From: Protoeuglena noctilucae
Lineage: Eukaryota
Direction of reading: 5' to 3'
NCBI GenBank assembly: GCA_958009085.1
Contig: OY253669.1
Span: 1,364,001-1,428,000 of the forward strand
DNA length: 64,000 nucleotides
Every line of letters starts with the position of its first letter. The first letter of the stretch is position 1. The notes under the pieces were generated by a model, which was given only the letters and a program-made list of their open reading frames with translations, made no database searches and was not told the origin of the DNA. This document shows positions 1 through 64,000 of this stretch, piece after piece. A program made the position numbers and the translations under genes.

Positions 1-1791
1 CCACGCCACCGAGATCCTTCCATACGTCTACACTCCCACGGTGGGCGACGCTTGCCTCAACTGGGGCGCCCTCGTCCCCACGCCCCCCGGGCTGTATCTG
101 GCGCCTCCCGCGCGGTGCCGTGACTTGGTGGCCAACTGGCCCCACGAGGACATCCGCGTGGCCGTCGTGACCAACGGCGAGCGTGTGTTGGGTCTGGGGG
201 ACCTGGGGGCGCACGGCATGCCCATCTCCATCGGCAAAGGTCTCCTCTACACTGCTTGCGGGATCCACCCATCGCACATCCTGCCCGTCGTCGTGGACGT
301 GGGGACGGACAACGAGGCACTGATGCGAGACCCGCTGTACATCGGCCTGCGCCAGCCGCGCCTGCGAGGGGCGCCCTTCACGGCCTTCATGGACGAGGTC
401 GTCGATGCCCTGAGGGAGCGCTACGGCGCCTCTCTGATTGTGCACTTCGAGGACTTTGGGGCCTCCACCGCTTGGGTGACGGCCGACACGCGTAGCTTGC
501 GCCAGAGCCGCGCAGCTGTGCCATGCAATGCAACGTGCTGCGACGTGATCCGTGATGTGCTCTGACGTGCCAGCTGCGCCCGCTCCGTCTCCCGCAGGAC
601 GTCTTGCATCGCTACCGCCAGCGCGACGTGTGCGTCTTCAACGACGACATTGAGGGCACGGCGGCGGCCGTGGTTGCCGCCGTGCTGGGCAGCCTGCGCG
701 TGGACGGCGTCGCGCCGCTCCATCGTACGCGGCTCCTGTTCTACGGGGCCGGGCAGGCCAACCTGGGCGCCGCACGGCTCGTGGTGAAGGCCATGACGGA
801 GGCGGGGATGGATCGCGATGAGGCGGCCAGCCGCGTCTGGCTCATGGACTCCCGGGGGCTCATCTACAAGGGCCGTGGCCACCTCAGCGATCAGAAGGTC
901 GAGTTTGCGCATCCGCTGTCGAGCCTCGGCTCGCGAGCCAACGGGCTGGACACGCAGGTGACAGCGAATGCCAGTGTGTCTGGCAGCCCGTTCGTGCTCC
1001 CACCACGCACCCTGCGTCCGGAGAGCCGCCCGCTGCCTGGGCTGAGACCTGGCCTCGTCCGCCTCGCAGGACCTGGTGGCCTGCATCCGGGCCACCACCC
1101 CGTCCGTACTGCTGGGCGCCGCGGCGCAGAGGGGCGCCTTCACGAGGGAGGTGGTGGAGGCCCACACCGCGGGCGTGGCCGAGGTGTACGGCCCCGGCGC
1201 CAGGCCCGTCATCCTCGCGCTGTCGAACCCCACCAGCAAGGCCGAGTGCACGGCCGAGGAGGCGCTGACGTGGTCCGGCGGCCACGCCGTCTTCGCGTCA
1301 GGCACGGCGTTCCCGCCCGTGGCGCTCCCCGGCGGCTGCACGTACGTGCCCGCGCAGAGCAACAATGCCCTGGTCTTCCCGGGGGTCGTGCTCGGGGCCT
1401 TCGCGTGCGGCGCGTCCCAAATCACCGAGTCGATGTTTCTGGCCGCGGCGAGGACCCTGGCGCAGCAGCTGACGCCCGAGGAGCTCGAGCGCGGCATGAT
1501 ACTGCCGTCCATTCAACGGCTCATGGGTGAGGGGCTGGCCTCTGCAGCCGAGCCGAGCGCTGAGGGAGCAGCCGGGGACCGGCGCGCTGCGTGGCGCACG
1601 CAGGGCTGGCGCAGCACGTCGCGGCCTCCGTGGCGCTGACGGGGCGGATGGAGATGGTCGCCTCCAACCGGCAACATCGTGGGAGCGCGCTAGAGTGCTT
1701 AGAAAAGAGCGGCGGCGGTGAGCTGGCGCAAGCGTGCATCGCGCCCCTCATCTACACGCCCTACGCGATGGCGCGCGGCATCCCTGAGTGA
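1..1791 (+). CDS. Malic enzyme (NAD(P)-dependent, decarboxylating), 5'-truncated by window edge; 3 introns (~476-597, ~958-1069, ~1527-1603)
   Basis: Motifs VTNGERVLGLGDLG, HFEDF, FNDDIEGTA, GAGQA, DSRGLI, LALSNPTSKAEC, NNALVFPG join in frame across GT-AG introns; stop TGA 1789-1791. Confidence 0.93.
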
Positions 1792-1795
1792 CAGG

Positions 1796-2287
1796 TCAGG
1801 GAGGGCCATAGTCCCTGGCCGCCCGTTGGGCCATCGAGTCCTGCAGGCACGGGCAGGCCAGGTGTGGGTAGGAGCGGACCATCTGTGAAAGACTACCTCG
1901 CTGCGGTCGCGTCGCCATTACCTGCTCCCGCTGTCGCTTCGCCTCCTCCAACAGCTGCTGCTGCTGCTCCCTCATCTCGCGCTGCATGGGACGGCCACGT
2001 GCAGCGAGTCGTCCCCAGGGGCAGAACCCCCGTTAGCGGCGCTGCTATTCAAGAAAACGCACGCGCCGCACCTCCATCTGCTCGAGCTTCTCGAGAGTCA
2101 CGGACTTGAGAGGCAAGACCTTCGGCTTGCACAGCACCTCGCCGAGGTTGCCCTTCTCGGAGACGACGAGCCCCGACTTGGGCAGGACCTCCGCCAGCTG
2201 ATTGGACTGCGCGGACGAAAGGGCGGGGCGCGTAAAGGGCGCTGGGACCCGCCAGGGTCGCGGAAACCTGCCGCATGCACTCGCCAT
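1796..2287 (-). CDS. BBIP1: BBSome-interacting protein 1 (BBIP1/BBS18) homolog, 4 coding exons
   Basis: Spliced product MSNQLAEVLPKSGLVVSEKGNLGEVLCKPKVLPLKSVTLEKLEQME-REMREQQQQ...; EVLPK..G and LCKPKxLPLKSVTLEKLE are BBIP1 signatures; first coding exon is only ATG followed by a GC donor. Confidence 0.85.
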
Positions 2288-3233
2288 CTCTCCGCCCGAA
2301 GCCCGAAGCCCCGCCACGGGTCGCCACGGGTCCCCGCCCTACCAGTCTTTTACGGGAAACACTTCGTCAATCGCCGACAGTGTGAGAAGCAGTTATTGCT
2401 GCAGGAGAGGGCAGGAAGACGGGGTGGACTCTCCGCGTCGCGTGCGGCCAGGGCGCCACTTCCTTTGTGTCGGAGCTGCAGTGCTTGCGTGGGGGGCGTA
2501 TACGCACAGTTCCGCGTGACCCGTGGATTGATATCTCAGAGACGTTTCGCTGGCACTTTGTTTCTGATCAGCCGTCGACGCCTTGACGCCTCGAACGACG
2601 CGCGCGCACGCGTTAGTTTTGTGAGATGGGTCCGTCACAGTCGCCGAGTCTCTCGCCACGCTTCTTGCCCGCTTCACGCCCGCGCAACGAGTTCACGAGT
2701 CTCCAACCGCTTCGGTGAGATTTCATGGCTCACACTTGGCCGAGTCCAAGGCCCCTCGCCCCTCCCCCGACTCCCGCCACGGCCCGGGTGTCTGCGAACT
2801 CGGCCCGCCCCCGCCGGCCACCCCGGGACCAAAGGCCGACTGTCGGTGGGATTTTCGTGAATCCGTGACGCTGTAATCCTCGCCGGGGGTCGCCCGCGCG
2901 ACCCCGAGAGACCCTGGCCTGCGGGGGGACGCCGTGCCGGTCCCCCCTGGCCGCGCGACGTGCTGGAGTGACGCCCGGGGATGGTAGCGTCCAATCGCCG
3001 TGCGCGCCTGGGGTCCTTGCCCGCCCCGGTGGTGGGATTTGGGGCACTTCTCGCGCAGGTCAGCTGACGCGCCCATCCCATCCCTGCCTGTAGGATCGAG
3101 CTCGTCGTTAGTCTGGGCGTTCGGGCTTCGCTGGGCGGGCGCCGGTCCCTGGGCTCGGGAGGGCGGAGGAGGCAAGCTGGAGACGTCGGTGTTTGACGTC
3201 CCGCGCCCGGGCGGTGGATCCCCGGTTGACGTC

Positions 3234-4710
3234 ATGGGGGGCTCGCAGTCCAAGGACGGTGAGGGGAGGGAGGGGAGGTCCCGGCGCCAGCAAATCGCCC
3301 TCCGCGCTGCCGAGAGCCCTGCCCGATCGCTCCCTCTCGCAGAGTGCGGGCCGCTCGTTTCTCACCACCGCGACGTCGTCGCCGAGGGCGCACTCTCGCA
3401 CGTGAAACGATCGGGTGGAGCCCGCGCCGCCATCTCGTCCGAGCAGATCGACGCCCGTGGCCTGGGCGCGCGCGTGCGCCGCGGCTCCCGCAGCGCGGAG
3501 CCCACCGGCGACGGCCACGCGCTCCACACGCTCGGTTTGGGCCACTTCAAGCCCAAGGAGGCGGACGTGGCGGCGCGCATCGTGTCGGCCATCCGAGCCA
3601 CGACCTTCCTCTTCACGGACATGGACACGGACCAGCTCTCGGAGGTCGCCAACGCCATGGCCGAGACGCACGTGGCCCCGGGCGAGGTGGTCATCCAGCA
3701 GGGCGACGCCGGCGAGTACTTTTACGTCATCGAGTCGGGCGAGTTTGTGGCGGAGAAGGACAGGCACATCGTCTACGCCTACCACGGCCACGGGTCCTTC
3801 GGAGAGCTGGCCCTGCTCCACGACGCGCCGCGCGCCGCCACGGTGCGCGCTCTGTCGCCCGGGACGCTGTGGCGCCTCGACCGCCGGACCTTCCGGCGCA
3901 TCATCGTCATCTCCAACGCCATGCGCCGGTCGCGCAACGTCGAGCTCCTCGGGCAAATCCCGGCCTGGGAGGGCCTCCTCACCATGCAGCAGCGCCAGAG
4001 CATCGCCGACTGGTGCGTCCCTCCGCTGCTTGGCTGCACCGTGCCGCCCGCCGCGGTCAGCGACCCACCCACGCCGCCCGCCCGCCCCGCCCGCAGCCTC
4101 TCGTGGGAGATTTTCCAGGACGGCCAGTACATCATCCGCGAAGGCGAGACCACCACGGACAAGTCCAAGTTCTACATCCTCGACAAGGGCGCCGTCAAGT
4201 GCTACCGCACCATCAAGTGAGGGGCAGCTAGTCCCACTGCGCTGCGTACTCGTTTGCATGAGGAGCACAGGAGGCGGCACTGCAGCACAGCCATGGCGTG
4301 CGTTTGCCTGCGCCATGCCGTCTTGCCTGGCTAACACGTCCGCTTCTCTCCCTTTCAGCGGCGACAAGGTCCTGGTGAAGGACATGAAGGCCCCGGGCTA
4401 CTTCGGGGAGATGGCCTTCATCGTGCAGTCCTCTCAGCGGTTCGCGGACGTGGTGGCCGTCGGGGAGGTGCAGGCGAGTTGGCGCGCGATGCGGGTTGCG
4501 TTGAGTTTGACAGTCATGGACCCAGGCAAAGGCTGCAGGCGACGACGCTGATGCGGACCGCAGCTCCCAAGCCCGTCCGCGCCCGCTTCCGCCCCGCAGG
4601 TGCTGGCCATGGAGAAAGGGGCCTTTGAGCGGCTCACCGGACCCCTCACGAGGCAGCTGGAGCGCGACGTGGAGCAGATGCGGCAAGTCGTCGAGTCCTT
4701 CTCCGTGTGA
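3234..4710 (+). CDS. cAMP-dependent protein kinase regulatory subunit-like (two cNMP-binding domains)
   Basis: MGGSQSK start; RRGS inhibitor-site motif; FLFTDMD..VIQQGDAGEYFYVIESG..SFGELALLHDAPRAATV; second domain IIREGE..FYIL..YFGEMAF..R.ADVVA..FERLTGP; 4 introns. Confidence 0.85.
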
Positions 4711-5697
4711 GCGCCGGACGGGCACGCGGATCGCATCCGGGCGATTCAGGGCGCCTAACAAGCGGATGCCAGCACAGGCACCGCCGCCCACCTCTCGCAA
4801 CAACATTGCCATGCCCTCGACGCCCACCATGCCATGCCATTGACTCTTCCCGCCGCTCCGCCGGCGCCTGCCTGGGGCGGGACCCTCGGGCACCCAACGG
4901 CCCCCGGCAGTCTCGGCGATGCCCCATCGATCTCTCTCTCACTACCGCGCTCCTCGCCTGGCCTGTGTCGTCACGTTTTGAGGGGCCGCCCGCCCGTGCC
5001 AGCGCACGCCAGGGCTGCCCCGCTCCGCACCGCAAGTGCCCATCTGTTTCCGCATTCCCGGAGTCGCACGACGGACTAGACCTGAGGGCAGATACCACCG
5101 CATCGGTTTGCGTCTTGCGCGGCTCCGCAGCTGTGGCAGGGCGGGCTCGCGGACTCGAGCCTCGTCCATACCCGCCCCACCTGTAGTGTCGGATGCCGCT
5201 TGGCAGGATGTTGCTGAGCGTGCCTGTATGCAGCACACCCTCCCCCCTCCCGCTACCCCGATGTGCGCTTGCCGATGCGTGGCTCGCCCTCCTCCCTGTG
5301 CTCGCTGTCCCTGACTGCGCCTCCCCGCTCGCCCTCCGTGCCCCCGACCTGCCCCCTCTTTTTACGCTGCGGCTCTTTGGACCTGTCTGCGGTCCACGCC
5401 AAAGCCGGGCCCCTCTTAATCGCCCGAGCAGCGTTTGAGGCCCTGCCTCATGTTGCATCCACTAGCAGTTCCCAGCCGGCGTCGACCACAGGACGCCTGC
5501 GTTCGCCTCTTCCCACCTCCGTTCCCGGTCACACGTGCGGCCCTGAGTGAGCCCCAGGCCAGGCGGTGCTCTTTGCCTAAAAATCTCTAGATAGCAGCCA
5601 GTGCGTTTGAAGGGTGCCAGTTTCAACCACGACTCTCAGCGCTGTATTCGAACTAGTCGGTCAGCATCGACAGCGGGGAATGATGTCGTTGATGGGA

Positions 5698-7339
5698 TCA
5701 CGCCCCCTCAGTAGAGGTTGCTTTGGGCCGCACCAGCAGGTACAGCAGCGGTCCGACCAGGGGCAGGAAGCCGAGGAGGCCCGACGCGGACTCGTACTGG
5801 AAACCGCGCGCCTGTGGGCGGGGGTGAGTCGGGGAGAGGTCAACAGGTCACACGGTTGCGCCGTCCACGCCCTCAAAGGGCAGGGTGCCCTAGCGACAGG
5901 CAGCGAGGTCACGCCGTGATGAGGACGGCCGCGCGTCACCTTGGCGTCCACCGAGACCCAGTACCCGGACAGCAGCGTGCAGAGGGTGAAGTCGATGGTG
6001 GTGACGTGGACAAGCCTGGACTCATCGAAGAGACGGACGTAGGAGAGCCAGTCGGGGCCCGTGGCTGTCCCCATCAGGTAGAACTGGTACAGAGCGACTC
6101 CCAGCAGCCCCACTGCGGCGCGCGGGGGGCGAGGGAGCGCGTGGGGTGGAGCAGGGGAGCAGGGTCGCACATGCAAGGGCATGGCACCTGCACATGGCGA
6201 CTGCAGAGGTGCCGGCATGCACGCACCGATCAGGACCGGGTTCTCGAGGCCGCGAACGAAGATGGACAGGTCCTCCTTCTTGGGAGGCTTCCCAGCCGCC
6301 GGCTGCGGCTCCCAGAGCGCCATGAAGGGCTGCAGGGGAAGGGAGACGGTGTTAACGTGATGCCCAGTCATGGCAGCACCTGCATGCTGCGCGTGGCGCG
6401 TGCGTCTCGCGAATGCTGGCGTTACCAGGAGGGCGAACATCCCCAGGAAGAAGGAGGCGGCGCAGAAGGGCCATGCAGGCACTCCGTTGCGACTCTTGGC
6501 CGAGGGGATGAGGAGGGCCATGTATACGGCGGGCCAGACGCCCATCAGGTTGAAGACCGCGCGGAAAATCTGCAGACCGACATCGTGAGCCTCGCAATGG
6601 GGCGCGCGCGGTTTCCAGACGCCCGCGCCAGCCGCATCCAACGCTCGCAGTCCACACTTCACCTGGTTCACGTCTCGCGCCGCGTCCCCCGATACTCCCA
6701 CGAGCGCCTTCACAAAGAACTCGTCCCTCTGCGTAAAAGGCGAATGAGCGATGTGATCGAGACGCGTCGAAGGAGCCGGGAGCGCGGCACCTTTAGGCAG
6801 AGCCACACCATGGGCGTGAAGTTCGGGGCCAAGAGGAAGACGTACGCCAACAGAACCACCCACATCAGCCCAAGGACTGCGTTAGGTCCAAGGTTGATGT
6901 TGCCGGTCGCGCCGGGGCCCGAGACGGCCGGGGCTTTGCTCCGAGCCCTCCATGCCGCGATCCACTCCTGCGCGGGAAAGGATGACTACCTTGGCGCAGC
7001 GGTGGTCGCCGCGGATACATACCAATGTTTACTCTCCATGCGCTCTTCGAGGGGAGCGTGCGGTGGCGCATCAACGAAAATCACCTTTGCAGCCTGCCTT
7101 CGCTCCGCCACGGTGCCCTCCACGACGTAAGGCTCCGCCCGGTTCGTCGGCATCGCCAGCCCGTACTCGGACACCTCCTCTGCCACCGCATTGACCCGCG
7201 TCGCGCTCCCCTGCTTCACAACGCACGGCAGCGCAGGGACACGCGACGTGCACCCCGGCCGAACTGAGGCCGCGCCTCCTCGCAAGTTGCAAGGCCTCGC
7301 GGCGCCCGCGGCCCCCACAACATGACGCAGGGACTGCAT
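5698..7339 (-). CDS. Plastid-targeted multi-pass membrane protein, DUF2834-like (cyanobacterial/plant family)
   Basis: Arg/Ala/Ser-rich transit-peptide-like N-terminus; exons encode FNLMGVWP, PAWPFCAASFFLGMFALL, LFDESRLVHVTTIDF, VPLVGPLLYLLVRP; about 6 GT-AG introns. Confidence 0.7.
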
Positions 7340-7553
7340 CCCCGGACTGCAACGAGTTCCTCCGCTTGTCGCGACCGCTTCGCTTCACGCAGCGTTCCCA
7401 GGACCAAAATATGCTCGACGAAGTCCGCAAAAGTTCAACCCACGTCAGCCCAGCAAGTGCTCCCTTGCGGCGATAACAACTCTGTCTTCTGGCCCTTCAC
7501 TGGAGCGCCAGGCACACTGATCTGACGGCGTCCGGTGCAGCACGTCGTGCGCC

Positions 7554-10500
7554 TCACGACGCCATGGCCGGGGCAGCCCGCAGCGCGGCGGCGCCCATGA
7601 GCGCGTCGATGGAGAAAGGCGCGTCGGTCCCGGGAGGGCACACCTTCTCCACCAGGGGCCCGCTGAAGATGTTTTGGACCGTGACGGACGGGCCGTAGGG
7701 CAGGTTGGGCAGGAGCTTGGGGGTGAGGAGGAAGCACTGCGGCGTGCCTTCCTCGGACGCCGTGCGCACCAGGAGGTTGTAGATCTTCCGCTCGTTGACT
7801 GGGTCCATCCCCTGGTTGATCTCGTCGACCACACGGAAGGGCGTACGCGTCACGCCCTGCGACCAAGACCGACAAGACCCAAAATGTGGATATGGACCAG
7901 CGAGGGCAGCAAGCGCGCAGCAGGGGGCATCCTGCTGAGCATACCATGACTGCCGACGCGCCCCCACTCATGCCGCCCTGCACCCCGTGCGATACCGTGC
8001 CACCTTCCACCGAGCGCCCCGCACCTGTAGAGCCACCAGGAAGGCGATCGTGGACACGCTCCGCTCCCCGCCCGACTGCCGGTCGTGCGAGAGCACGTGC
8101 AGCTCCTCCTTTGCACGGAACTTGACTTTGATCTCCAGTCGGTACTTGGCGTAGTCCTGGCCGTTCTCGCCGGCGGGCACCAGCGACACCTGCCCCGCCA
8201 CGCCGATGGACTCGAAGTCCCGCTGGAACGTCTCGTGGATGAGGTCCACCCGGCGCTGCAGGGCCGGCAGCCACGCGCGGTGCGTAGCATCCATGTCCTC
8301 ACGAAGGTCACCCACGCGCTTCTGCGTTTGTGACAGAGACGGGATTCACTCTCCATGCTCCAAAGGCAACTCCGTCCCCGGCCCCATTCTCATCCCAGCT
8401 CAACCTTCATGCAGCGCCGCGCACCCCCGCCCGTCAGCACACCCATGTCACTCACCCGCACGGCGGCCATCGTCGCGAGCTTGTTCTCCAGAGCCCCCTG
8501 CAGCTCCCGGTACTGGTTCTCGGCCCCGGGGTTCTCCACACGTATCCGCCGCACTTGCGCCGTCAATTGATCCATGTGCTCCTCCAAGCCCTCCACGTCC
8601 ACCGGCAGCGCCCGCATCGCCGCAGCGGCGCGGCCCAAGTCGCTCTCCGGGTCGGCCGCGTCCAAATCGTCGCCCAGGCGGTACCCCATCGGTGCCTTGT
8701 GGAGCCACGCCTCTTGCGCACCCACCAGGCGCATTCGGTCCTCCTCCAGGATCCTGCGAGGGAGTAGCGAGGGCACATTGCAACCCGGGTGCGTCGCGGC
8801 GCGGTCTCCGCTGAGCCCGGCAGCCTGCAGGCCATGGTGCCATCAGTCGCCGCAACACTCAGCGCATTGTGCAGCTGTAGGTGGGGCGCGTGTCATTCCC
8901 AAGCCAGGCCGTCAAGGATCCTCAAGGAACATGAGGGACCCTGAAGTGAGCCTCAGAGACCCTCAAGGACTCTAACAACCCCTCCAAAAACCCCAGGGCC
9001 CTCAGGGACCTGCACACACTCAACTACATTCACACACACACCCCGGCCTGCCCCTCACGTCTGCACTTGCTGGACCTTCTGTGCCGCCTTCTTGACCGCC
9101 GCGCTCTGGACCTTGGCCTGCTCGTAGTCCTCGACCGCGACGCGCTTCAGCGACAGCGTCTGCGCCGCCAGGACGTCCTGGTCGCGCTGTGCTTCGGCGA
9201 GCGCATCCGCCGTGGCTGCCAGGTTCGCCGCTGCCTTCACGAACGCCTGCACGTGAATCCTCAGCTCCTCCTCGCTGCGTGGAGAGTCAAGAGAGTGAGA
9301 GCAGTGAGAGGGAGCGAGTGAGGGCAAGACGACCGGCAACTGACGGGAGCGAGGGGGGCAGCGAGCCGTGACCAGCGGCGCCATGCGCGCGCTCACTTGC
9401 GGCCCTGGCGCGTGATGGGGTCTTGGGTCTGCAAGTGGACGTTTAGCTTGGCCTTGCATGTCGCCACCGCCCCGAGGGCACTCTTGGTCGCCGCCTCCGC
9501 CCTGCGCTGCTGGTCCACCAGCCCGTCTGCCTCCCTGCAACGAACGAGGGACACATGAGGAAGGTCAAGACAGCTGCACTCGTCCACGCACAGGCTCACA
9601 TGCAGAGCAAGTCGGGCAAGGTCGCTGAGCTGCAGAGCAGGGCAGTGTCACCTCAGCATGCTTGCTATTTCTCTTCATCACCGCTCACCTCTGCACGTCC
9701 GCCATCTCCCTCTCCATCGCAGCCACCTCCTCCTTGACCCGTGTGAGCCCCTCCCGCTCCTCCCTGAGCTCTCGTTCCTTCTCCTCGATGCAGCGCACCA
9801 GCGCCTCGCGGTCCGCTCGGTCTGCGAACAACAGCACGGCAGCCCTCACAGCACGACGCGGGCACCTCGTGTCACCTGACCCCGCATCTGGGGACCATCA
9901 GACCCAAGTTTGTCCGTACCAAGGCTTGTCTGTCCCAACGCAAGCCTCGTGAGGACCTTCATGACATGCACACACCGCCACGCATGCAGCGAACAGCCAT
10001 CATGGCCTGCCATGTGTACGACAATCAGCACTCGCACTCGCCTTGGTCCGACTCCCCGCCCAGCAGGTACTCCCCCCACCCATAGCGGATCGGAGCCATG
10101 GCTGCCGACTCCGCGCCCCCGTAGCGCGAGCGGGTGAAGGAGAGCTCGGCGTTGGGGACCATCATGCGGCCCTGCTGGAGGTTGGGACGCGCCTCCACCA
10201 GCCTCCTCGCATCTGCGGGTGCGCAGGGTGGGCTGCTCGTCTGGTATGCAGAGTAGGGCAGGCAGCGGACGATGGGTGCGCGACAGTCCCAGGTCTGACG
10301 AGCAATGGGATGGCATGCGCGCGCTCACCCTCCAGCGTGGCGTCCTGCCGGAAGACCAGCCGCTGGTTGATGTTGGCGAAGTCGCACAGCATGGCCTTGA
10401 TGGTCGGTGGCGCCTCCAGCGCCGCATCGAGCGTGGCCTGGACTTTGAAGCCCTGGTACTCCCTGGCGTGGCCCAAAGGGTGGCTGACCTCTGAGCTCTG

Positions 10501-13391
10501 TCGCGTGGCCGCGCTCGTCACGTCCGGGCGCCACGCGCCCTGCAGGTGTTCGTTCAGGCATCGCTCCAAGGTGTCCCGGTCCTCCGGGCACGTGACCAAG
10601 AAGCGAGCCCAGATGTGGGGCTTCACGGCGTGGGCCTGTGTTGGCAGAGAGAGATGACGCAAGAATGGGCTGAGTTGGGCATGGCAGGGGCGAGAGCTGT
10701 GCACAGAGGAAAGGGCAACGAGGGCGACAAGCCAAAGCACCACAGGCAAGCGTGCATTGGCGTTCCTCATGAGCACGTCAATCACCCACAGCACCACAGA
10801 CAAACGCGCATCTCACGAGCATGTCGGCCAGCCGTGGGTCGGAGACGTGGACGTGGGCGAGGATGGGACCGTAGACGGGGCCCTTGAAGAGCGTGTTGCC
10901 CTCCCTGGCGTTCTCATTGACCCAATGGAAGGCGGCCTGCAACTCGCCGCCCGCCTTGAGGATGCTGCCGAGCTTCTGCACCCGCCGCACGCTCTGGTTG
11001 CTCGTGCGCGACAGCTGCGTCTGCAGGTCTGCGATCTCCGTGGACAGCTCCTGGCAACGCCGGTCCTTGTCGTGCGCTCGCTGCTCCGTCTGACGCTTAA
11101 TCACACGCTTGTCCTTGAGCTGCAGGCGACGAGAGGGCGCGCTACTGGTCCCATGGGACCAGTCATGTTGTGCAAGCAGCCATTGGGGCTGCGAGCGAGG
11201 TGTGCCCAGGGCAATTCGAGAGGCGTCTTACGAAGTCATTCGCGCGGTCAGCTACCGCAGGGGTGGTGCCGCTGTGCACGAGTCACCCTGCCCCGCGGCG
11301 CCTCACCGTCCTGTTGAGCCAGTCGAGCCGAGCCGTGTCGACGGGCGGGGGCGGCTCCCGCTCCCTCTCGCCCCGCTCCGCCTCCTCCACCTCCCTCTCC
11401 AGCCTCCGCTTCTTGTCCTGCCAATCCTGGCTCAGCTGCCCCAGCTTGGAAAGTGACGACAGCGTCGACGCCACCTTCTGCTGGGCGCGATCCAACTCCG
11501 AGGCCCGACTGTCCACCTCCTTCCTGCAGACGCGAGACAAGAGGCGGCCCTGAAGCAACACTCACATGTCAGGCCCGCCTGGGAGCCGTGCTGCAGCTCC
11601 GCGTGCCGGCAATTGCTAGCTTTGCAAAGCAGCGTCAGTGCATCACCAAACGCACCTCAACTTCAGCACTCTCGCGTGCTTGCCGTCCCACGCCCGCTTC
11701 AGCTCCGCCAGCTCCTGTTGACGCCTCGCCTGAGGCCCCGTCAGGGCCGCCTGCTGCCTCCCCTGCACTTCCTCAAACTGCAGGCGGTACAGGGCCCACG
11801 CCTCAGCTATTGCGCCTCAGTCATACAGTCTCAATGCCCAACCTCATGACCCACCACTCCACTACGCATCGCCCGCCGCCCAGTGCCACACGCAGGTGCT
11901 GGGCGGAGCTCCGCGCTTGCCTGGAATGAGATAAGATCTCATCCGCGCCCGCTCACCTTGGCCTGTGCCTTTTGGAGCATCGACTCCGACTCTGCGTGCT
12001 TGGCCCGTGCCTCCAGCCACGTCAGGTACTCCACCTTGGCCTCGCAGAGCTTGACCTGCTCCTGTAAATGCACGCGCTGCCGGATCGCCTCCGTGTCGCG
12101 GAAGAGCGTCTCAATGCGGTTGCGGTCCTTCTCGACCTGTGATGGAAGCAGACACAGACGGCTGTGCAGCTTCGATCGTGGCGAGTATCCCCATGTGAGT
12201 GTCTGCCGACATGACATGCCATGGGTCAGCGCGGGCAGTAGCTAGTAGCTAGTAACCAGGGCATGGGAGGGCGCACGCCGTGCATGGCTGCGACTTGCCA
12301 AGCAAGGCATGGCCAAGCAAGGCATGGTCCCGAAGGGCGCACACCGGGAGCCCTTGACACCTTGCCACCTGCAAGGGCTCAAACTGGCTCACCTGCTTCT
12401 CCAGCGTGGTGAGCTCGGCGCAAGCATTGTCAAAGTTGTCCTTCGTCTCGATAAGGTGCGTGTGCTGCTGGTGCAGCTCCCCGTTCCCGACCGCCCGCTC
12501 CGTCTGCAGCAGCAAGTCCTCGGGATTGCCCGACAGCCGCGCGAACTCCACCACGCGGTCCTGGGGAAGGAACTGCGCGCGAGGACAGGAAGCGGGAGGT
12601 GAGCGGCGACCCCGGGCGGGCAGGGACAACGCCGTTCGGGGCGCCGGCAAGCCACGTGCCTGGCAAAGGTTGTCCAGCTGGATGTTCCAGTCCCTGCACT
12701 TGCGCCGCACTTCCTCGAGCGTCGCTTCGTAGTCGTCGATCTTGAAGGTGCTCCTCTGGGTCCCTGCCTGGGCGTGGATGCGCCTCTGCACCTTCGTGGG
12801 ATTCTTGTCCGGGCCGTTGGACACCAGCACCGTGATGACCGCCTCGTCGCACGTGTGCCGCACGAAGTCCTTGGTCTGCATCGAAAGCGGCGACAACATC
12901 GTTTCATGTCGCGGCTCCCTCGCCCGCTGGAGGCCGGCTCCGCGCCAGCGGGAGCGCTACTCACCGCGCTCGCACGGGAAAGGAGCTTGGGCTCTCCCCC
13001 GAGGCCCAAACATATGGCCGAGACCTGCGCGGGAACGTCGATGCGATAAGACATCGCGGAGTGGGCCTAGGGACCCGCGAAGCAATCCGCAGAGCGGCCG
13101 CAGAGGCTTCCGTGCTGGGCCCAGCGTGTCACGCACCAGGGAGGACTTGCCGGATCCGTTGGGGCCAATAACCAGGTTCAGCTTTGGACCGGCGACAAAC
13201 GTCGCGTTGGCGTACGTCTGCGATGTGAAATTGCACGCGTCCGGCCAAAAACGCATCGCGCAGGGTCACCGAGGCGCTGCTGTCCAGGTCGCGAGCCTCA
13301 CCAGGAAGTCCTTCACATGGATGCGCAGGATCGAACCGGGGGGATACTGGCTGAGGTCCTCCCGGCCTGGGTTCCTGAGCCCGCGACTCAT
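7554..13391 (-). CDS. SMC5: Structural maintenance of chromosomes protein 5, multi-exon
   Basis: Walker A GPNGSGKSSLV, NIQLDNLCQFLPQDRVVEFA, hinge GPVYGP, signature QSGGERSVSTIAFLVALQ, Walker B PFRVVDEINQGMDPVNER, QCFLLTPKLLP; coiled-coil exons between. Confidence 0.95.
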
Positions 13392-13625
13392 CGGGCGGGC
13401 TTCCAGCTCGGGCAGCGAAGCTGATGCCGACGCCACCCTCCCGGGCCGGCAGAGCCGGCGATACGGGCGCAAGCTTTGCTTGTCTGTGGTACCCTCTGGT
13501 GCTCGTCTCAAGACGAGCTGCCCCGTCCCCAGAAACTGTGACAGCGAAACGCGAGGACCGCTGCCGGTCATGTTCAAGTGCATTTGCCTTGCGCAACTGC
13601 ATGCATCGCTTTTACACTCCCACAT

Positions 13626-16567
13626 CTACTTGGTTGCGAGCTCCTTCTTGCGCTGCATCAACTGCTCCACCCGCGCGCGCTTGTGCCGCCTCGACTCGTT
13701 GATCCTGTGCAGGAACTTACGCTCCCGGCTGGTCATCAGCCCCTTCTTGGCGTCCTCAAGCGCCTCCGCGTCCTCCTCCGCCTCCTCCATCAGATCGGGC
13801 GTGCCGCCCTCGCTGGCCGCGTGCCCGCGCTTCTTGCCCGCCCCCGCCCCCGCCACTTGCAGCTCCTCGCGCAGCTCTGCCTGGAAGCGCTCCTCCTCCG
13901 CGACGGGCGCCGCCCGAACAGGGCCCGGCAGCGTCATGTCCTCGTCCTCCACGCCGACCTGCAGCAACCAGACCACGCAGCCCTCGCTCTCAGCCATTGA
14001 CAACAATTGACGATCAACTGCAGAATTCCAGCGCAGGTAGAGCTCTTCGCAACGCACGGTCCCGAGCACGTCAGTCGCTGCGAGAAGGCGTCGCGCGCTT
14101 CTCGCTCCGCACCTCGGCCGTGACGGGCGCCAGCCCCTGCTTGCGTGCGGCGGCCGCCTGCTGCTGGAGCTTCTTCACGACCTTGGCGAAGTCCGGAGTG
14201 TACCCCTCCTCCTCGTCGTTAACGAACGGGGACAGGTGCGGAGGTGGGACCTTCCCGGGGGCGTACATGGACGCCGGCGCCAGGATGCGGAAGTTGGCGC
14301 TGTCAAACACCCACTGGGGCTGCACGTACGTGCGCGAGAAGAACTGGTGGCCCTGCTGGGGGCGGTCGACGACCTGCGGGCGCGTCAGAGTGCCCGCGTC
14401 TAGGCTGGATGGGTCGCCACCCATGCCTTCCTTACAAGTGCAGAGGGCCGTCGCGGAAGCCAGGCGCAGTCATCGACACACAGTGTGAAGGTCCTAATCC
14501 AGCTATCGTCTGCGGTTGATCCCCAGGTCACGACATCTCCGGTATCTTTGCGACGCACCTCGTGCGTGATGCATTCGTCGTTCCGGCCGTGAGGCGACCC
14601 CTCGCCGTCCCAGCACGCGACGCCCCCAAACGACCGCACCACGAAGGCCACCACGTCCCGAGACACCTCGCGACTGATCCAAAAGACGAGGCCGCGGAAC
14701 AGCGAAGAGCACACTGCTGCGTCGTCCTCCCCCACGGCTGCCCCGCCCCCGACCCTAGCCACCGCCAGCTCCTTCCCCGCGGTCTCATCCCCGTCCTCCG
14801 CTTCCCGACTCCCCGCCTCAGCCCCACGGTTCGCGGGGTCCAATGCCCCTGCATCTGCATCTGCACCTCCCTTGTCCCCACCGCTCTCGCCCTCCCCGTC
14901 CTCATCGTCACTCGAGTCGTCCTCCTCATCGCCCGAATCGATCTCCACGGACCCATCCTCATCCTCGTCCTCGGCGCTGTCCCCTTCTCCCTCCCCATCC
15001 GAAGTTGCCCCATCCCCCGCATCACCCTCCTCCTCATCGCTGGACCCCGCCGCCACCCCGTCGCTCTCCTCCCCTTCTTCACCCCCCTCCCCGCCCTCCC
15101 CGCCCTCGCTCTCCCCGCTGTCCGACCCCTCCCCATCCCCCCGGGCCACCACCGCCGCGCCACCCCGCTTCAGCTCCCTCATCCTCCGCCTGCGCTCCTC
15201 CATCGCGCCCTCCCCCGCCCCCGCGTCCTCAGCCCCGTCAGTGCCCGCCGGGCCCTCTCCTGTGGCCCCCTGCTCGATGCGCTTTGCCGCCGCGCGCCTG
15301 GCGATGTCGTGCATCAACGCCTCCACCCCGCTCGCCGCCTCGTCCAGCCGGGGGTCAAGCACGGGAGGGTACTTGAGGCCCTGGTCGGCGTAGAGCTTGA
15401 AATGCACGAACTTGAGGAAGGTCTGGTAGAACTCCAAGAAGGTCAGCATGACGCGGTAGTCCACGTCCGACGGCAGCAGCTGCGCGAATGGTGGGGCGAG
15501 GGGCGGGGCGTGAGAGGGAGCGGCAGCGCTGGGTGCGTGCTGAGCATCGCGGCGAGCGATGAACGCAGTCGAATCGAGTTGCAATACATAGCATCAAGCA
15601 CGTATGAGGGCCGCCCCTCGCCTGGACCAACTGGTGCGGCACAATCCACGTGACGTCCTGGCCGAGGATCTGGGCCTGGAAGTAGACGCCCTTGACGGAA
15701 ATGAACGCCCGGCGCAGGGCGTGGGCGCGCACGCAGTAGGCCTGAAACTCGAGGGCCAGCTGCCGGGACACACGCACCGCCTTGTCGGGGATGCCGTGCT
15801 CGTCCGACGACGGCAGGGACGCGAAGAGGAAGACCATCGACAGCGCGTCGTCCATGTCCCTGAGCAGCGATGGGCCAGTGGTCGTTTGCTGCATGTTGTG
15901 CGACGCCGAGCTGCTGGCGAGAGCGCCCCGACTGCAGCGTGCAGGCGATGCGCCGCGGCCGGAGTGGGCGATAAACTACGGAATGTCACTCACCTGATTG
16001 CGTCGATGAAAGACGGATAGCGCTCGCGGACGAGGTGGTCCAGGCGGTACCCCGGCTTGCGGTTCATCAGCCGCTCCGCCAGCTCGTCGTTCTTCCGTCC
16101 CAAGGCCTTCTTGATCTTGCGCTCGTGCGCACGTATGTCGCGCATCGTCTGCGAGAGCATGCGGGCGACGGCCGTCGCGCGGCGCGGCCCCTGAGGTCTG
16201 CGCCCCGCCGCAAGCCGTCCCTGGCCTCGCCTGAAGGACGGGCTCGTGCAGCAGGAAGTTGATGTCCTTGATGTGATAGTAGCTCTTGTTCTGGCCGTGC
16301 GGCTTCTTCTTCGGCTCGCGCGGATGCACCCCTTTCAGGATGCACAGCCGCCGAAAGTCGCCCAGCTTGAGCTGGAGGCGCTTCATGGCCTGCGGACAGC
16401 GGCGGGTGTGTGCGAGTCTCGAGAAACAATTCACGCGAATCGCAAGCGCAGTCTCCGGCGACCTCGCGGCGCCACCGGGCGCGGCGGGCGGGCGGACGGC
16501 CGACCTGGTTCCGCGTGAGGTACTGGGCCACATTGCCCTTCTTTCCCTTCTCCGTCTTCTTCCCCAT
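13626..16567 (-). CDS. PES1: Pescadillo homolog (Nop7), BRCT-containing ribosome biogenesis factor
   Basis: [79 protein letters not shown], acidic low-complexity insert. Confidence 0.96.
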
Positions 16568-17100
16568 CTTGCTTCGATCTCAGACACCGGCGTGTGACCG
16601 AGCCGCGCTCGCCAACCGCCCTCGCCGGCGGCAAGGAAGCTGCTGACCTAACTTGCGCGCCTCCCCTCTACTCGAGCAAAGTTCGGTTGTTCGATGGGAG
16701 CGGCGTCATGTACTCGCAGAAGCGATATCCTGGCGCGACAAACTGCAGCCCGGCATCGTAAGATGGCGGAAAGTGCACATCGGGTCAGACTGGGGAGGGC
16801 AAACGCATGTGCACCTGGACTGGGCCGGCGCACCCTCCGTGATGGAGTTTGCCGCGCTATTCTAGCCGAGTAGCACACCGGTACCAGGACTTGCGCGCAA
16901 CAGGCTGCTAAACTAGTTAGATTGGTGGGGCGGTTGGTGCGGGGCTGGTGAGAGACGCGGAGCTATCTAAAGGCGTACAGAAGCTCGCTGCACGTTGCTT
17001 ATAGACGAATTTGCTTGTGTTCGATGTCACCGGCCGGATTCGGGCGTCCCGTGTGGGTCAGGATTGCGTCCTGTGGGTCCCGCCATTGCAGGGGGCCGAC

Positions 17101-20100
17101 ATGATCGCTGCGCGATCATCGGCCGCACGGCCACTCTCCACCCGCGCCAGCGGTCAGGGAGGACGTGTTCAGACGGTCCATGGTTCGCGGGAACGGGTCC
17201 GCGCCGTCGAGCATGCATCCTCACACTGTGCGAGGCCTTGGGCCCCTCGCCGCGTCCCGGCCTTCCGGACGGCGGCGGTGGCAGCCCCGGTTACGGAGGC
17301 AGCTGTCGACATTGCGGCTGAGAGGTGCCGGCCCGCAACGACGAGCAGGTCGCCGCTTCAGTGCGGGGTGACCAGTCGACCTGATGCGCCCCGCGGGAGT
17401 GGTTGGGGCCCACTCCCCGTGCGGGTCAGGGGCGCGAGGGCAAGTTTGCGGTCAAGAACTGTCGCTCGGAGCGGGGGAGGGATCACGCTGGACTTGGGAC
17501 AGGATATCCTCACTTTCTTGACTGTGACAGGTGCGCCGCCGCGAGCGTGCCGGGCCTCCTCGCCACGGTCGCCGCGCGTGGCCGTCCACGAATCTGTCGC
17601 GTTCCGCTGCGCCGCAGTTGCCATCATCCCGCTGTGCAAGCGCTACAAGGTGTCGCCCGTGCTTGGCTATCTCGTCGCCGGCTTCGTCCTGAAGCTTTTC
17701 GGCGCCCTCCACAACCTCGAGGATATTGGAAAATTGTCAGAGATTGGAGGTGTGGCATCCTGCCGCGGAGAGCCCGCGCATCGGCTTCACCGCGGCTGCC
17801 CTCGCGCGCCACTGCGCCGCGTGACGGCGAGCGCGCCGCGCCCCTCCGCTCCCCGCAGTTCTCTTCCTTCTGTTCGAGATGGGTCTCGAGCTCAACACGG
17901 AGCGTCTCACGGCCCTCGCGCGCTACGCCTTTGGCGTCGGCCTCCCCCAGGTCGTCCTCACGACGGCCCTCTTCACCTTCCTGTCCCTCCCGGGCGTCGG
18001 CATCGGCGGGAAGATCCTCGAGAGCGTGCTCCAGGGCCCGGTCCCGCTGGACGACATCCGCACCGTCGACGAGGCCGTGGTCATTGGCGCGGCCCTGTCG
18101 CTCTCGTCCTCCGCCTTTGTGCTGCAGCTGCTCAAGGAGCGAGGGGAGCTGCCCACCAGGCACGGCGCGGGCGCCCTGGGCGTCCTCCTCATGCAGGACA
18201 TCGTCGTTGTCCCGCTCCTGGTCATCCTTCCCCTCATCGAGGCGGCCGGGGGCCTCGAGTCGGACTTCGGCTCCTCCGGTCTCCTCCAAGGGGTGAGGGC
18301 CGCGCGCACGAGCTAATTGTTCTCTCGAAACCGTCACGGTTTACTGCCATGGCGTCCACCCACTCGCTCCCCACCCTCACATGAGTGCGTCAGGACCACA
18401 TGTGCACTGACACCCACCCGCGCATCTCCGCAGGCGGGCCCCGCCGCCCTGACGTCGCTGGGCGGACTGGGTCTCGTCGTGCTCGCGTCCCGCATCGTCT
18501 TACGCAAGGCTTTCGACGTGGTGGCCTGGACGCGCAGCTCGGAGGCGTTCGTGTCCCTGTGCCTCCTCACGGTGGCCGGGACGAGCTTCCTCACCGACAC
18601 GCTCGGCTTCTCCGACACCCTCGGGGCCTTCCTGGCCGGCGTGCTCCTCGCAGAGAGCAACTACCGAGCGCAGGTTGAGGCGGACATCAAGCCCTACAAG
18701 GGCATCCTCCTGGGGCTCTTCTTCCTGGTAAGGGACGGCCACGGCGTCGCGCGGGCACGGAGCGGTGTTGATCGCATTGGTCACTGCGGGCTTGTTCGTG
18801 TGCACGTGTGGTGCATAACGTGACTCATCATACACGACCCTCATCGGCGCTGCTCTGCTCACTCAATCCACCATCCACACCCACCTGGCCGCAGTCGACG
18901 GGCGCGGCTGTGGATGTCCAGACGTTCCTGGACAACTGGCCGGTCATCCTCACGCTCCTCGGCGGCCTCCTCGTCATCAAGGCCCTCGTCCTGACCCCCG
19001 TGGCCAAGGTCGGGGGCAACCTCTCGTGGGCCGACTCCGTGCGCCTGGGCATCCTCCTCTCCCAGGGCGGCGAGTTCGCCTTCGTCCTCCTGGCCCTCGC
19101 CAACTCCCTGGGCGTCCTCAACTCCCAGCTCAACAACGTGCTCCTGATCGTCGTCGTGCTGTCCATGGCACTCACGCCGACCCTCGCGGACGGCGCCAAG
19201 TGGGCGTCGGAGCTCGTGGGGGGCCTGGCGCAGGGCTCCGCGAAGCCCGCGCGGGACGGCGCGAGCCTGGACGTGCTGACGCAGCTGGAGGAGAAGGCGT
19301 TTGCCCAGGAGCCCGTGGTCATCTGCGGCGTGGGGCCCGTGGGCATGGTGGTGGCGTCCATGCTCACGTCGCCCCTCTCCGAGGCCGACATCTTCATGCA
19401 GACGGCGCCCGGGATGCGGGACGCGGGCCTCCCGCCCTTCGTGATGCTCGACTACAACGTGCGGCGCCTGCGGGCGGCCCAGGGCATGGGCCTGAAGACG
19501 GTCTACTACAAGGGGTACGCGGGGCGCGACATCCTCGAAGCCATCGGGGTCGAGCGCCCCACGGCGGTGGTGGTGTGCTACGGCAACCGCGCCCAGTCGG
19601 TGGAGACGGTCAAGTCCGTCAAGTCCTTCCACCCGGGGGTGCCCGTGCTGGCCAGCGCGCAGAACGCGGCACACGCGGCGGAGCTGAGGGAGGTGAGGGG
19701 CAGTTCGTGGGTGGTGTTGAGGGACGTGAGGGGCCCCCTCACTTTTATGGGTGGAGCTGAGAAGCGGGGGCGTGCTGCGAGCGGCTGGCCACTCAGTCCC
19801 ATGTGCATACGCCGTTGCCAACCCCGCTCCTGTGGCTCGCGCAGGCTGGCGCGGACGACGTGGTGGTCATGTCCATCGACACGGGCATCGAGCTGGGCAA
19901 CCGCTTGCTGCTGGGTATGGGCGTCCCGGGAGACGAGGTGAGGGGTGGTCCAGTGATGTGCAAGGGGCCCATTGTGTGAAAGCCTTTGAGAGGTCGTCAG
20001 GGCCAGTCGACTCGTGTGCCTCCGCACGGCGGTCATTGCATCTATACGCCTGATGCTTAATGCTCGCCACCGTGCACGCAGACCATGTACTTGGTGTCCG

Positions 20101-20399
20101 CGATGCGCGAGGCGCCCAACTCAGCCGAGCTGGGCTCCCTGGGTGAGATCCCTCAGCCCCCGGAGTCGGCCCTGGCGGAGCTGGACAACGACACCAGGGC
20201 GGACGTGAAGGCCATCGCCAAGCAGTTGGCGGCGGCGAGGAATCGGCCGAGGGGGCGCGCGAGCCCGACGCCTCCCAGCAGCGACGGGGAGGCGCTGCGG
20301 CCGCCGGGGGCGGGCGAGGAGGGGGGGCGAGACGGGGCGGAGCGGGAGGCGGGGGCGGTGGGGGCGGGGAAGAAGGGGACTGCAGGGGAGCAGAGCTGA
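17101..20399 (+). CDS. KEA3: K+/H+ efflux antiporter (CPA2 + KTN/TrkA-N domain), thylakoid KEA3-like
   Basis: Transit-peptide-like N-terminus; FEMGLELN, LSLSSSAFVLQLL, LLMQDI, LGAFLAGVLLAESNYR, LSQGGEFAFV; KTN VVICGVGPVG..ASMLTSPL; lacks the long KEA1/2 N-terminal extension. Confidence 0.88.
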
Positions 20400-20763
20400 G
20401 GGCCGGTTGCGCCGGCGATGTCTCTGCGCATGGCGTGACTCGTGCTCCCCCGTTTGGGCTCGCAATAGTCGTGGTGTTTCCGTGACGTGTGGCTCGCCGC
20501 CACCCCCTGTATGCATCTAGTGGCAGAGTTGACGGACAGCACAGGTGACAAGTGTGGTGCGCACTCCTCCAACCCCAACCGTGGTTTCCGGTAATCACGT
20601 GGCCGTGTCCTACCATCATTGAAGTGTCGCGGAAAGGCAGCGCGAACCTAGGAGCCCTGCCACTGCTTCTGTCACGGCTCAACTGCACGCCGACACTCAA
20701 CGGGACTGCCACGAAGCGCGGGCAGCATGCTGCGATCCGCCATCCGCCTGGCCTCTGGCACCT

Positions 20764-22019
20764 TCACGCCTTGTCCGCCGCGCCCCACTGCGCCCCGAGG
20801 GCGTCGGCGATCTCCGGGCCGGTCAGGAATGGCACGTCGTTCCTCTCTGCCCACGCCCGGGCCGCATCGGGGCCCACGGGGCCAAAGTCGTCGCCCTCCG
20901 CGTGCAGCATGACGCACCCCACCGTCACTGGGACCACCCCTGCGGGCAAAACCACGACGGGCGGCTCAACACAGGCTCGGCTACGAGCAGCTGGCTGCGT
21001 GCGCACGTGGGTCGGCAGCACAGGCGCGCGGCTCACCGGCAGCCCTGGCCAGCGCCACCGCCAGCTCCGTGTGCCCGCGGCGGGCACGGAGGCCGCCCGG
21101 GTGCTCAATGCACCAGAAGATGTGGCCTGGGGAGTGGAACTCGGCGCCCAGGGCCCTGCCCGCCTGGGGCACGGACACCGTGCGGCTCGTCACATCCTCG
21201 CTCAGCTGCGGGGGGGTGTCAACAAATCGACGTTGACGTTCGCCGAGGGACGCGTGCGCCCATGCGCGCAGGCGCATGGCAGTGTGGCCTTTCACCTCGG
21301 CGAAGCGGCGGACGGTGAAGGAGCGCTCCACGTCCGGGGCACCGGTCTTGGTGCTGCGGTGGTCGAAGCTGAGCGACACGGAGCAGTCGCCCTGGCACAT
21401 GCTCGACGTCTCCTTGCCGAGGGCGGCCAGCGTCGGGTGCTCGTGGGCCGCGGCCCTCAGCGCCTGGCCCGCGAAGGGGATCCCGAAGGCCGTGGCGACG
21501 GCGTTTGAGACGGCCACGTAGAGCTCGCCACCGGCGTGCACGCGGAGGGCGCGGATCGACGCCGGCGTCGCGAGCTGGGCCGCGAAGTGAAGGTCCGTCT
21601 CACCCTCCCTCCCCGCGTCGTCGAGGATCGCCACGGGCCGGCCCGCGCGCAGAGCCTCGAGGGCGCGTTCCAGTTGGACCACACTGCCGCTGCGAGTGGA
21701 GCGGGGCGACTCTCTGGCGCAGCAGCACCTACTCAAAGGCGAACTACAGAGTCAGAGGCGAACCGCAAAAAGGCCAACGACACCTACTCCGCGGCGAACG
21801 ACGCCTAACGACCTGTGCAACCGTGGCCCCGTTCGCTCACCGTCGAGCGCCCTCCGTCCGCACGGGGGTGGTGGCGGCACGAGCAATGACGGTCTTTGAC
21901 CGGCACTGCATGTGCGCCGAATGCACAGCGGCGCGCAGGGCGGGGGAGATTTTCGGGGCCTTGCATTTCGCCTGGGCTTGCGAGGGGGCCGAGCCCATCG
22001 CCGCGATTGAAAGGGCCAT
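20764..22019 (-). CDS. ribB: 3,4-dihydroxy-2-butanone-4-phosphate synthase-like (stand-alone, archaeal-type RibB) with putative plastid transit peptide; 3 introns
   Basis: ALEALRAGRPVAILDDAGREGETD, GIPF, DHRSTKTG..ER, EFHSPGH, RRGHTELAVALA, C-terminal AERNDVPFLTGPEI; intron phases join in frame. Confidence 0.85.
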
Positions 22020-22349
22020 CGTGATCGTTACTCGTGCGCGTCTCCCGGGTGCCGGCAGGCGCAGGCACGTCGGAGGGAGGTCGGGAGAGCTCGGGTCCCC
22101 TGTTGCAGCAAATCTAGCACTCCAGAGGTACGGCGAGATCTTGTCGGATGACAACCGATAGAGGTGAGTTGTTTGGGGCCAGCTCGCGGCCTTTCCACGA
22201 AGACTTCGCCACTCACTGGCAGGTCAAAAAGCAAAAGTGCCTTTCATATTGGTGGCCGAGCAGTCGGCCTCACCCGCTTCCTCGCAGCAATGATCCTCTC
22301 TGAAGTCAACCAAGGGTCGAGCAGCAGCGCAGGGGTGGCAGAGACACGC

Positions 22350-23857
22350 CTACTCCTCGTCCGTCTCCGAGTGAACATGGTCGGGCGCGAAACTCGTGAT
22401 GCGCCGCATCGCGCTCCCGCTCCCCCCACCTGCCGCCGCCGGCACGTCGCACGGCCCGGCAGCGGCGCGGGGACGCGCTGGCACCGTCGTGGTGTGCGAC
22501 GCCCTGCCCCCCATCTCGTCGCGCACCGTGATCCGCGGGAGGCGCGGGCGCGCCCCCGTGCGCGGCGCGGCTGCCGGCGGACCCGCGCCCGACCCCCCGC
22601 GGAACAGAGACGCAATGCGCCCCAGCAACCCCCTCCTCCCGACCGCGGAGGCCCGCGCCTGGCCCTCCGGTGCGGAGCCAGCGCCCCGCGTGCTCGGCCG
22701 TGCCTGGGCCGAGACCGAGCCGGGCCACCGCGTCGCGACCGGCTGCACCAGCGGCGCGTTGCACATGGGGCAGGACGACGGCCGAGGATACTCGGTGCTG
22801 GTCAGGGCCCAGCGGTCGATGCAAGGCAGGTGGAACTTGTGGCCGCAAGGGAGGACCCTCAGCTCGACCCCGGAGGCGTACTCGTCGAAGCAGATGCCGC
22901 ACTGCTCGGCCGTCCCGCCGCCATGGTTGGCGATGAGGTCGACGAGCCCCTCCTTCTGCGGCGGGGACGGGGGCAAGGGCGCCGGATCGCAGGCAGGGCG
23001 CAGGGGTGCAGCAAGCAGCGAGCGGCGGGGGCAGTGCCCCGCAGAAGGTGGGCTGGCGCTGTGGCTAAAGGTCTCACCTCGAGCACGCCCTCGGAGGACA
23101 GGCCGAGGACGCTGAGGTGCTCCCGGAGGTGCGAGATGGACTCTGCCTTGAGCTCGTCCCGCGTGCGCCACGTCTCGACCGGCATGCTGCGCACCGCCTT
23201 AATCACCTCCGCGATGCGGTGCGCCCGCTGTGCGCGCGTCTGGCCCCTCGCCGCGCGCTGCGTCTCCGCCTCCGTCGGCAGCGGCACCCTGCACCGCACG
23301 CGCGATGAGGGCTGGCATTGACTGGGGTCGCTGGGACCAGCTGGGGCCGCTGGGTCCCCCTAAGGCGTGGCGGGCGACCGCACCTGAAGTCCAGGAGTCG
23401 GACGAGGGCGCCGAGCCCCCCGTGAGCGCGGGCGAGGATGATGAAACGGAAGAGGAGGAATATGGTGACGATGGTCGGGATGAGGGCACTGAGCATCATC
23501 ACCACGGACGTGGGCGGGTATTCCACGAAGTACCCCGAGGACCACGACTCGACTCGGTCGTCGTGGACGTGCACATGAATGCGACGGGCCTGGAAAGGAC
23601 CCTGCGGGCGGGCTACGTCAGGCCGGTTCGTGGCTAGGGCGTAGAACGGGGCGCCGTGCCTGATCGAGGGCCGGCAAGCTCACCTCCCCGGCCACAGTAT
23701 GGAAGAGATACGCGATACCCATTTGAAATATCCCGGTGCTCAGGAACCAGGGGACGAGGAACATGGCTAGGATCCCCCAAGCCGTTCCGTCCTGAGGGTC
23801 GTGCTGCACCACGAACCCGCCCGGGCCGATGGGGCCGATGAACCCATAGAAGATCAT
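22350..23857 (-). CDS. Transmembrane RING-H2 E3 ubiquitin ligase-like protein (5' end uncertain)
   Basis: CGICFDEY..LRVLPCGHKFHLPCIDRW..CPMC; N-terminal hydrophobic helices; SISHLREHL..GVLEKEGLVDLI helical segment before the RING. Confidence 0.8.
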
Positions 23858-25029
23858 CGTGCCGGGGCGGGGACGGGCGGGTCGCGCCTGCGTCGGTGTC
23901 GCGCGGTAGGGACACCCGTGTGGACGGTTCCCCCTCCAGAAGCACCCCCGTCACGTGGCGGCCGGCGACGTGCTCACCCGCGCCACCTCTGTCGCCCTCC
24001 TCCTCTGCAATCAACCACTGGTGGAACGACGGGGCGCTGCTTCTCGCTCTGCAGGCCCGCGGCCTGTGCGGTTGCTGCCAACGATGCCAACGATGCCCTG
24101 GAGAACGCTCTTCGGTTTTCGCGCCAAAAATTCGCGACCATCCATCGCCAGTTCGCGTTTCACCTCCCTCTTTTTTTCTGACTGGCACCTTTTTTGCCAG
24201 TGCCGCACGCCAGCGGGGCCCAAGCGCGTTTTCAGCTCGTCCACCACCATGAAATCTGCGGCGCGACGCTCCGCGACCTCCCGTTTCTCGGCAAGGCGGT
24301 TTTGCACGCTCGCCGCTCGTGTGACGGGTTGGGGGCGCGAGCGCATGCCGCCTCGAGGCGGAGGCGCTTAAGGGATCTCGTCTGACCCGCGCGGCGGGCG
24401 GAACGGGAGGGCGCCCGGGTGAGCTGCTCGCCGCGCCGATCTCTGGCCCGTCGCGCCAGGGCGATGGCCCGATCCTCATCGCCGCGCCTTTTTGGTGGGA
24501 ATGCGCGCCGGCTTCGGGGATCGACGTGCGAGCTGCCGGCCTCTGCGTGACGCTCACCAGTGGTTCCAACCTGGTCCCCCGGAAGAGGGCGCGAGCGGGG
24601 CTCGGGGGAACGCCGCGAGACCCGTTCGCGACCGTGAACGCGTTCGCGCCCGCGAGCGCGCCGCGCACTGTCCCAATTTCCTGCCAACCGGCCGTCACGC
24701 TGTGCGCCCCTGCTCGCGTCCGCCCCGCGCCCGGCGCGAGCCGTCGGCCCCGAGTGTCGCGGCTCCATTCGATCGGTGCTGTCGAGCCCGAGGTGCCGGT
24801 ACCAGAGACGCAGTCGACAGACCGGGCGGGACTCTCCCCCGCCGTCCCCGCCGGTGTGACACTTTTTTCAAACGGCGCCCGCGCCGGCTCGTCGCCCGCC
24901 GCCCTCGCGTCTCCATCGACTCGTTCCGCGTTGCCGGCGCGATCCCCCGCCCCTCCCCTCCTTCCCGCGGGATCCGCTGCTCCCACGCCGCCCGCAGTGC
25001 CGGAGGCCGCGCTGTCGCCCATCGCCCTC

Positions 25030-28000
25030 ATGTCGGGCCACGAGGGGGCCGCCGACGAGGGCGCCGCGGCGTCCGGGTCCGCTCCCGCCCCCGGCGCGCC
25101 CGCGGAGCTGGACACGGTGCACCGCGTGAAGGTCTACAAGCTGAACCAGGACGGGCACTGGGACGACAAGGGTACGGGCCACGTGGCGATGGAGCGGCTG
25201 GACGGGAGCTGCCCGGGCCTAGTGGTCATCGCGGACGACATGCAGACTTTGCTGATCCACCGCGTGTCGCGGGAAGACATCTACCAGCGCCAGCACGCGT
25301 CCATCATGACCTGGTCGGACCCCTCCATGGGCACCGACATCGCGCTGTCCTTCCAGCAGCCGACGGGGTGCAACGCCATCTGGGCACGCATCGAGGAGGC
25401 CCGCCAGGAACTCACGCGGCGCCCCGCATCCCCGGAGGGCCGCCAGGACGACGTCATGGAGGACGTGCCGTCGCCGCGCCAGTCGGAGCTGCCGCCCATC
25501 GAGCCCGGGACGCTCCCGGACGTCGCCAAGATGCTCGCGGAGGCCTCGGTCTTCCAGCGCGAGCGCATCGCGTCCCAGGTCGTCAAGTGAGCGGCCGGGG
25601 CTCCTGTTGGTGGGCCAGGGCTGGTGGGCGATGGGCGAGGCTCGTCGGGCATGGGGCTGGCCACCTATGGCTCCTTCACCTCAGCACATCGAGAGCCGGT
25701 CCCTTCAAAATTCATGACCGCGCGCGGGCTGTTGCATGCGCCCTGCGACGCTGTCCGACCGTCACGCCATCATCCCTCCCTGGCTGCCGCAGAGAAAACG
25801 CGGTGCGGAAGCTCCTGGACGTTTTCGGGCAGATGGAGGACTTGGAGGACGCCGACTCGCTGCAGGCGTGCTACTGGTGCGGACTGCAACGCAGCAACAC
25901 CCGCTGCCGGCCCGAAGACCTGGCCGCCCCACCGCCACCCCTCTCCGTACATCCCCGCAGGGCCGTGCGCGGTCTCATCATGCTGAACGACTCGCGCGTG
26001 TTCGAGTCCCTCTTCTCGGACCAGAACATCCTCGACGTGATTGGCGCCCTTGAGTATGACCCGGAGCTCCCCACGCGTCAAAACCACCGGGAGTTCCTGC
26101 GCACCCGCGTGGCGTTTAAGGAGGTCGTGCCCATCAAGGACCCCTCCATCACGGCCAAGATTCACTTGTCCTACCGGTGAGCGAAGCTGTGTGCCGGAGT
26201 GTCGGGGTAGGGTAAGGGTCATGGGCCAAGCGTGGTGGGGCGTGGCAAGTCGCAGGATGGGCGCAGGGGTACACGATGCATGATGCCCGCCGATGCGAGC
26301 CTACCCGTGACGTGGCGATCCGCGAGGTTTCGCAGGATTGGGTACATCAAGGATGTCATTCTGGCACGTACCCTGGACGACGCTGTCTTCGCATCTCTCT
26401 CCTCCCTCGTCCTGCTCAACAACATCGAGGTCGTGTCTGCCCTCATGGCGGACGACGCGTTCGTGGCTGAGCTGTTCGACCGGCTGCGGGCCCTGCAGCC
26501 CTCCGAGGGTGGCTGGAGGGACCTGGTGGCGTTCCTGCAGGTGACCGTGAAGGGTGGCAGCAACAGAGCACGGGCCGGGTGGCAGGCGCACCCCCGCTTG
26601 CGCAGTGTGCGGTGTGGTGTGGGTTAGCGACGGCCGCCCCGCCCCGCCCGGCTCGCAGGAGCTCTGTGCGCTGTCCAAGCACCTCCAGGTGCCCGCGCGG
26701 GAGGGCGTCATGTCCAAGCTGCAAGGCATGGGGTTGTTCGAGGTGCTGTCGTCCGTCATGCAGCACGGGGAGCCAGAGCTGAAGCTCCGTGCCACCGACA
26801 TCCTCATGTCTGTTGTCGACCAAGACGCTGCGCCTCTGAGGGCCTTCATAGTACAGGTGTGAGGCCCCGAGGACGCGCTGGGTGCTCGCGCAGCCTGCGT
26901 GGTGGGCTGTGACGCGGGCCGTGGCCATTCTAGCGGCATGCACATGAGCGGCCTGCCCACTACTTCGCCCTTGCGTCCCGCACTGATTACGTGTCAAAAC
27001 ACCCAAGTCTCTCCTTCTCTGTCTCCCAGTCTGACGCGGGTAAGGACCTCCTGGCGGCGCTGGTGGCCGTGCTGCAGCAGGAGGACCCGGCAGAGGTGGG
27101 GCTCCAGGAACAGACGTCGGAGCTCCTTCGGTCCATCCTGGACGTGGGGGCGCTGCCGCCCCTGACTGCGACGGACGAGGAGCGCACCAACTCCGAGGTG
27201 GTCGCCCAGGTGGGTGGACTTCGCGCATGCTGCTGGCAGTGGTGCACGGGAGCGGGGAGGCATGAGACATGACAAGGAGTCGCGCACCCCCCCGCCAGCG
27301 ACACGTCACTCGCCGTGCCCCCCCCCCGCTGCCCCCGCAGGCCTTCCTGCACCTGTTCTACGAGCGCCACGCCCGCACTCTGGCGGAGATGCTGGAGCAG
27401 GACCCCAAGGGACAGTGGGCCGTGCCCCCCGGGACCGTGTGCCTCATCCTGGAGCTCTTCTGCTTCTGCCTGCAGCACCACGGGTGAGCAGCCAGCAGCC
27501 AACAGCGAGCAGCGGTGCGCCACCGTTACGCTATCGCTGCCACGCCGGATGTGCTTGGCATGACTGACCGCGAGTAAGAGTGGCGCGCGTGTGACACAGT
27601 ATGTAAACACTTGACCAGCATGTCCCTCTCCGCAGTATGAGCTCCAAGTACTTTGCGATGAGCACATCCCTGGTCAAGAAGGCCCTGCGTCTGGTGCACG
27701 CCCGGCAGCAGTGGGTCGCGGCCGCGGCCGTGCGCTTCGTCCGCGTCCTCGTCGGCATCCAGGACCCCTTCTTCCCCAAGCACCTCGTCTCCGCGGACTT
27801 CCTCTCGCCCCTCGCGGACGTCCTCCTTTCCCTCGGCGATCGCTACAACCTCCTCTCCTCCTCCATCCTCGACGTCTTCGAGTTTCTGGCACGGGACAGC
27901 CCCGGGCACGAGGTGCTAGACTATGTCGCCAGCACTTGCCTGCCGCGGCTGGAGAAGGAGGTCACCTACTGCGGCACCTTCCGGGCGCTGCGGGCGGCCG

Positions 28001-29091
28001 TGAACGGGCAGCCGGTGGGGGGCGCGGGGGGGCTGGGGTGCGCGGGGTTGGGGGCGGGGGCGGGGATGGAGGGTTCGGAGACGCGGGCTGCCCCGGCGGC
28101 ACCCGCCACGGGGAGCATGCGTGGGGAGGGGCGGGGCGTGGTGCGGGAGGCCGTGCTGCGGGAGGCGCGGGGTCTCGACCGGGACGAGGAGGCGTGGTTC
28201 AGTTCGGAGGACGAGCCGGACGAGGCGCCGGGTGCGGACGCGCGTGCAGGGTCGCTGGGGAGCGGGCGCGGGGGGGGTGGGGGCCTGGCGCTGGGGTGGC
28301 GAGAGGTGGGGCCTCGCTCCACAGAAGAGGGGCGGGGGTTGGGGGGCGGCTGGCGGGTTGCGGGGCCGAGCGGGCGTGGGACCGGGGATGGCGAGGGCGG
28401 GGGCGGGCGGGGCTCTTGGGCAGGTGGGGTGGCGACGGGGCACCCCGTGGAGTCGGGAGGTGGGGATGCCGGCGCGGTCACTGGGGACCCGTTGCAGTCC
28501 CCCGTCCCTGCGGTGGCATTCCCGCTGGTGAGTTACGATGACGACGATGAGGAGGAAGGGGTGGAGAAGGGGAGGGAGGGGCAGAAGGACGCGGGAGCGG
28601 GTGCGGCGTCGGGGGCTGGGGCGGGGACGAGCGGGGGCGAGGGCGAGGCCGACGGGGAGGGGCGGCTGTGGGGGGTGCGGCGCGTGGCGGCGATGGGGTC
28701 TGGCGGGCCGGGTCTGTGGCACCGGGACAGCCCGAGGGTGGATGGCGGGGCAGGGTCGGATGCGGGGAGCGGGGGACCACGGAAGCGACCGTGGGATGCA
28801 GGGGAAGGTGAGACGCGAGGCATGGGTAGAGTGCGTGCTGTGTCGGGGGGCACAGTGAGGTGTAATGTAATGCACGTGGTGTGGTAGGAAGCGGGAAGAC
28901 TTGCCGCACCCCCAGGTCCCTTTGGGGAAGAGGAGCGCGACGCCTGGGGTGGCAGGCAGGCCCAGGAAGGGCAGGGGGCGTTCATTGGGCCGATGCCCAG
29001 GGGTTCGGGCGGTGGGGCAGAGGTGTCTGTGGGGTCACGGGGGGATCTGGAGGAGAAGCGCGCACGGGTGGGGAGCGGGCACGTGGGCTGA
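25030..29091 (+). CDS. PP4R3: Protein phosphatase 4 regulatory subunit 3 (SMEK/PSY2L)
   Basis: EVH1 HRVKVYKLNQDGHWDDKGTGHV, DIALSFQ, GALEYDP, HREFL, FKEVVPI, KIHLSYRIGYIKDVILAR, YNLLSSSILDVFEF; Gly-rich tail; last exon (28916-29091) inferred. Confidence 0.92.
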
Positions 29092-29183
29092 CGGCGACGC
29101 GCTAGCGATTGCCACGCCGCAGCTGCCGCTTGCGACTGGCCGGCCCGGCGGGTGCGTTCTCTCTGCTGGCGGGCATGCCGACG

Positions 29184-30103
29184 TTACCACAGGGTGCCGC
29201 TTGCTGGGAGAGGCGTGGGGCACAGCTGCATACCAACCAGCGCCTTTTGTCGCATTGAGTCGTTGAAGGACATTCCTTTCTAAGCGCCAGCTGACCACAG
29301 TCGACCACACTTGATCACCCCGCTTTCTCTTGCACTGCCTCTCCCTCCTACCGCCACTCCTCACCCTGCGCGAATCGCGCCACGTGGGTTTATTCGTTGT
29401 GCCCGCCCCGTAACCCGGCCGCTCCCCAGCACTTCTTGTCACAGTCAATCCCAGCGTCAGCATCAGCACACCACGCAGGAGCGTGCGACTCGCCTCAAAG
29501 CGATCATCGCTGACGCCGCCTCCCCTCTCCGCGTCCCTCCCATCAAAGCTGTCTTCCCCATCCGCCCAGAGCGGGGTGCCATTCGCTTGCTGCGGAGCGG
29601 CGGAGGTCGCGTGCGAGCCTGACGCCGAGGCCACCCCGGCCATGACCGCCCTGTCGGAGGCCGTGCGCATGGGCCTGCCAGCGGTGGTGATCCCGGTGGC
29701 CACCATTGCGGCACCAGCGCAGACCGCCACCACCCCTCCCCATCGAGCGCGCAACCTCCGAGCCAGCAGGACCCAGGGCTCCTCGCTGCCGGCCACGAAT
29801 GAGCGCTTGATCTCCTCCTGCACGAGATGAAATAGGAGTCGCATCGCACTTGATGCAAAGATCGACTGCATCGTAGTTGATTGTTGCGTGGTGGTTGGAG
29901 GGAGTCGCCCAGCTCACCTCGGTCCACGGATTCAGAGAAGGGAAGTCGGTGCCAGAAGGCTGAAGAGGCACGGAGATGGTCGATGTCTCGGCAGTCGGCC
30001 TTCCCCGCGCCCCAGCGGTGCAGGGGCGCAGACGATGGCGAGCGAGTGCGCAGTGCGCAGAGCGCCACGGCGCAGCAGGAAGAGGAGACGTGATGCTGGA
30101 CAT
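29184..30103 (-). CDS. Hypothetical protein with transit-peptide-like N-terminus and two hydrophobic segments (3' end uncertain)
   Basis: MSSITSPLPAAPWRSAHCALARHRLR..NPWTE|GTGAGC joins in phase 0 to cag|EEIKRSFVAGSEEPW..GGVVAVCAGAAMVATG..GVLMLTLGLTV; no family recognised. Confidence 0.5.
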
Positions 30104-30538
30104 TGTATTGTTGCGATCGTACAGTTTTTAGGGTCGACAGGCACCCTCCAGAGCTCAGTGGAGGCCACAAGGGTCGCAACGCTGGGGCAACAGCTGCAGC
30201 AGGACAATCGAAAACGCAGCGTCCGCCCGATCCGCGAAGACCACGAGCGCGTTGTGCGTGCGACAAAGGACCTATGACTGTTCAGCTTTGATGGAAATGA
30301 GCCAAGATCGTCCATCCATGCACGCCAGTCCAGACGCGCCAGTTGATCATCTCCCTTTGCCCTCGACGCGTTTCGCTAATGCCGCAGTTCGATGCCTTGA
30401 CCGTCGCAGTGCAATCTCTCGGCCGTGAGTTGCGATCTGTCCCAGCCACCGTCCACTTCAAGCCCTTGCACTGCTTTGCCCGCTTGCCCTCCGATCCGTC
30501 GACCATCTCCTGACTCGTGTCGAACCTCCGGCTCGGTG

Positions 30539-31585
30539 ATGAGGCTAGTGGGACTTAGCGGAGGCATCGGGACGGGCAAATCAACGGCGACGCAGGTCCT
30601 GAGAGCCGAGGGGATCCCCGTCGTGGACTGCGATGCCATTGCCCGGAACTCCGCCCGAAAGGGGAACTGGGTACGTCGCTGGTTTGGACACACTGCGCCT
30701 TCCTGTATTGCCTCTTTGTCGGCCCCCTACCTACAAGCCCGCCTTCGCTGCGCCCCAGGGCTACAAGCGCATCGTGGCGGCCTACGGGGACGCCATCCTT
30801 CGCGAGGACGGGGAGATAGACCGGGCAAAACTCGGCGCAGTGGTGTTCAAGGACCCCACAGCGCGGAAGAAGCTCAACCAAGCCGCGCATCCGCCGGTGC
30901 TGGGTACGCACTCATGCCCTACATCCGCACGCTGCCGATGAAGACGCGCTCGCTGCCGACGCCGCTCCCGCTCACGCCCGCAGTCCAGGTATGGCTGCGC
31001 ATCCTCGGCTACTGGCTCAGCCTGACGCGGGTGGTGGTGGTGGACATGCCGCTGCTCTTCGAAACCGGGTCGGACCGCTACATGCACGAGAACGTCCTCG
31101 TCCACTGCCCTGAGGTGCGTGGGGGGCCCGCAGATTGTGCTGACTCGTGGTTTCCGTGGCTGGGAACGCCTTCCCATCGCACCGGCCGTCCCCGCAGCAC
31201 GTTCAAGTGGCGCGCGTCGTCGCACGTGACGGTCTGTCCGAGGCAGATGCCCTGTCTCGCATCCGGGCTCAGATGCCGCTAGAGGCCAAGCTCGGGAGGG
31301 CCACGCGCGACGTCGAGAACGCCGGTGCGGCGCTGGGTGGCAGGTGCCCGCGCACACTGCCGATGCATGGGATTCAATTGCGAGCGGCTCTGCTCTATTG
31401 CCAGTGCAGGCACGAAGGAGGAGTTTGAGGCGCGCGTGCGGGACCTGGCGAGGGAACTCCGCGGCAGAGAGTCCTGGGGATGGACGCTGCTGTGGTCACC
31501 GTACGTGCTGCTTGCCATGGCGCTCCGACTGGGGGACCTCAGGCGGGGGTTCGCTTGGCTCGCACAAACGCTGCGCGTTCGATAG
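30539..31585 (+). CDS. coaE: Dephospho-CoA kinase
   Basis: MRLVGLSGGIGTGKST, VVDCDAIAR, DGEIDRAKLGAVVF, VVDMPLLFE, RIRAQMPL; C-terminal hydrophobic tail; 4 introns. Confidence 0.93.
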
Positions 31586-31820
31586 CTGGGCGTTCTAGCG
31601 GCGGGGAGTGTCGAGATGCTCGCATTTTTGGTTCACACATCCGTCAAGCCAGGTCATCCAAGCCAGCCTACCCGCCAGCACGAGGGCCAGGCCCAACAGT
31701 CGAGGTGGCGGTTGCCCAAGGGCGGCACGTCGCACTGAGACTCGTAGTCGATTAGCTAAGCCAGGCCAGTCTAACTGCACAGCTCTCGCGCCCGCTGCCC
31801 CCAAGCCAATCGTGCTGTGG

Positions 31821-33381
31821 TCATGCCAGCGTCTTGGTCTTTGTGACGATGGCCACGCGCACGCACTGGTCGAAAGACGTCGTGACGCACAGGCCCTCCT
31901 TGTCCGGCGACCAGTCCAGCGACCCCAGCGGCTGGGTTGACAGGTTCTTGCTGTTGACGAGCTGCAGGTGCCGCGGCGACACGAACGTCATGCGTCACGA
32001 AGCCGCCTCGCCTTGCGTGTAACTCGCATCGCCATGCGGCCCCACATACCTCGAGCGTCCCTGCCACCCCCATGTCCACCCCGTCCGGGTCCTTGACCTT
32101 CCTCTGGTCGGGGTAGCGGTACCGATACACGTACAGCGTGCCGTCCCCGCCCTGCACCCCGACCACCTCGCGGTTCTGTGGCTGCGCGTTTGGAGAGGAC
32201 GGCCGGCGTGAGCTTGGGCAAACGCGGCGGCCGGGAGCTGGCCATGCTACTGCATAGTGCAAGGCACGAGCTGCTGCACGCGCACGCACCAGGGTCCGTG
32301 AGCCCCAGACCGTCGGCCCCTTGTCGATCTGCGCGGTCGTGCTCGCGAAGCCCTTGCTCGGATGCAGCGTGCGCGCGTCGAAGCAGTGGAGCTTGGCCTC
32401 CAAGCAGCACACCATGAACTTGTTCATCGGGATGTCCCGCCGGTCGAACTCCACCCCGCAGACCCCGTTCTTGACGTTCGTCTCCCACCGCAGCTTGTTC
32501 ATCTTGAGGTCGAACAGCTTGACGTCGCCGTTGTCGTAGCCCGCGAGCAGCGACCGCTCGGTGTCGTTGTAGCTGTCCCCCAGCGCCACGCACCACGCGT
32601 CCCGCACCTGCTGCCCCTGCGTCGGCTCGAAGGCCGCCACGGGCGCGTCCGCCTGGCGCACGTCCCACACACGCACGCACCCGTCGCGCCCGCACGTGGC
32701 CAGCTCCGGAGGGCCGATGCCCTTTGCCTGGCCCCCGCAGCCATCCACCTGTAGGGATCGGAAACAGGCTGACAGTGACAGGCTCGGCACGCCGCGCCAC
32801 CTCTGTGCGACGGGAGGCCTGCTGCTGTCTCCTGGCCCACTCGCCTGGTTGATGATGGAGGCGTGTGCTTGTGACTGGAACACGGGCTCCGCCAGCCGCT
32901 CCAGGTCCCAAATGCACAGCTTCCCGCCAAAGTCACCCGTCGCCAACCTCCGCTCCAACAGACCCGACGCCCTGCAGTCGCAGCAGCCTCTGGCATCGCG
33001 GTGGCAGGGGCAGGAGGCTGCTGGCGGGGAGCAGGTCGCAGCTCCGGCTCACCCAAAGGTCCCACACTTGAATGCGCTGGGCTTGGTGGCCTGCGCCTCC
33101 AGTTCCAAGTCCGGCCCGTTCACCTTGTACACGTGCAGCGCCCCTGTCATTTTGGGGTGGGAGCCCTGCGGCGGAAGGCGTCGGGACAAGCGTCGCAGCC
33201 CCAGCGAAGGCGGAAGAGGGCATCCACGGACGTCCCTGGCAGCAGGCCTCGTGTACGCAACGCGATGTACCAGCATGACGAAGCGCGCGGACGAAGGGAT
33301 CCATTTCGCGTCGTATGGAGTCAGGTTCAGGTTGAGGCACTTGTGCTCGAGGATCTGGGGGGCATTCTTCAGCTCCAACAT
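31821..33381 (-). CDS. WDR92: WD repeat protein 92 (dynein axonemal assembly factor 10)
   Basis: [97 protein letters not shown]. Confidence 0.95.
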
Positions 33382-34045
33382 CGTGACGCCCTGTGTAAAA
33401 CAAGAGATTCACGCAGAGAGGATGAGAGCTGCCGGCGGACACTCGTCGCGGCGCACGTCACGAGGATGCAACACCGCATCAAAAAAGCCCGGCAAGAGGC
33501 GAAAATCCATCCGCGCGCGTAGGACAGGAGCGAGAGGTTGGAGCCAGGCATCGCTGGGCGAGCGGAGCCAGTCGTATGCTCACCCCGCTCGAAGAGTCCT
33601 TTTCGGACGTGCACCGACAGGTGGGGCCCAAGCCGGCGTGCACGCAGCGAGAGGGCCACGGAGAGCTGCTGGTCGATTGCTTCGTGCCGACAGCGCTGGG
33701 AAGACGATAGAGAGGCTTGATTGCGTGCGACGACGCGAAGAGCCAGAGTTTCAAGCGCCAGTGCTCACGTCAGGGAGCCTGGGTGACCTTTGCGACCTGC
33801 GAGGTTCACATTTTTTGCTGCTCTGCTCGATCGGCGCGAAGGCGGGGGTCGCGGTGGCATTTGTGTGCCACGCAGGCAATCGTCGCCTGCTCTCGCAAGC
33901 ACGGGGCCAGGACTAGCTGATTCATCGCATAGGACGCGCAGCTGGATCGCCGGGCGTCGGCTTGGCTGCAGTGGCGCGGGTCGGGACGCACCCGACCCCC
34001 GCTCCTGGCGCGCACGAGCGCCCCGAACGTGTCGGACGCTCGAGG

Positions 34046-37000
34046 ATGGTGGGGGGTGCCGGCTCCGGGGGCGCAGGCGTTCTACGCCAGGTCCGTGAAC
34101 GCAGTCTGGGCGCATCAACGCTGGTTGTGCGTGCCCCTTGCCTGCGCGGAATTGATGGGATTTGGCGGCCGCGGTGCTCCTCGTCGGGTCATGTTGTGTC
34201 TGGTGCCTGCCAATGCCGGCCTTCCTCGTGTGGCGTGCGGCCGCGCGACCAGGGGCGAGACGTCCAAGTTTGCGTGCAGCTCCCACCTCTCCCGCCCAGC
34301 CCTTGCCCTCGAGCGCAGGGCCCCGTTCTCCGCGGAAGCAGCTTGATCTCCAGCGTGTTCAAGCACCGTCTGGCGGCCGTCATGACCATCGAGATTATCA
34401 CTTTTAAGACCCAGACGGGCGACGGGAAGTACACGGGCAGCAAGGCGAGGAAGCGGCGCCGGGATGCCGTATCCGCTTGTGACTTGTGCGAGGAAGTCAA
34501 AGCGTCAGCGGTTGCCCTCCGATGCGCTCCTCGGCTGCGCACGAGGGAGGGGACGTGGGATGACGTAACCCTCGCTGACCCGCAGCGGTGGCCGTTTTCC
34601 GAGGGGTGTTCTCTGACCGATCCCGAGTACAAGGAGTGTATGGTGCGATCGCGGACTGGCGGCCTCTTCTCGTCCAACTACGACCGCACGCACCTCCACG
34701 TCTTCAGCGTCTCCTGGTGCGTGCCTGCGCCTGGCCCTGCTGCTCTGGATCCGCCTCCGGTTTCTCACGATGTGACGTTGAGCTTGCCGCAGGCCCTTCC
34801 TGGCCCTGTCGGGGCCCGTGAGCCTCATCTTGGGCTTTGAGAGCGAGGACGACGCCCGCGCGTGGCACGGGTGCATCAGCCGCGTCATCACGGGCATGAA
34901 AGTGCGGCACAAGGACGGCCACGAGGGGAGCAGGCTGGCGTGGCTTACGCGCCGGGTGAGGGCGCGGCAGCAGGGGGCCGACGCCTGCGTGATTTGTAAG
35001 GTCGACGCCCTGCAAACCACGCGCTCCCTCGTCTGCCACGCAGCACCGCCACACGCCCTCGACGGCCACCACGTTCGACGTGGCGGCGGATACGATGCTG
35101 CTGTCGCAGATGCCGGGGGGCACCCCCAGCCGGGCCGGCCACGCCCGCAAGCACAGCACGGGGGCCCCCGCCAGCATCAACTCCGACACGGAGCTGTCAG
35201 ACGGTGCGTCAGAGCCGGGAGAACGCGCAGCAAGCGGCGCTTGAGCGAGCACCTTTTGCTCCCCCTCTGAGGGCGTGGCGAGGCTGATGTGGTGGCAAGC
35301 CGGGCTGGTTCTGCCGGGCCCCGTCAATGCGTGGCAAGGGTCTCTTGTTTCCACCCGCCGCTGCACTCATATCCTTTTCCGCAGACGGTGACGGCGAGAT
35401 GTCCGGGGAGGGCGCGGGGCTGGTGGAGGGCACGATGATGTCGCACATCAAGTGGGCGACGGTGCGGCGGGTGCAGGGACTGGCCATCTTCCGCGAGGAG
35501 TCGCGGGGCGTGGCCGGCGCGGCGCACATGGCCAGCGTCGTGGTCCGGGCGGAGCCTGAGGAGGTCTTCAAGGCGCTCATGCGGACGTGGCAGGGGCCGC
35601 TGCCCCACCTGGTGAGCCGTGCTGTGCCGGGGCATTGGCCAGAGCGGCGGGAGCACGTAGGGGTTGAGAGGCAGACCCCGATAGCATGACGTGCGGGTTC
35701 TCATCTCGTTGGACGTCGTGATGTGCAATGCTCACTCGTCTGCCCACCGTCCTCCGCCCGTGCTCCCCCGCAGGCATTGACGCACCTTCAGATCGTGGGC
35801 AGCGTGGACGCCCAGTCGCACCTGCTGACGGGGGACCTCCCCACGCCCAGCAGCTGGGCGGCGTCGCTGGTACGGACGCGGCGGGTGCACGTGCAGCGCA
35901 GCTGGCGCCAGGAGATCGACGGCACGTACGTGGTCATGTTCTCGAGCGTCTCCGGCCACCGCGGTGGCGGCGGGGAGGTGGAGGTGCCGTACTACGCGTG
36001 CGGATACACGGTGGCGCCCGTGCGGGAGCGGTGCCTCAAGAAGGGGCACATCAGGCGAGTGGCGCTGGGCATGCTAGCTGATGGAGGGCACATCAGGCGA
36101 GTGGGACTGGCTGGGCGCGTACAATGGGTGTCTTGCCGACGATGCGGCGTGCACCTTGTGCCAGCCAGGGCCGTTGCATGTGGCATGCGACCCTTGCACC
36201 CCGTACCCCGCATCTCGGTAGCCGCCCCAACATCGCTCCTCGCTCCTTGCTCGCAGTGAGGAGTGCCAGGTCACAATGGTCATGAAGGTCGACCCCGGCG
36301 GGTTCCTCTCGTCCTCATCCGTCCTGGCATGCGTGGCGCCCTTTGTCATTCGGTCCATGGAGCAGGGGTACATCGAGCCGTCCATGCTGACCCTCTACGT
36401 GCTCAGGCGAGGCGACAGATGTTGCCCATGTTTTATTGTAGATATACATGCACAGGTGTTACTGCAAAGGGCCCTTGGTAGCAGCTTCATCTTGCAACCG
36501 CCCGCGCCCTGTCCCATCACCACCACTGCTCCCCTGTAGCCACCCGCCCGTGCCCTGTCATCACCCACACCAGACACCTGCCCCACACCTACCATCCCAA
36601 CCCCGCGGCCACCCACCACCTCCTCTCTCCTCTCTTAACCCCCAGGGACCTGGTGGAGCAGGACCGCTTCGTCATCCGCCCCTTCCGCACCGACTACGCC
36701 ACCCGGGACGGCCAGGCATCCGAGAACGGCGCGGTCGTGGGCATGGACTTTGCGGACCACGTGTCGGAGATGGCCAGGGGAGAGGCGCTGGTTAAGGTGA
36801 GAGATTGGCTTACCTTAGTAGCAGCATTGACAGGAAATGGTGGGTGTGTCGGAGATGGCCAGGGGGAAGGCACCCGTTAAGGTGCGAGCTGTGGCAACAG
36901 CAGTGGCAGTGTGCTGTCATGCACACAGAGACAGGCTACGTGCGTCAGTCCGTCACCAGTCCAGATCCTCACCCCTTACCCCTCATCTCTGTAGTAAATC

Positions 37001-38885
37001 AGCCCCTCATCACTGCCTCACCCCATCGCCCGCAGACGTTCCGCGGCCCCTTAACGCCGGAACAGAAGCGCATGCTGGAGTACGAGCCCCCCTGCTCCCT
37101 GCCCACCTCCATGTGGAGCAACCCCGTGGACCTGCCGTGGCGCGTGCGGTGAGCGACGTGGCTAGTCTGACTATGCTGTATCGATGGCTGGATGGCAGAC
37201 GGTGTGACCCAGCTCTCTGTGCGTCTTGACTGTCCCGCTCGCGCTGCAGGTGGTATCTGTATGCCACCCACCCCACCACTGCCACAAGCCACCCCTCCCA
37301 CCCTTGCCACATGCCACCCATCCACTCCACCCACCCACCCAACGCCCTCACCGCCCAACCACCGTCCTCTCATCATCCCCCAGGGGCCCCTCGTACCTGA
37401 GGGACCGCAAGAAGCAGCCGGCCGGCCGCACGCTGTTCGACCTGGTGGCAGTCGACCTCCTTCGTTTCTACGAGAACGTGACGCCCGGGGGTGCGCACCA
37501 CGTGGCACGATTCATCCCGGTGAGGGTGGGAGAAGAGGGGCATGGAACATGCGGGGGGGTAGGGGCAGTGGGAGAGGGGCATGGGTGTGTTTGCGGGGGT
37601 GGTAGGGGCAGCGGGAGAGGGGCACGCGTGTGCTTGCAAGAGCAGCAACAGGTGGTATCAGCCCTGGCCAGTGACGCGGTCGCTCGTCCTTCGTGCCCCA
37701 CAGTGGATCAAGGACGCTCCGTACGAGTACATGTTCATCGTCAACATCCTCATCCCGGGCATCCACCTCGTCATGACATGGGCATGTCGGGACCCCAGCG
37801 TCATGAGCACGGGTGAGATGAGGGCGCAGGGCATGTGTACGTGTGAGGGCGGTGGGCGGGTGTGACGCAGGTCGGTGGGAAGAGAGGGGTGGCCACCTCT
37901 CTTGGCGTTGGGTGGATGAAGCGCCGGCTGTGCCTGTTGCCGACCGTCACTGCACTGCTACCCTCGCCACTCTCCTGGCCACCCTGCTCACCCGCCCACT
38001 CGCCTTGCCAACCATCACCGCCCCTTCACCTCCACCCTCTGCAGACACCTACTGGGGCAAGCTCTTCGACCAGTTCCTCAAGGGCACCGACGACAACCGC
38101 AACGGCCGGTTCAAGCTCATCCCCAACATCCCCAACGGGTCGTGGATCGTCAAGCAGGCCGTCGGAAGCACGCCCGTCATCATCGGCAGGCGAGGGGCGC
38201 ACATTGTCGCTGGTTGTTGTCACTTATTCCCCCCTTGGCATGGTCACAAGGCTTGTCCTCCCTTTTGCTTGTTTGCCTCACCCTTACTGTCACCCTCACC
38301 CTCGCTTGCCACCTTCACCATTACCCCACTCCCACCCTCGCTCACCACCCCACCCTCACCTCCCGCAGGAAGGTGCGCGCGCTGTGGTACCGCACCCCCA
38401 AATACATTGAAGTCACCTGCGACATCAACTCAAACGGCACGGCCATGACGGCCACCAATCTGGTCCGCGGCCTCACCAAGAGCTTGCTGATCGACATGGC
38501 AATTCTGATCGAGGGGCAGTCGGCCAGCGAGCTGCCGGAGGTGAGCGACTTTGTCGACGCTCACACCCACGCACCACCAACGCACCAGCATTGCTGCTCG
38601 TACCCTGCTCATATGTCAGCCTATCGTGCTTGTATGGCGTGACCCCGACCAGCAAGCCTCCCAGCACTCGCCCCCCGCACCCTTGTTCTCGCATGACCCG
38701 TGATCCTCGCCGCTGTGCATGGTCATGGCCCGTGAGCGTCACCCCTGTGCCTGCAGAAGGTGATTGGCCACGTGCGATTGGACCACTTCGACATGGCAGA
38801 GGCCGTCGACTTGGACCTGAACAAGGAGTGGGCGCCCAAGTGGGTCGAATCGGAGAGCCCCCAGAGGCCAGCGCCCAGGAAGTGA
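34046..38885 (+). CDS. EDR2-like lipid-transfer protein (PH + START + DUF1336/EDR2_C)
   Basis: PH (VLRQGPVLR..LILGFESEDDARAWHGCI), START (W..VQGLAIFRE..VVRAEPEEVF..RSWRQEIDGTYVVMFSSV), EDR2_C (WRVRGPSYLRDRKK, RFKLIPNI..GSWIVKQAVG, DMAILIEGQSASELPE). Confidence 0.88.
37535..37636. repeat. Degenerate ~42-bp G-rich tandem repeat in an EDR2-like intron
   Basis: GGTAGGGGCAG(T/C)GGGAGAGGGGCA(T/C)G occurs twice, preceded by a partial copy. Confidence 0.7.
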
Positions 38886-39622
38886 GGGAGGGCAAGAAGT
38901 GAGGCGCAACTCAAGAAGTGAGAGCGACGCGAAGAGCACGGCACAAGGACAAGCATGGCGGCACAAGCCCTCACCTACGCCTGCATCTTCACCCTCTCTG
39001 CACCGGCACCCTCGCTGCACCCTCGCCCGCACTCGAACCCGCACCCTCGCTCGTCACCCCACCTCCCGCCATACTACGGGGGTGTCTGTTCGTACTCGCA
39101 AGTGGGCATCTACAGAGGGCCGCTGGCAGGTGCCGCTGCGGATTTCTCATCGCCCCCTCATCGCTCTGCTTGCCTAGCGGGGCCGTCCTGGCGCCAGCAC
39201 CGTGCGGTCTTCCGAAATGGAGCGCACCTGTGTCTGGCCAGTGCTGCCTGTTGTCTCGAGGCTGTTGTCGGATGCGCGTGTTAAGAACCGTGGCGCGGGT
39301 GCCTAGAATGGCACGGCCGATGCCATTTAGAGAGATGTGCAATTAGATGCGCACGACGCCAGGCAGTCGCCTCAGCCGCGACCCTCCCCAGCGCCGGGGC
39401 AGATTAGCCAGACTGCTGCTATGTGTTTCAATGAGAGGAGCGCTGTTGATGAAAATGGATGCGGGAAAGGGGCGCCAGCGCTCAACCAGGCGCAGAAAAC
39501 CATGCGTGTGGATGATAAAGGACGTACACGCACCAATGCGCGCTGAGTGGCTGCCATGGCACCCATACTACGATGGACCCAGACATGTGTGGTAGTATAC
39601 AAATATAAGCATCCAAAGGCCA

Positions 39623-42600
39623 TCACGCGCGCGGCTCGAGGGGCTGGTAGCCGTCCTGGGGCTTGCCGGCGACGGGGCTGGGCCGGCGGTAGCGCTTGAG
39701 CAGAAGCGAGGAGGCCACGACTGAGACGGAGCTGAGGGCCATTGCGGCACCGGCCAAGTACGGGGGCATGACGAACCCGGCGGGGAAGAGGGCGCCGGCG
39801 GCGATGGGGATCAGGACGAGGTTGTACCCGAACGCAAAGGCGTAGTTGTAGCGGATGCGCGCCAGGGTCTGCCTGGACAGGTCGATGGCTACCAGGACGT
39901 CCTCCAAATCGCTGTGCATGAGGACAAAGTCGGCGGCCTCCATGGCAACGTCGGTGCCGGATCCGATCGCCAGCCCCACGCTGGCGGTGGCGAGCGCGGG
40001 GGAGTCGTTAATTCCGTCGCCCACCATGCCGACCACGTGACCCCGGGACATGAGGGACGCCACGTGGCTCGCCTTGCCCTCGGGGCGCACCCCCGCGGCC
40101 ACGTGCTGCGGCGCGATGCCCACCTCCTCCGCCACCGCATGGGCCGTGCGCCAGTTGTCGCCCGTCACTGCGGGCGCGACTTGGAGTTATCTTGACCTCT
40201 CCGGCTATGTGACATTCGCCGTGCCGAGTAGCAACCGCGCGCGAGCCATGCCCGCCACCACACCGCTGTGTGTCAATGTTGGCAACACCTGCCACACCCG
40301 GCGGCCTCTCCGCCACACCCGCTGGGTGACCGGCACTCACCCATGTGCACCACCACGCCCATCTTGTGCAGCGCGGCCACGACCGCCCGCGCCTCCTCCT
40401 TCACGTGATCGGCCACGGCGACCCACCCCAGGAACTCCCGCCCGCCCGCCACAAACACGCACGTCGCGCCCGACGCCTCCACCCTCGCCACGTCCCCAGA
40501 CACCTCCCCCGGCACTTCCACGCCCTCCCTCCGCAGCAGCGCGTGGTTCCCCACGCACAGCCGCACCGCGCCGCCCTCCGCGATCCTCTCCAACCCCTCT
40601 GCGCAGATGGACGCTGTCCCACTGCTGCCGTTGCGCCGGTGACCCCCCTCGCCACCCGAACCCTCCCCGCCCTCCGCCTCTGCCACCTCTGCCGCCTCTG
40701 CCTCCAGCTTTACCCAGCACGTGATGCCCAGGCCAGGCTCGGCTGCAAAGCCCTCCGTCTCCAGAGCGCGCCTTCCCTTGATGAGGCCGTCCGCATACGC
40801 CTTGATCGCCCGGCCCAAGTGGTGCTCGGAATGAGCCTCGGCGGACGCCAGGAGGAGGAAGAACTCCTCACGGGAAACGATCTCGCTGCAAGTGCGTGGA
40901 CAGGGGGCGCGATGGTGTCAGTAAGCGTGGGTGCGGGATAGCTGGCATGCCTTGGGTAGCACGCATCTTCGACGTGCAATGCTGTCGCTGCGCCTGTCAT
41001 CGTTGCATGCTGGTTCAAAGGCACTCTCGTTTCTTCCCTCTCACCTATAATCGTTGCATGCTGGTCCATAAGCACTCTTAATGCTCGCCTCTCACCTGTG
41101 CACCACGGCCGCCCGGACCTGGGGCTTCCCCTCCGTGAGCGTCCCCGTCTTGTCAAACACGATCGTGTCCATGTGCCGCGCCGTCTCCAGGGCCTCGCCC
41201 CCCCGGATCAGAATGCCCTGTTGTGCTGCCACGCCCGTGCCCACCATGATGGCGGTGGGCGTCGCCAGGCCCAGCGCTGCGGTGGCAGAGGCGCAACGGG
41301 CCAGGTAGGAAGGAATCCAGGCATGAATAAGGCAGGAGAGGGGTCACATATAGTGTCGGAGAAGCTCCATCCAAGCTCACAATCCACATTGCATTCGTTT
41401 GCAACCCCTCGCAGCCAACCACGACAGCTCCAGTCGCTCACCGCAGGGGCATGCCACCACGACCACAGCCACGGCAAACTTGAGGGCGAAGACGAAGGGA
41501 GGGTCGGAGGAGGGCAGGGGCACGACGCCCGCGGTCGACACGGCAATCCAGATCAGGAAGACGGCGGCAGCTGCGGCGAGGACGGATGGCACAAAGACCC
41601 GGGCCACTCGGTCTGCCGTGCGCTGAATGGGGGCCTTGGACGTCTGGGCGACCTGGACCAGTCGGACGATCTGGGAGAGAACCGTGTCGGAACTGCGGGG
41701 CAGGGTGGAGTGACAGTGAGAATCAGGGGTGGGGGTTTGACAATCGCTCGTCGCGCATTGCTCTTCACGACTGCGGACATGAGCGTCGGCGCGAAGGGGC
41801 AAGGCGGGCGCATGACTAAAGCCAGCTCAGGCCCATGCAAAACACATGTTGTGCCTCTGCGCTCACCCCACGCGAGTAGCACGCACGACCAGCGCCCCCC
41901 GGGCGTTGACGGATCCCCCGACGACCTCGTCCCCCGGCCCTTTCGGCACCGGCCGCCACTCCCCGGTGACCATCGACTCGTCCGCCTCACTCGTGCCCCA
42001 CACCACCACGCCGTCCACCGGCATGCGTGCACCCGGGAACACCCGGACCAGGTCCCCTGGCTGCAGCAGACCCACGGGCACCTCCTCTTCCACGTACCCA
42101 GTCAACGACGTGCCATTCGTTTCTGGAAAAGCTCCGCTGATCTCGGCATCCGAGCCAGCCGCTCCCCTTGCGTCCCCGCCCCGTGCGCCGCTCTGCGTGG
42201 CCCACCTCTCCGGCACGCGCAGGCTCCCCGCCCCGCTCGACCCGGCCCCGCTGGGCTCAGCGTCGGCAGAGGCGCGTGCCCCGGCCCCGCCCGCCCCGTC
42301 TCCCGATCCCCTCGTGCCCCTGTCCCCGTGCCGCATCGACAGTTCCACGCCCCCACCGCGCCCCGCGCCAGCCGCGCCACCCGGCTGGTCCCATGAAACG
42401 CGCTTCTGGCAACACGCGGCGCCGTTGCTCGCCTCCCGCGCCCCCCCGGCCTCCCGGCTGCGCTCGCCGCTGCCCTCCCGCTTCGCCCCGCCAGCCCCGG
42501 CACCCGTGCCCCTAGCCTCCGCTCCCGGGGGCACCAGGAGGGTGGCCGTGGTCGGCGCGAGGGACAGCAGCCGCTGGATGGCCTCGGAGGTGCGCCCCTT

Positions 42601-44281
42601 GGCAATGGCCTCAAGGTACTTCCCCAGCAGAATGAACGCCACGAGGAGAGCGGACGTCTCGAAAAAGTCCCCCAGATGAGACCCCGCCGCCGATCGCACG
42701 ATGGCGAAGACCGAGTAGACGTACGCGATGGACGTGCCCAGGGACACGAGGACGTTCATGTCGGCCGAGCCGTGGCGCACGGCACGCAAGGCGCCGCGGT
42801 GGAAGTGGCGGGCGTAGTAGATCTGCGGGGAGGGGGTGAAGGGGTGCAGGAGGTGAGGCGCGAGGGAGGTGTAGCGGTGGGGAGGGGTACAGGGGGGGGG
42901 AGTGTACAGGTAAAGCGTAATGGAAAGCGTAATGCAACCCTGCGTGCATCTATGCCCACTGATAGCTCTCTGAATGACGGCGCCTCGCCTGCACGGGGCT
43001 GGCGAGGATAAACCGCAGCCAGGCCGACCAGGACACCCGGAGCAGGGTCGGGTGGCGGAAGGCGGGGGCGGCTGCGGGCGCCACCATGGGGATGAAAGCC
43101 GACAGGAAGACGGGCACGGCCAGCGCCCACGCGCCCACGAGGTCCCGCTTGTACCCGACAGCCTCGGCCCTGCGGATGCAACGACGGTGGCGGTTGACAG
43201 TCGAACTCTCAGGCCATGTGGAAGAACACTTCTCGACACTTGAGTGAAGCGCGTGTCGATGGAAAACAATAGCAGCTCGGACCTCCTGCCGAGTCTGCTG
43301 ACTGGGGACTGCAGTTGGGACATGATGCGATGGGACCGCACGAGAGCTGGACCCCTCGCCACGCACCTGTGTGCTTCAGCAGGGTCGTACCCGTCATCGC
43401 CGACGGTCGGGACGTAGCCCGCGTCCTGCACAGCACGAAATACCTCGCGCGCGCGGTTCTCCTCCGGCCGAAACGTGACGCGGACACGGCCACCCAGGAG
43501 GTCCACGGAAGCCGAGGCGACGCCGGGGATGCGGAGGCACACGGCCTCGACTTTGGCCGCGCATGAGGCGCAGGACATCCCGGTCACTCGGAGGGTGAGC
43601 TCCGTCTGTGCAGGGGACACGGTGACGGGTCATGGGCATATTCAGCGCGGGCGTGGGGCGGTGGCCGTGCCGGTGGTCAGGTAATCATTGGGACGCCGCC
43701 CGCGCTCGGGTACAAGCGGCTCCGCGGCGGGGAGCTGGGCTGGCACGTGGGCGCCTGCTCACCGAGGCGCCTTCGGAAACGTGCTCCCTTGCTTTGGCGG
43801 TGAAGCCTGCGCGCTCGACGGCCGCGACGAGGTCCTCCACTGGCGTCTCGGGGTTGTGCTGCACAACTGCCTCGTGGGTGGCAACGGAGACGGACGCGAA
43901 AAGGACGCCCGGGACCTGCGACAGGGCCGCCTCCACCGCGCCGCTGCAAGTCGTGCAGCTCATGCCGCCCACCGTGAGCCGCGACTGCGCGCGGCCTTTC
44001 TCGCGCGAGCTGACGGGGTCGGAGAGGAGGCGGGCGCCGAATCCGAGCTCACGTACGGCGTCCAGCGCGTCCGAAGCCGTCGTCGCGCCGCCTCGACTGA
44101 GAATCACGGCAGCGCGCCCGTCGAGGGCGCTCACGGAGGCATCTCGCGCGCCTGGCAAGGCGTCCAGCACTCTCGCAACGCTTATGGCGCAGGACGAGCA
44201 CGTCATTCCCGTCACGACGAGCTCCACGCGCTCCCCCGTGCCTGGCGCCGCTCCCCGTCGCGAGTCGGCCTCTGCGTCCAT
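39623..44281 (-). CDS. Copper-transporting P1B-1 ATPase (HMA5/RAN1/CTP1-like) with three N-terminal HMA domains
   Basis: [79 protein letters not shown] and MALSS Cu+ ligand motifs. Confidence 0.95.
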
Positions 44282-44910
44282 AGCCGCACTCCAGCAAGTG
44301 AACAGGATGCATAGGCGACGACGGCTGGCACATGGCGGGGCCGCAAAGCTGCACGCACCTCGCTTCTCATCTCCCGAGCGCCGCGCGGCTTTCTTGGTGC
44401 CAACGGACTCTCCCATGGTTTCTTTTGGCGACTGCAAGTACGGGACAGCGTTCCGAGGCGGGGGAGTCACTGAAGCTCCCCACGCGGGCTCTTCGCCATT
44501 TACACGGTGGGCTGAGCTGCTCAGTGGCCTGACGCTTTCCCAGACTCGCAGCAGAAATGGGTGTTCGATCGCGGTGTCTGGGAGCTGTTATCAAGCGCGA
44601 CGAGGTCGGACAGAGAGCTTGCGGCATCGCGTGTCAGAGGCTCCCTGCAGGGGAACGCCCGTTCCCTTTTAGGGCCCGGCTCTCACACCATGTTGCACAG
44701 TCCCTGCCTGCCTCCTGGGCTGCCACATCGCTCGGTGGGTCACTGACTCGCCCGCACAAGCCCAAGCCTTCCAGGGCGCTGCACGAGGACGCCTGCCCCC
44801 ATCGATCGGCGCGTTCAGCGAAGAAGATGAACACCTGGCCTTGGAGCTGCCGGGCAGGCCGCTAGCCCCGTCCGGGGACGAGGGAGTGTTGGACCAGGTC
44901 CAGAAGCACG

Positions 44911-45814
44911 ATGGTGGGCGCCAGGGCGCGCACGCGGGACGACGGAAGGGCGCGCGATATCGGCAACCTGACAATGGAGGAGCTCGTGAACATGCCCTTT
45001 GAGGAGCTCGTGGGCGCGGTGGCGAGGTGGGTCGCAGGTTGCGCCTGCAGAAGCGCATGTCTTTCCTCGTCCGTGTGCTTTCGCCAACGGCCCGGCGCTC
45101 GCGTCTTTGACCCCATGGCAATGCTCTGACGCGCACGTGTGGTTGCCCGTCTCGCAGGCCGATGCTGGACGTGCGGAGCACAATGGGGATCCCCATCGCC
45201 CCTCCCGCGCCGCGGATGCGGCCGGTGCTTCCGGCGCCTCCCGCTCGCATCGTCGACGACTCCTCTGAGCTCGAGACGGGAGCCATGGCGTGGCTGGCGG
45301 ACGTCTTCCAGAGCATACTCGGCTTTGGGCGAGGGGCGGGGGCCGAGCGCGACGCGGGCTCCCGCGGTCACAACTCGAGTCGCGACGCAACTGCGGAGTC
45401 GAACTACGACGAGGTGAGCGCGGCTGCCTCGGGCGCGGAAGGCCGTGGCTTGGGGCGCCACGACCTGCATCATTGGTTGCATGCCGCCTCTCCTGCGCGT
45501 TCCCAGCTGCGCGCGTGCTGCAGCCCCATGACGGCAGCTTGTAATGCGTTTCGCAGATGCTGCGCCTCCACGAGCATCGCGTGCGCGTGGGCGTGAAGGA
45601 CGCGGCCATGCGGCGCCTCAAGCGGGCGCAGTGCACGGCGGGGGAGCAGTGCTCGGTGTGCCAGGAGTCCGCCACTCGCAGCGAGCGGCGCATCGAGCTC
45701 CCCTGCCGCCACCGGTTCTGCGAGAAGTGCATCGCGCCGTGGCTGAGGGAGAACCGCACATGCCCGACCTGCCGGTGGGAGTTCCCCGACCACGAAGTGG
45801 AGGTCAAGAGCTGA
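44911..45814 (+). CDS. RING finger protein (C3HC4-type), 3 exons
   Basis: CSVCQE..IELPCRHRFCEKCIAPWL..CPTCR; NYDE-MLRL junction typical of RING E3 ligases. Confidence 0.8.
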
Positions 45815-45960
45815 AGAATCCAGAGACGAGGCAACACGTCTGTCGCATGCACGCGGAGTGGGGATTTGAAGAGAAAGACAGAGCCTAGGGCACGCTGCGC
45901 CCCACATGCCAATCCACGACGGGCACTGCGGACATGCGCGCTCGCGCAGCACGCCTCCTT

Positions 45961-48421
45961 TCAGGCCGCCGTGTCCTCTAGGTTGATGTGCTCGAGGAGC
46001 TGGCTGCGGTGTCGCTCGTGCATGCTCCAGATCTCCATGACGCGGTCACGGTTGCGCTTGTATGCCCAGTTGGTGTACTTCTCCGAGAGTGCCTTGGCGC
46101 GCTCCATCTCGTTCCCCACCAGCTCCGCCTCCAAGTCGTCGATCTTGCTCGTGTTGGCCTCGTGGCACCCCGCCACCGCCCCCAGGAAGGCCTCCTTGTC
46201 GCGCACCATCGCCTCGATCTCCGGGTTGTTGTGCAGCGCTTCGTGGTTCACCAGCTTCGACTCCTCGGGCTTGTCCGACGCCATCTGCTCCAGCACCTCC
46301 ACCGCCTTCTCCTGCGACGCGTGCGCAGGGCTGCACGTGCCGCACACGCCGCAAGAGGCCGGGCCGCTCCCTGACAGCGCGCCCGCCCCGCACCTGCATC
46401 GACGCCAGCAAGTTCTGCTCCAGCTCGCGCACGTTCTGGAAGAAGTTGGAGATGAGGCTGCGGGAGCGCTCGGCCAGGGCGTTGTAGTTGCGGAAAAACT
46501 CCTCGTTGAGCTCCCGCAGGTTGTCGGACGTGTTCGACTCGATGTCCATCAGCTCCCGACTCAGCTCGTCCAGGCGGTCGAGCGGGACCTGCGCACACAG
46601 AGTGACTGCACGTCATCGCCCCACTCGCTCGGCAGCCTTGAGCGAGCCGCCCGCCCCCGCTGCCCCTCCAGCCCACGACCCCTCGCCTTGATCTTCGCGG
46701 TCGCCAGTTCCGGGTTCTTCTCCACCGCGTCGATCGTGTGCTTCTTAAGCCGCTCGAACTCCCGCACCAGCTCGCGCGACCGCGTGTCCCGCGCCCCCAC
46801 CAGCTTGTCGATCACGTCCTTGAACTCCTCGTGCTCCTTCTGCTTCTTCCGATGCTCCGCAAACATCTCCACTTTGAACCCCTCCACCTGCTGCTTGTAC
46901 TGGTCCTTGAACTCCCCGGTCTTGTCCGTCACGGACCCCACCTGGCTCAGCTGCGAGATGACAGGAGGGGCGTGGCCACGGTGTCACCACGACCACGAAT
47001 GCAACCGCAGCGGTCGTCGCCCTCGGCTCAGACCGACTGGTGCAGGGGCCTGGACACAGAGGGCAGCCACAGACGCATTGTGACGCGTGTCCAGGCTGCC
47101 GCACCTTGATGTAGTCCGTGTTGTCCCGGAGCATGTCTTCGAAAAGACTCTCCAAGCCCCACAAGTTGGCCTCCCGGAGCCTCGCCTCGTTCTTGCGGTT
47201 CTGCGCGGCAGGAGCGGACCATTGTGGCGGCCCCCACGCTGGCCAGGGTGAAGCAAAGGCAGACAGTGGTGCAGCCACCGCCTGAGGCCATTGTCTACAA
47301 CCAGCAACCATCGTTGCTCTGCTCCTGGGCCCCCACCGCACCTCCTCTGCCTGCTTGAGCATTTGCCGCTCCTCCTCCTCCCTACGCCTCTGGGCCTGGT
47401 TGACGTCCAGGTGCTGCTGGATGGCCGCGTCGAGCTCCTTCGGATCCACGCGCCGGAAGTCCAGGTACACGAGCTTGCTCAGATAAGCCAGGATCATCCA
47501 CTTGTAATCGTCGCGCTTGCTGATGGGGTTGTCTTGCAGGTTAAGCAGCCTCAGGTTCTTGAAATTGGACAGATAGGCGGCGACTGCGGGCAGGAGGACA
47601 GGCCGTGAAGCCCGGCACGGAGCGAGGAGTGGGACATCCGTTGCGGTCCGCATGCCTCCGCATCGGCTCACCTGTGGCCACCTCGGGCGGCGGCTGGCCG
47701 GGCTTCCCGCGGCCAATCTTGTTGTTGGCGATGCTGAGGACGTTCAAGTTGACCAGCGAGTCGAGGTTCTCGAGCTCCCCGATCTCGTTGTGCGTGAGGG
47801 ACAGGTCCTGCAGCTTGGTGAGCTTGTCCAGGCCCCGAATCTCCGTGATCTGGTTGAAGCTCAGGTCCAGCCACGTCAAGTTCGTCAGATGCTCCAGGTT
47901 CTCGATCTTCGTGATGACGTTGTTGTCCAGCTGCAACTTGGTGAGGCGCGTCAGGCCGTCCAGGTTCTCAATCTTCCTGCGCAGCGCCGGAGCGAGTCGC
48001 CCATTTCGCGAGCGCAAAGCTTTTGGCCCGTGGCAGCTCTCCGCGCCGACAGGTCCCCGTCAGGCAGGCTGTGCGCGGAGCGATGCGGAGCCACGATGCC
48101 GCCCCGGCCCTCACTTGATGTTGCAGAAGCTGAGCGACAGGTTCACCACGTCCGAGAGCTTCATCGTCCGACGCTTCTCTTCCCGCTTTTCTGCCAGCCC
48201 CTCGACCTGAGGATCGCGGCGCGGCGGAGACGTTGCCCGCAGCATGTCCGTCGGAAGTGTGCGCGGCAGCGGGACCCGAGCGCAGGTCTCGGGCGCCAAG
48301 CATACGCACGCATACCTTGCTCGGGTACATCGACCTCCCAGGCGCTCACCTCGATCCCGTGGCGGATGATGGTCTCCGTGATCACATTGTGCACGTCCTC
48401 CTCGCTCACGGCCGTAACCAT
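45961..48421 (-). CDS. DRC3: Dynein regulatory complex subunit 3 (LRRC48/FAP134)
   Basis: [52 protein letters not shown]s, LRRcap YLDFRRV, EANL..LFEDM, coiled coil ending RNRDRVMEI. Confidence 0.9.
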
Positions 48422-49113
48422 GGTCGCAGAGCTCCCGTTCCCAGATTCTCGACAGAGACAAATGCAACCTCAAACGGTGCCCGCCATGCCACGGTTTCCG
48501 CGGCCGCGCCGGGCCCCCCGCCTGCGGCCGCGCAAAAGTTCGCCGTCGTCCAGGCCGCAGCAGCCTCACTTGCACTCCCAACAGCTCTGTCCGATCAAAA
48601 AGGGCTCCGCAGTTGGTCCTCAGCTATGCGGCAGCCGGGGCACGGGCAAGGAACGCGCGGACATGTCACCTTCTCGTCCCTGCCCCGCCCAGCCAGCTGT
48701 TTCACCAGGACAAAGGGCCAGGCTGGAGTGTGATACGACGACAGTCCAACGCTTGCCAGGGCTGGCAGTTCGCGATGCCCACCGGACCGCACTGGCTGCG
48801 AGTGTCAACCCAGAAAGTTGCCTGGTCTTTGAACGGCCACGCACAGCAGGATACGCTGAGGACAGAGCTGTTTGGCGAGTGGTGGTCGTGAATGAGAAAT
48901 CTTCAAGCCCGTCAGCTGTGCCGTCCCCCCGTCAGACCGTGATGCAGCACAAAGTCGTTTTCCTCATTTCTCGAAGCTCGCGCTCGACCCCACCTCACAT
49001 GTTCTCACACGACCCTGCTCCTGCTCTTCATGCATGTTCTCAATGCGTTCATCTCGTGTTTGGTAGCAGTTCTGTTTTATCCTTGCGAGAAGCGCGGGGC
49101 AGCATCGCCTGAA

Positions 49114-49482
49114 ATGAGTCATGCTCAGTCACTCGCTACACTTGTGCGCAGGGCTGCCAAGCAGGTGACGCGCTGGGTGCGGGGAGGGCCGTGTTCGGGG
49201 CGTGCGCACGTCCGAGCTGTGCGCAGCCCAGGAGCAGCCAGCTGGGCGGCAAAGGGATTAAACCCCGTGCAACAGCATTCGTCTCGGAGCTGGCACCGAC
49301 AAAGTCGTGAATTGCCCTCTGCGCAGGTCTGGGCGATCATTCGTTTCCTGCTCGACGAATTTGAGCCGTGGCTTAAGTGGCTGGTCTTCGACGCGGTGCT
49401 ACGCCTTGTCGTTGCATGGCTGATTTCGAAGAGCGAGCGGCTCCGGTCCTTCTTCGGAATGCTGGGCTTCTCGGACTTGTGA
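49114..49482 (+). CDS. Small (~68 aa) hydrophobic protein, 2 exons, immediately upstream of ATG10
   Basis: MSHAQSLATLVRRAAKQ|GTGACG...GCGCAG|VWAIIRFLLDEFEPWLKWLVFDAVLRLVVAWLISKSERLRSFFGMLGFSDL*; phase-0 GT-AG intron 49165-49326. Confidence 0.6.
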   Translation: MSHAQSLATLVRRAAKQVTRWVRGGPCSGRAHVRAVRSPGAASWAAKGLNPVQQHSSRSWHRQSRELPSAQVWAIIRFLLDEFEPWLKWLVFDAVLRLVVAWLISKSERLRSFFGMLGFSDL

Positions 49483-49500
49483 CGAGTGAGCCCAGCCGCC

Positions 49501-50488
49501 ATGCAGCCTGGCCAGGCGTCCCTGGGGCCCTGGGAGTTCCCGGAGGCGTGTCGCACCCTGCAGCGTCTTTGGGGGGAACGGTCTGCTGCCGGCGGGAGGC
49601 CCCACGATGCGGCGGGGGCCGGGGGGGGTCGGGACGTGGCGTGGCGGTTCGTCACGGACCCTTTGGCGCCCGCCGGAGGGTACCTGCGCGGCGACGCTGT
49701 CGCCGGCAACCTGCCGGTATCGGCGGAAACCTCGGGCGACGACTCGCGCGCGGCGCGGTGCGGCGAGGGGGACGCCCCGACGACCACGGCGGGCCCCGCA
49801 TTGGACCAGGACGCCGCGACAGCCTCGCCGGGCCCTGCGAGTCGGCGATGCCTGTGGCAGCTCAGCGTGTGCTACAGTGAGACGTACATGGCTCCCGAGC
49901 TCTACTTCCTCGCTTGCACAGTGAGAGGCAGATGGCATTGTGCAGGCCGTAGGTCCCAGCCCTGAGAGCTCCGACACCTGTTCGCTCTCCACTCTTGCAC
50001 CGGCGTGTCTGATGGTCATGGCGCCAGTCTTCCCTATTTCTTGCAGGAGGATGGGGTGCCGTTGCCATGGCAAGACACGGAGTCGCTGTTGGGCCCCTCC
50101 TACCGAGAGGAAGCAGCCAGGCCTGACGCTGACGGGGCCTTTCTGCACCCGGCGCGGCACCCGAGGCTGCCCGTGACCATGTTTCGCGTACACCCATGTC
50201 AGGTGCGGCGCGCGACCACGGGAGGCGATTGAACGAGGGTGGGGCTCATAGACTCTGGTCGTCGCCGTTGTTGGTCTCGGCTTGAGGACACAAAGCAGGT
50301 ATTGGCGTATATTGCCGCCCCCGCAGACGGCCTGGGTCGTGGGGTTGCTCCTGGCGCAAGGGGCGGATGGCGCGGTCGCTGACCAGACGCACCCTCACGA
50401 GGGGTACATGAGGGCCTGGGCGAGCGTTTACCTGGCCGTCCTGGGTCTGAGCCCACCGATGGAACCAGAGGTTGAAGAAAGGCACTGA
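49501..50488 (+). CDS. ATG10: Ubiquitin-like-conjugating enzyme ATG10
   Basis: EFPEAC N-terminus, VCYSETYMAPELYF, HP..FRVHPCQT catalytic HPC motif, YMRAWASVY..LGL; GCCGCC-ATG start context. Confidence 0.88.
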
Positions 50489-50656
50489 CTCGTCACCGCA
50501 TGCCGTCCTCTACGCGCGCGCTGTGGAAGCGGCTGGCTCTGCGTCTCAGCGCCATCATGCATCAATCAAAGATAATAGCTAGCTAGCCCTAATCCAGACG
50601 TCAGAAGAGAAGGAATGGTTCCGCGCACTATGCCAGGAGTGGCGTACTGGCCCCCG

Positions 50657-51391
50657 TCACGCTTCTGGCAGCACAGCCATGGCTTCCCCTTCCACCAGCA
50701 CGGGCCCCCGCGCCTGTCCGTCCCACGCATAGCATCGCGTCGCGAACCGCGCCGTGCGCCCCACCCTGCGGACCACCGACACCTCCGCGACGACGTCCCT
50801 CCCGACCTCGCAGGGCGCTCGGAAGCGCAGCGTCTGCGAAGCGTACACGGCGCCGGGGTAGGTCGACCCGATGATGGCGGGGAACGTGGAGGCCAGGAGG
50901 AGCCCGGGCACGATCTTGGCGGGACGCCCCACAGCGTCCTGCGCGCCAGCGACGGGGAACTGGCTGCCCGACGCCCGCAGCGCACTTGTCGCGGCAAGTG
51001 CGTGGGCGAGCAGAGCCGGGTCACTTGTTCCCGACGAGCTCCTGTCCTGACGTCGCTGTGGAGCGAGTTGAAGTCCCCCGTCAGCCAGACAAACGCGTCG
51101 ACCTCGTCCTGCGTGAAGCGCCTCCGCATGTGCAGCGCGAGACCTTCCCGTGGGGAGCCTGCTGTGCTGCACTCGCTCGATGCGGGGCCGTCCTCCTGCA
51201 TGCAAAAGGCCTCCGCTTTCCCTCTCGCGCCAGCCCAACTTCGTGGCTGCGGGCACCCACCAAACCATCGCTCCCCTCCTGTGGCTCGCCTCGCTCTCAT
51301 CGGGACCCGAGGATCCCCATCGCGCCGCTGGATCGCTAATGAAGTACCCTCTGGCCCTCCAGACCCTCGCGGCTCGTCGACAGCGGAGCAT
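50657..51391 (-). CDS. MaoC-like hot-dog dehydratase (HTD2-like, probably mitochondrial; start uncertain)
   Basis: RRFTQDEVDAFVWLTGDFNSLHSD, IVPGLLLASTFPAIIGSTYPGAVYASQTLRFRAP, VLVEGEAMAVLP; Arg-rich MLRCRRAAR candidate presequence. Confidence 0.85.
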   Translation of the reverse strand: MLRCRRAARVWRARGYFISDPAARWGSSGPDESEASHRRGAMVWWVPAATKLGWRERESGGLLHAGGRPRIERVQHSRLPTGRSRAAHAEALHAGRGRRVCLADGGLQLAPQRRQDRSSSGTSDPALLAHALAATSALRASGSQFPVAGAQDAVGRPAKIVPGLLLASTFPAIIGSTYPGAVYASQTLRFRAPCEVGRDVVAEVSVVRRVGRTARFATRCYAWDGQARGPVLVEGEAMAVLPEA

Positions 51392-51756
51392 GGGCGACCA
51401 GTCCCGCGGATGTCCATCGCTGAGGCTACGTTGGTGAAGATGTCGGCCGATACTCGGCGGCTACGGACGACAGGTCAGGCAAGAGCTGCGAAGAGACCGC
51501 AGATGTCGGCTGCCGGGTCGCAGAGAGCACACTTTGGCCTGCGCGCCGCCAGATGGCCCGAGTCAGGCCCCTCCTCGCTCGGGGCAAGCGGGTTCGCCGA
51601 CCTCTGATCAAACCAGTCGGCTCAAACGTTTTCCAGCCTTGCGACTGGATCACAGCCTTGACCTCTTCTGGTCGCGTTCGCGTGATTGAGTGCCTCTGGC
51701 TAGTTATCCCACCCTCGGAGCTCTCCCGGGCGGAGCTCGATATTTGAGCGGCGAGG

Positions 51757-54700
51757 ATGTCGCTCTCGTCGGAGGTCGTCGAGCTGGTGGGGCTGCTGGG
51801 GCACAAGCAGCACCTGGAGAGGCAGAAAGCTCAGGAGAAGCTGCAGGGCTTGATTGACAGGCAAGCGATCGCGGCTCTGTGCTCGCTCTCGGTTTCCTGG
51901 CTATGTAGTTGGATTTGGCTGTGGCGCCCGCCATGCACTCGGCTCGTGGTGTGAGGAAATCTGGGGGAACCACGGCTGCGGCAGTTGGCGCGCCCCCGCG
52001 CCGCTGGCATCGGAAATCGGCGGCCGCGATGCGCCTCGTGACGCAACTAATGTGAGTGGCGCAGGGGCGAGGTCGACCTGCGCGTGGAGGCCGTGGCTGG
52101 GGAGCTCGTGCAGCGTTTCGAAGGGATGATCCAGGTGCTTGCGCCGGCTCTTGGGAGTCGCGGCTGCAGTTGCGCAAATTGGCATGTCAGCTGTCGCACA
52201 GGACGCAACTGCGGATCCGTGTCAGCGGGCCGCGCTGTGCGGACGTGGCATGGGGCGCGGGCTCGACCGTCGCGCTGGTTTCCCGCCAACTCCGAATGAG
52301 CTGCAGCCCGCCGCTTTCGCGTCGCAGTCGGAGAGGTGGGAGGACCGCCTGGGCGCGTTCACGGGCTTCACGATGACGGCGCCCGTGCACCACCCTGACG
52401 CCTTCATCGTCTCGGTCATTGAGCACTGCATGCGGTTTTTGGAGGACAGGGAGCCGCGCGTGAGGTGAGAGTGCGCATGTACGCAGCCATAGCTCGATGC
52501 ACGGCCTTCGTTGGTCAGCCCACGAGCGATCCAGGCCACCGCCGGTGGTTGCAGGCTCGCGATCGCCGAGTGCCTGGGCGCGCTCTCCCGCGTGGCCGGT
52601 CTGCGTGTCCCGGAGCTGTGCCTGTCCCGCGTGATCGACTCTATCCGGACCAACTTCGACCGCGACAACGCCGAGCCGTCGTCCGAGCTGGCGCGGGGCG
52701 ACGACCGGGGCGACTCGGCAGCGGTCGACGGCGCCGGGGAGGGGGGCGACGACGTCGTGGGGGAGCTCTTGGGCGCGGCGTACGCGACGCCGCTGCCCGG
52801 GCGAGGGGAGCTGCGGCACGGCACTGGTGAGCTGGCGCGGCAGCCGCACAGGCCTGCATGCCGCCAGGACGGCACACGAGCGGAGCGCAGCCAGGTGCTT
52901 TGTCCGACCTCGTGCCATCCACATGCGCGTGCCCTGCCCCTCCTCTCCTCGCAGAGGGCTGGAAGTGCCTGGAGACGTCGTGCCGGTGCCTTCAGCACAT
53001 GATGCAGGGTGTGGGCCACGCGTTCCGTCCTCTGGCCACGGACGACCTCCGGGCGGTGGTTTACCGCTCGCTCCTGCACCCCAACCGCTTCGTGCGCGAG
53101 AGCGGGTACTTTGCCCTGGGCGCGATGGTGGAGACGTTCACGGAGGAGGCCATGGAGACGCTCGGAGTGGAGGTGGCCACCCGGATCAGATGAGTCGCTT
53201 GCTAGCTCTCGCTTTCCAAGCACATCTCGGCCCGCAGTCGCGCTGTGACCTCGTCGTGATGCGCCGACGTGGCGCGTGCGCCCGCGCTGACCACGCCCTC
53301 GCCTCGCGCCCGCACGGACGGCCTGTCGGACAACTGGTCGCAAGTGCGCTTCGCGTCGTCGACGGCGGCGAGGTGCTTCATGACCTCGGCCACCCCGGCT
53401 GTCAAGGAGCGCACGTACCCCATCCTGCTGCCCGGCATGTGCCTGAACCGCTACTACGTCGCGGAGGGCGTGCGGCTCTACTCCCAGCAGAGCTGGCGCA
53501 TGGCGGTGGGGTCCGAGGGCCGCGCTCTCGTGGCCCGATTCGCGGCTGAGGTGGTCGACTACTACGTCGAGCAGTCCAAGGCAAACAACCACGCCGTACG
53601 GGAGGCCGCGTGCGCGTGCATGGCGGAGGTGAGCGCATGAAGACTGCCCAAGGAGACTAGTGGGCGAAGGGTCAGGGCCAGTGGGCCGCGTGGCGCACTG
53701 CCCGCCCCTGCGCTGCACTCGACTGCACCCGCTGCGCCCCTGCCCGCAGCTGATGGCCAAGGTGGACCGCGCTGCCGTCGCCCCGCACGCGCCGCGCATG
53801 CTCCGTGCGCTCGTCAACTGCTTCAAGGACGACTCGTGGCCGGTGCGCGACGCCTCGTGCACCGCGTGCGGTCGGTGCGTGGAGGCGTGCCCTGAGGAGT
53901 CCAAGGAGGTTCTCCCGGAGCTGCTGCCGCTGTGGATCGCGCATCTGTGGGACAACATCCCTACCGTGCGACAGAACTCGGCCCAGGCGTTGGGCAAGGT
54001 CTGCCAGGCGTACGGCGCCGATGCCATCGCGACGTGCTGGCAGGCCGTCGACGAGCTCCTCCCCAAGGCCTTCGACCAGCCCAGGCGAGACAGCATGGGC
54101 GATGCTGCTTGGTGGTGCCACTGCGGGTGTCGACTGTTCGGGGTCATGACATGGCAGGAGCGCGGAGGGCGTCGCACGTGCCTGCGACGTGGTACAGTCA
54201 TGCTCGCCATGCGACCGCGCGAACGCGTGCTCTCGTGGTCCGCAGCGAGTCCAAGAAGTACACCGGCCTCGACAACATCACGTCCTTCGGCGTGGCGGGC
54301 ATGCGGCGCATCCGGGCCAACGACCTCGACATCCACACCAACCAGCAGATGTTCAGCTGCGGGAGCCTCGCGCCCAAGCTCCAGCGCGGCGGCGGGTGCA
54401 TCGACCACGGCTTCAAGCGCGAGCAGGCGAGCGTGGGAAAGGGCAGGGCCCGGTCGAGCAATCGCCTCGCGTGCCGAGCCAGCTGCCGCCCCACCCCACC
54501 GCACCTCACCTTACCTCTCCGCCCTGACTCAGGAGCCCTGGGAGGCGTCGGACGGCGCCGTGTGGCTGCTGCTGGAGCTGGCCCCGGTGGACCCGGCTGG
54601 TGCCGAGAAGCGCCTGGGGACCTTGGCCCAGCTGGCGGGCCTCGACACCTTCATGCACGCGTACGCGCTGAAAGAGACCGTGTTCAAGGCGCTGCCGGGG

Positions 54701-55003
54701 ATCGCGCGCGCGGTGGGCAAGCGCGCCTTCAAGTCCCACCTGGAGGAGATCCTCCCGCCGGCGTTCCGGGCCCTGACGTCAGGGCACCAGCTGGCGGAGT
54801 TCGCGGCGGGGCAGTGCCTGGGGTTCATCCGTGACATGATAGGGCCCAACATCCTGGCGGGGAGGCTGAGCGAGGAGCAGGCCGCGCTGCTGCGCACGTC
54901 GCCCCTCGTACCGCCCTCGTCCACGTTCGGGGCCGGCGCTGGCGCGAGGGCCGCCATGGGTGGCGACGGCGTTCCTGCACCGTCGGCGCTTCGGGTGGCG
55001 TGA
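51757..55003 (+). CDS. Uncharacterised HEAT/ARM-repeat protein, 8 exons
   Basis: HEAT-like units ending LEDREPRVR, LLHPNRFVRE, LSDNWSQVRF, SKANNHAVREAAC, FKDDSWPVRDA, LWDNIPTVRQ; one intron must be AT-AC. Confidence 0.82.
53190..53315 (+). other. AT-AC intron with U2-type consensus inside the HEAT-repeat gene
   Basis: AG|ATGAGT...GCTGAC...CCCGCAC|G; removal restores ATRIR-DGLSDNW; no AG between the in-frame stop (53257-53259) and the next exon. Confidence 0.8.
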
Positions 55004-55304
55004 GAACAGACGTCGGGCTTGAATTGTTCCAGGCACCGTCACATCGAAACACGAACGAGACGCGGCAGTCTAGGGAAAGGGAAACGCTGCACCTAGGAGG
55101 ATGGGTGGGGTCGTAAGGCGTGGCGGGCGGGGGGGAGTAGCAACGCCTCTAAGCCCGCCTGCGCCACCAACCGCGACCAAACGCGGCGGGATATAACGAG
55201 GGACGCGGTATGCAGCTCCCGCTCCTCTGCTGTAGAACGCCCGGGCCACGGCGGGCATGGGGCACCGGGCATAGCTGACGCGCGCGTTGGCTGTGCTGGC
55301 GGCA

Positions 55305-56688
55305 TCAGGCGCCGTAAGGGAACCGCGCCTGCACCGAGTCCTTGTTGTCAGGGTCCATGTCCATGTCCGTCCAGGAGAACTTGATGCCGTCCGCCACCTC
55401 CTGCATAACACAGCGCACATGGTCATCCATGTGCTTGCGCCTCCCCAACACCGGGAAGTCCGCCCCTGCCAGGCACGACAGCTCGACACACACAGAGCCG
55501 GGCCACGCACGCGACGACACATTCCGATCGCGATGAGCATTGAATGGAGGCCCCAAACGCTCACCTCTGCGTTCTCCATGTTCTTGAGCGAGGCACGTGC
55601 CTGGGGCCGCACACGCTTGACGGGGATGTTGACCGAGTAAATCGTTCCCATCTCGGGATCGCTGGTCACGTTGATGTCCACGTTGTCTGCAGCGGGAGGG
55701 GAGGGAGCCGGCGTGAGAAGCGCCGCGTGGCGACAGCAGGGAACGCGCAAACGTCCAAAGCGCACCGAGGCTCTCGACGTCCACGAAGCTCTGCAGCGCC
55801 CGGAGCACCGACTCCTTCATCATCTCCATCGATCCCGGCGAAAGCCCGCACCGGTCGGCCACCAGAATCATTCGAAGCCTGCAGCAATGGGCGGGCAGGG
55901 TTGCGCCCTTGGGCCAGAGCGCGGCGGGGCCGGGCTGCTGCTCGAGCGGTGTCAACACTTGCCTCTTCTTCACGTCGTCCTTCGGGGTCGACTTGGGCTT
56001 TTCCGGGAAGAAGATGGACCACGCGGCCGCAATCTGCGCGGGAGGGGGCGCACGTGTTGGATAGCTGCCCCGCCCGCTGCGGGAACCGGAGCGCGCGAGC
56101 CCCGCAAGCGCAACCTTCACCTTCTTGAAAAACAGGTCCACTCCCTTCGCGTCCCCAAAGTCCACCTTGACCGTCGGCTTGTTGCTCGCTTCGACACGCA
56201 CCCGAAACGCAGCGGAGCGCGCGGCCAAGGCCGCCCCTGCGGAGCCGGTGGATTGCGGGAACTCGCGGACGGCAGCTGGCATCCGTGAGGGGCAAGGAGG
56301 GCGGAGAAAGGATCGTTGCGGATCGTTTGAGCGCCCGGCGTTGGCCACCCCACGGGACAGGCCCGATGAGCTCACGGCGATCGCCGGGGGCCTGCTTCAG
56401 GGCTCGAAATCGACACGCCGACCAAGAACGCTACGAACGACCGCTGGGCGAGTGCCGTGACGAAGAACCGTTGGCGTTGTTGCGCCCCGGCCCCAACAAG
56501 GGACACGGCAGGTCGACGCAGGCGGCGTCGGGAGGGCGTGGCAAGGCAAGAGGGAAAGCGCTTCAATTTTTTGCGGATCCCGATCCCGCACCTGTCCGTG
56601 GGAAGGGCGTGGGGGCCGCTCTTCTCTGCACGGCGTGGCCGAGCGAGGGCCTCGCGCCCGCGCCCATCGCGCGGGCCACGGGAAGCAT
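55305..56688 (-). CDS. minE: Plastid division topological specificity factor MinE (first exon tentative)
   Basis: AWSIFFPE, KKRLRMILVADRC, MKESVLRALQSFVDVE, VDINVTSDPEMGTIYSVNIPVKRV; transit-peptide-like start. Confidence 0.9.
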
Positions 56689-56941
56689 TGCAGTGGCAGT
56701 GATCCGATGCCCGTAATGGGTGCGTCGCTCCCGGACGCGTCGGCTGCACAAAGCGAATGCGACGCCGTTTACCGGCGATGCAACGCCAGTCTCGCCGTTT
56801 CTTCTTGAGAACGAAGCGCCTTCGTCAAGTAATGGCTCAACAAGCACCCCTGGGACTGGGACCTAAGCTGGGGGTCCCCGGGCAGCGACCGTTGGCACTG
56901 CATCATCTCCCTGCCGGGGATATCGAACCAGGCGGCGCGCG

Positions 56942-59900
56942 ATGAGGGTCACGTTCAGAGAAGCCTGCGAGTTCCTAGGCTTATCGGTGAGCCGGGCTCG
57001 GCGCTGGGTCGGGGGCCGCACGGGCGGTGAGCACGGGCGCCCTGCTGTGCCTCGAAGGACGCTGCGGGAGCGCTTGAGGCGTCCGCGCCGCAACGTCGCC
57101 TCCGCGCATCGAGGCTACTTGCTCTGAGTCGGGGAGGCATTGGGCGCTGCACCGAGGACGGCGAGCGAGCGCGGGCTGCGCCAGCGCGCGGGGCTCGCAT
57201 CCCATGAGCGCGCGCCCGCGCCGCTGCGGCAGCCGTGCTAGGCTGCACCGAGCTGTATCCGTTTCTTGTCGTGGCGTCAATGCCTGCGCCCCGCTGCCTC
57301 GCCGCGGACTGCGCACTCGGCACCCCGTGGGTCGTCGCAGGAGGATGCCCAGCGCTCGGAATTCGAGTCTGCGTTCCGCCGCATGGCGTTGAAGTACCAC
57401 CCTGATAAGGTGCGGACCGAGACCGCGGCTTGCGCGCGGGCCAGGATGGGCGTGGGAATGGTTCCACTGCGCAGGCCCCGGGAACTTCTTGCATTGCAAT
57501 CCCCGCCGATCGACCCACGCCACGTCGCCCGACTGTTCCCATTGCAGGGGGGATCCGAGGGCGATTTCAAGCACCTGCAAGCATGTATCGAGAGGTGATG
57601 TGCGCGGACGCCAGTGCGCTCACTCGCGCTCCCCTTTGAGGCGCGCCTTGAGGAGCCAAGCGACGCATGAATCGCTGCCCAGACGTGCGATGCGACACTG
57701 CACTCGTCTGCCTGCCGCAGGGTGCGCCGTCACTTTGAGGCGCCCTCGAGGCCGGCCCCCGCCTACAAGGGCTTTGGCGAGACGGAGAGCGAAGACGATG
57801 AGGATTACTACGACGATTACGATTCCGAGGAGGACGTCGAATTCGATTTCCCCTTCTTCTCGTTCGACAACTTCATGGATTACATCCAGGGGGTGAGGGG
57901 TGGGGAGGCGTGCGCGTGACGTGGCCCACCCGGGGCCCTGTGCGGACGTGGCAAGCGCGGCACCGTCCGTCGCCTGCTCTCGCGACGTCGCTCGGGGTTC
58001 CCCCCCGCAGCTGTTCGGGGCTTCCGGGGGCCGTGGCTTCCCGGACTTCACCGGCCGTGGGGGTGACGGGCGCGGTGGGCGGTTCGCGCAACGCAAGGCG
58101 GAGCGGGAGGCGGCCAAAGCGAGGAAGAAGACCAAGAACACCACGTGCGAAGGTGCGCGAGGGGATCTTATGAGCGCGCTGTGTGTTACGTGCTGTGCCT
58201 CGTTTGACCCCACGTGATGCTCCCGGCCCCTGGTGACGGGGGGGTGCCACTGACCGCCCCACTCGCCCACCTGCCCCTCCTGCAGAGGACGAGGCGATGA
58301 AGCAGCGCGGCGAGAAGATCAAGCAGGCGATGATGTACGAGAAGCACATCCAGCAGTGGCTCGGCACGCTGCCCCTGCCCTGGGCGCGTGTGAGGGGCGA
58401 CACGAGCCTGACCGTGGTGTGGGACAAGCGGGGGACCCGGCACCCCGGCTACCTGCTGGGCGCGAGCTGGGCCGTGCAGTGGCGCGAGGCGGGGGCGGCG
58501 CCCGGCGGTGCGTGGGCCGAGGGGCCCCACGCTTCCGGCGTCGACATGGTGGACGGGTGGCTGCAGCGAGAGCTCCCGGTATCTCAGGAGGATTTCAAGA
58601 TTCCCGACCTGCAGCCGGGCACCAAGGTGCGGATATCCCTTGCCATTGCCGCGCGCGCTCGGATCGTGCTCTGACAGCTCCGTGCTGCGGCGCGTGCTGA
58701 CGGGAACGTGCCGTGGGCGTCCGTCCGTGCTCCCTTGCAGTACCTGGTCCGCACGAGGCCCCTGTACCGGGTGCCGGACGACTGGGAGTTCGCGGGGATG
58801 GTCAACGTCCCGAAGAGCGCCTCGTGGTCTGAGACGCTGACGGTGTCGACGACGGGGGTGGCACGGAGCGCGGCCCAGGCACCCGCAGCCGGGGCAGCCG
58901 CTGGGCAGGTGAGGGCAGTTGCTGGCTGTTTGCGCGAAAGCGCAGGGCATGGTGTTTGTCAGGATGTTGCTGGGGCCAGCCTGCGCGTCGGGCACATGGT
59001 TGCTGACCATGACACTTAGACCTCGTTGGCTCACTCGCAGGCTGGATCTGGAAAGTCCCGCAAGAGGAAGGAGAAGAAGCAGGGCGCAGGGAACAAGGCG
59101 GGCGTGCGGACGCCAGCAGACGAGGCGGCCACTGCAGAAGAGGAGGCAGCAAAGGTGAGAGGCCAAGGGTGGTGGTTGGAGTGGGGCTGCCCAGGGTACA
59201 CGCCCTGTGCTGACACTGGTTGTATGCGTTCATACCTATGCTGACAGTGGGGCTGGTCGATTTGTTGACTAGCGCTCTCCATGCTCTGGGCATGACCCTC
59301 GGACATTATATCATCCTTGTATTTGGAATGAACTTTCCTGACTAAGCCTGACCCTCTCTGATCGTGTATGACCTCAGAGGGCGGAGGAGGAGGAGCGCCG
59401 CAAGCGTCGGCAGGCGGGTCTGCTGGCGGCGATTGAGCGGGACTACCAGAAGGACCTCAAGGCGGTGCACAAGGACGTCAAGACGGCGGAATTCAAGACC
59501 AAAGCCAAGGCGAGGGGCGCTGCTGGGGACGAGGGGTGGCAGGATGGCTGGGAGCTGGCTTGGGGTGTCGGGGGTCTGTCCCACATTGTAGCGATTGCCC
59601 TGAAGACCACCTGGCGTCGCCGTGTGTGCAGGAGGAGAAGCGGAGCGATCGCCTGGACGCGCAGATCCCCGGGCAGGGGCAGGGCAAGGGGAAGAAGGTG
59701 CGGGGAGGGTTTGGGAAGATGCGAAGCGCCGGTGCGGCTTGCTGCTATTGTTGCCTGTTCCTGTTTGTCTATCACTGCAACTCCACCCGACATAATTGCG
59801 TCCTGCACCTGTTTGCCTGTCGCCGTTCGTCTCAGGGCGCCGACGTGGCCCAGCCGACGGTGGGACGGACGGAGAACTGGCGGGAGCTGCTGCAGCGTGC

Positions 59901-61834
59901 GGAGGACGAGCGGAAGAAGCATGTGATGGGGGAGGAGGCGTTTGAGACGGCCAGGCACATCGCGGAATTGAACCGGCAGCAGGAGTTGGAGGAGGAGAGG
60001 TGAGGGGTGGGGATAGAGAGGGAGAGAGAGGCTAGAGAGACGGGACAGGTGAGGGGTGGAGAATAGGGAAGACAGGTGTGTGAAAGGTGAGAGAGGGACC
60101 GAACGTGCTGCAGATGGGCAGGGATAGGGCCGCACCTTGTTTGGGGGTATCCGATCACTCGAGGTGACGGGTTGCGCACACCGCATGGTCGGTTGAACGT
60201 GGCAAGTCGCTAAACGTCGCTCGCGCCCCTGTCTCTGGCGCAGACAGTTCCAGGAGCAGCTGCGTCAGGCGGCAGAGGAGTCGAAGCGGCAGCACGAGAA
60301 GGAGATGGAGTGGAGGCGCATGGCGAACCTGCCTGTGCCCGAGGGATGGAGCGTGACGGACGACGCGACGCCCGCGGCCCCAGGTGTGTCGCGACTCGAG
60401 TTCAGTCTGGGGACTCCCATTTCTGATATGGCTAGAGCGCCGCTGCGGGTTGGCATGGCCGTGGTTGCCATCATGTCATGAGGCTCGCTGCCCCGCACTA
60501 ACAACGCAACTAGATTTTATCTAGCAGTATCGTTACCATGTTCCATGCTCTTCTCGTGTGCGCTCGCAGCGGACCCGCCCCACCACATCGACCCTGCGCT
60601 GGTTGAGGAGGACCGACGAGCGCGGGAGGCGGCGGGCGGGTGGCAGACGCAGCCGCAGCAGCCGTACGCGCCCGCATCGCAGGCCGCGTCGGCCAGGGCC
60701 ACACAGCCGCCCGCTGGGGCAGCAAAGCCAGGGTCGGGAGCGGGAGTGGGGGCGTACCCATCGGCTTCGGTGAGACGGCGGGCTTTGTTTCGTTTCACAA
60801 GCATGGTGTCCTGATGGGCCCTGCATGGGCGGCATCTTAGTAACGCCCGCTCTGCACATGGTAACAGCAACCTCCATTGGTCACCCGCGCTGTCCCGTCT
60901 TTGCCTGCAGAGCGCTTATTACACGGCCGCACCCGCCCAAGCACAACCCCAATACACGGCTGCCCCTACCCAAGCACAAGCCCACTACACGTCCGCTCCT
61001 GTTCAAGCACAAGCTCACTACACGGCCGCACCTGCCCAGGCGCAAGCCCCCTACACATCCAGCCCCGCCCAAGCACAAGCTCACTACACGTCTACCCCTT
61101 CCCCAGCACCCGCCCAGCGCCACCAGGCCGCTGTCGACGCCCGCTCTCCAGCGCCCGCCGCGAGCGCCGCAAGCGCGCATGTCCCGGGATACAGCTCGCC
61201 GATCCCCACGTACCCCACCTCTACCGGCATGACAGCCCAAGAGGCGGCATGGGCGTTCCTCTTATCGCAGCAGGCTGCCATGGGGCAATCCGCTGCCAGC
61301 CAATCTGCCGGGGCAGCACCGGGTTACGGGTCGCAGTCGCTGCCGCAGGGCGCGTACGGTGCGGGTGGATGGCCCACGAGCAACGGCGGCGCGGGGGATG
61401 CGGTGTCGCAGGCCATGAGTGCTTTAGCACAGCATTGGTACGCGGGGGCAGGGGCGGCGACGGCGCAAGGGTCCATCCCGGGCCAGTCCTCGGCGCAGCT
61501 GCCCGCGGCTGTCCACTCGTCGCCCCTCGGGGTCGCGGGGCAGCACTCGGCAGCCGCGCAGATGCCTCAGGGGTGGGGCGCGCAAGGCGGGGTGGCGTAC
61601 AGCCAGCCGGGAGTCTCGCAGGGCGTTTACGCCTCTTACGGCGTTCCCACCGCCTCCGCTGGGCCCTACTTGGGTGCTGGGCAGGCGGCTAGCGCGGGCG
61701 TGGGTGCCGAGGGGCAGGAGGGGTTGCTGGCGTTGGTGGAATCGGCGGCGCAGGGCCTCCGGGGCGGCAAGGTCGAGAGCAGCACCGTGCAGGCTGCCAT
61801 CAACGCCCTGTCTCGTTTCCAGATGAATAGTTGA
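56942..61834 (+). CDS. J-domain protein with FN3-like domain, coiled coil, UIM-like helix and Tyr/Ala/Gln repeat tail
   Basis: ACEFLGL..AFRRMALKYHPDK..FKHLQAC; TSLTVVW..IPDLQPGTKYLVRTR..WSETLTVST; QFQEQLRQAAEESKRQ; about 13 introns join in frame. Confidence 0.75.
60920..61099 (+). repeat. 33-bp coding tandem repeat (~5.5 copies) encoding YT(A/S)xPxQAQxx
   Basis: TACAC units start at 60920, 60953, 60986, 61019, 61052 and 61085. Confidence 0.9.
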
Positions 61835-61944
61835 GCCAATGCCATTGGAATGCCTGTGTCGTTTGCATTGCCCATTGAAGAGTTGCCCCCGCCTGCCGAT
61901 GCCAGCAGCCAACGCACACCCGACGTTCAACGCTAGTCGGCCAG

Positions 61945-63246
61945 TCACCGCCCCGTGAACGGCCCACGCCGGCCCATCCGGCGGCGGCGCCACAGCCACC
62001 AGATCCCAGCGCCCACGGCGCCCACGGCGATCGCCCCCGCGGCCACGTACGCAGCGATGTCCGTCCCCGCCGCGCCCTGCGCCCCGGGCCGCCCCGGCGG
62101 AACCCCCGACGCCGCGCCCGGTGCCCGCCCTGCCCGCCCCTGACGCTCGCGCAGGCCCTCCTGCCCCAGCACAGACGCGGACGTCAGAGCCTCCGCGAAC
62201 GCCTCCTTGAATGCCTTCTCGTCCCGCGCGTACATCTCCACCCACTCCCGCAGGCCTGGGGAGGCAGGTGGGGCTGGTGTGGTGTGCGCGCGTCGCGCGT
62301 CACGCTCATGGACAGATGTCAGGGCAATCCACGTCCCACGGCTCACTGCGCCCGAACAAAGCGAGAGCCGGGCACAGAGGAGCGCAGTGCCTCGCCGCAC
62401 CCGGGTCCGTGAGGAGGAAAGCGCAGTGCTCTGTCCCTTGCTCCCCACGTAGCAGCGCCCGGAAGAACCCGTTGTCGATCGGCATCGGCCCCTTGTCGTC
62501 TTTGGCTGCCGTCTCGTAGGCCTGGGGGTCTTTCCACGCCGCTGCGAAGGGATGGGACCCCAGGAGAGCCACCATCAAGGCTACGGGGAGCCCGCACCGC
62601 TTTGCGGCCGCGACGACCTTCGCCGAGTCGGGCACGCCCTCCCGGACGACAGCGGAGTATCCGAGCATCCGCTGTTGAGGCGGCACGACCCGCGACTCGC
62701 GCCGGCCGGGCACGAACGCGGCACCCACGACCCCACCCGCCACGGCTGCTTCGATCCCCGCCAGGTGGATGATGTCCGAGGCCGAGAGCGTCGGCCGCTT
62801 CTCTTTGATGGCCATCAGCCACTGAACCACGTCACGCAGGCCCGCGTTCGCCTCGTAGTCGAGCGCCTTCTCGACGCGCATGGCCCCAACTGGGCCCCCC
62901 GTGCGCGTGGCCTGATCGTACGTCAGCGAGTCATTGACCGCCAGCCTGAGAAACCCCATGTGAGCGCGCGTGCCGTGCTCCTTCAGCAGCGCCTGCAGCA
63001 TCGAGCAAAAGGTGCGCCGCTGCGGGTTCCACACTCGCACTTGCCCCCCGAACGCCCCGCTCGCCCGCCACTCGCGATTCACGCAGCCATGCAACGATAA
63101 AGTCTCGCACAAATCTCCGAGGGCCCGATGCCGAGGAGCACGGCATCGGATTTGAAGGGGGAGACGTGCGAGCGCCGCACCTGCACATCGCCCCTGCACG
63201 CCTCCACCTCGGCCAAGTAGGCGTCGTCGACGGTGGGCGTTGTCAT
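61945..63246 (-). CDS. Ascorbate-peroxidase-like protein with C-terminal tail anchor; distal catalytic residues substituted
   Basis: PTVDDAYLAEV..LRLAVNDSLTYDQATRTGGPVG, ANAGL, SASDIIHLAG, FVPGRRES, ALLGSH, DNGFF, LLTDP..WVEMYARDEKAF; TM helix followed by WRRRR. Confidence 0.85.
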
Positions 63247-63666
63247 ACTGGGCAGCTATGACCCCGATGGATGGTCCGTGGCCTGGCGACGCCGTTAGCT
63301 AGCCCTGGCGCACGAGTTAAGGGGACGCGAGAGATGCAGGGAGAAGATCGGCGTTCCGTGCTATGCCCTCATGCTTCCAGCAACGCTGTTGAGGTGAGAG
63401 TGGGCAAATGTGAGCAGATACGGCTCCCGACTCGACGGCTTGCAGTGGCATCTGGCGCCACGAAATCCACTCGAGTTTCGTTGCGGCCGCGGGGAGAAGG
63501 TTGCGAGGAAATCGTGGTGTTGCTCGTTTCTATCCAGTATGTCCGCTGTCGCTGCTGGATGCCGCTACACATGCAGCCCCATGCCGTGAGGTCTTTGTTG
63601 GCTGTGCACCATCGGTCCCAAAACTTTGCGTAACTGAGTTTCGCACACGTTGTTTGGCTTTCTGCC

Positions 63667-64000
63667 ATGGGCGCGGCTCCCCGGGAGGCCTCCTCGGGCG
63701 CGAGGGGACTCGGGGAGCGCATTGTTGCCCTCTGCTGTTTGAGCCCTTCTCGCGCACGACGTCCGCACCGGCGCGTGGAAGAGAACCGGCACGAAGACAA
63801 GGAAGCGTCCGATAGAAAGGATGGTGAACCTGCGGGCCCGAGTTCCCCGACCAGGCAGCGAGCAGCGACCTCGGTGGCCAAGTCCAGCGACAAGGAGCAA
63901 GGGGACGTGCCGGAGCGCAAGCTCGGCGCCGCAAGCAGCTCCACGAGTCGCAGTCGCAACAGCCACGGCCATCGGGCGGCACAGCAGCAGGAGATGGACA
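63667..64000 (+). CDS. N-terminus of an unidentified protein running off the window
   Basis: GCC-ATG-G start, open for 111 codons to the window end (MGAAPRE..ALCCLSP..), divergent from the APX-like gene. Confidence 0.4.
   Translation, partial: MGAAPREASSGARGLGERIVALCCLSPSRARRPHRRVEENRHEDKEASDRKDGEPAGPSSPTRQRAATSVAKSSDKEQGDVPERKLGAASSSTSRSRNSHGHRAAQQQEMD

Follow-up and report, generated by a model that had tools for sequence, protein, structure and literature searches.

A stand-alone archaeal-type DHBP synthase homologue with altered active-site residues in the green alga Protoeuglena noctilucae

How plants make riboflavin is regarded as a settled matter, the DHBP coming from RIBA (DHBPS-GCHII). 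A second, stand-alone plant homologue of DHBP synthase (DHBPS) was already listed as a euryarchaeal transfer by Yue et al. 2012 (PMC3493653), namely the ribB of the moss Physcomitrella patens (GI 168028296); this was the only paper that we found on archaeal-type DHBPS in algae or plants. The entry assigns the gene to "Land plants" and to riboflavin biosynthesis, and lists no Arabidopsis homologue. The same moss is recorded as having a fused RIBA-like copy, which is longer and chloroplast (PMC3493653 supplement; PMC3509567). The archaeal type itself is represented by the solved structures of M. jannaschii RibB (PDB 1PVW, 1PVY, 1SNN), and work on ZtDHBPS and VcRibB assigns a Glu and a His to the metal, two Arg and a Thr to the phosphate, and an Asp and a His to the neighbourhood of the substrate (PMC12268802, PMC9305975). 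Finally, single changes in loop 4 of E. coli RibB (G108S, D113G) are reported to divert the enzyme towards DXP in vivo (PMC3424233, PMC8227265). Here we describe a relative of the moss gene in the green alga Protoeuglena noctilucae, found in a 64,000-nucleotide stretch of contig OY253669.1 (positions 1,364,001 to 1,428,000 of the forward strand; the window).

An expressed nuclear gene encoding an archaeal-type protein

The coding sequence, which occupies the same span as in an earlier sequence-only reading of this DNA, runs on the minus strand from an ATG at 22019 to a TGA at 20766-20764 and specifies 305 amino acids plus the stop (Table 1). It belongs to a nuclear gene of four exons whose transcript is spliced and polyadenylated. 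RNA contigs from three marine metatranscriptome runs of one study joined all three exon-exon junctions, every intron being GT..AG on the minus strand, and the junctions and a poly(A) end were present in all three of the RNA runs compared; in run X6, which is DNA-like, the locus was unspliced. An exon 2 acceptor at 21728 was ruled out by the RNA contigs, which place the start of this exon at 21689, and no upstream ATG was found in 22020-22200. The frame is intact, and the spliced translation is identical, letter for letter, to database protein P0002.

Table 1. Features of the gene and codons discussed in the text, numbered from the first letter of the window
Feature	Position	Strand	Evidence or remarks
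Transcribed region	20608..22200	-	mRNA contigs X1, X2, X4; 5' side reaches 22153-22200 or beyond; loose poly(A) end TTTTTTTT at ~20608
Exon 1, coding part	21841..22019	-	ATG 22019; Ala/Ser/Arg-rich, acid-poor N-terminal extension
Intron 1, 151 nt	21690..21840	-	GTGAGC..TCGCAG; RNA contigs
Exon 2	21296..21689	-	First half of DHBPS domain: REGETD acidic loop, GGELY strand, GIPF insert, MCQGDCS loop 2, TKTGAPDVER loop 4
Intron 2, 90 nt	21206..21295	-	GTGAAA..CCGCAG; RNA contigs
Exon 3	21037..21205	-	EFHSPGH and RRGHTELAVALA (His219, Arg233, His236, Thr237)
Intron 3, 97 nt	20940..21036	-	GTGAGC..CCGCAG; RNA contigs
Exon 4, coding part	20764..20939	-	VGCVML strand, C-terminal FLTGPEI; stop TGA 20766-20764
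Codons GAG CTC TAC	21518..21526	-	Glu115-Leu116-Tyr117; Tyr at M. jannaschii Cys55 position, Glu115 at Leu53 position
Loop 2 codons	21383..21400	-	Met157-Cys158-Gln159-Gly160-Asp161-Cys162; Cys158 replaces archaeal-type Tyr (M. jannaschii Y95)
Glu181 codon GAG	21326..21328	-	Loop-4 Asp position (M. jannaschii D118 = E. coli D113)
Val257 codon GTC	20911..20913	-	Aligned with the catalytic Glu that is invariant elsewhere (M. jannaschii E185 / E. coli E174)

The neighbouring genes on both sides are eukaryotic (Pescadillo, a KEA-like antiporter, a RING protein and PP4R3), and the GC content of the gene, 0.70, is like that of its flanks, with a GC3 of 0.89. This is, therefore, an expressed, intron-bearing nuclear gene from a GC-rich marine green alga. 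The closest prokaryotic relatives of the protein come from marine archaea that live beside phytoplankton, which might be taken to favour contamination by archaeal DNA, a chimeric assembly or a pseudogene in decay, but such an artefact is refuted, with practically no chance left to it, because three spliceosomal introns have been removed from an mRNA with a poly(A) end, the neighbours are eukaryotic and the frame is intact; the base composition and the orthologues in many plant and algal genomes speak against it too.

The DHBPS domain is preceded by 65 residues containing 15 Ala, 7 Ser, 6 Arg, 4 Lys, a single Glu and no Asp, so that the extension is basic and acid-poor; it is disordered in the structure model. 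Its composition resembles that of an organelle presequence and is of a kind that cannot separate plastid from mitochondrion. Together with the RNA-backed introns, this agrees with the earlier proposal of a gene that had gained introns and a transit-peptide-like first exon. A long presequence occurs in only 5 of the 19 members of the family described below, and in the moss proteins the N-terminus is short and acidic.

The remainder of the protein matched PF00926 with 117 bits (gathering cut-off 26.4); no match to PF00925 (GTP cyclohydrolase II) was found in the protein, which stops after the DHBPS domain. The motifs REGETD, AGG, GIPF, HRSTKTG, EFHSPGH, GHTELAVALA and FLTGPEI are all present. 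Among solved structures, the best HMMER match was 1pvw (E = 2.1e-33 over the full length), a value that excludes chance similarity, with bacterial and fungal chains at 1.9e-18 or worse. An AF2 model (pLDDT 85.7) gave the same picture: Foldseek aligned it to 1pvw_A with a TM score of 0.93, an rmsd of 2.0 A and 34% identity, as against TM scores of 0.80-0.86 for bacterial chains. The protein also carries the insert between GIPF and loop 2 that is a trait of the archaeal type and that we used to sort comparison sequences into 167 archaeal-type and 62 bacterial-type. In an IQ-TREE phylogeny of 66 rows, the archaeal-type sequences and the new family were split from the bacterial type at 100/100, so that the protein falls with the former and not on the side of bacterial, fungal or plant DHBPS. 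The best 80 genome loci were all archaeal, in a scan whose pattern favoured the archaeal type. In a protein atlas, the only matches were to archaeal DHBPS clusters, at 0.89-0.91. Thus, the P. noctilucae protein is a stand-alone archaeal-type DHBPS homologue without a GTP cyclohydrolase II domain, and the sequence-only reading was right about both its fold and its prokaryotic, archaeal-type derivation.

Residue changes at the active site

We counted residues in the 19 family members and in 229 other DHBPS sequences of archaeal and bacterial types, a number that leaves out one bacterial-type oddity with Gln at the catalytic Glu position. In the HMMER alignment, Val257 stands opposite M. jannaschii Glu185 and its bacterial equivalent (E. 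coli E174). This position is Val in 19/19 family members and Glu in 229/229 others, and the Glu-to-Val change suspected earlier is accordingly real. The lost Glu is reportedly the acid/base catalyst of DHBPS (Fischer 2002, Liao 2002 and Steinbacher 2003); the direct evidence here that it matters is its invariance.

The other change that had been suspected, at the bacterial Cys67 position, fared differently. Tyr117 does align with M. jannaschii Cys55 and the bacterial Cys, as had been claimed, but it should not be counted as a catalytic loss, because 55 of the 229 other sequences have Phe there, among them those of archaea with a single RibB, encoded within a riboflavin cluster: the Phe form was the sole PF00926 gene in 5/5 archaeal genomes tested, and adjoined the lumazine synthase gene in four. 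Moreover, the count of two changed catalytic positions had overlooked several others. The loop-2 Tyr, present in 154/167 archaeal-type sequences, is Cys in 18/19 family members, and an otherwise conserved Phe (M. jannaschii F101) has become V164. The loop-4 Asp has been replaced by Glu (E181) in 18/19, a residue also found in 19/229 ordinary DHBPS. Additionally, the family has gained Glu115, which is Glu in 19/19 members and Leu in 174/229 others.

Much of the active site is nevertheless retained. The acidic loop (REGETD) and both catalytic histidines (H219 and H236) are in place, as the sequence-only reading had it, and the residues on the metal, phosphate and substrate side (E88, H236, R87, R233, T237, D92 and H219) are kept in 19/19 members, with the exception of one Ser for Thr. 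Indeed, out of 24 positions that are at least 85% conserved in the 229 other sequences, 19 are kept by the family, all metal and phosphate ligands among them, two are kept in part and three have been lost. The TIGR00506 equivalog model scored the algal protein at 145.1 bits against a cut-off of 177.45, and family scores were 133-145, with 0/3 passing; this cut-off is tuned to prokaryotes, and of the archaeal comparisons P0036 passed (186.4), while P0024, a close archaeal relative of the family, fell short (170.5).

Two further candidate features were rejected. A metal or redox site made of CxxxC and Cys256 is not a family-wide trait, since a divergent subgroup, P0070 and P0212-P0214, has Val158, Thr256 and Phe/Tyr170. 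Glu225 as a compensating carboxylate was discarded because it is common to marine-group-II-like archaeal RibBs, which retain Glu185.

Range and origin of the family

What had been taken for an oddity of one green alga turned out to be a Viridiplantae-wide family, with members in chlorophytes (including prasinophyte-grade algae), streptophyte algae, bryophytes and the lycophyte Selaginella; the euryarchaeal origin of the moss gene had, moreover, been published in 2012. The family is monophyletic with a support of 100/100 (IQ-TREE, 66 rows), and the residue signature is identical in this alga, Physcomitrium and Selaginella. Its stem branch has a length of 1.50, the median for end branches being 0.36. 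No seed-plant member was found among the best 120 matches to the moss protein. Since Arabidopsis is also listed without a homologue, the family appears to be dispensable where riboflavin synthesis is not. The case for co-existence with RIBA comes from the moss and Selaginella.

The source of the gene is less sharply defined. FastTree placed the family as sister to marine-group-II-like MAGs with a local support of 90; IQ-TREE gave the relationship to these archaea no support (19-48), and an AU test did not reject a tree with all sampled archaea in a single clade that excludes the family (p = 0.218). We therefore dropped the idea of a specific, marine-group-II-like donor. Archaeal transfer as the origin of the family is prior art, and its range in green algae is the addition: the transfer listed since 2012 is older than its "land-plant" label suggests, and its presence in green algae implies an earlier date.

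Possible functions and comparison with known systems

Taken together, the evidence makes it probable that the product has some role other than ordinary riboflavin synthesis. We base this on the Val in 19/19 members where 229/229 others have Glu, the loop-2 change from Tyr to Cys, the stem branch of 1.50, the scores below the TIGR00506 cut-off, the presence of RIBA alongside in the moss and the lack of a seed-plant member among the best 120 matches. The loop-4 variants of E. coli RibB offer a precedent, since the D113 position is among those changed in the family. The most likely reading, to which we would give an even chance, is that the protein is a neofunctionalised sugar-phosphate enzyme. 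Such a metal-dependent enzyme would still bind ribulose 5-phosphate, or else a closely similar pentulose or sugar phosphate, and would carry out a changed or truncated version of DHBPS chemistry, while housekeeping DHBP for riboflavin would come from the bacterial-type fused RIBA of the same plants and not from the archaeal-type protein. The assignment to riboflavin synthesis made in 2012 is then probably wrong in function. All the way from prasinophyte-grade algae to lycophytes, strong constraint has preserved a second DHBPS homologue that lacks a residue present in every other DHBPS sampled.

The main rival, which we think somewhat unlikely, is a rewired but true DHBP synthase: a second isozyme with another location or regulation, in which the acid/base Glu has moved from the strand of residue 257 to residue 115 on the active-site strand beside it, with Cys and Tyr exchanging positions (C55 to Y, Y95 to C). 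Glu115 lies on the strand of M. jannaschii Cys55 and, being two residues before Tyr117, is predicted to share its face, and might take over the role of the lost Glu. The gain of E115 coincides exactly with the loss of E257, the exchange of Cys and Tyr is reciprocal, an aromatic side chain in place of Cys55 need not disable RibB, and the metal, phosphate and His ligands are all retained apart from the one Ser for Thr; databases and the 2012 listing also call the protein ribB. However, the invariance of Glu across archaeal and bacterial types argues that such a relocation is not tolerated elsewhere, and the conserved Phe and the loop-4 Asp have been changed as well. Such an isozyme would also be redundant with the RIBA recorded in the moss, would be one for which the best 120 matches offer no seed-plant member, and would have to be reconciled with the low equivalog scores.

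It is distinctly unlikely that the protein is a pseudoenzyme that has given up catalysis and retains sugar-phosphate and Mg binding as a sensor, regulator or scaffold. Loss of a universally conserved Glu is what this would predict, and the inactive DHBPS domain kept in plant RIBA3 is described as a comparable case (PMC3509567). However, invariance across the depth of the Viridiplantae extends to the full ligand set, the two catalytic His, D92 and the acidic loop, and also to the new residues E115, C162, A177, H215 and V257, as would be expected if selection had acted on a remodelled active site and not on binding alone.

Returning to the neofunctionalised enzyme, a more specific proposal is that the family is the natural counterpart of the laboratory nDXP RibB variants (G108S, D113G), a Calvin-cycle-fed dehydration of ribulose 5-phosphate without excision of C4 that would release a five-carbon 1-deoxy product (a 2,3-diketone phosphate or, after reduction, 1-deoxy-D-xylulose 5-phosphate). 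We hold this to be very unlikely as it stands. Were it true, green algae and seedless plants would gain a DXS-independent entry to the MEP pathway, or else a new signalling or damage metabolite. More generally, the family may be seen as a natural experiment in the re-tuning of the DHBPS scaffold, one that bears on the engineered Ru5P-to-DXP shortcut, and the Physcomitrium orthologue, having the same active-site signature, makes it directly testable.

Among known systems, M. jannaschii RibB matches the algal protein along its full length and in fold, and has the same insert after GIPF, the acidic loop, the PGH and GHTE motifs and the Arg and Thr phosphate ligands. The algal protein differs from it by E185 to Val, Y95 to Cys, C55 to Tyr, L53 to Glu, F101 to Val, D118 to Glu and R144 to His, and its gene is eukaryotic, with introns and an N-terminal extension. 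The best non-plant matches are Poseidoniaceae or marine-group-II-like RibBs, at 43-47% identity to the moss protein and with Glu225 in common; unlike the family, these keep E185, Y95, F101 and D118, and they sit in riboflavin gene clusters. Plant and cyanobacterial RIBA shares the Pfam family and the ligand residues, but it is of the bacterial type (the 100/100 split), is fused to GTP cyclohydrolase II and keeps the Glu, and the algal protein differs in each of these. The nDXP variants of E. coli RibB have the same scaffold altered in loop 4, but they arose as suppressors in the laboratory and retain the catalytic Glu, whereas in the algal protein the Gly (G176) is kept and the Asp-to-Glu change is conservative and shared with the 19/229 ordinary DHBPS. 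Finally, the ribB of P. patens is a stand-alone member of the same family, and the Physcomitrium protein P0220 carries the identical signature. The moss protein differs from the algal one in having no long presequence; the Table 1 row, Fig. S13 legend and Table S1 row of PMC3493653 make no mention of its active-site changes, and the family to which it belongs extends, beyond the land plants listed there, into the algae.

The RibB-like gene and its product

The RibB-like gene, a DHBP synthase (DHBPS) homologue, was matched with zero differing letters by contigs from X1, X2 and X4, three marine metatranscriptome runs that all belong to one study, and these contigs skipped three stretches. A T run at 20608 in one RNA contig marks the poly(A) end of the mRNA, while the DNA-like run X6 covered the same stretch without splicing. 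Joined by coordinates, the four exons amount to 918 nt, and their translation is identical, letter for letter, to P0002, a 305-aa protein recorded in the database (sources jgi and lgn). No ATG occurs within 181 nt 5' of the start. The RNA junctions and the intact ORF thus bear out the four-exon gene proposed from the sequence alone, including its acquired introns, all three of which are removed in the mRNA. GC3 of the coding sequence is 0.89, and GC is 0.65-0.72 throughout and 0.70 in the gene itself. Because the neighbours are eukaryotic, the GC is uniform with the flanks and the mRNA is spliced and polyadenylated, contamination, assembly chimera and pseudogene were ruled out.

Features of the RibB-like gene and its neighbours (window coordinates)
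Feature	Position	Strand	Basis
RibB-like gene	ATG 22019, TGA 20766-20764	minus	reading of 20600-22200
Intron	21690-21840	minus	skipped in RNA contigs, GT..AG ends
Intron	21206-21295	minus	skipped in RNA contigs, GT..AG ends
Intron	20940-21036	minus	skipped in RNA contigs, GT..AG ends
Exon 2	21689..21296	minus	RNA contigs
Pescadillo gene	14400-16647	minus	split ORFs match Pescadillo N-terminus; ordinary intron-bearing eukaryotic housekeeping gene
KEA-like K+ efflux antiporter gene (Na_H_Exchanger + TrkA_N)	18772-19941, to ~20399 with tail	plus	domain matches
RING-H2 zinc-finger gene	22350-23198	minus	domain match
PP4R3 gene	24325-28887	plus	split ORFs match PP4R3/EVH1; ordinary intron-bearing eukaryotic housekeeping gene

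The KEA-like gene, with its Gly/Arg/Ala-rich tail, is convergent with the RibB-like gene, and the spacing between the two is very compact: only ~210 nt separate the end of the former from the poly(A) site of the latter. Directly upstream on the same strand, the RING-H2 stop lies ~150 nt from the farthest RibB-like mRNA 5' end seen; the X1 contig extends past 22200, and overlapping UTRs or read-through are possible for this pair.

The read-through ORF matched PF00926 at 117 bits (cut-off 26.4), and a profile search found no GTP cyclohydrolase II domain in it, in agreement with the stand-alone protein described earlier; P0002 is not a plant-type bifunctional RIBA. Residues 66-292, the whole domain, aligned with Methanocaldococcus jannaschii RibB (1pvw) at E = 2.1e-33, compared with E = 1.9e-18 to 1e-11 for the best bacterial and fungal chains. 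An AlphaFold model from a 36-sequence alignment (pLDDT 85.7) left residues 1-55 disordered and dipped in confidence at 151-160, which is loop 2; its top Foldseek match was 1pvw_A (TM 0.93, rmsd 2.0 Å, 34% identity), with bacterial RibB at TM 0.80-0.86. The 65 residues preceding the domain (A 15, S 7, R 6, K 4, D 0, E 1) appear presequence-like, with a composition that would fit plastid or mitochondrion alike. Against TIGR00506 (NCBIfam), P0002 scored 145.1 (cut-off 177.45); none of three family proteins reached the cut-off, and of the archaeal relatives one passes and one narrowly fails. P0002 misses two tested features of functional-DHBPS equivalogs, this score and the conserved Glu.

Range and origin of the family

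Relatives were sought with the window ORF, a family profile and a moss protein as queries. Of 8000 scored candidates, 65 matched the ORF at E <= 1e-5, and of 5844, 166 matched the moss protein at E <= 1e-20. P0002 is part of a family and not a singleton. Named sources of members are Pedinophyceae sp. YPF-701, Scenedesmus sp. PABB004, Pseudoscourfieldia marina, Prasinocladus malaysianus, Prasinococcus, two Closterium species, Ceratodon, Physcomitrium, Sphagnum, Calypogeia and Selaginella. Further records carry the codes Chrzof1, Tetstr1, Mesen1 and SM000222S, presumably Chromochloris, Tetraselmis, Mesotaenium and Spirogloea, respectively. Seed plants were absent from the best 120 of the 166 moss matches.

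One protein with the full family signature, P0233, is oddly assigned to a rotifer assembly (Rotaria sp.), which could reflect algal food, contamination or secondary transfer. A divergent subgroup (P0070, P0212, P0213 and P0214, with P0019 intermediate) keeps Val257, Glu115, Tyr117 and Cys162 and carries Cys158 to Val, Cys256 to Thr and His170 to Phe/Tyr changes and a C-terminal insert of ~14 residues; one of its members comes from a protist transcriptome set. The family may range beyond Viridiplantae.

For phylogeny, the starting set was 265 sequences, each 170 aa or longer, comprising database matches and ORFs from 79 of 80 archaeal loci (L021 yielded none); it gave 254 domain sequences. In a FastTree of 249 rows (P0016, P0034, P0067, P0119 and P0120 being dropped as partial), the 19 family rows formed one clade (support 100), nested within a larger group of 45 rows (support 98) that also holds marine 'Methanobacteriota/Euryarchaeota' MAGs and one row from Poseidoniia. 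IQ-TREE (LG+C20+F+G4 PMSF; 66 chosen rows) recovered the family at 100/100 and separated it, together with the archaeal-type rows, from six bacterial-type rows at 100/100. With 1pvw best in both sequence and fold, P0002 belongs to PF00926 and to its archaeal-type branch, as the sequence-only reading had held. That reading had also suggested a prokaryote-derived, possibly archaeal acquisition; the archaeal-type branch stands, but a specific donor has no supported placement. In the IQ-TREE analysis, supports for the family's position among archaea were 19/0, 48/97 and 43/68, and its stem branch measured 1.50, where the median for end branches was 0.36. The AU test did not reject a topology in which all 44 archaeal-type rows are monophyletic to the exclusion of the family (lnL difference 5.13, p = 0.218). 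In a pattern scan of genome contigs the best 80 of 500 relatives were all archaea, although this is not an independent test, since the pattern (GHTEL...) favours the archaeal type.

Two observations hint at a marine-group-II-like donor. The best non-plant match to the moss protein, among the best 120 of 166, was a Candidatus Poseidoniaceae sequence (46% identity). Additionally, Glu225 of the family is shared with 10/10 members of the marine-group-II-like clade and six scattered others; outside the family and the marine-group-II-like RibBs (loci L001-L006) this position is usually Ala, Ser or Gly and rarely Glu. Glu225 may be a synapomorphy that indicates the donor.

Part of this history is known. 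Yue et al. (2012; PMC3493653) list a Physcomitrella 'ribB' (GI 168028296) with Euryarchaeotes as donor, a range of 'Land plants' and no Arabidopsis homologue, and their Fig. S13 legend describes a second, RIBA-like copy, 332 aa longer and predicted to be chloroplast-targeted; PMC3509567 reports single RIBA proteins in Physcomitrella and Chlamydomonas and two in Selaginella. The gene family, its euryarchaeal origin and, for moss, its co-existence with RIBA are therefore already published. Since the family occurs in chlorophytes, acquisition must predate the chlorophyte-streptophyte split, or else there were several transfers. The green-algal range, the expression of a presequence-bearing form in marine plankton and active-site remodelling throughout the family are apparently new: our literature search, confined to partial texts, did not find them, and the Fig. 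S13 alignment could show the residues.

Active-site residues

We compared 19 family members with 229 other sequences (167 archaeal-type, 62 bacterial-type), taking M. jannaschii numbering from the P0002-1pvw alignment; six rows were set aside (three partial family, two truncated, and one bacterial-type with Q at the Glu position). Twenty-four positions reached at least 85% conservation across the 229; of these the family kept 19, partly kept two and lost three, namely Phe to Val164, Asp to Glu181 and Glu to Val257. The last, Glu185 in M. jannaschii and E174 in E. coli, is the residue we take to be the acid/base catalyst; it is V in 19/19 family members and E in 229/229 others, confirming the Val noted at first reading. 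Kept positions include D83, R87, E88, E90, D92, T175, G176, P217-G218-H219, R233 and G235-H236-T237-E238. All the ligand positions described for VcRibB and ZtDHBPS (Glu and His for metal; two Arg, Thr, His and Asp for phosphate/substrate) are among the 19 (PMC9305975, PMC12268802). The loop-2 Tyr (Y95; column located by counting back from that of Ser99) is Y in 154/167 archaeal-type rows and C in 18/19 family rows. Family-specific gains are Glu115 (Leu in 174/229 non-family sequences), Tyr117, a loop Met-Cys-Gln-Gly-x-Cys, Ala177 and His215. The signature recurred in 13 of 91 newly fetched sequences, all 13 being family members, including Physcomitrium, Selaginella, Calypogeia and Sphagnum. 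This conservation shows that the predicted Mg and sugar-phosphate ligands are strictly constrained in the family, and that the putatively reshaped pocket is equally constrained over the whole green-lineage depth.

Tyr117 aligns with M. jannaschii Cys55, the equivalent of E. coli Cys67, so that the Tyr seen earlier is correct, but not its reading as a changed catalytic position. Phe occupies this position in 55/229 other DHBPS, including 33/79 archaeal loci, and all five Phe-form archaeal genomes tested, one from a cultured Haloplanus, had a single PF00926 match and lumazine synthase (PF00885), the latter co-oriented and no more than about 0.5-1.2 kb away in four. Since the Phe form is the sole PF00926 gene in these genomes, an aromatic residue here is compatible with a working RibB. 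The Cys-to-aromatic change is inherited from the archaeal branch and is not a loss of function. Marine-group-II-like and Thermoplasmatota genomes have a small, conserved riboflavin gene cluster: at L002, L004, L010 and L055 (genomes G005, G003, G004 and G002), one or two genes of the DMRL-synthase family follow 0.5-1.2 kb downstream of ribB.

Proposed function

Most likely, the RibB-like protein would be a catalyst acting on ribulose 5-phosphate (Ru5P) or a close sugar phosphate, in a reaction that differs from the DHBPS sequence of C1 dehydration, skeletal rearrangement, C4 hydration and deformylation outlined by Kenjic et al. The main rival is that Glu115, which shares a face of its strand with residue 117, would take over from Glu257, and the enzyme would still be a DHBPS. 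A role in binding alone seems less likely, because the catalytic His and Asp and the acidic loop are invariant in the family. Diversion of the DHBPS scaffold to another product has been documented: E. coli RibB G108S and D113G are reported to rescue a dxs mutant, with DXP up about 20-fold (PMC3424233), and G108S (G113 in M. jannaschii) has been used as a Ru5P-to-DXP 'nDXP' enzyme (PMC8227265). Compared with these nDXP variants, the family keeps the Gly (G176), whereas the residues next to it (Ala177, Pro178) and the one at the D113 position (Glu181) are different.
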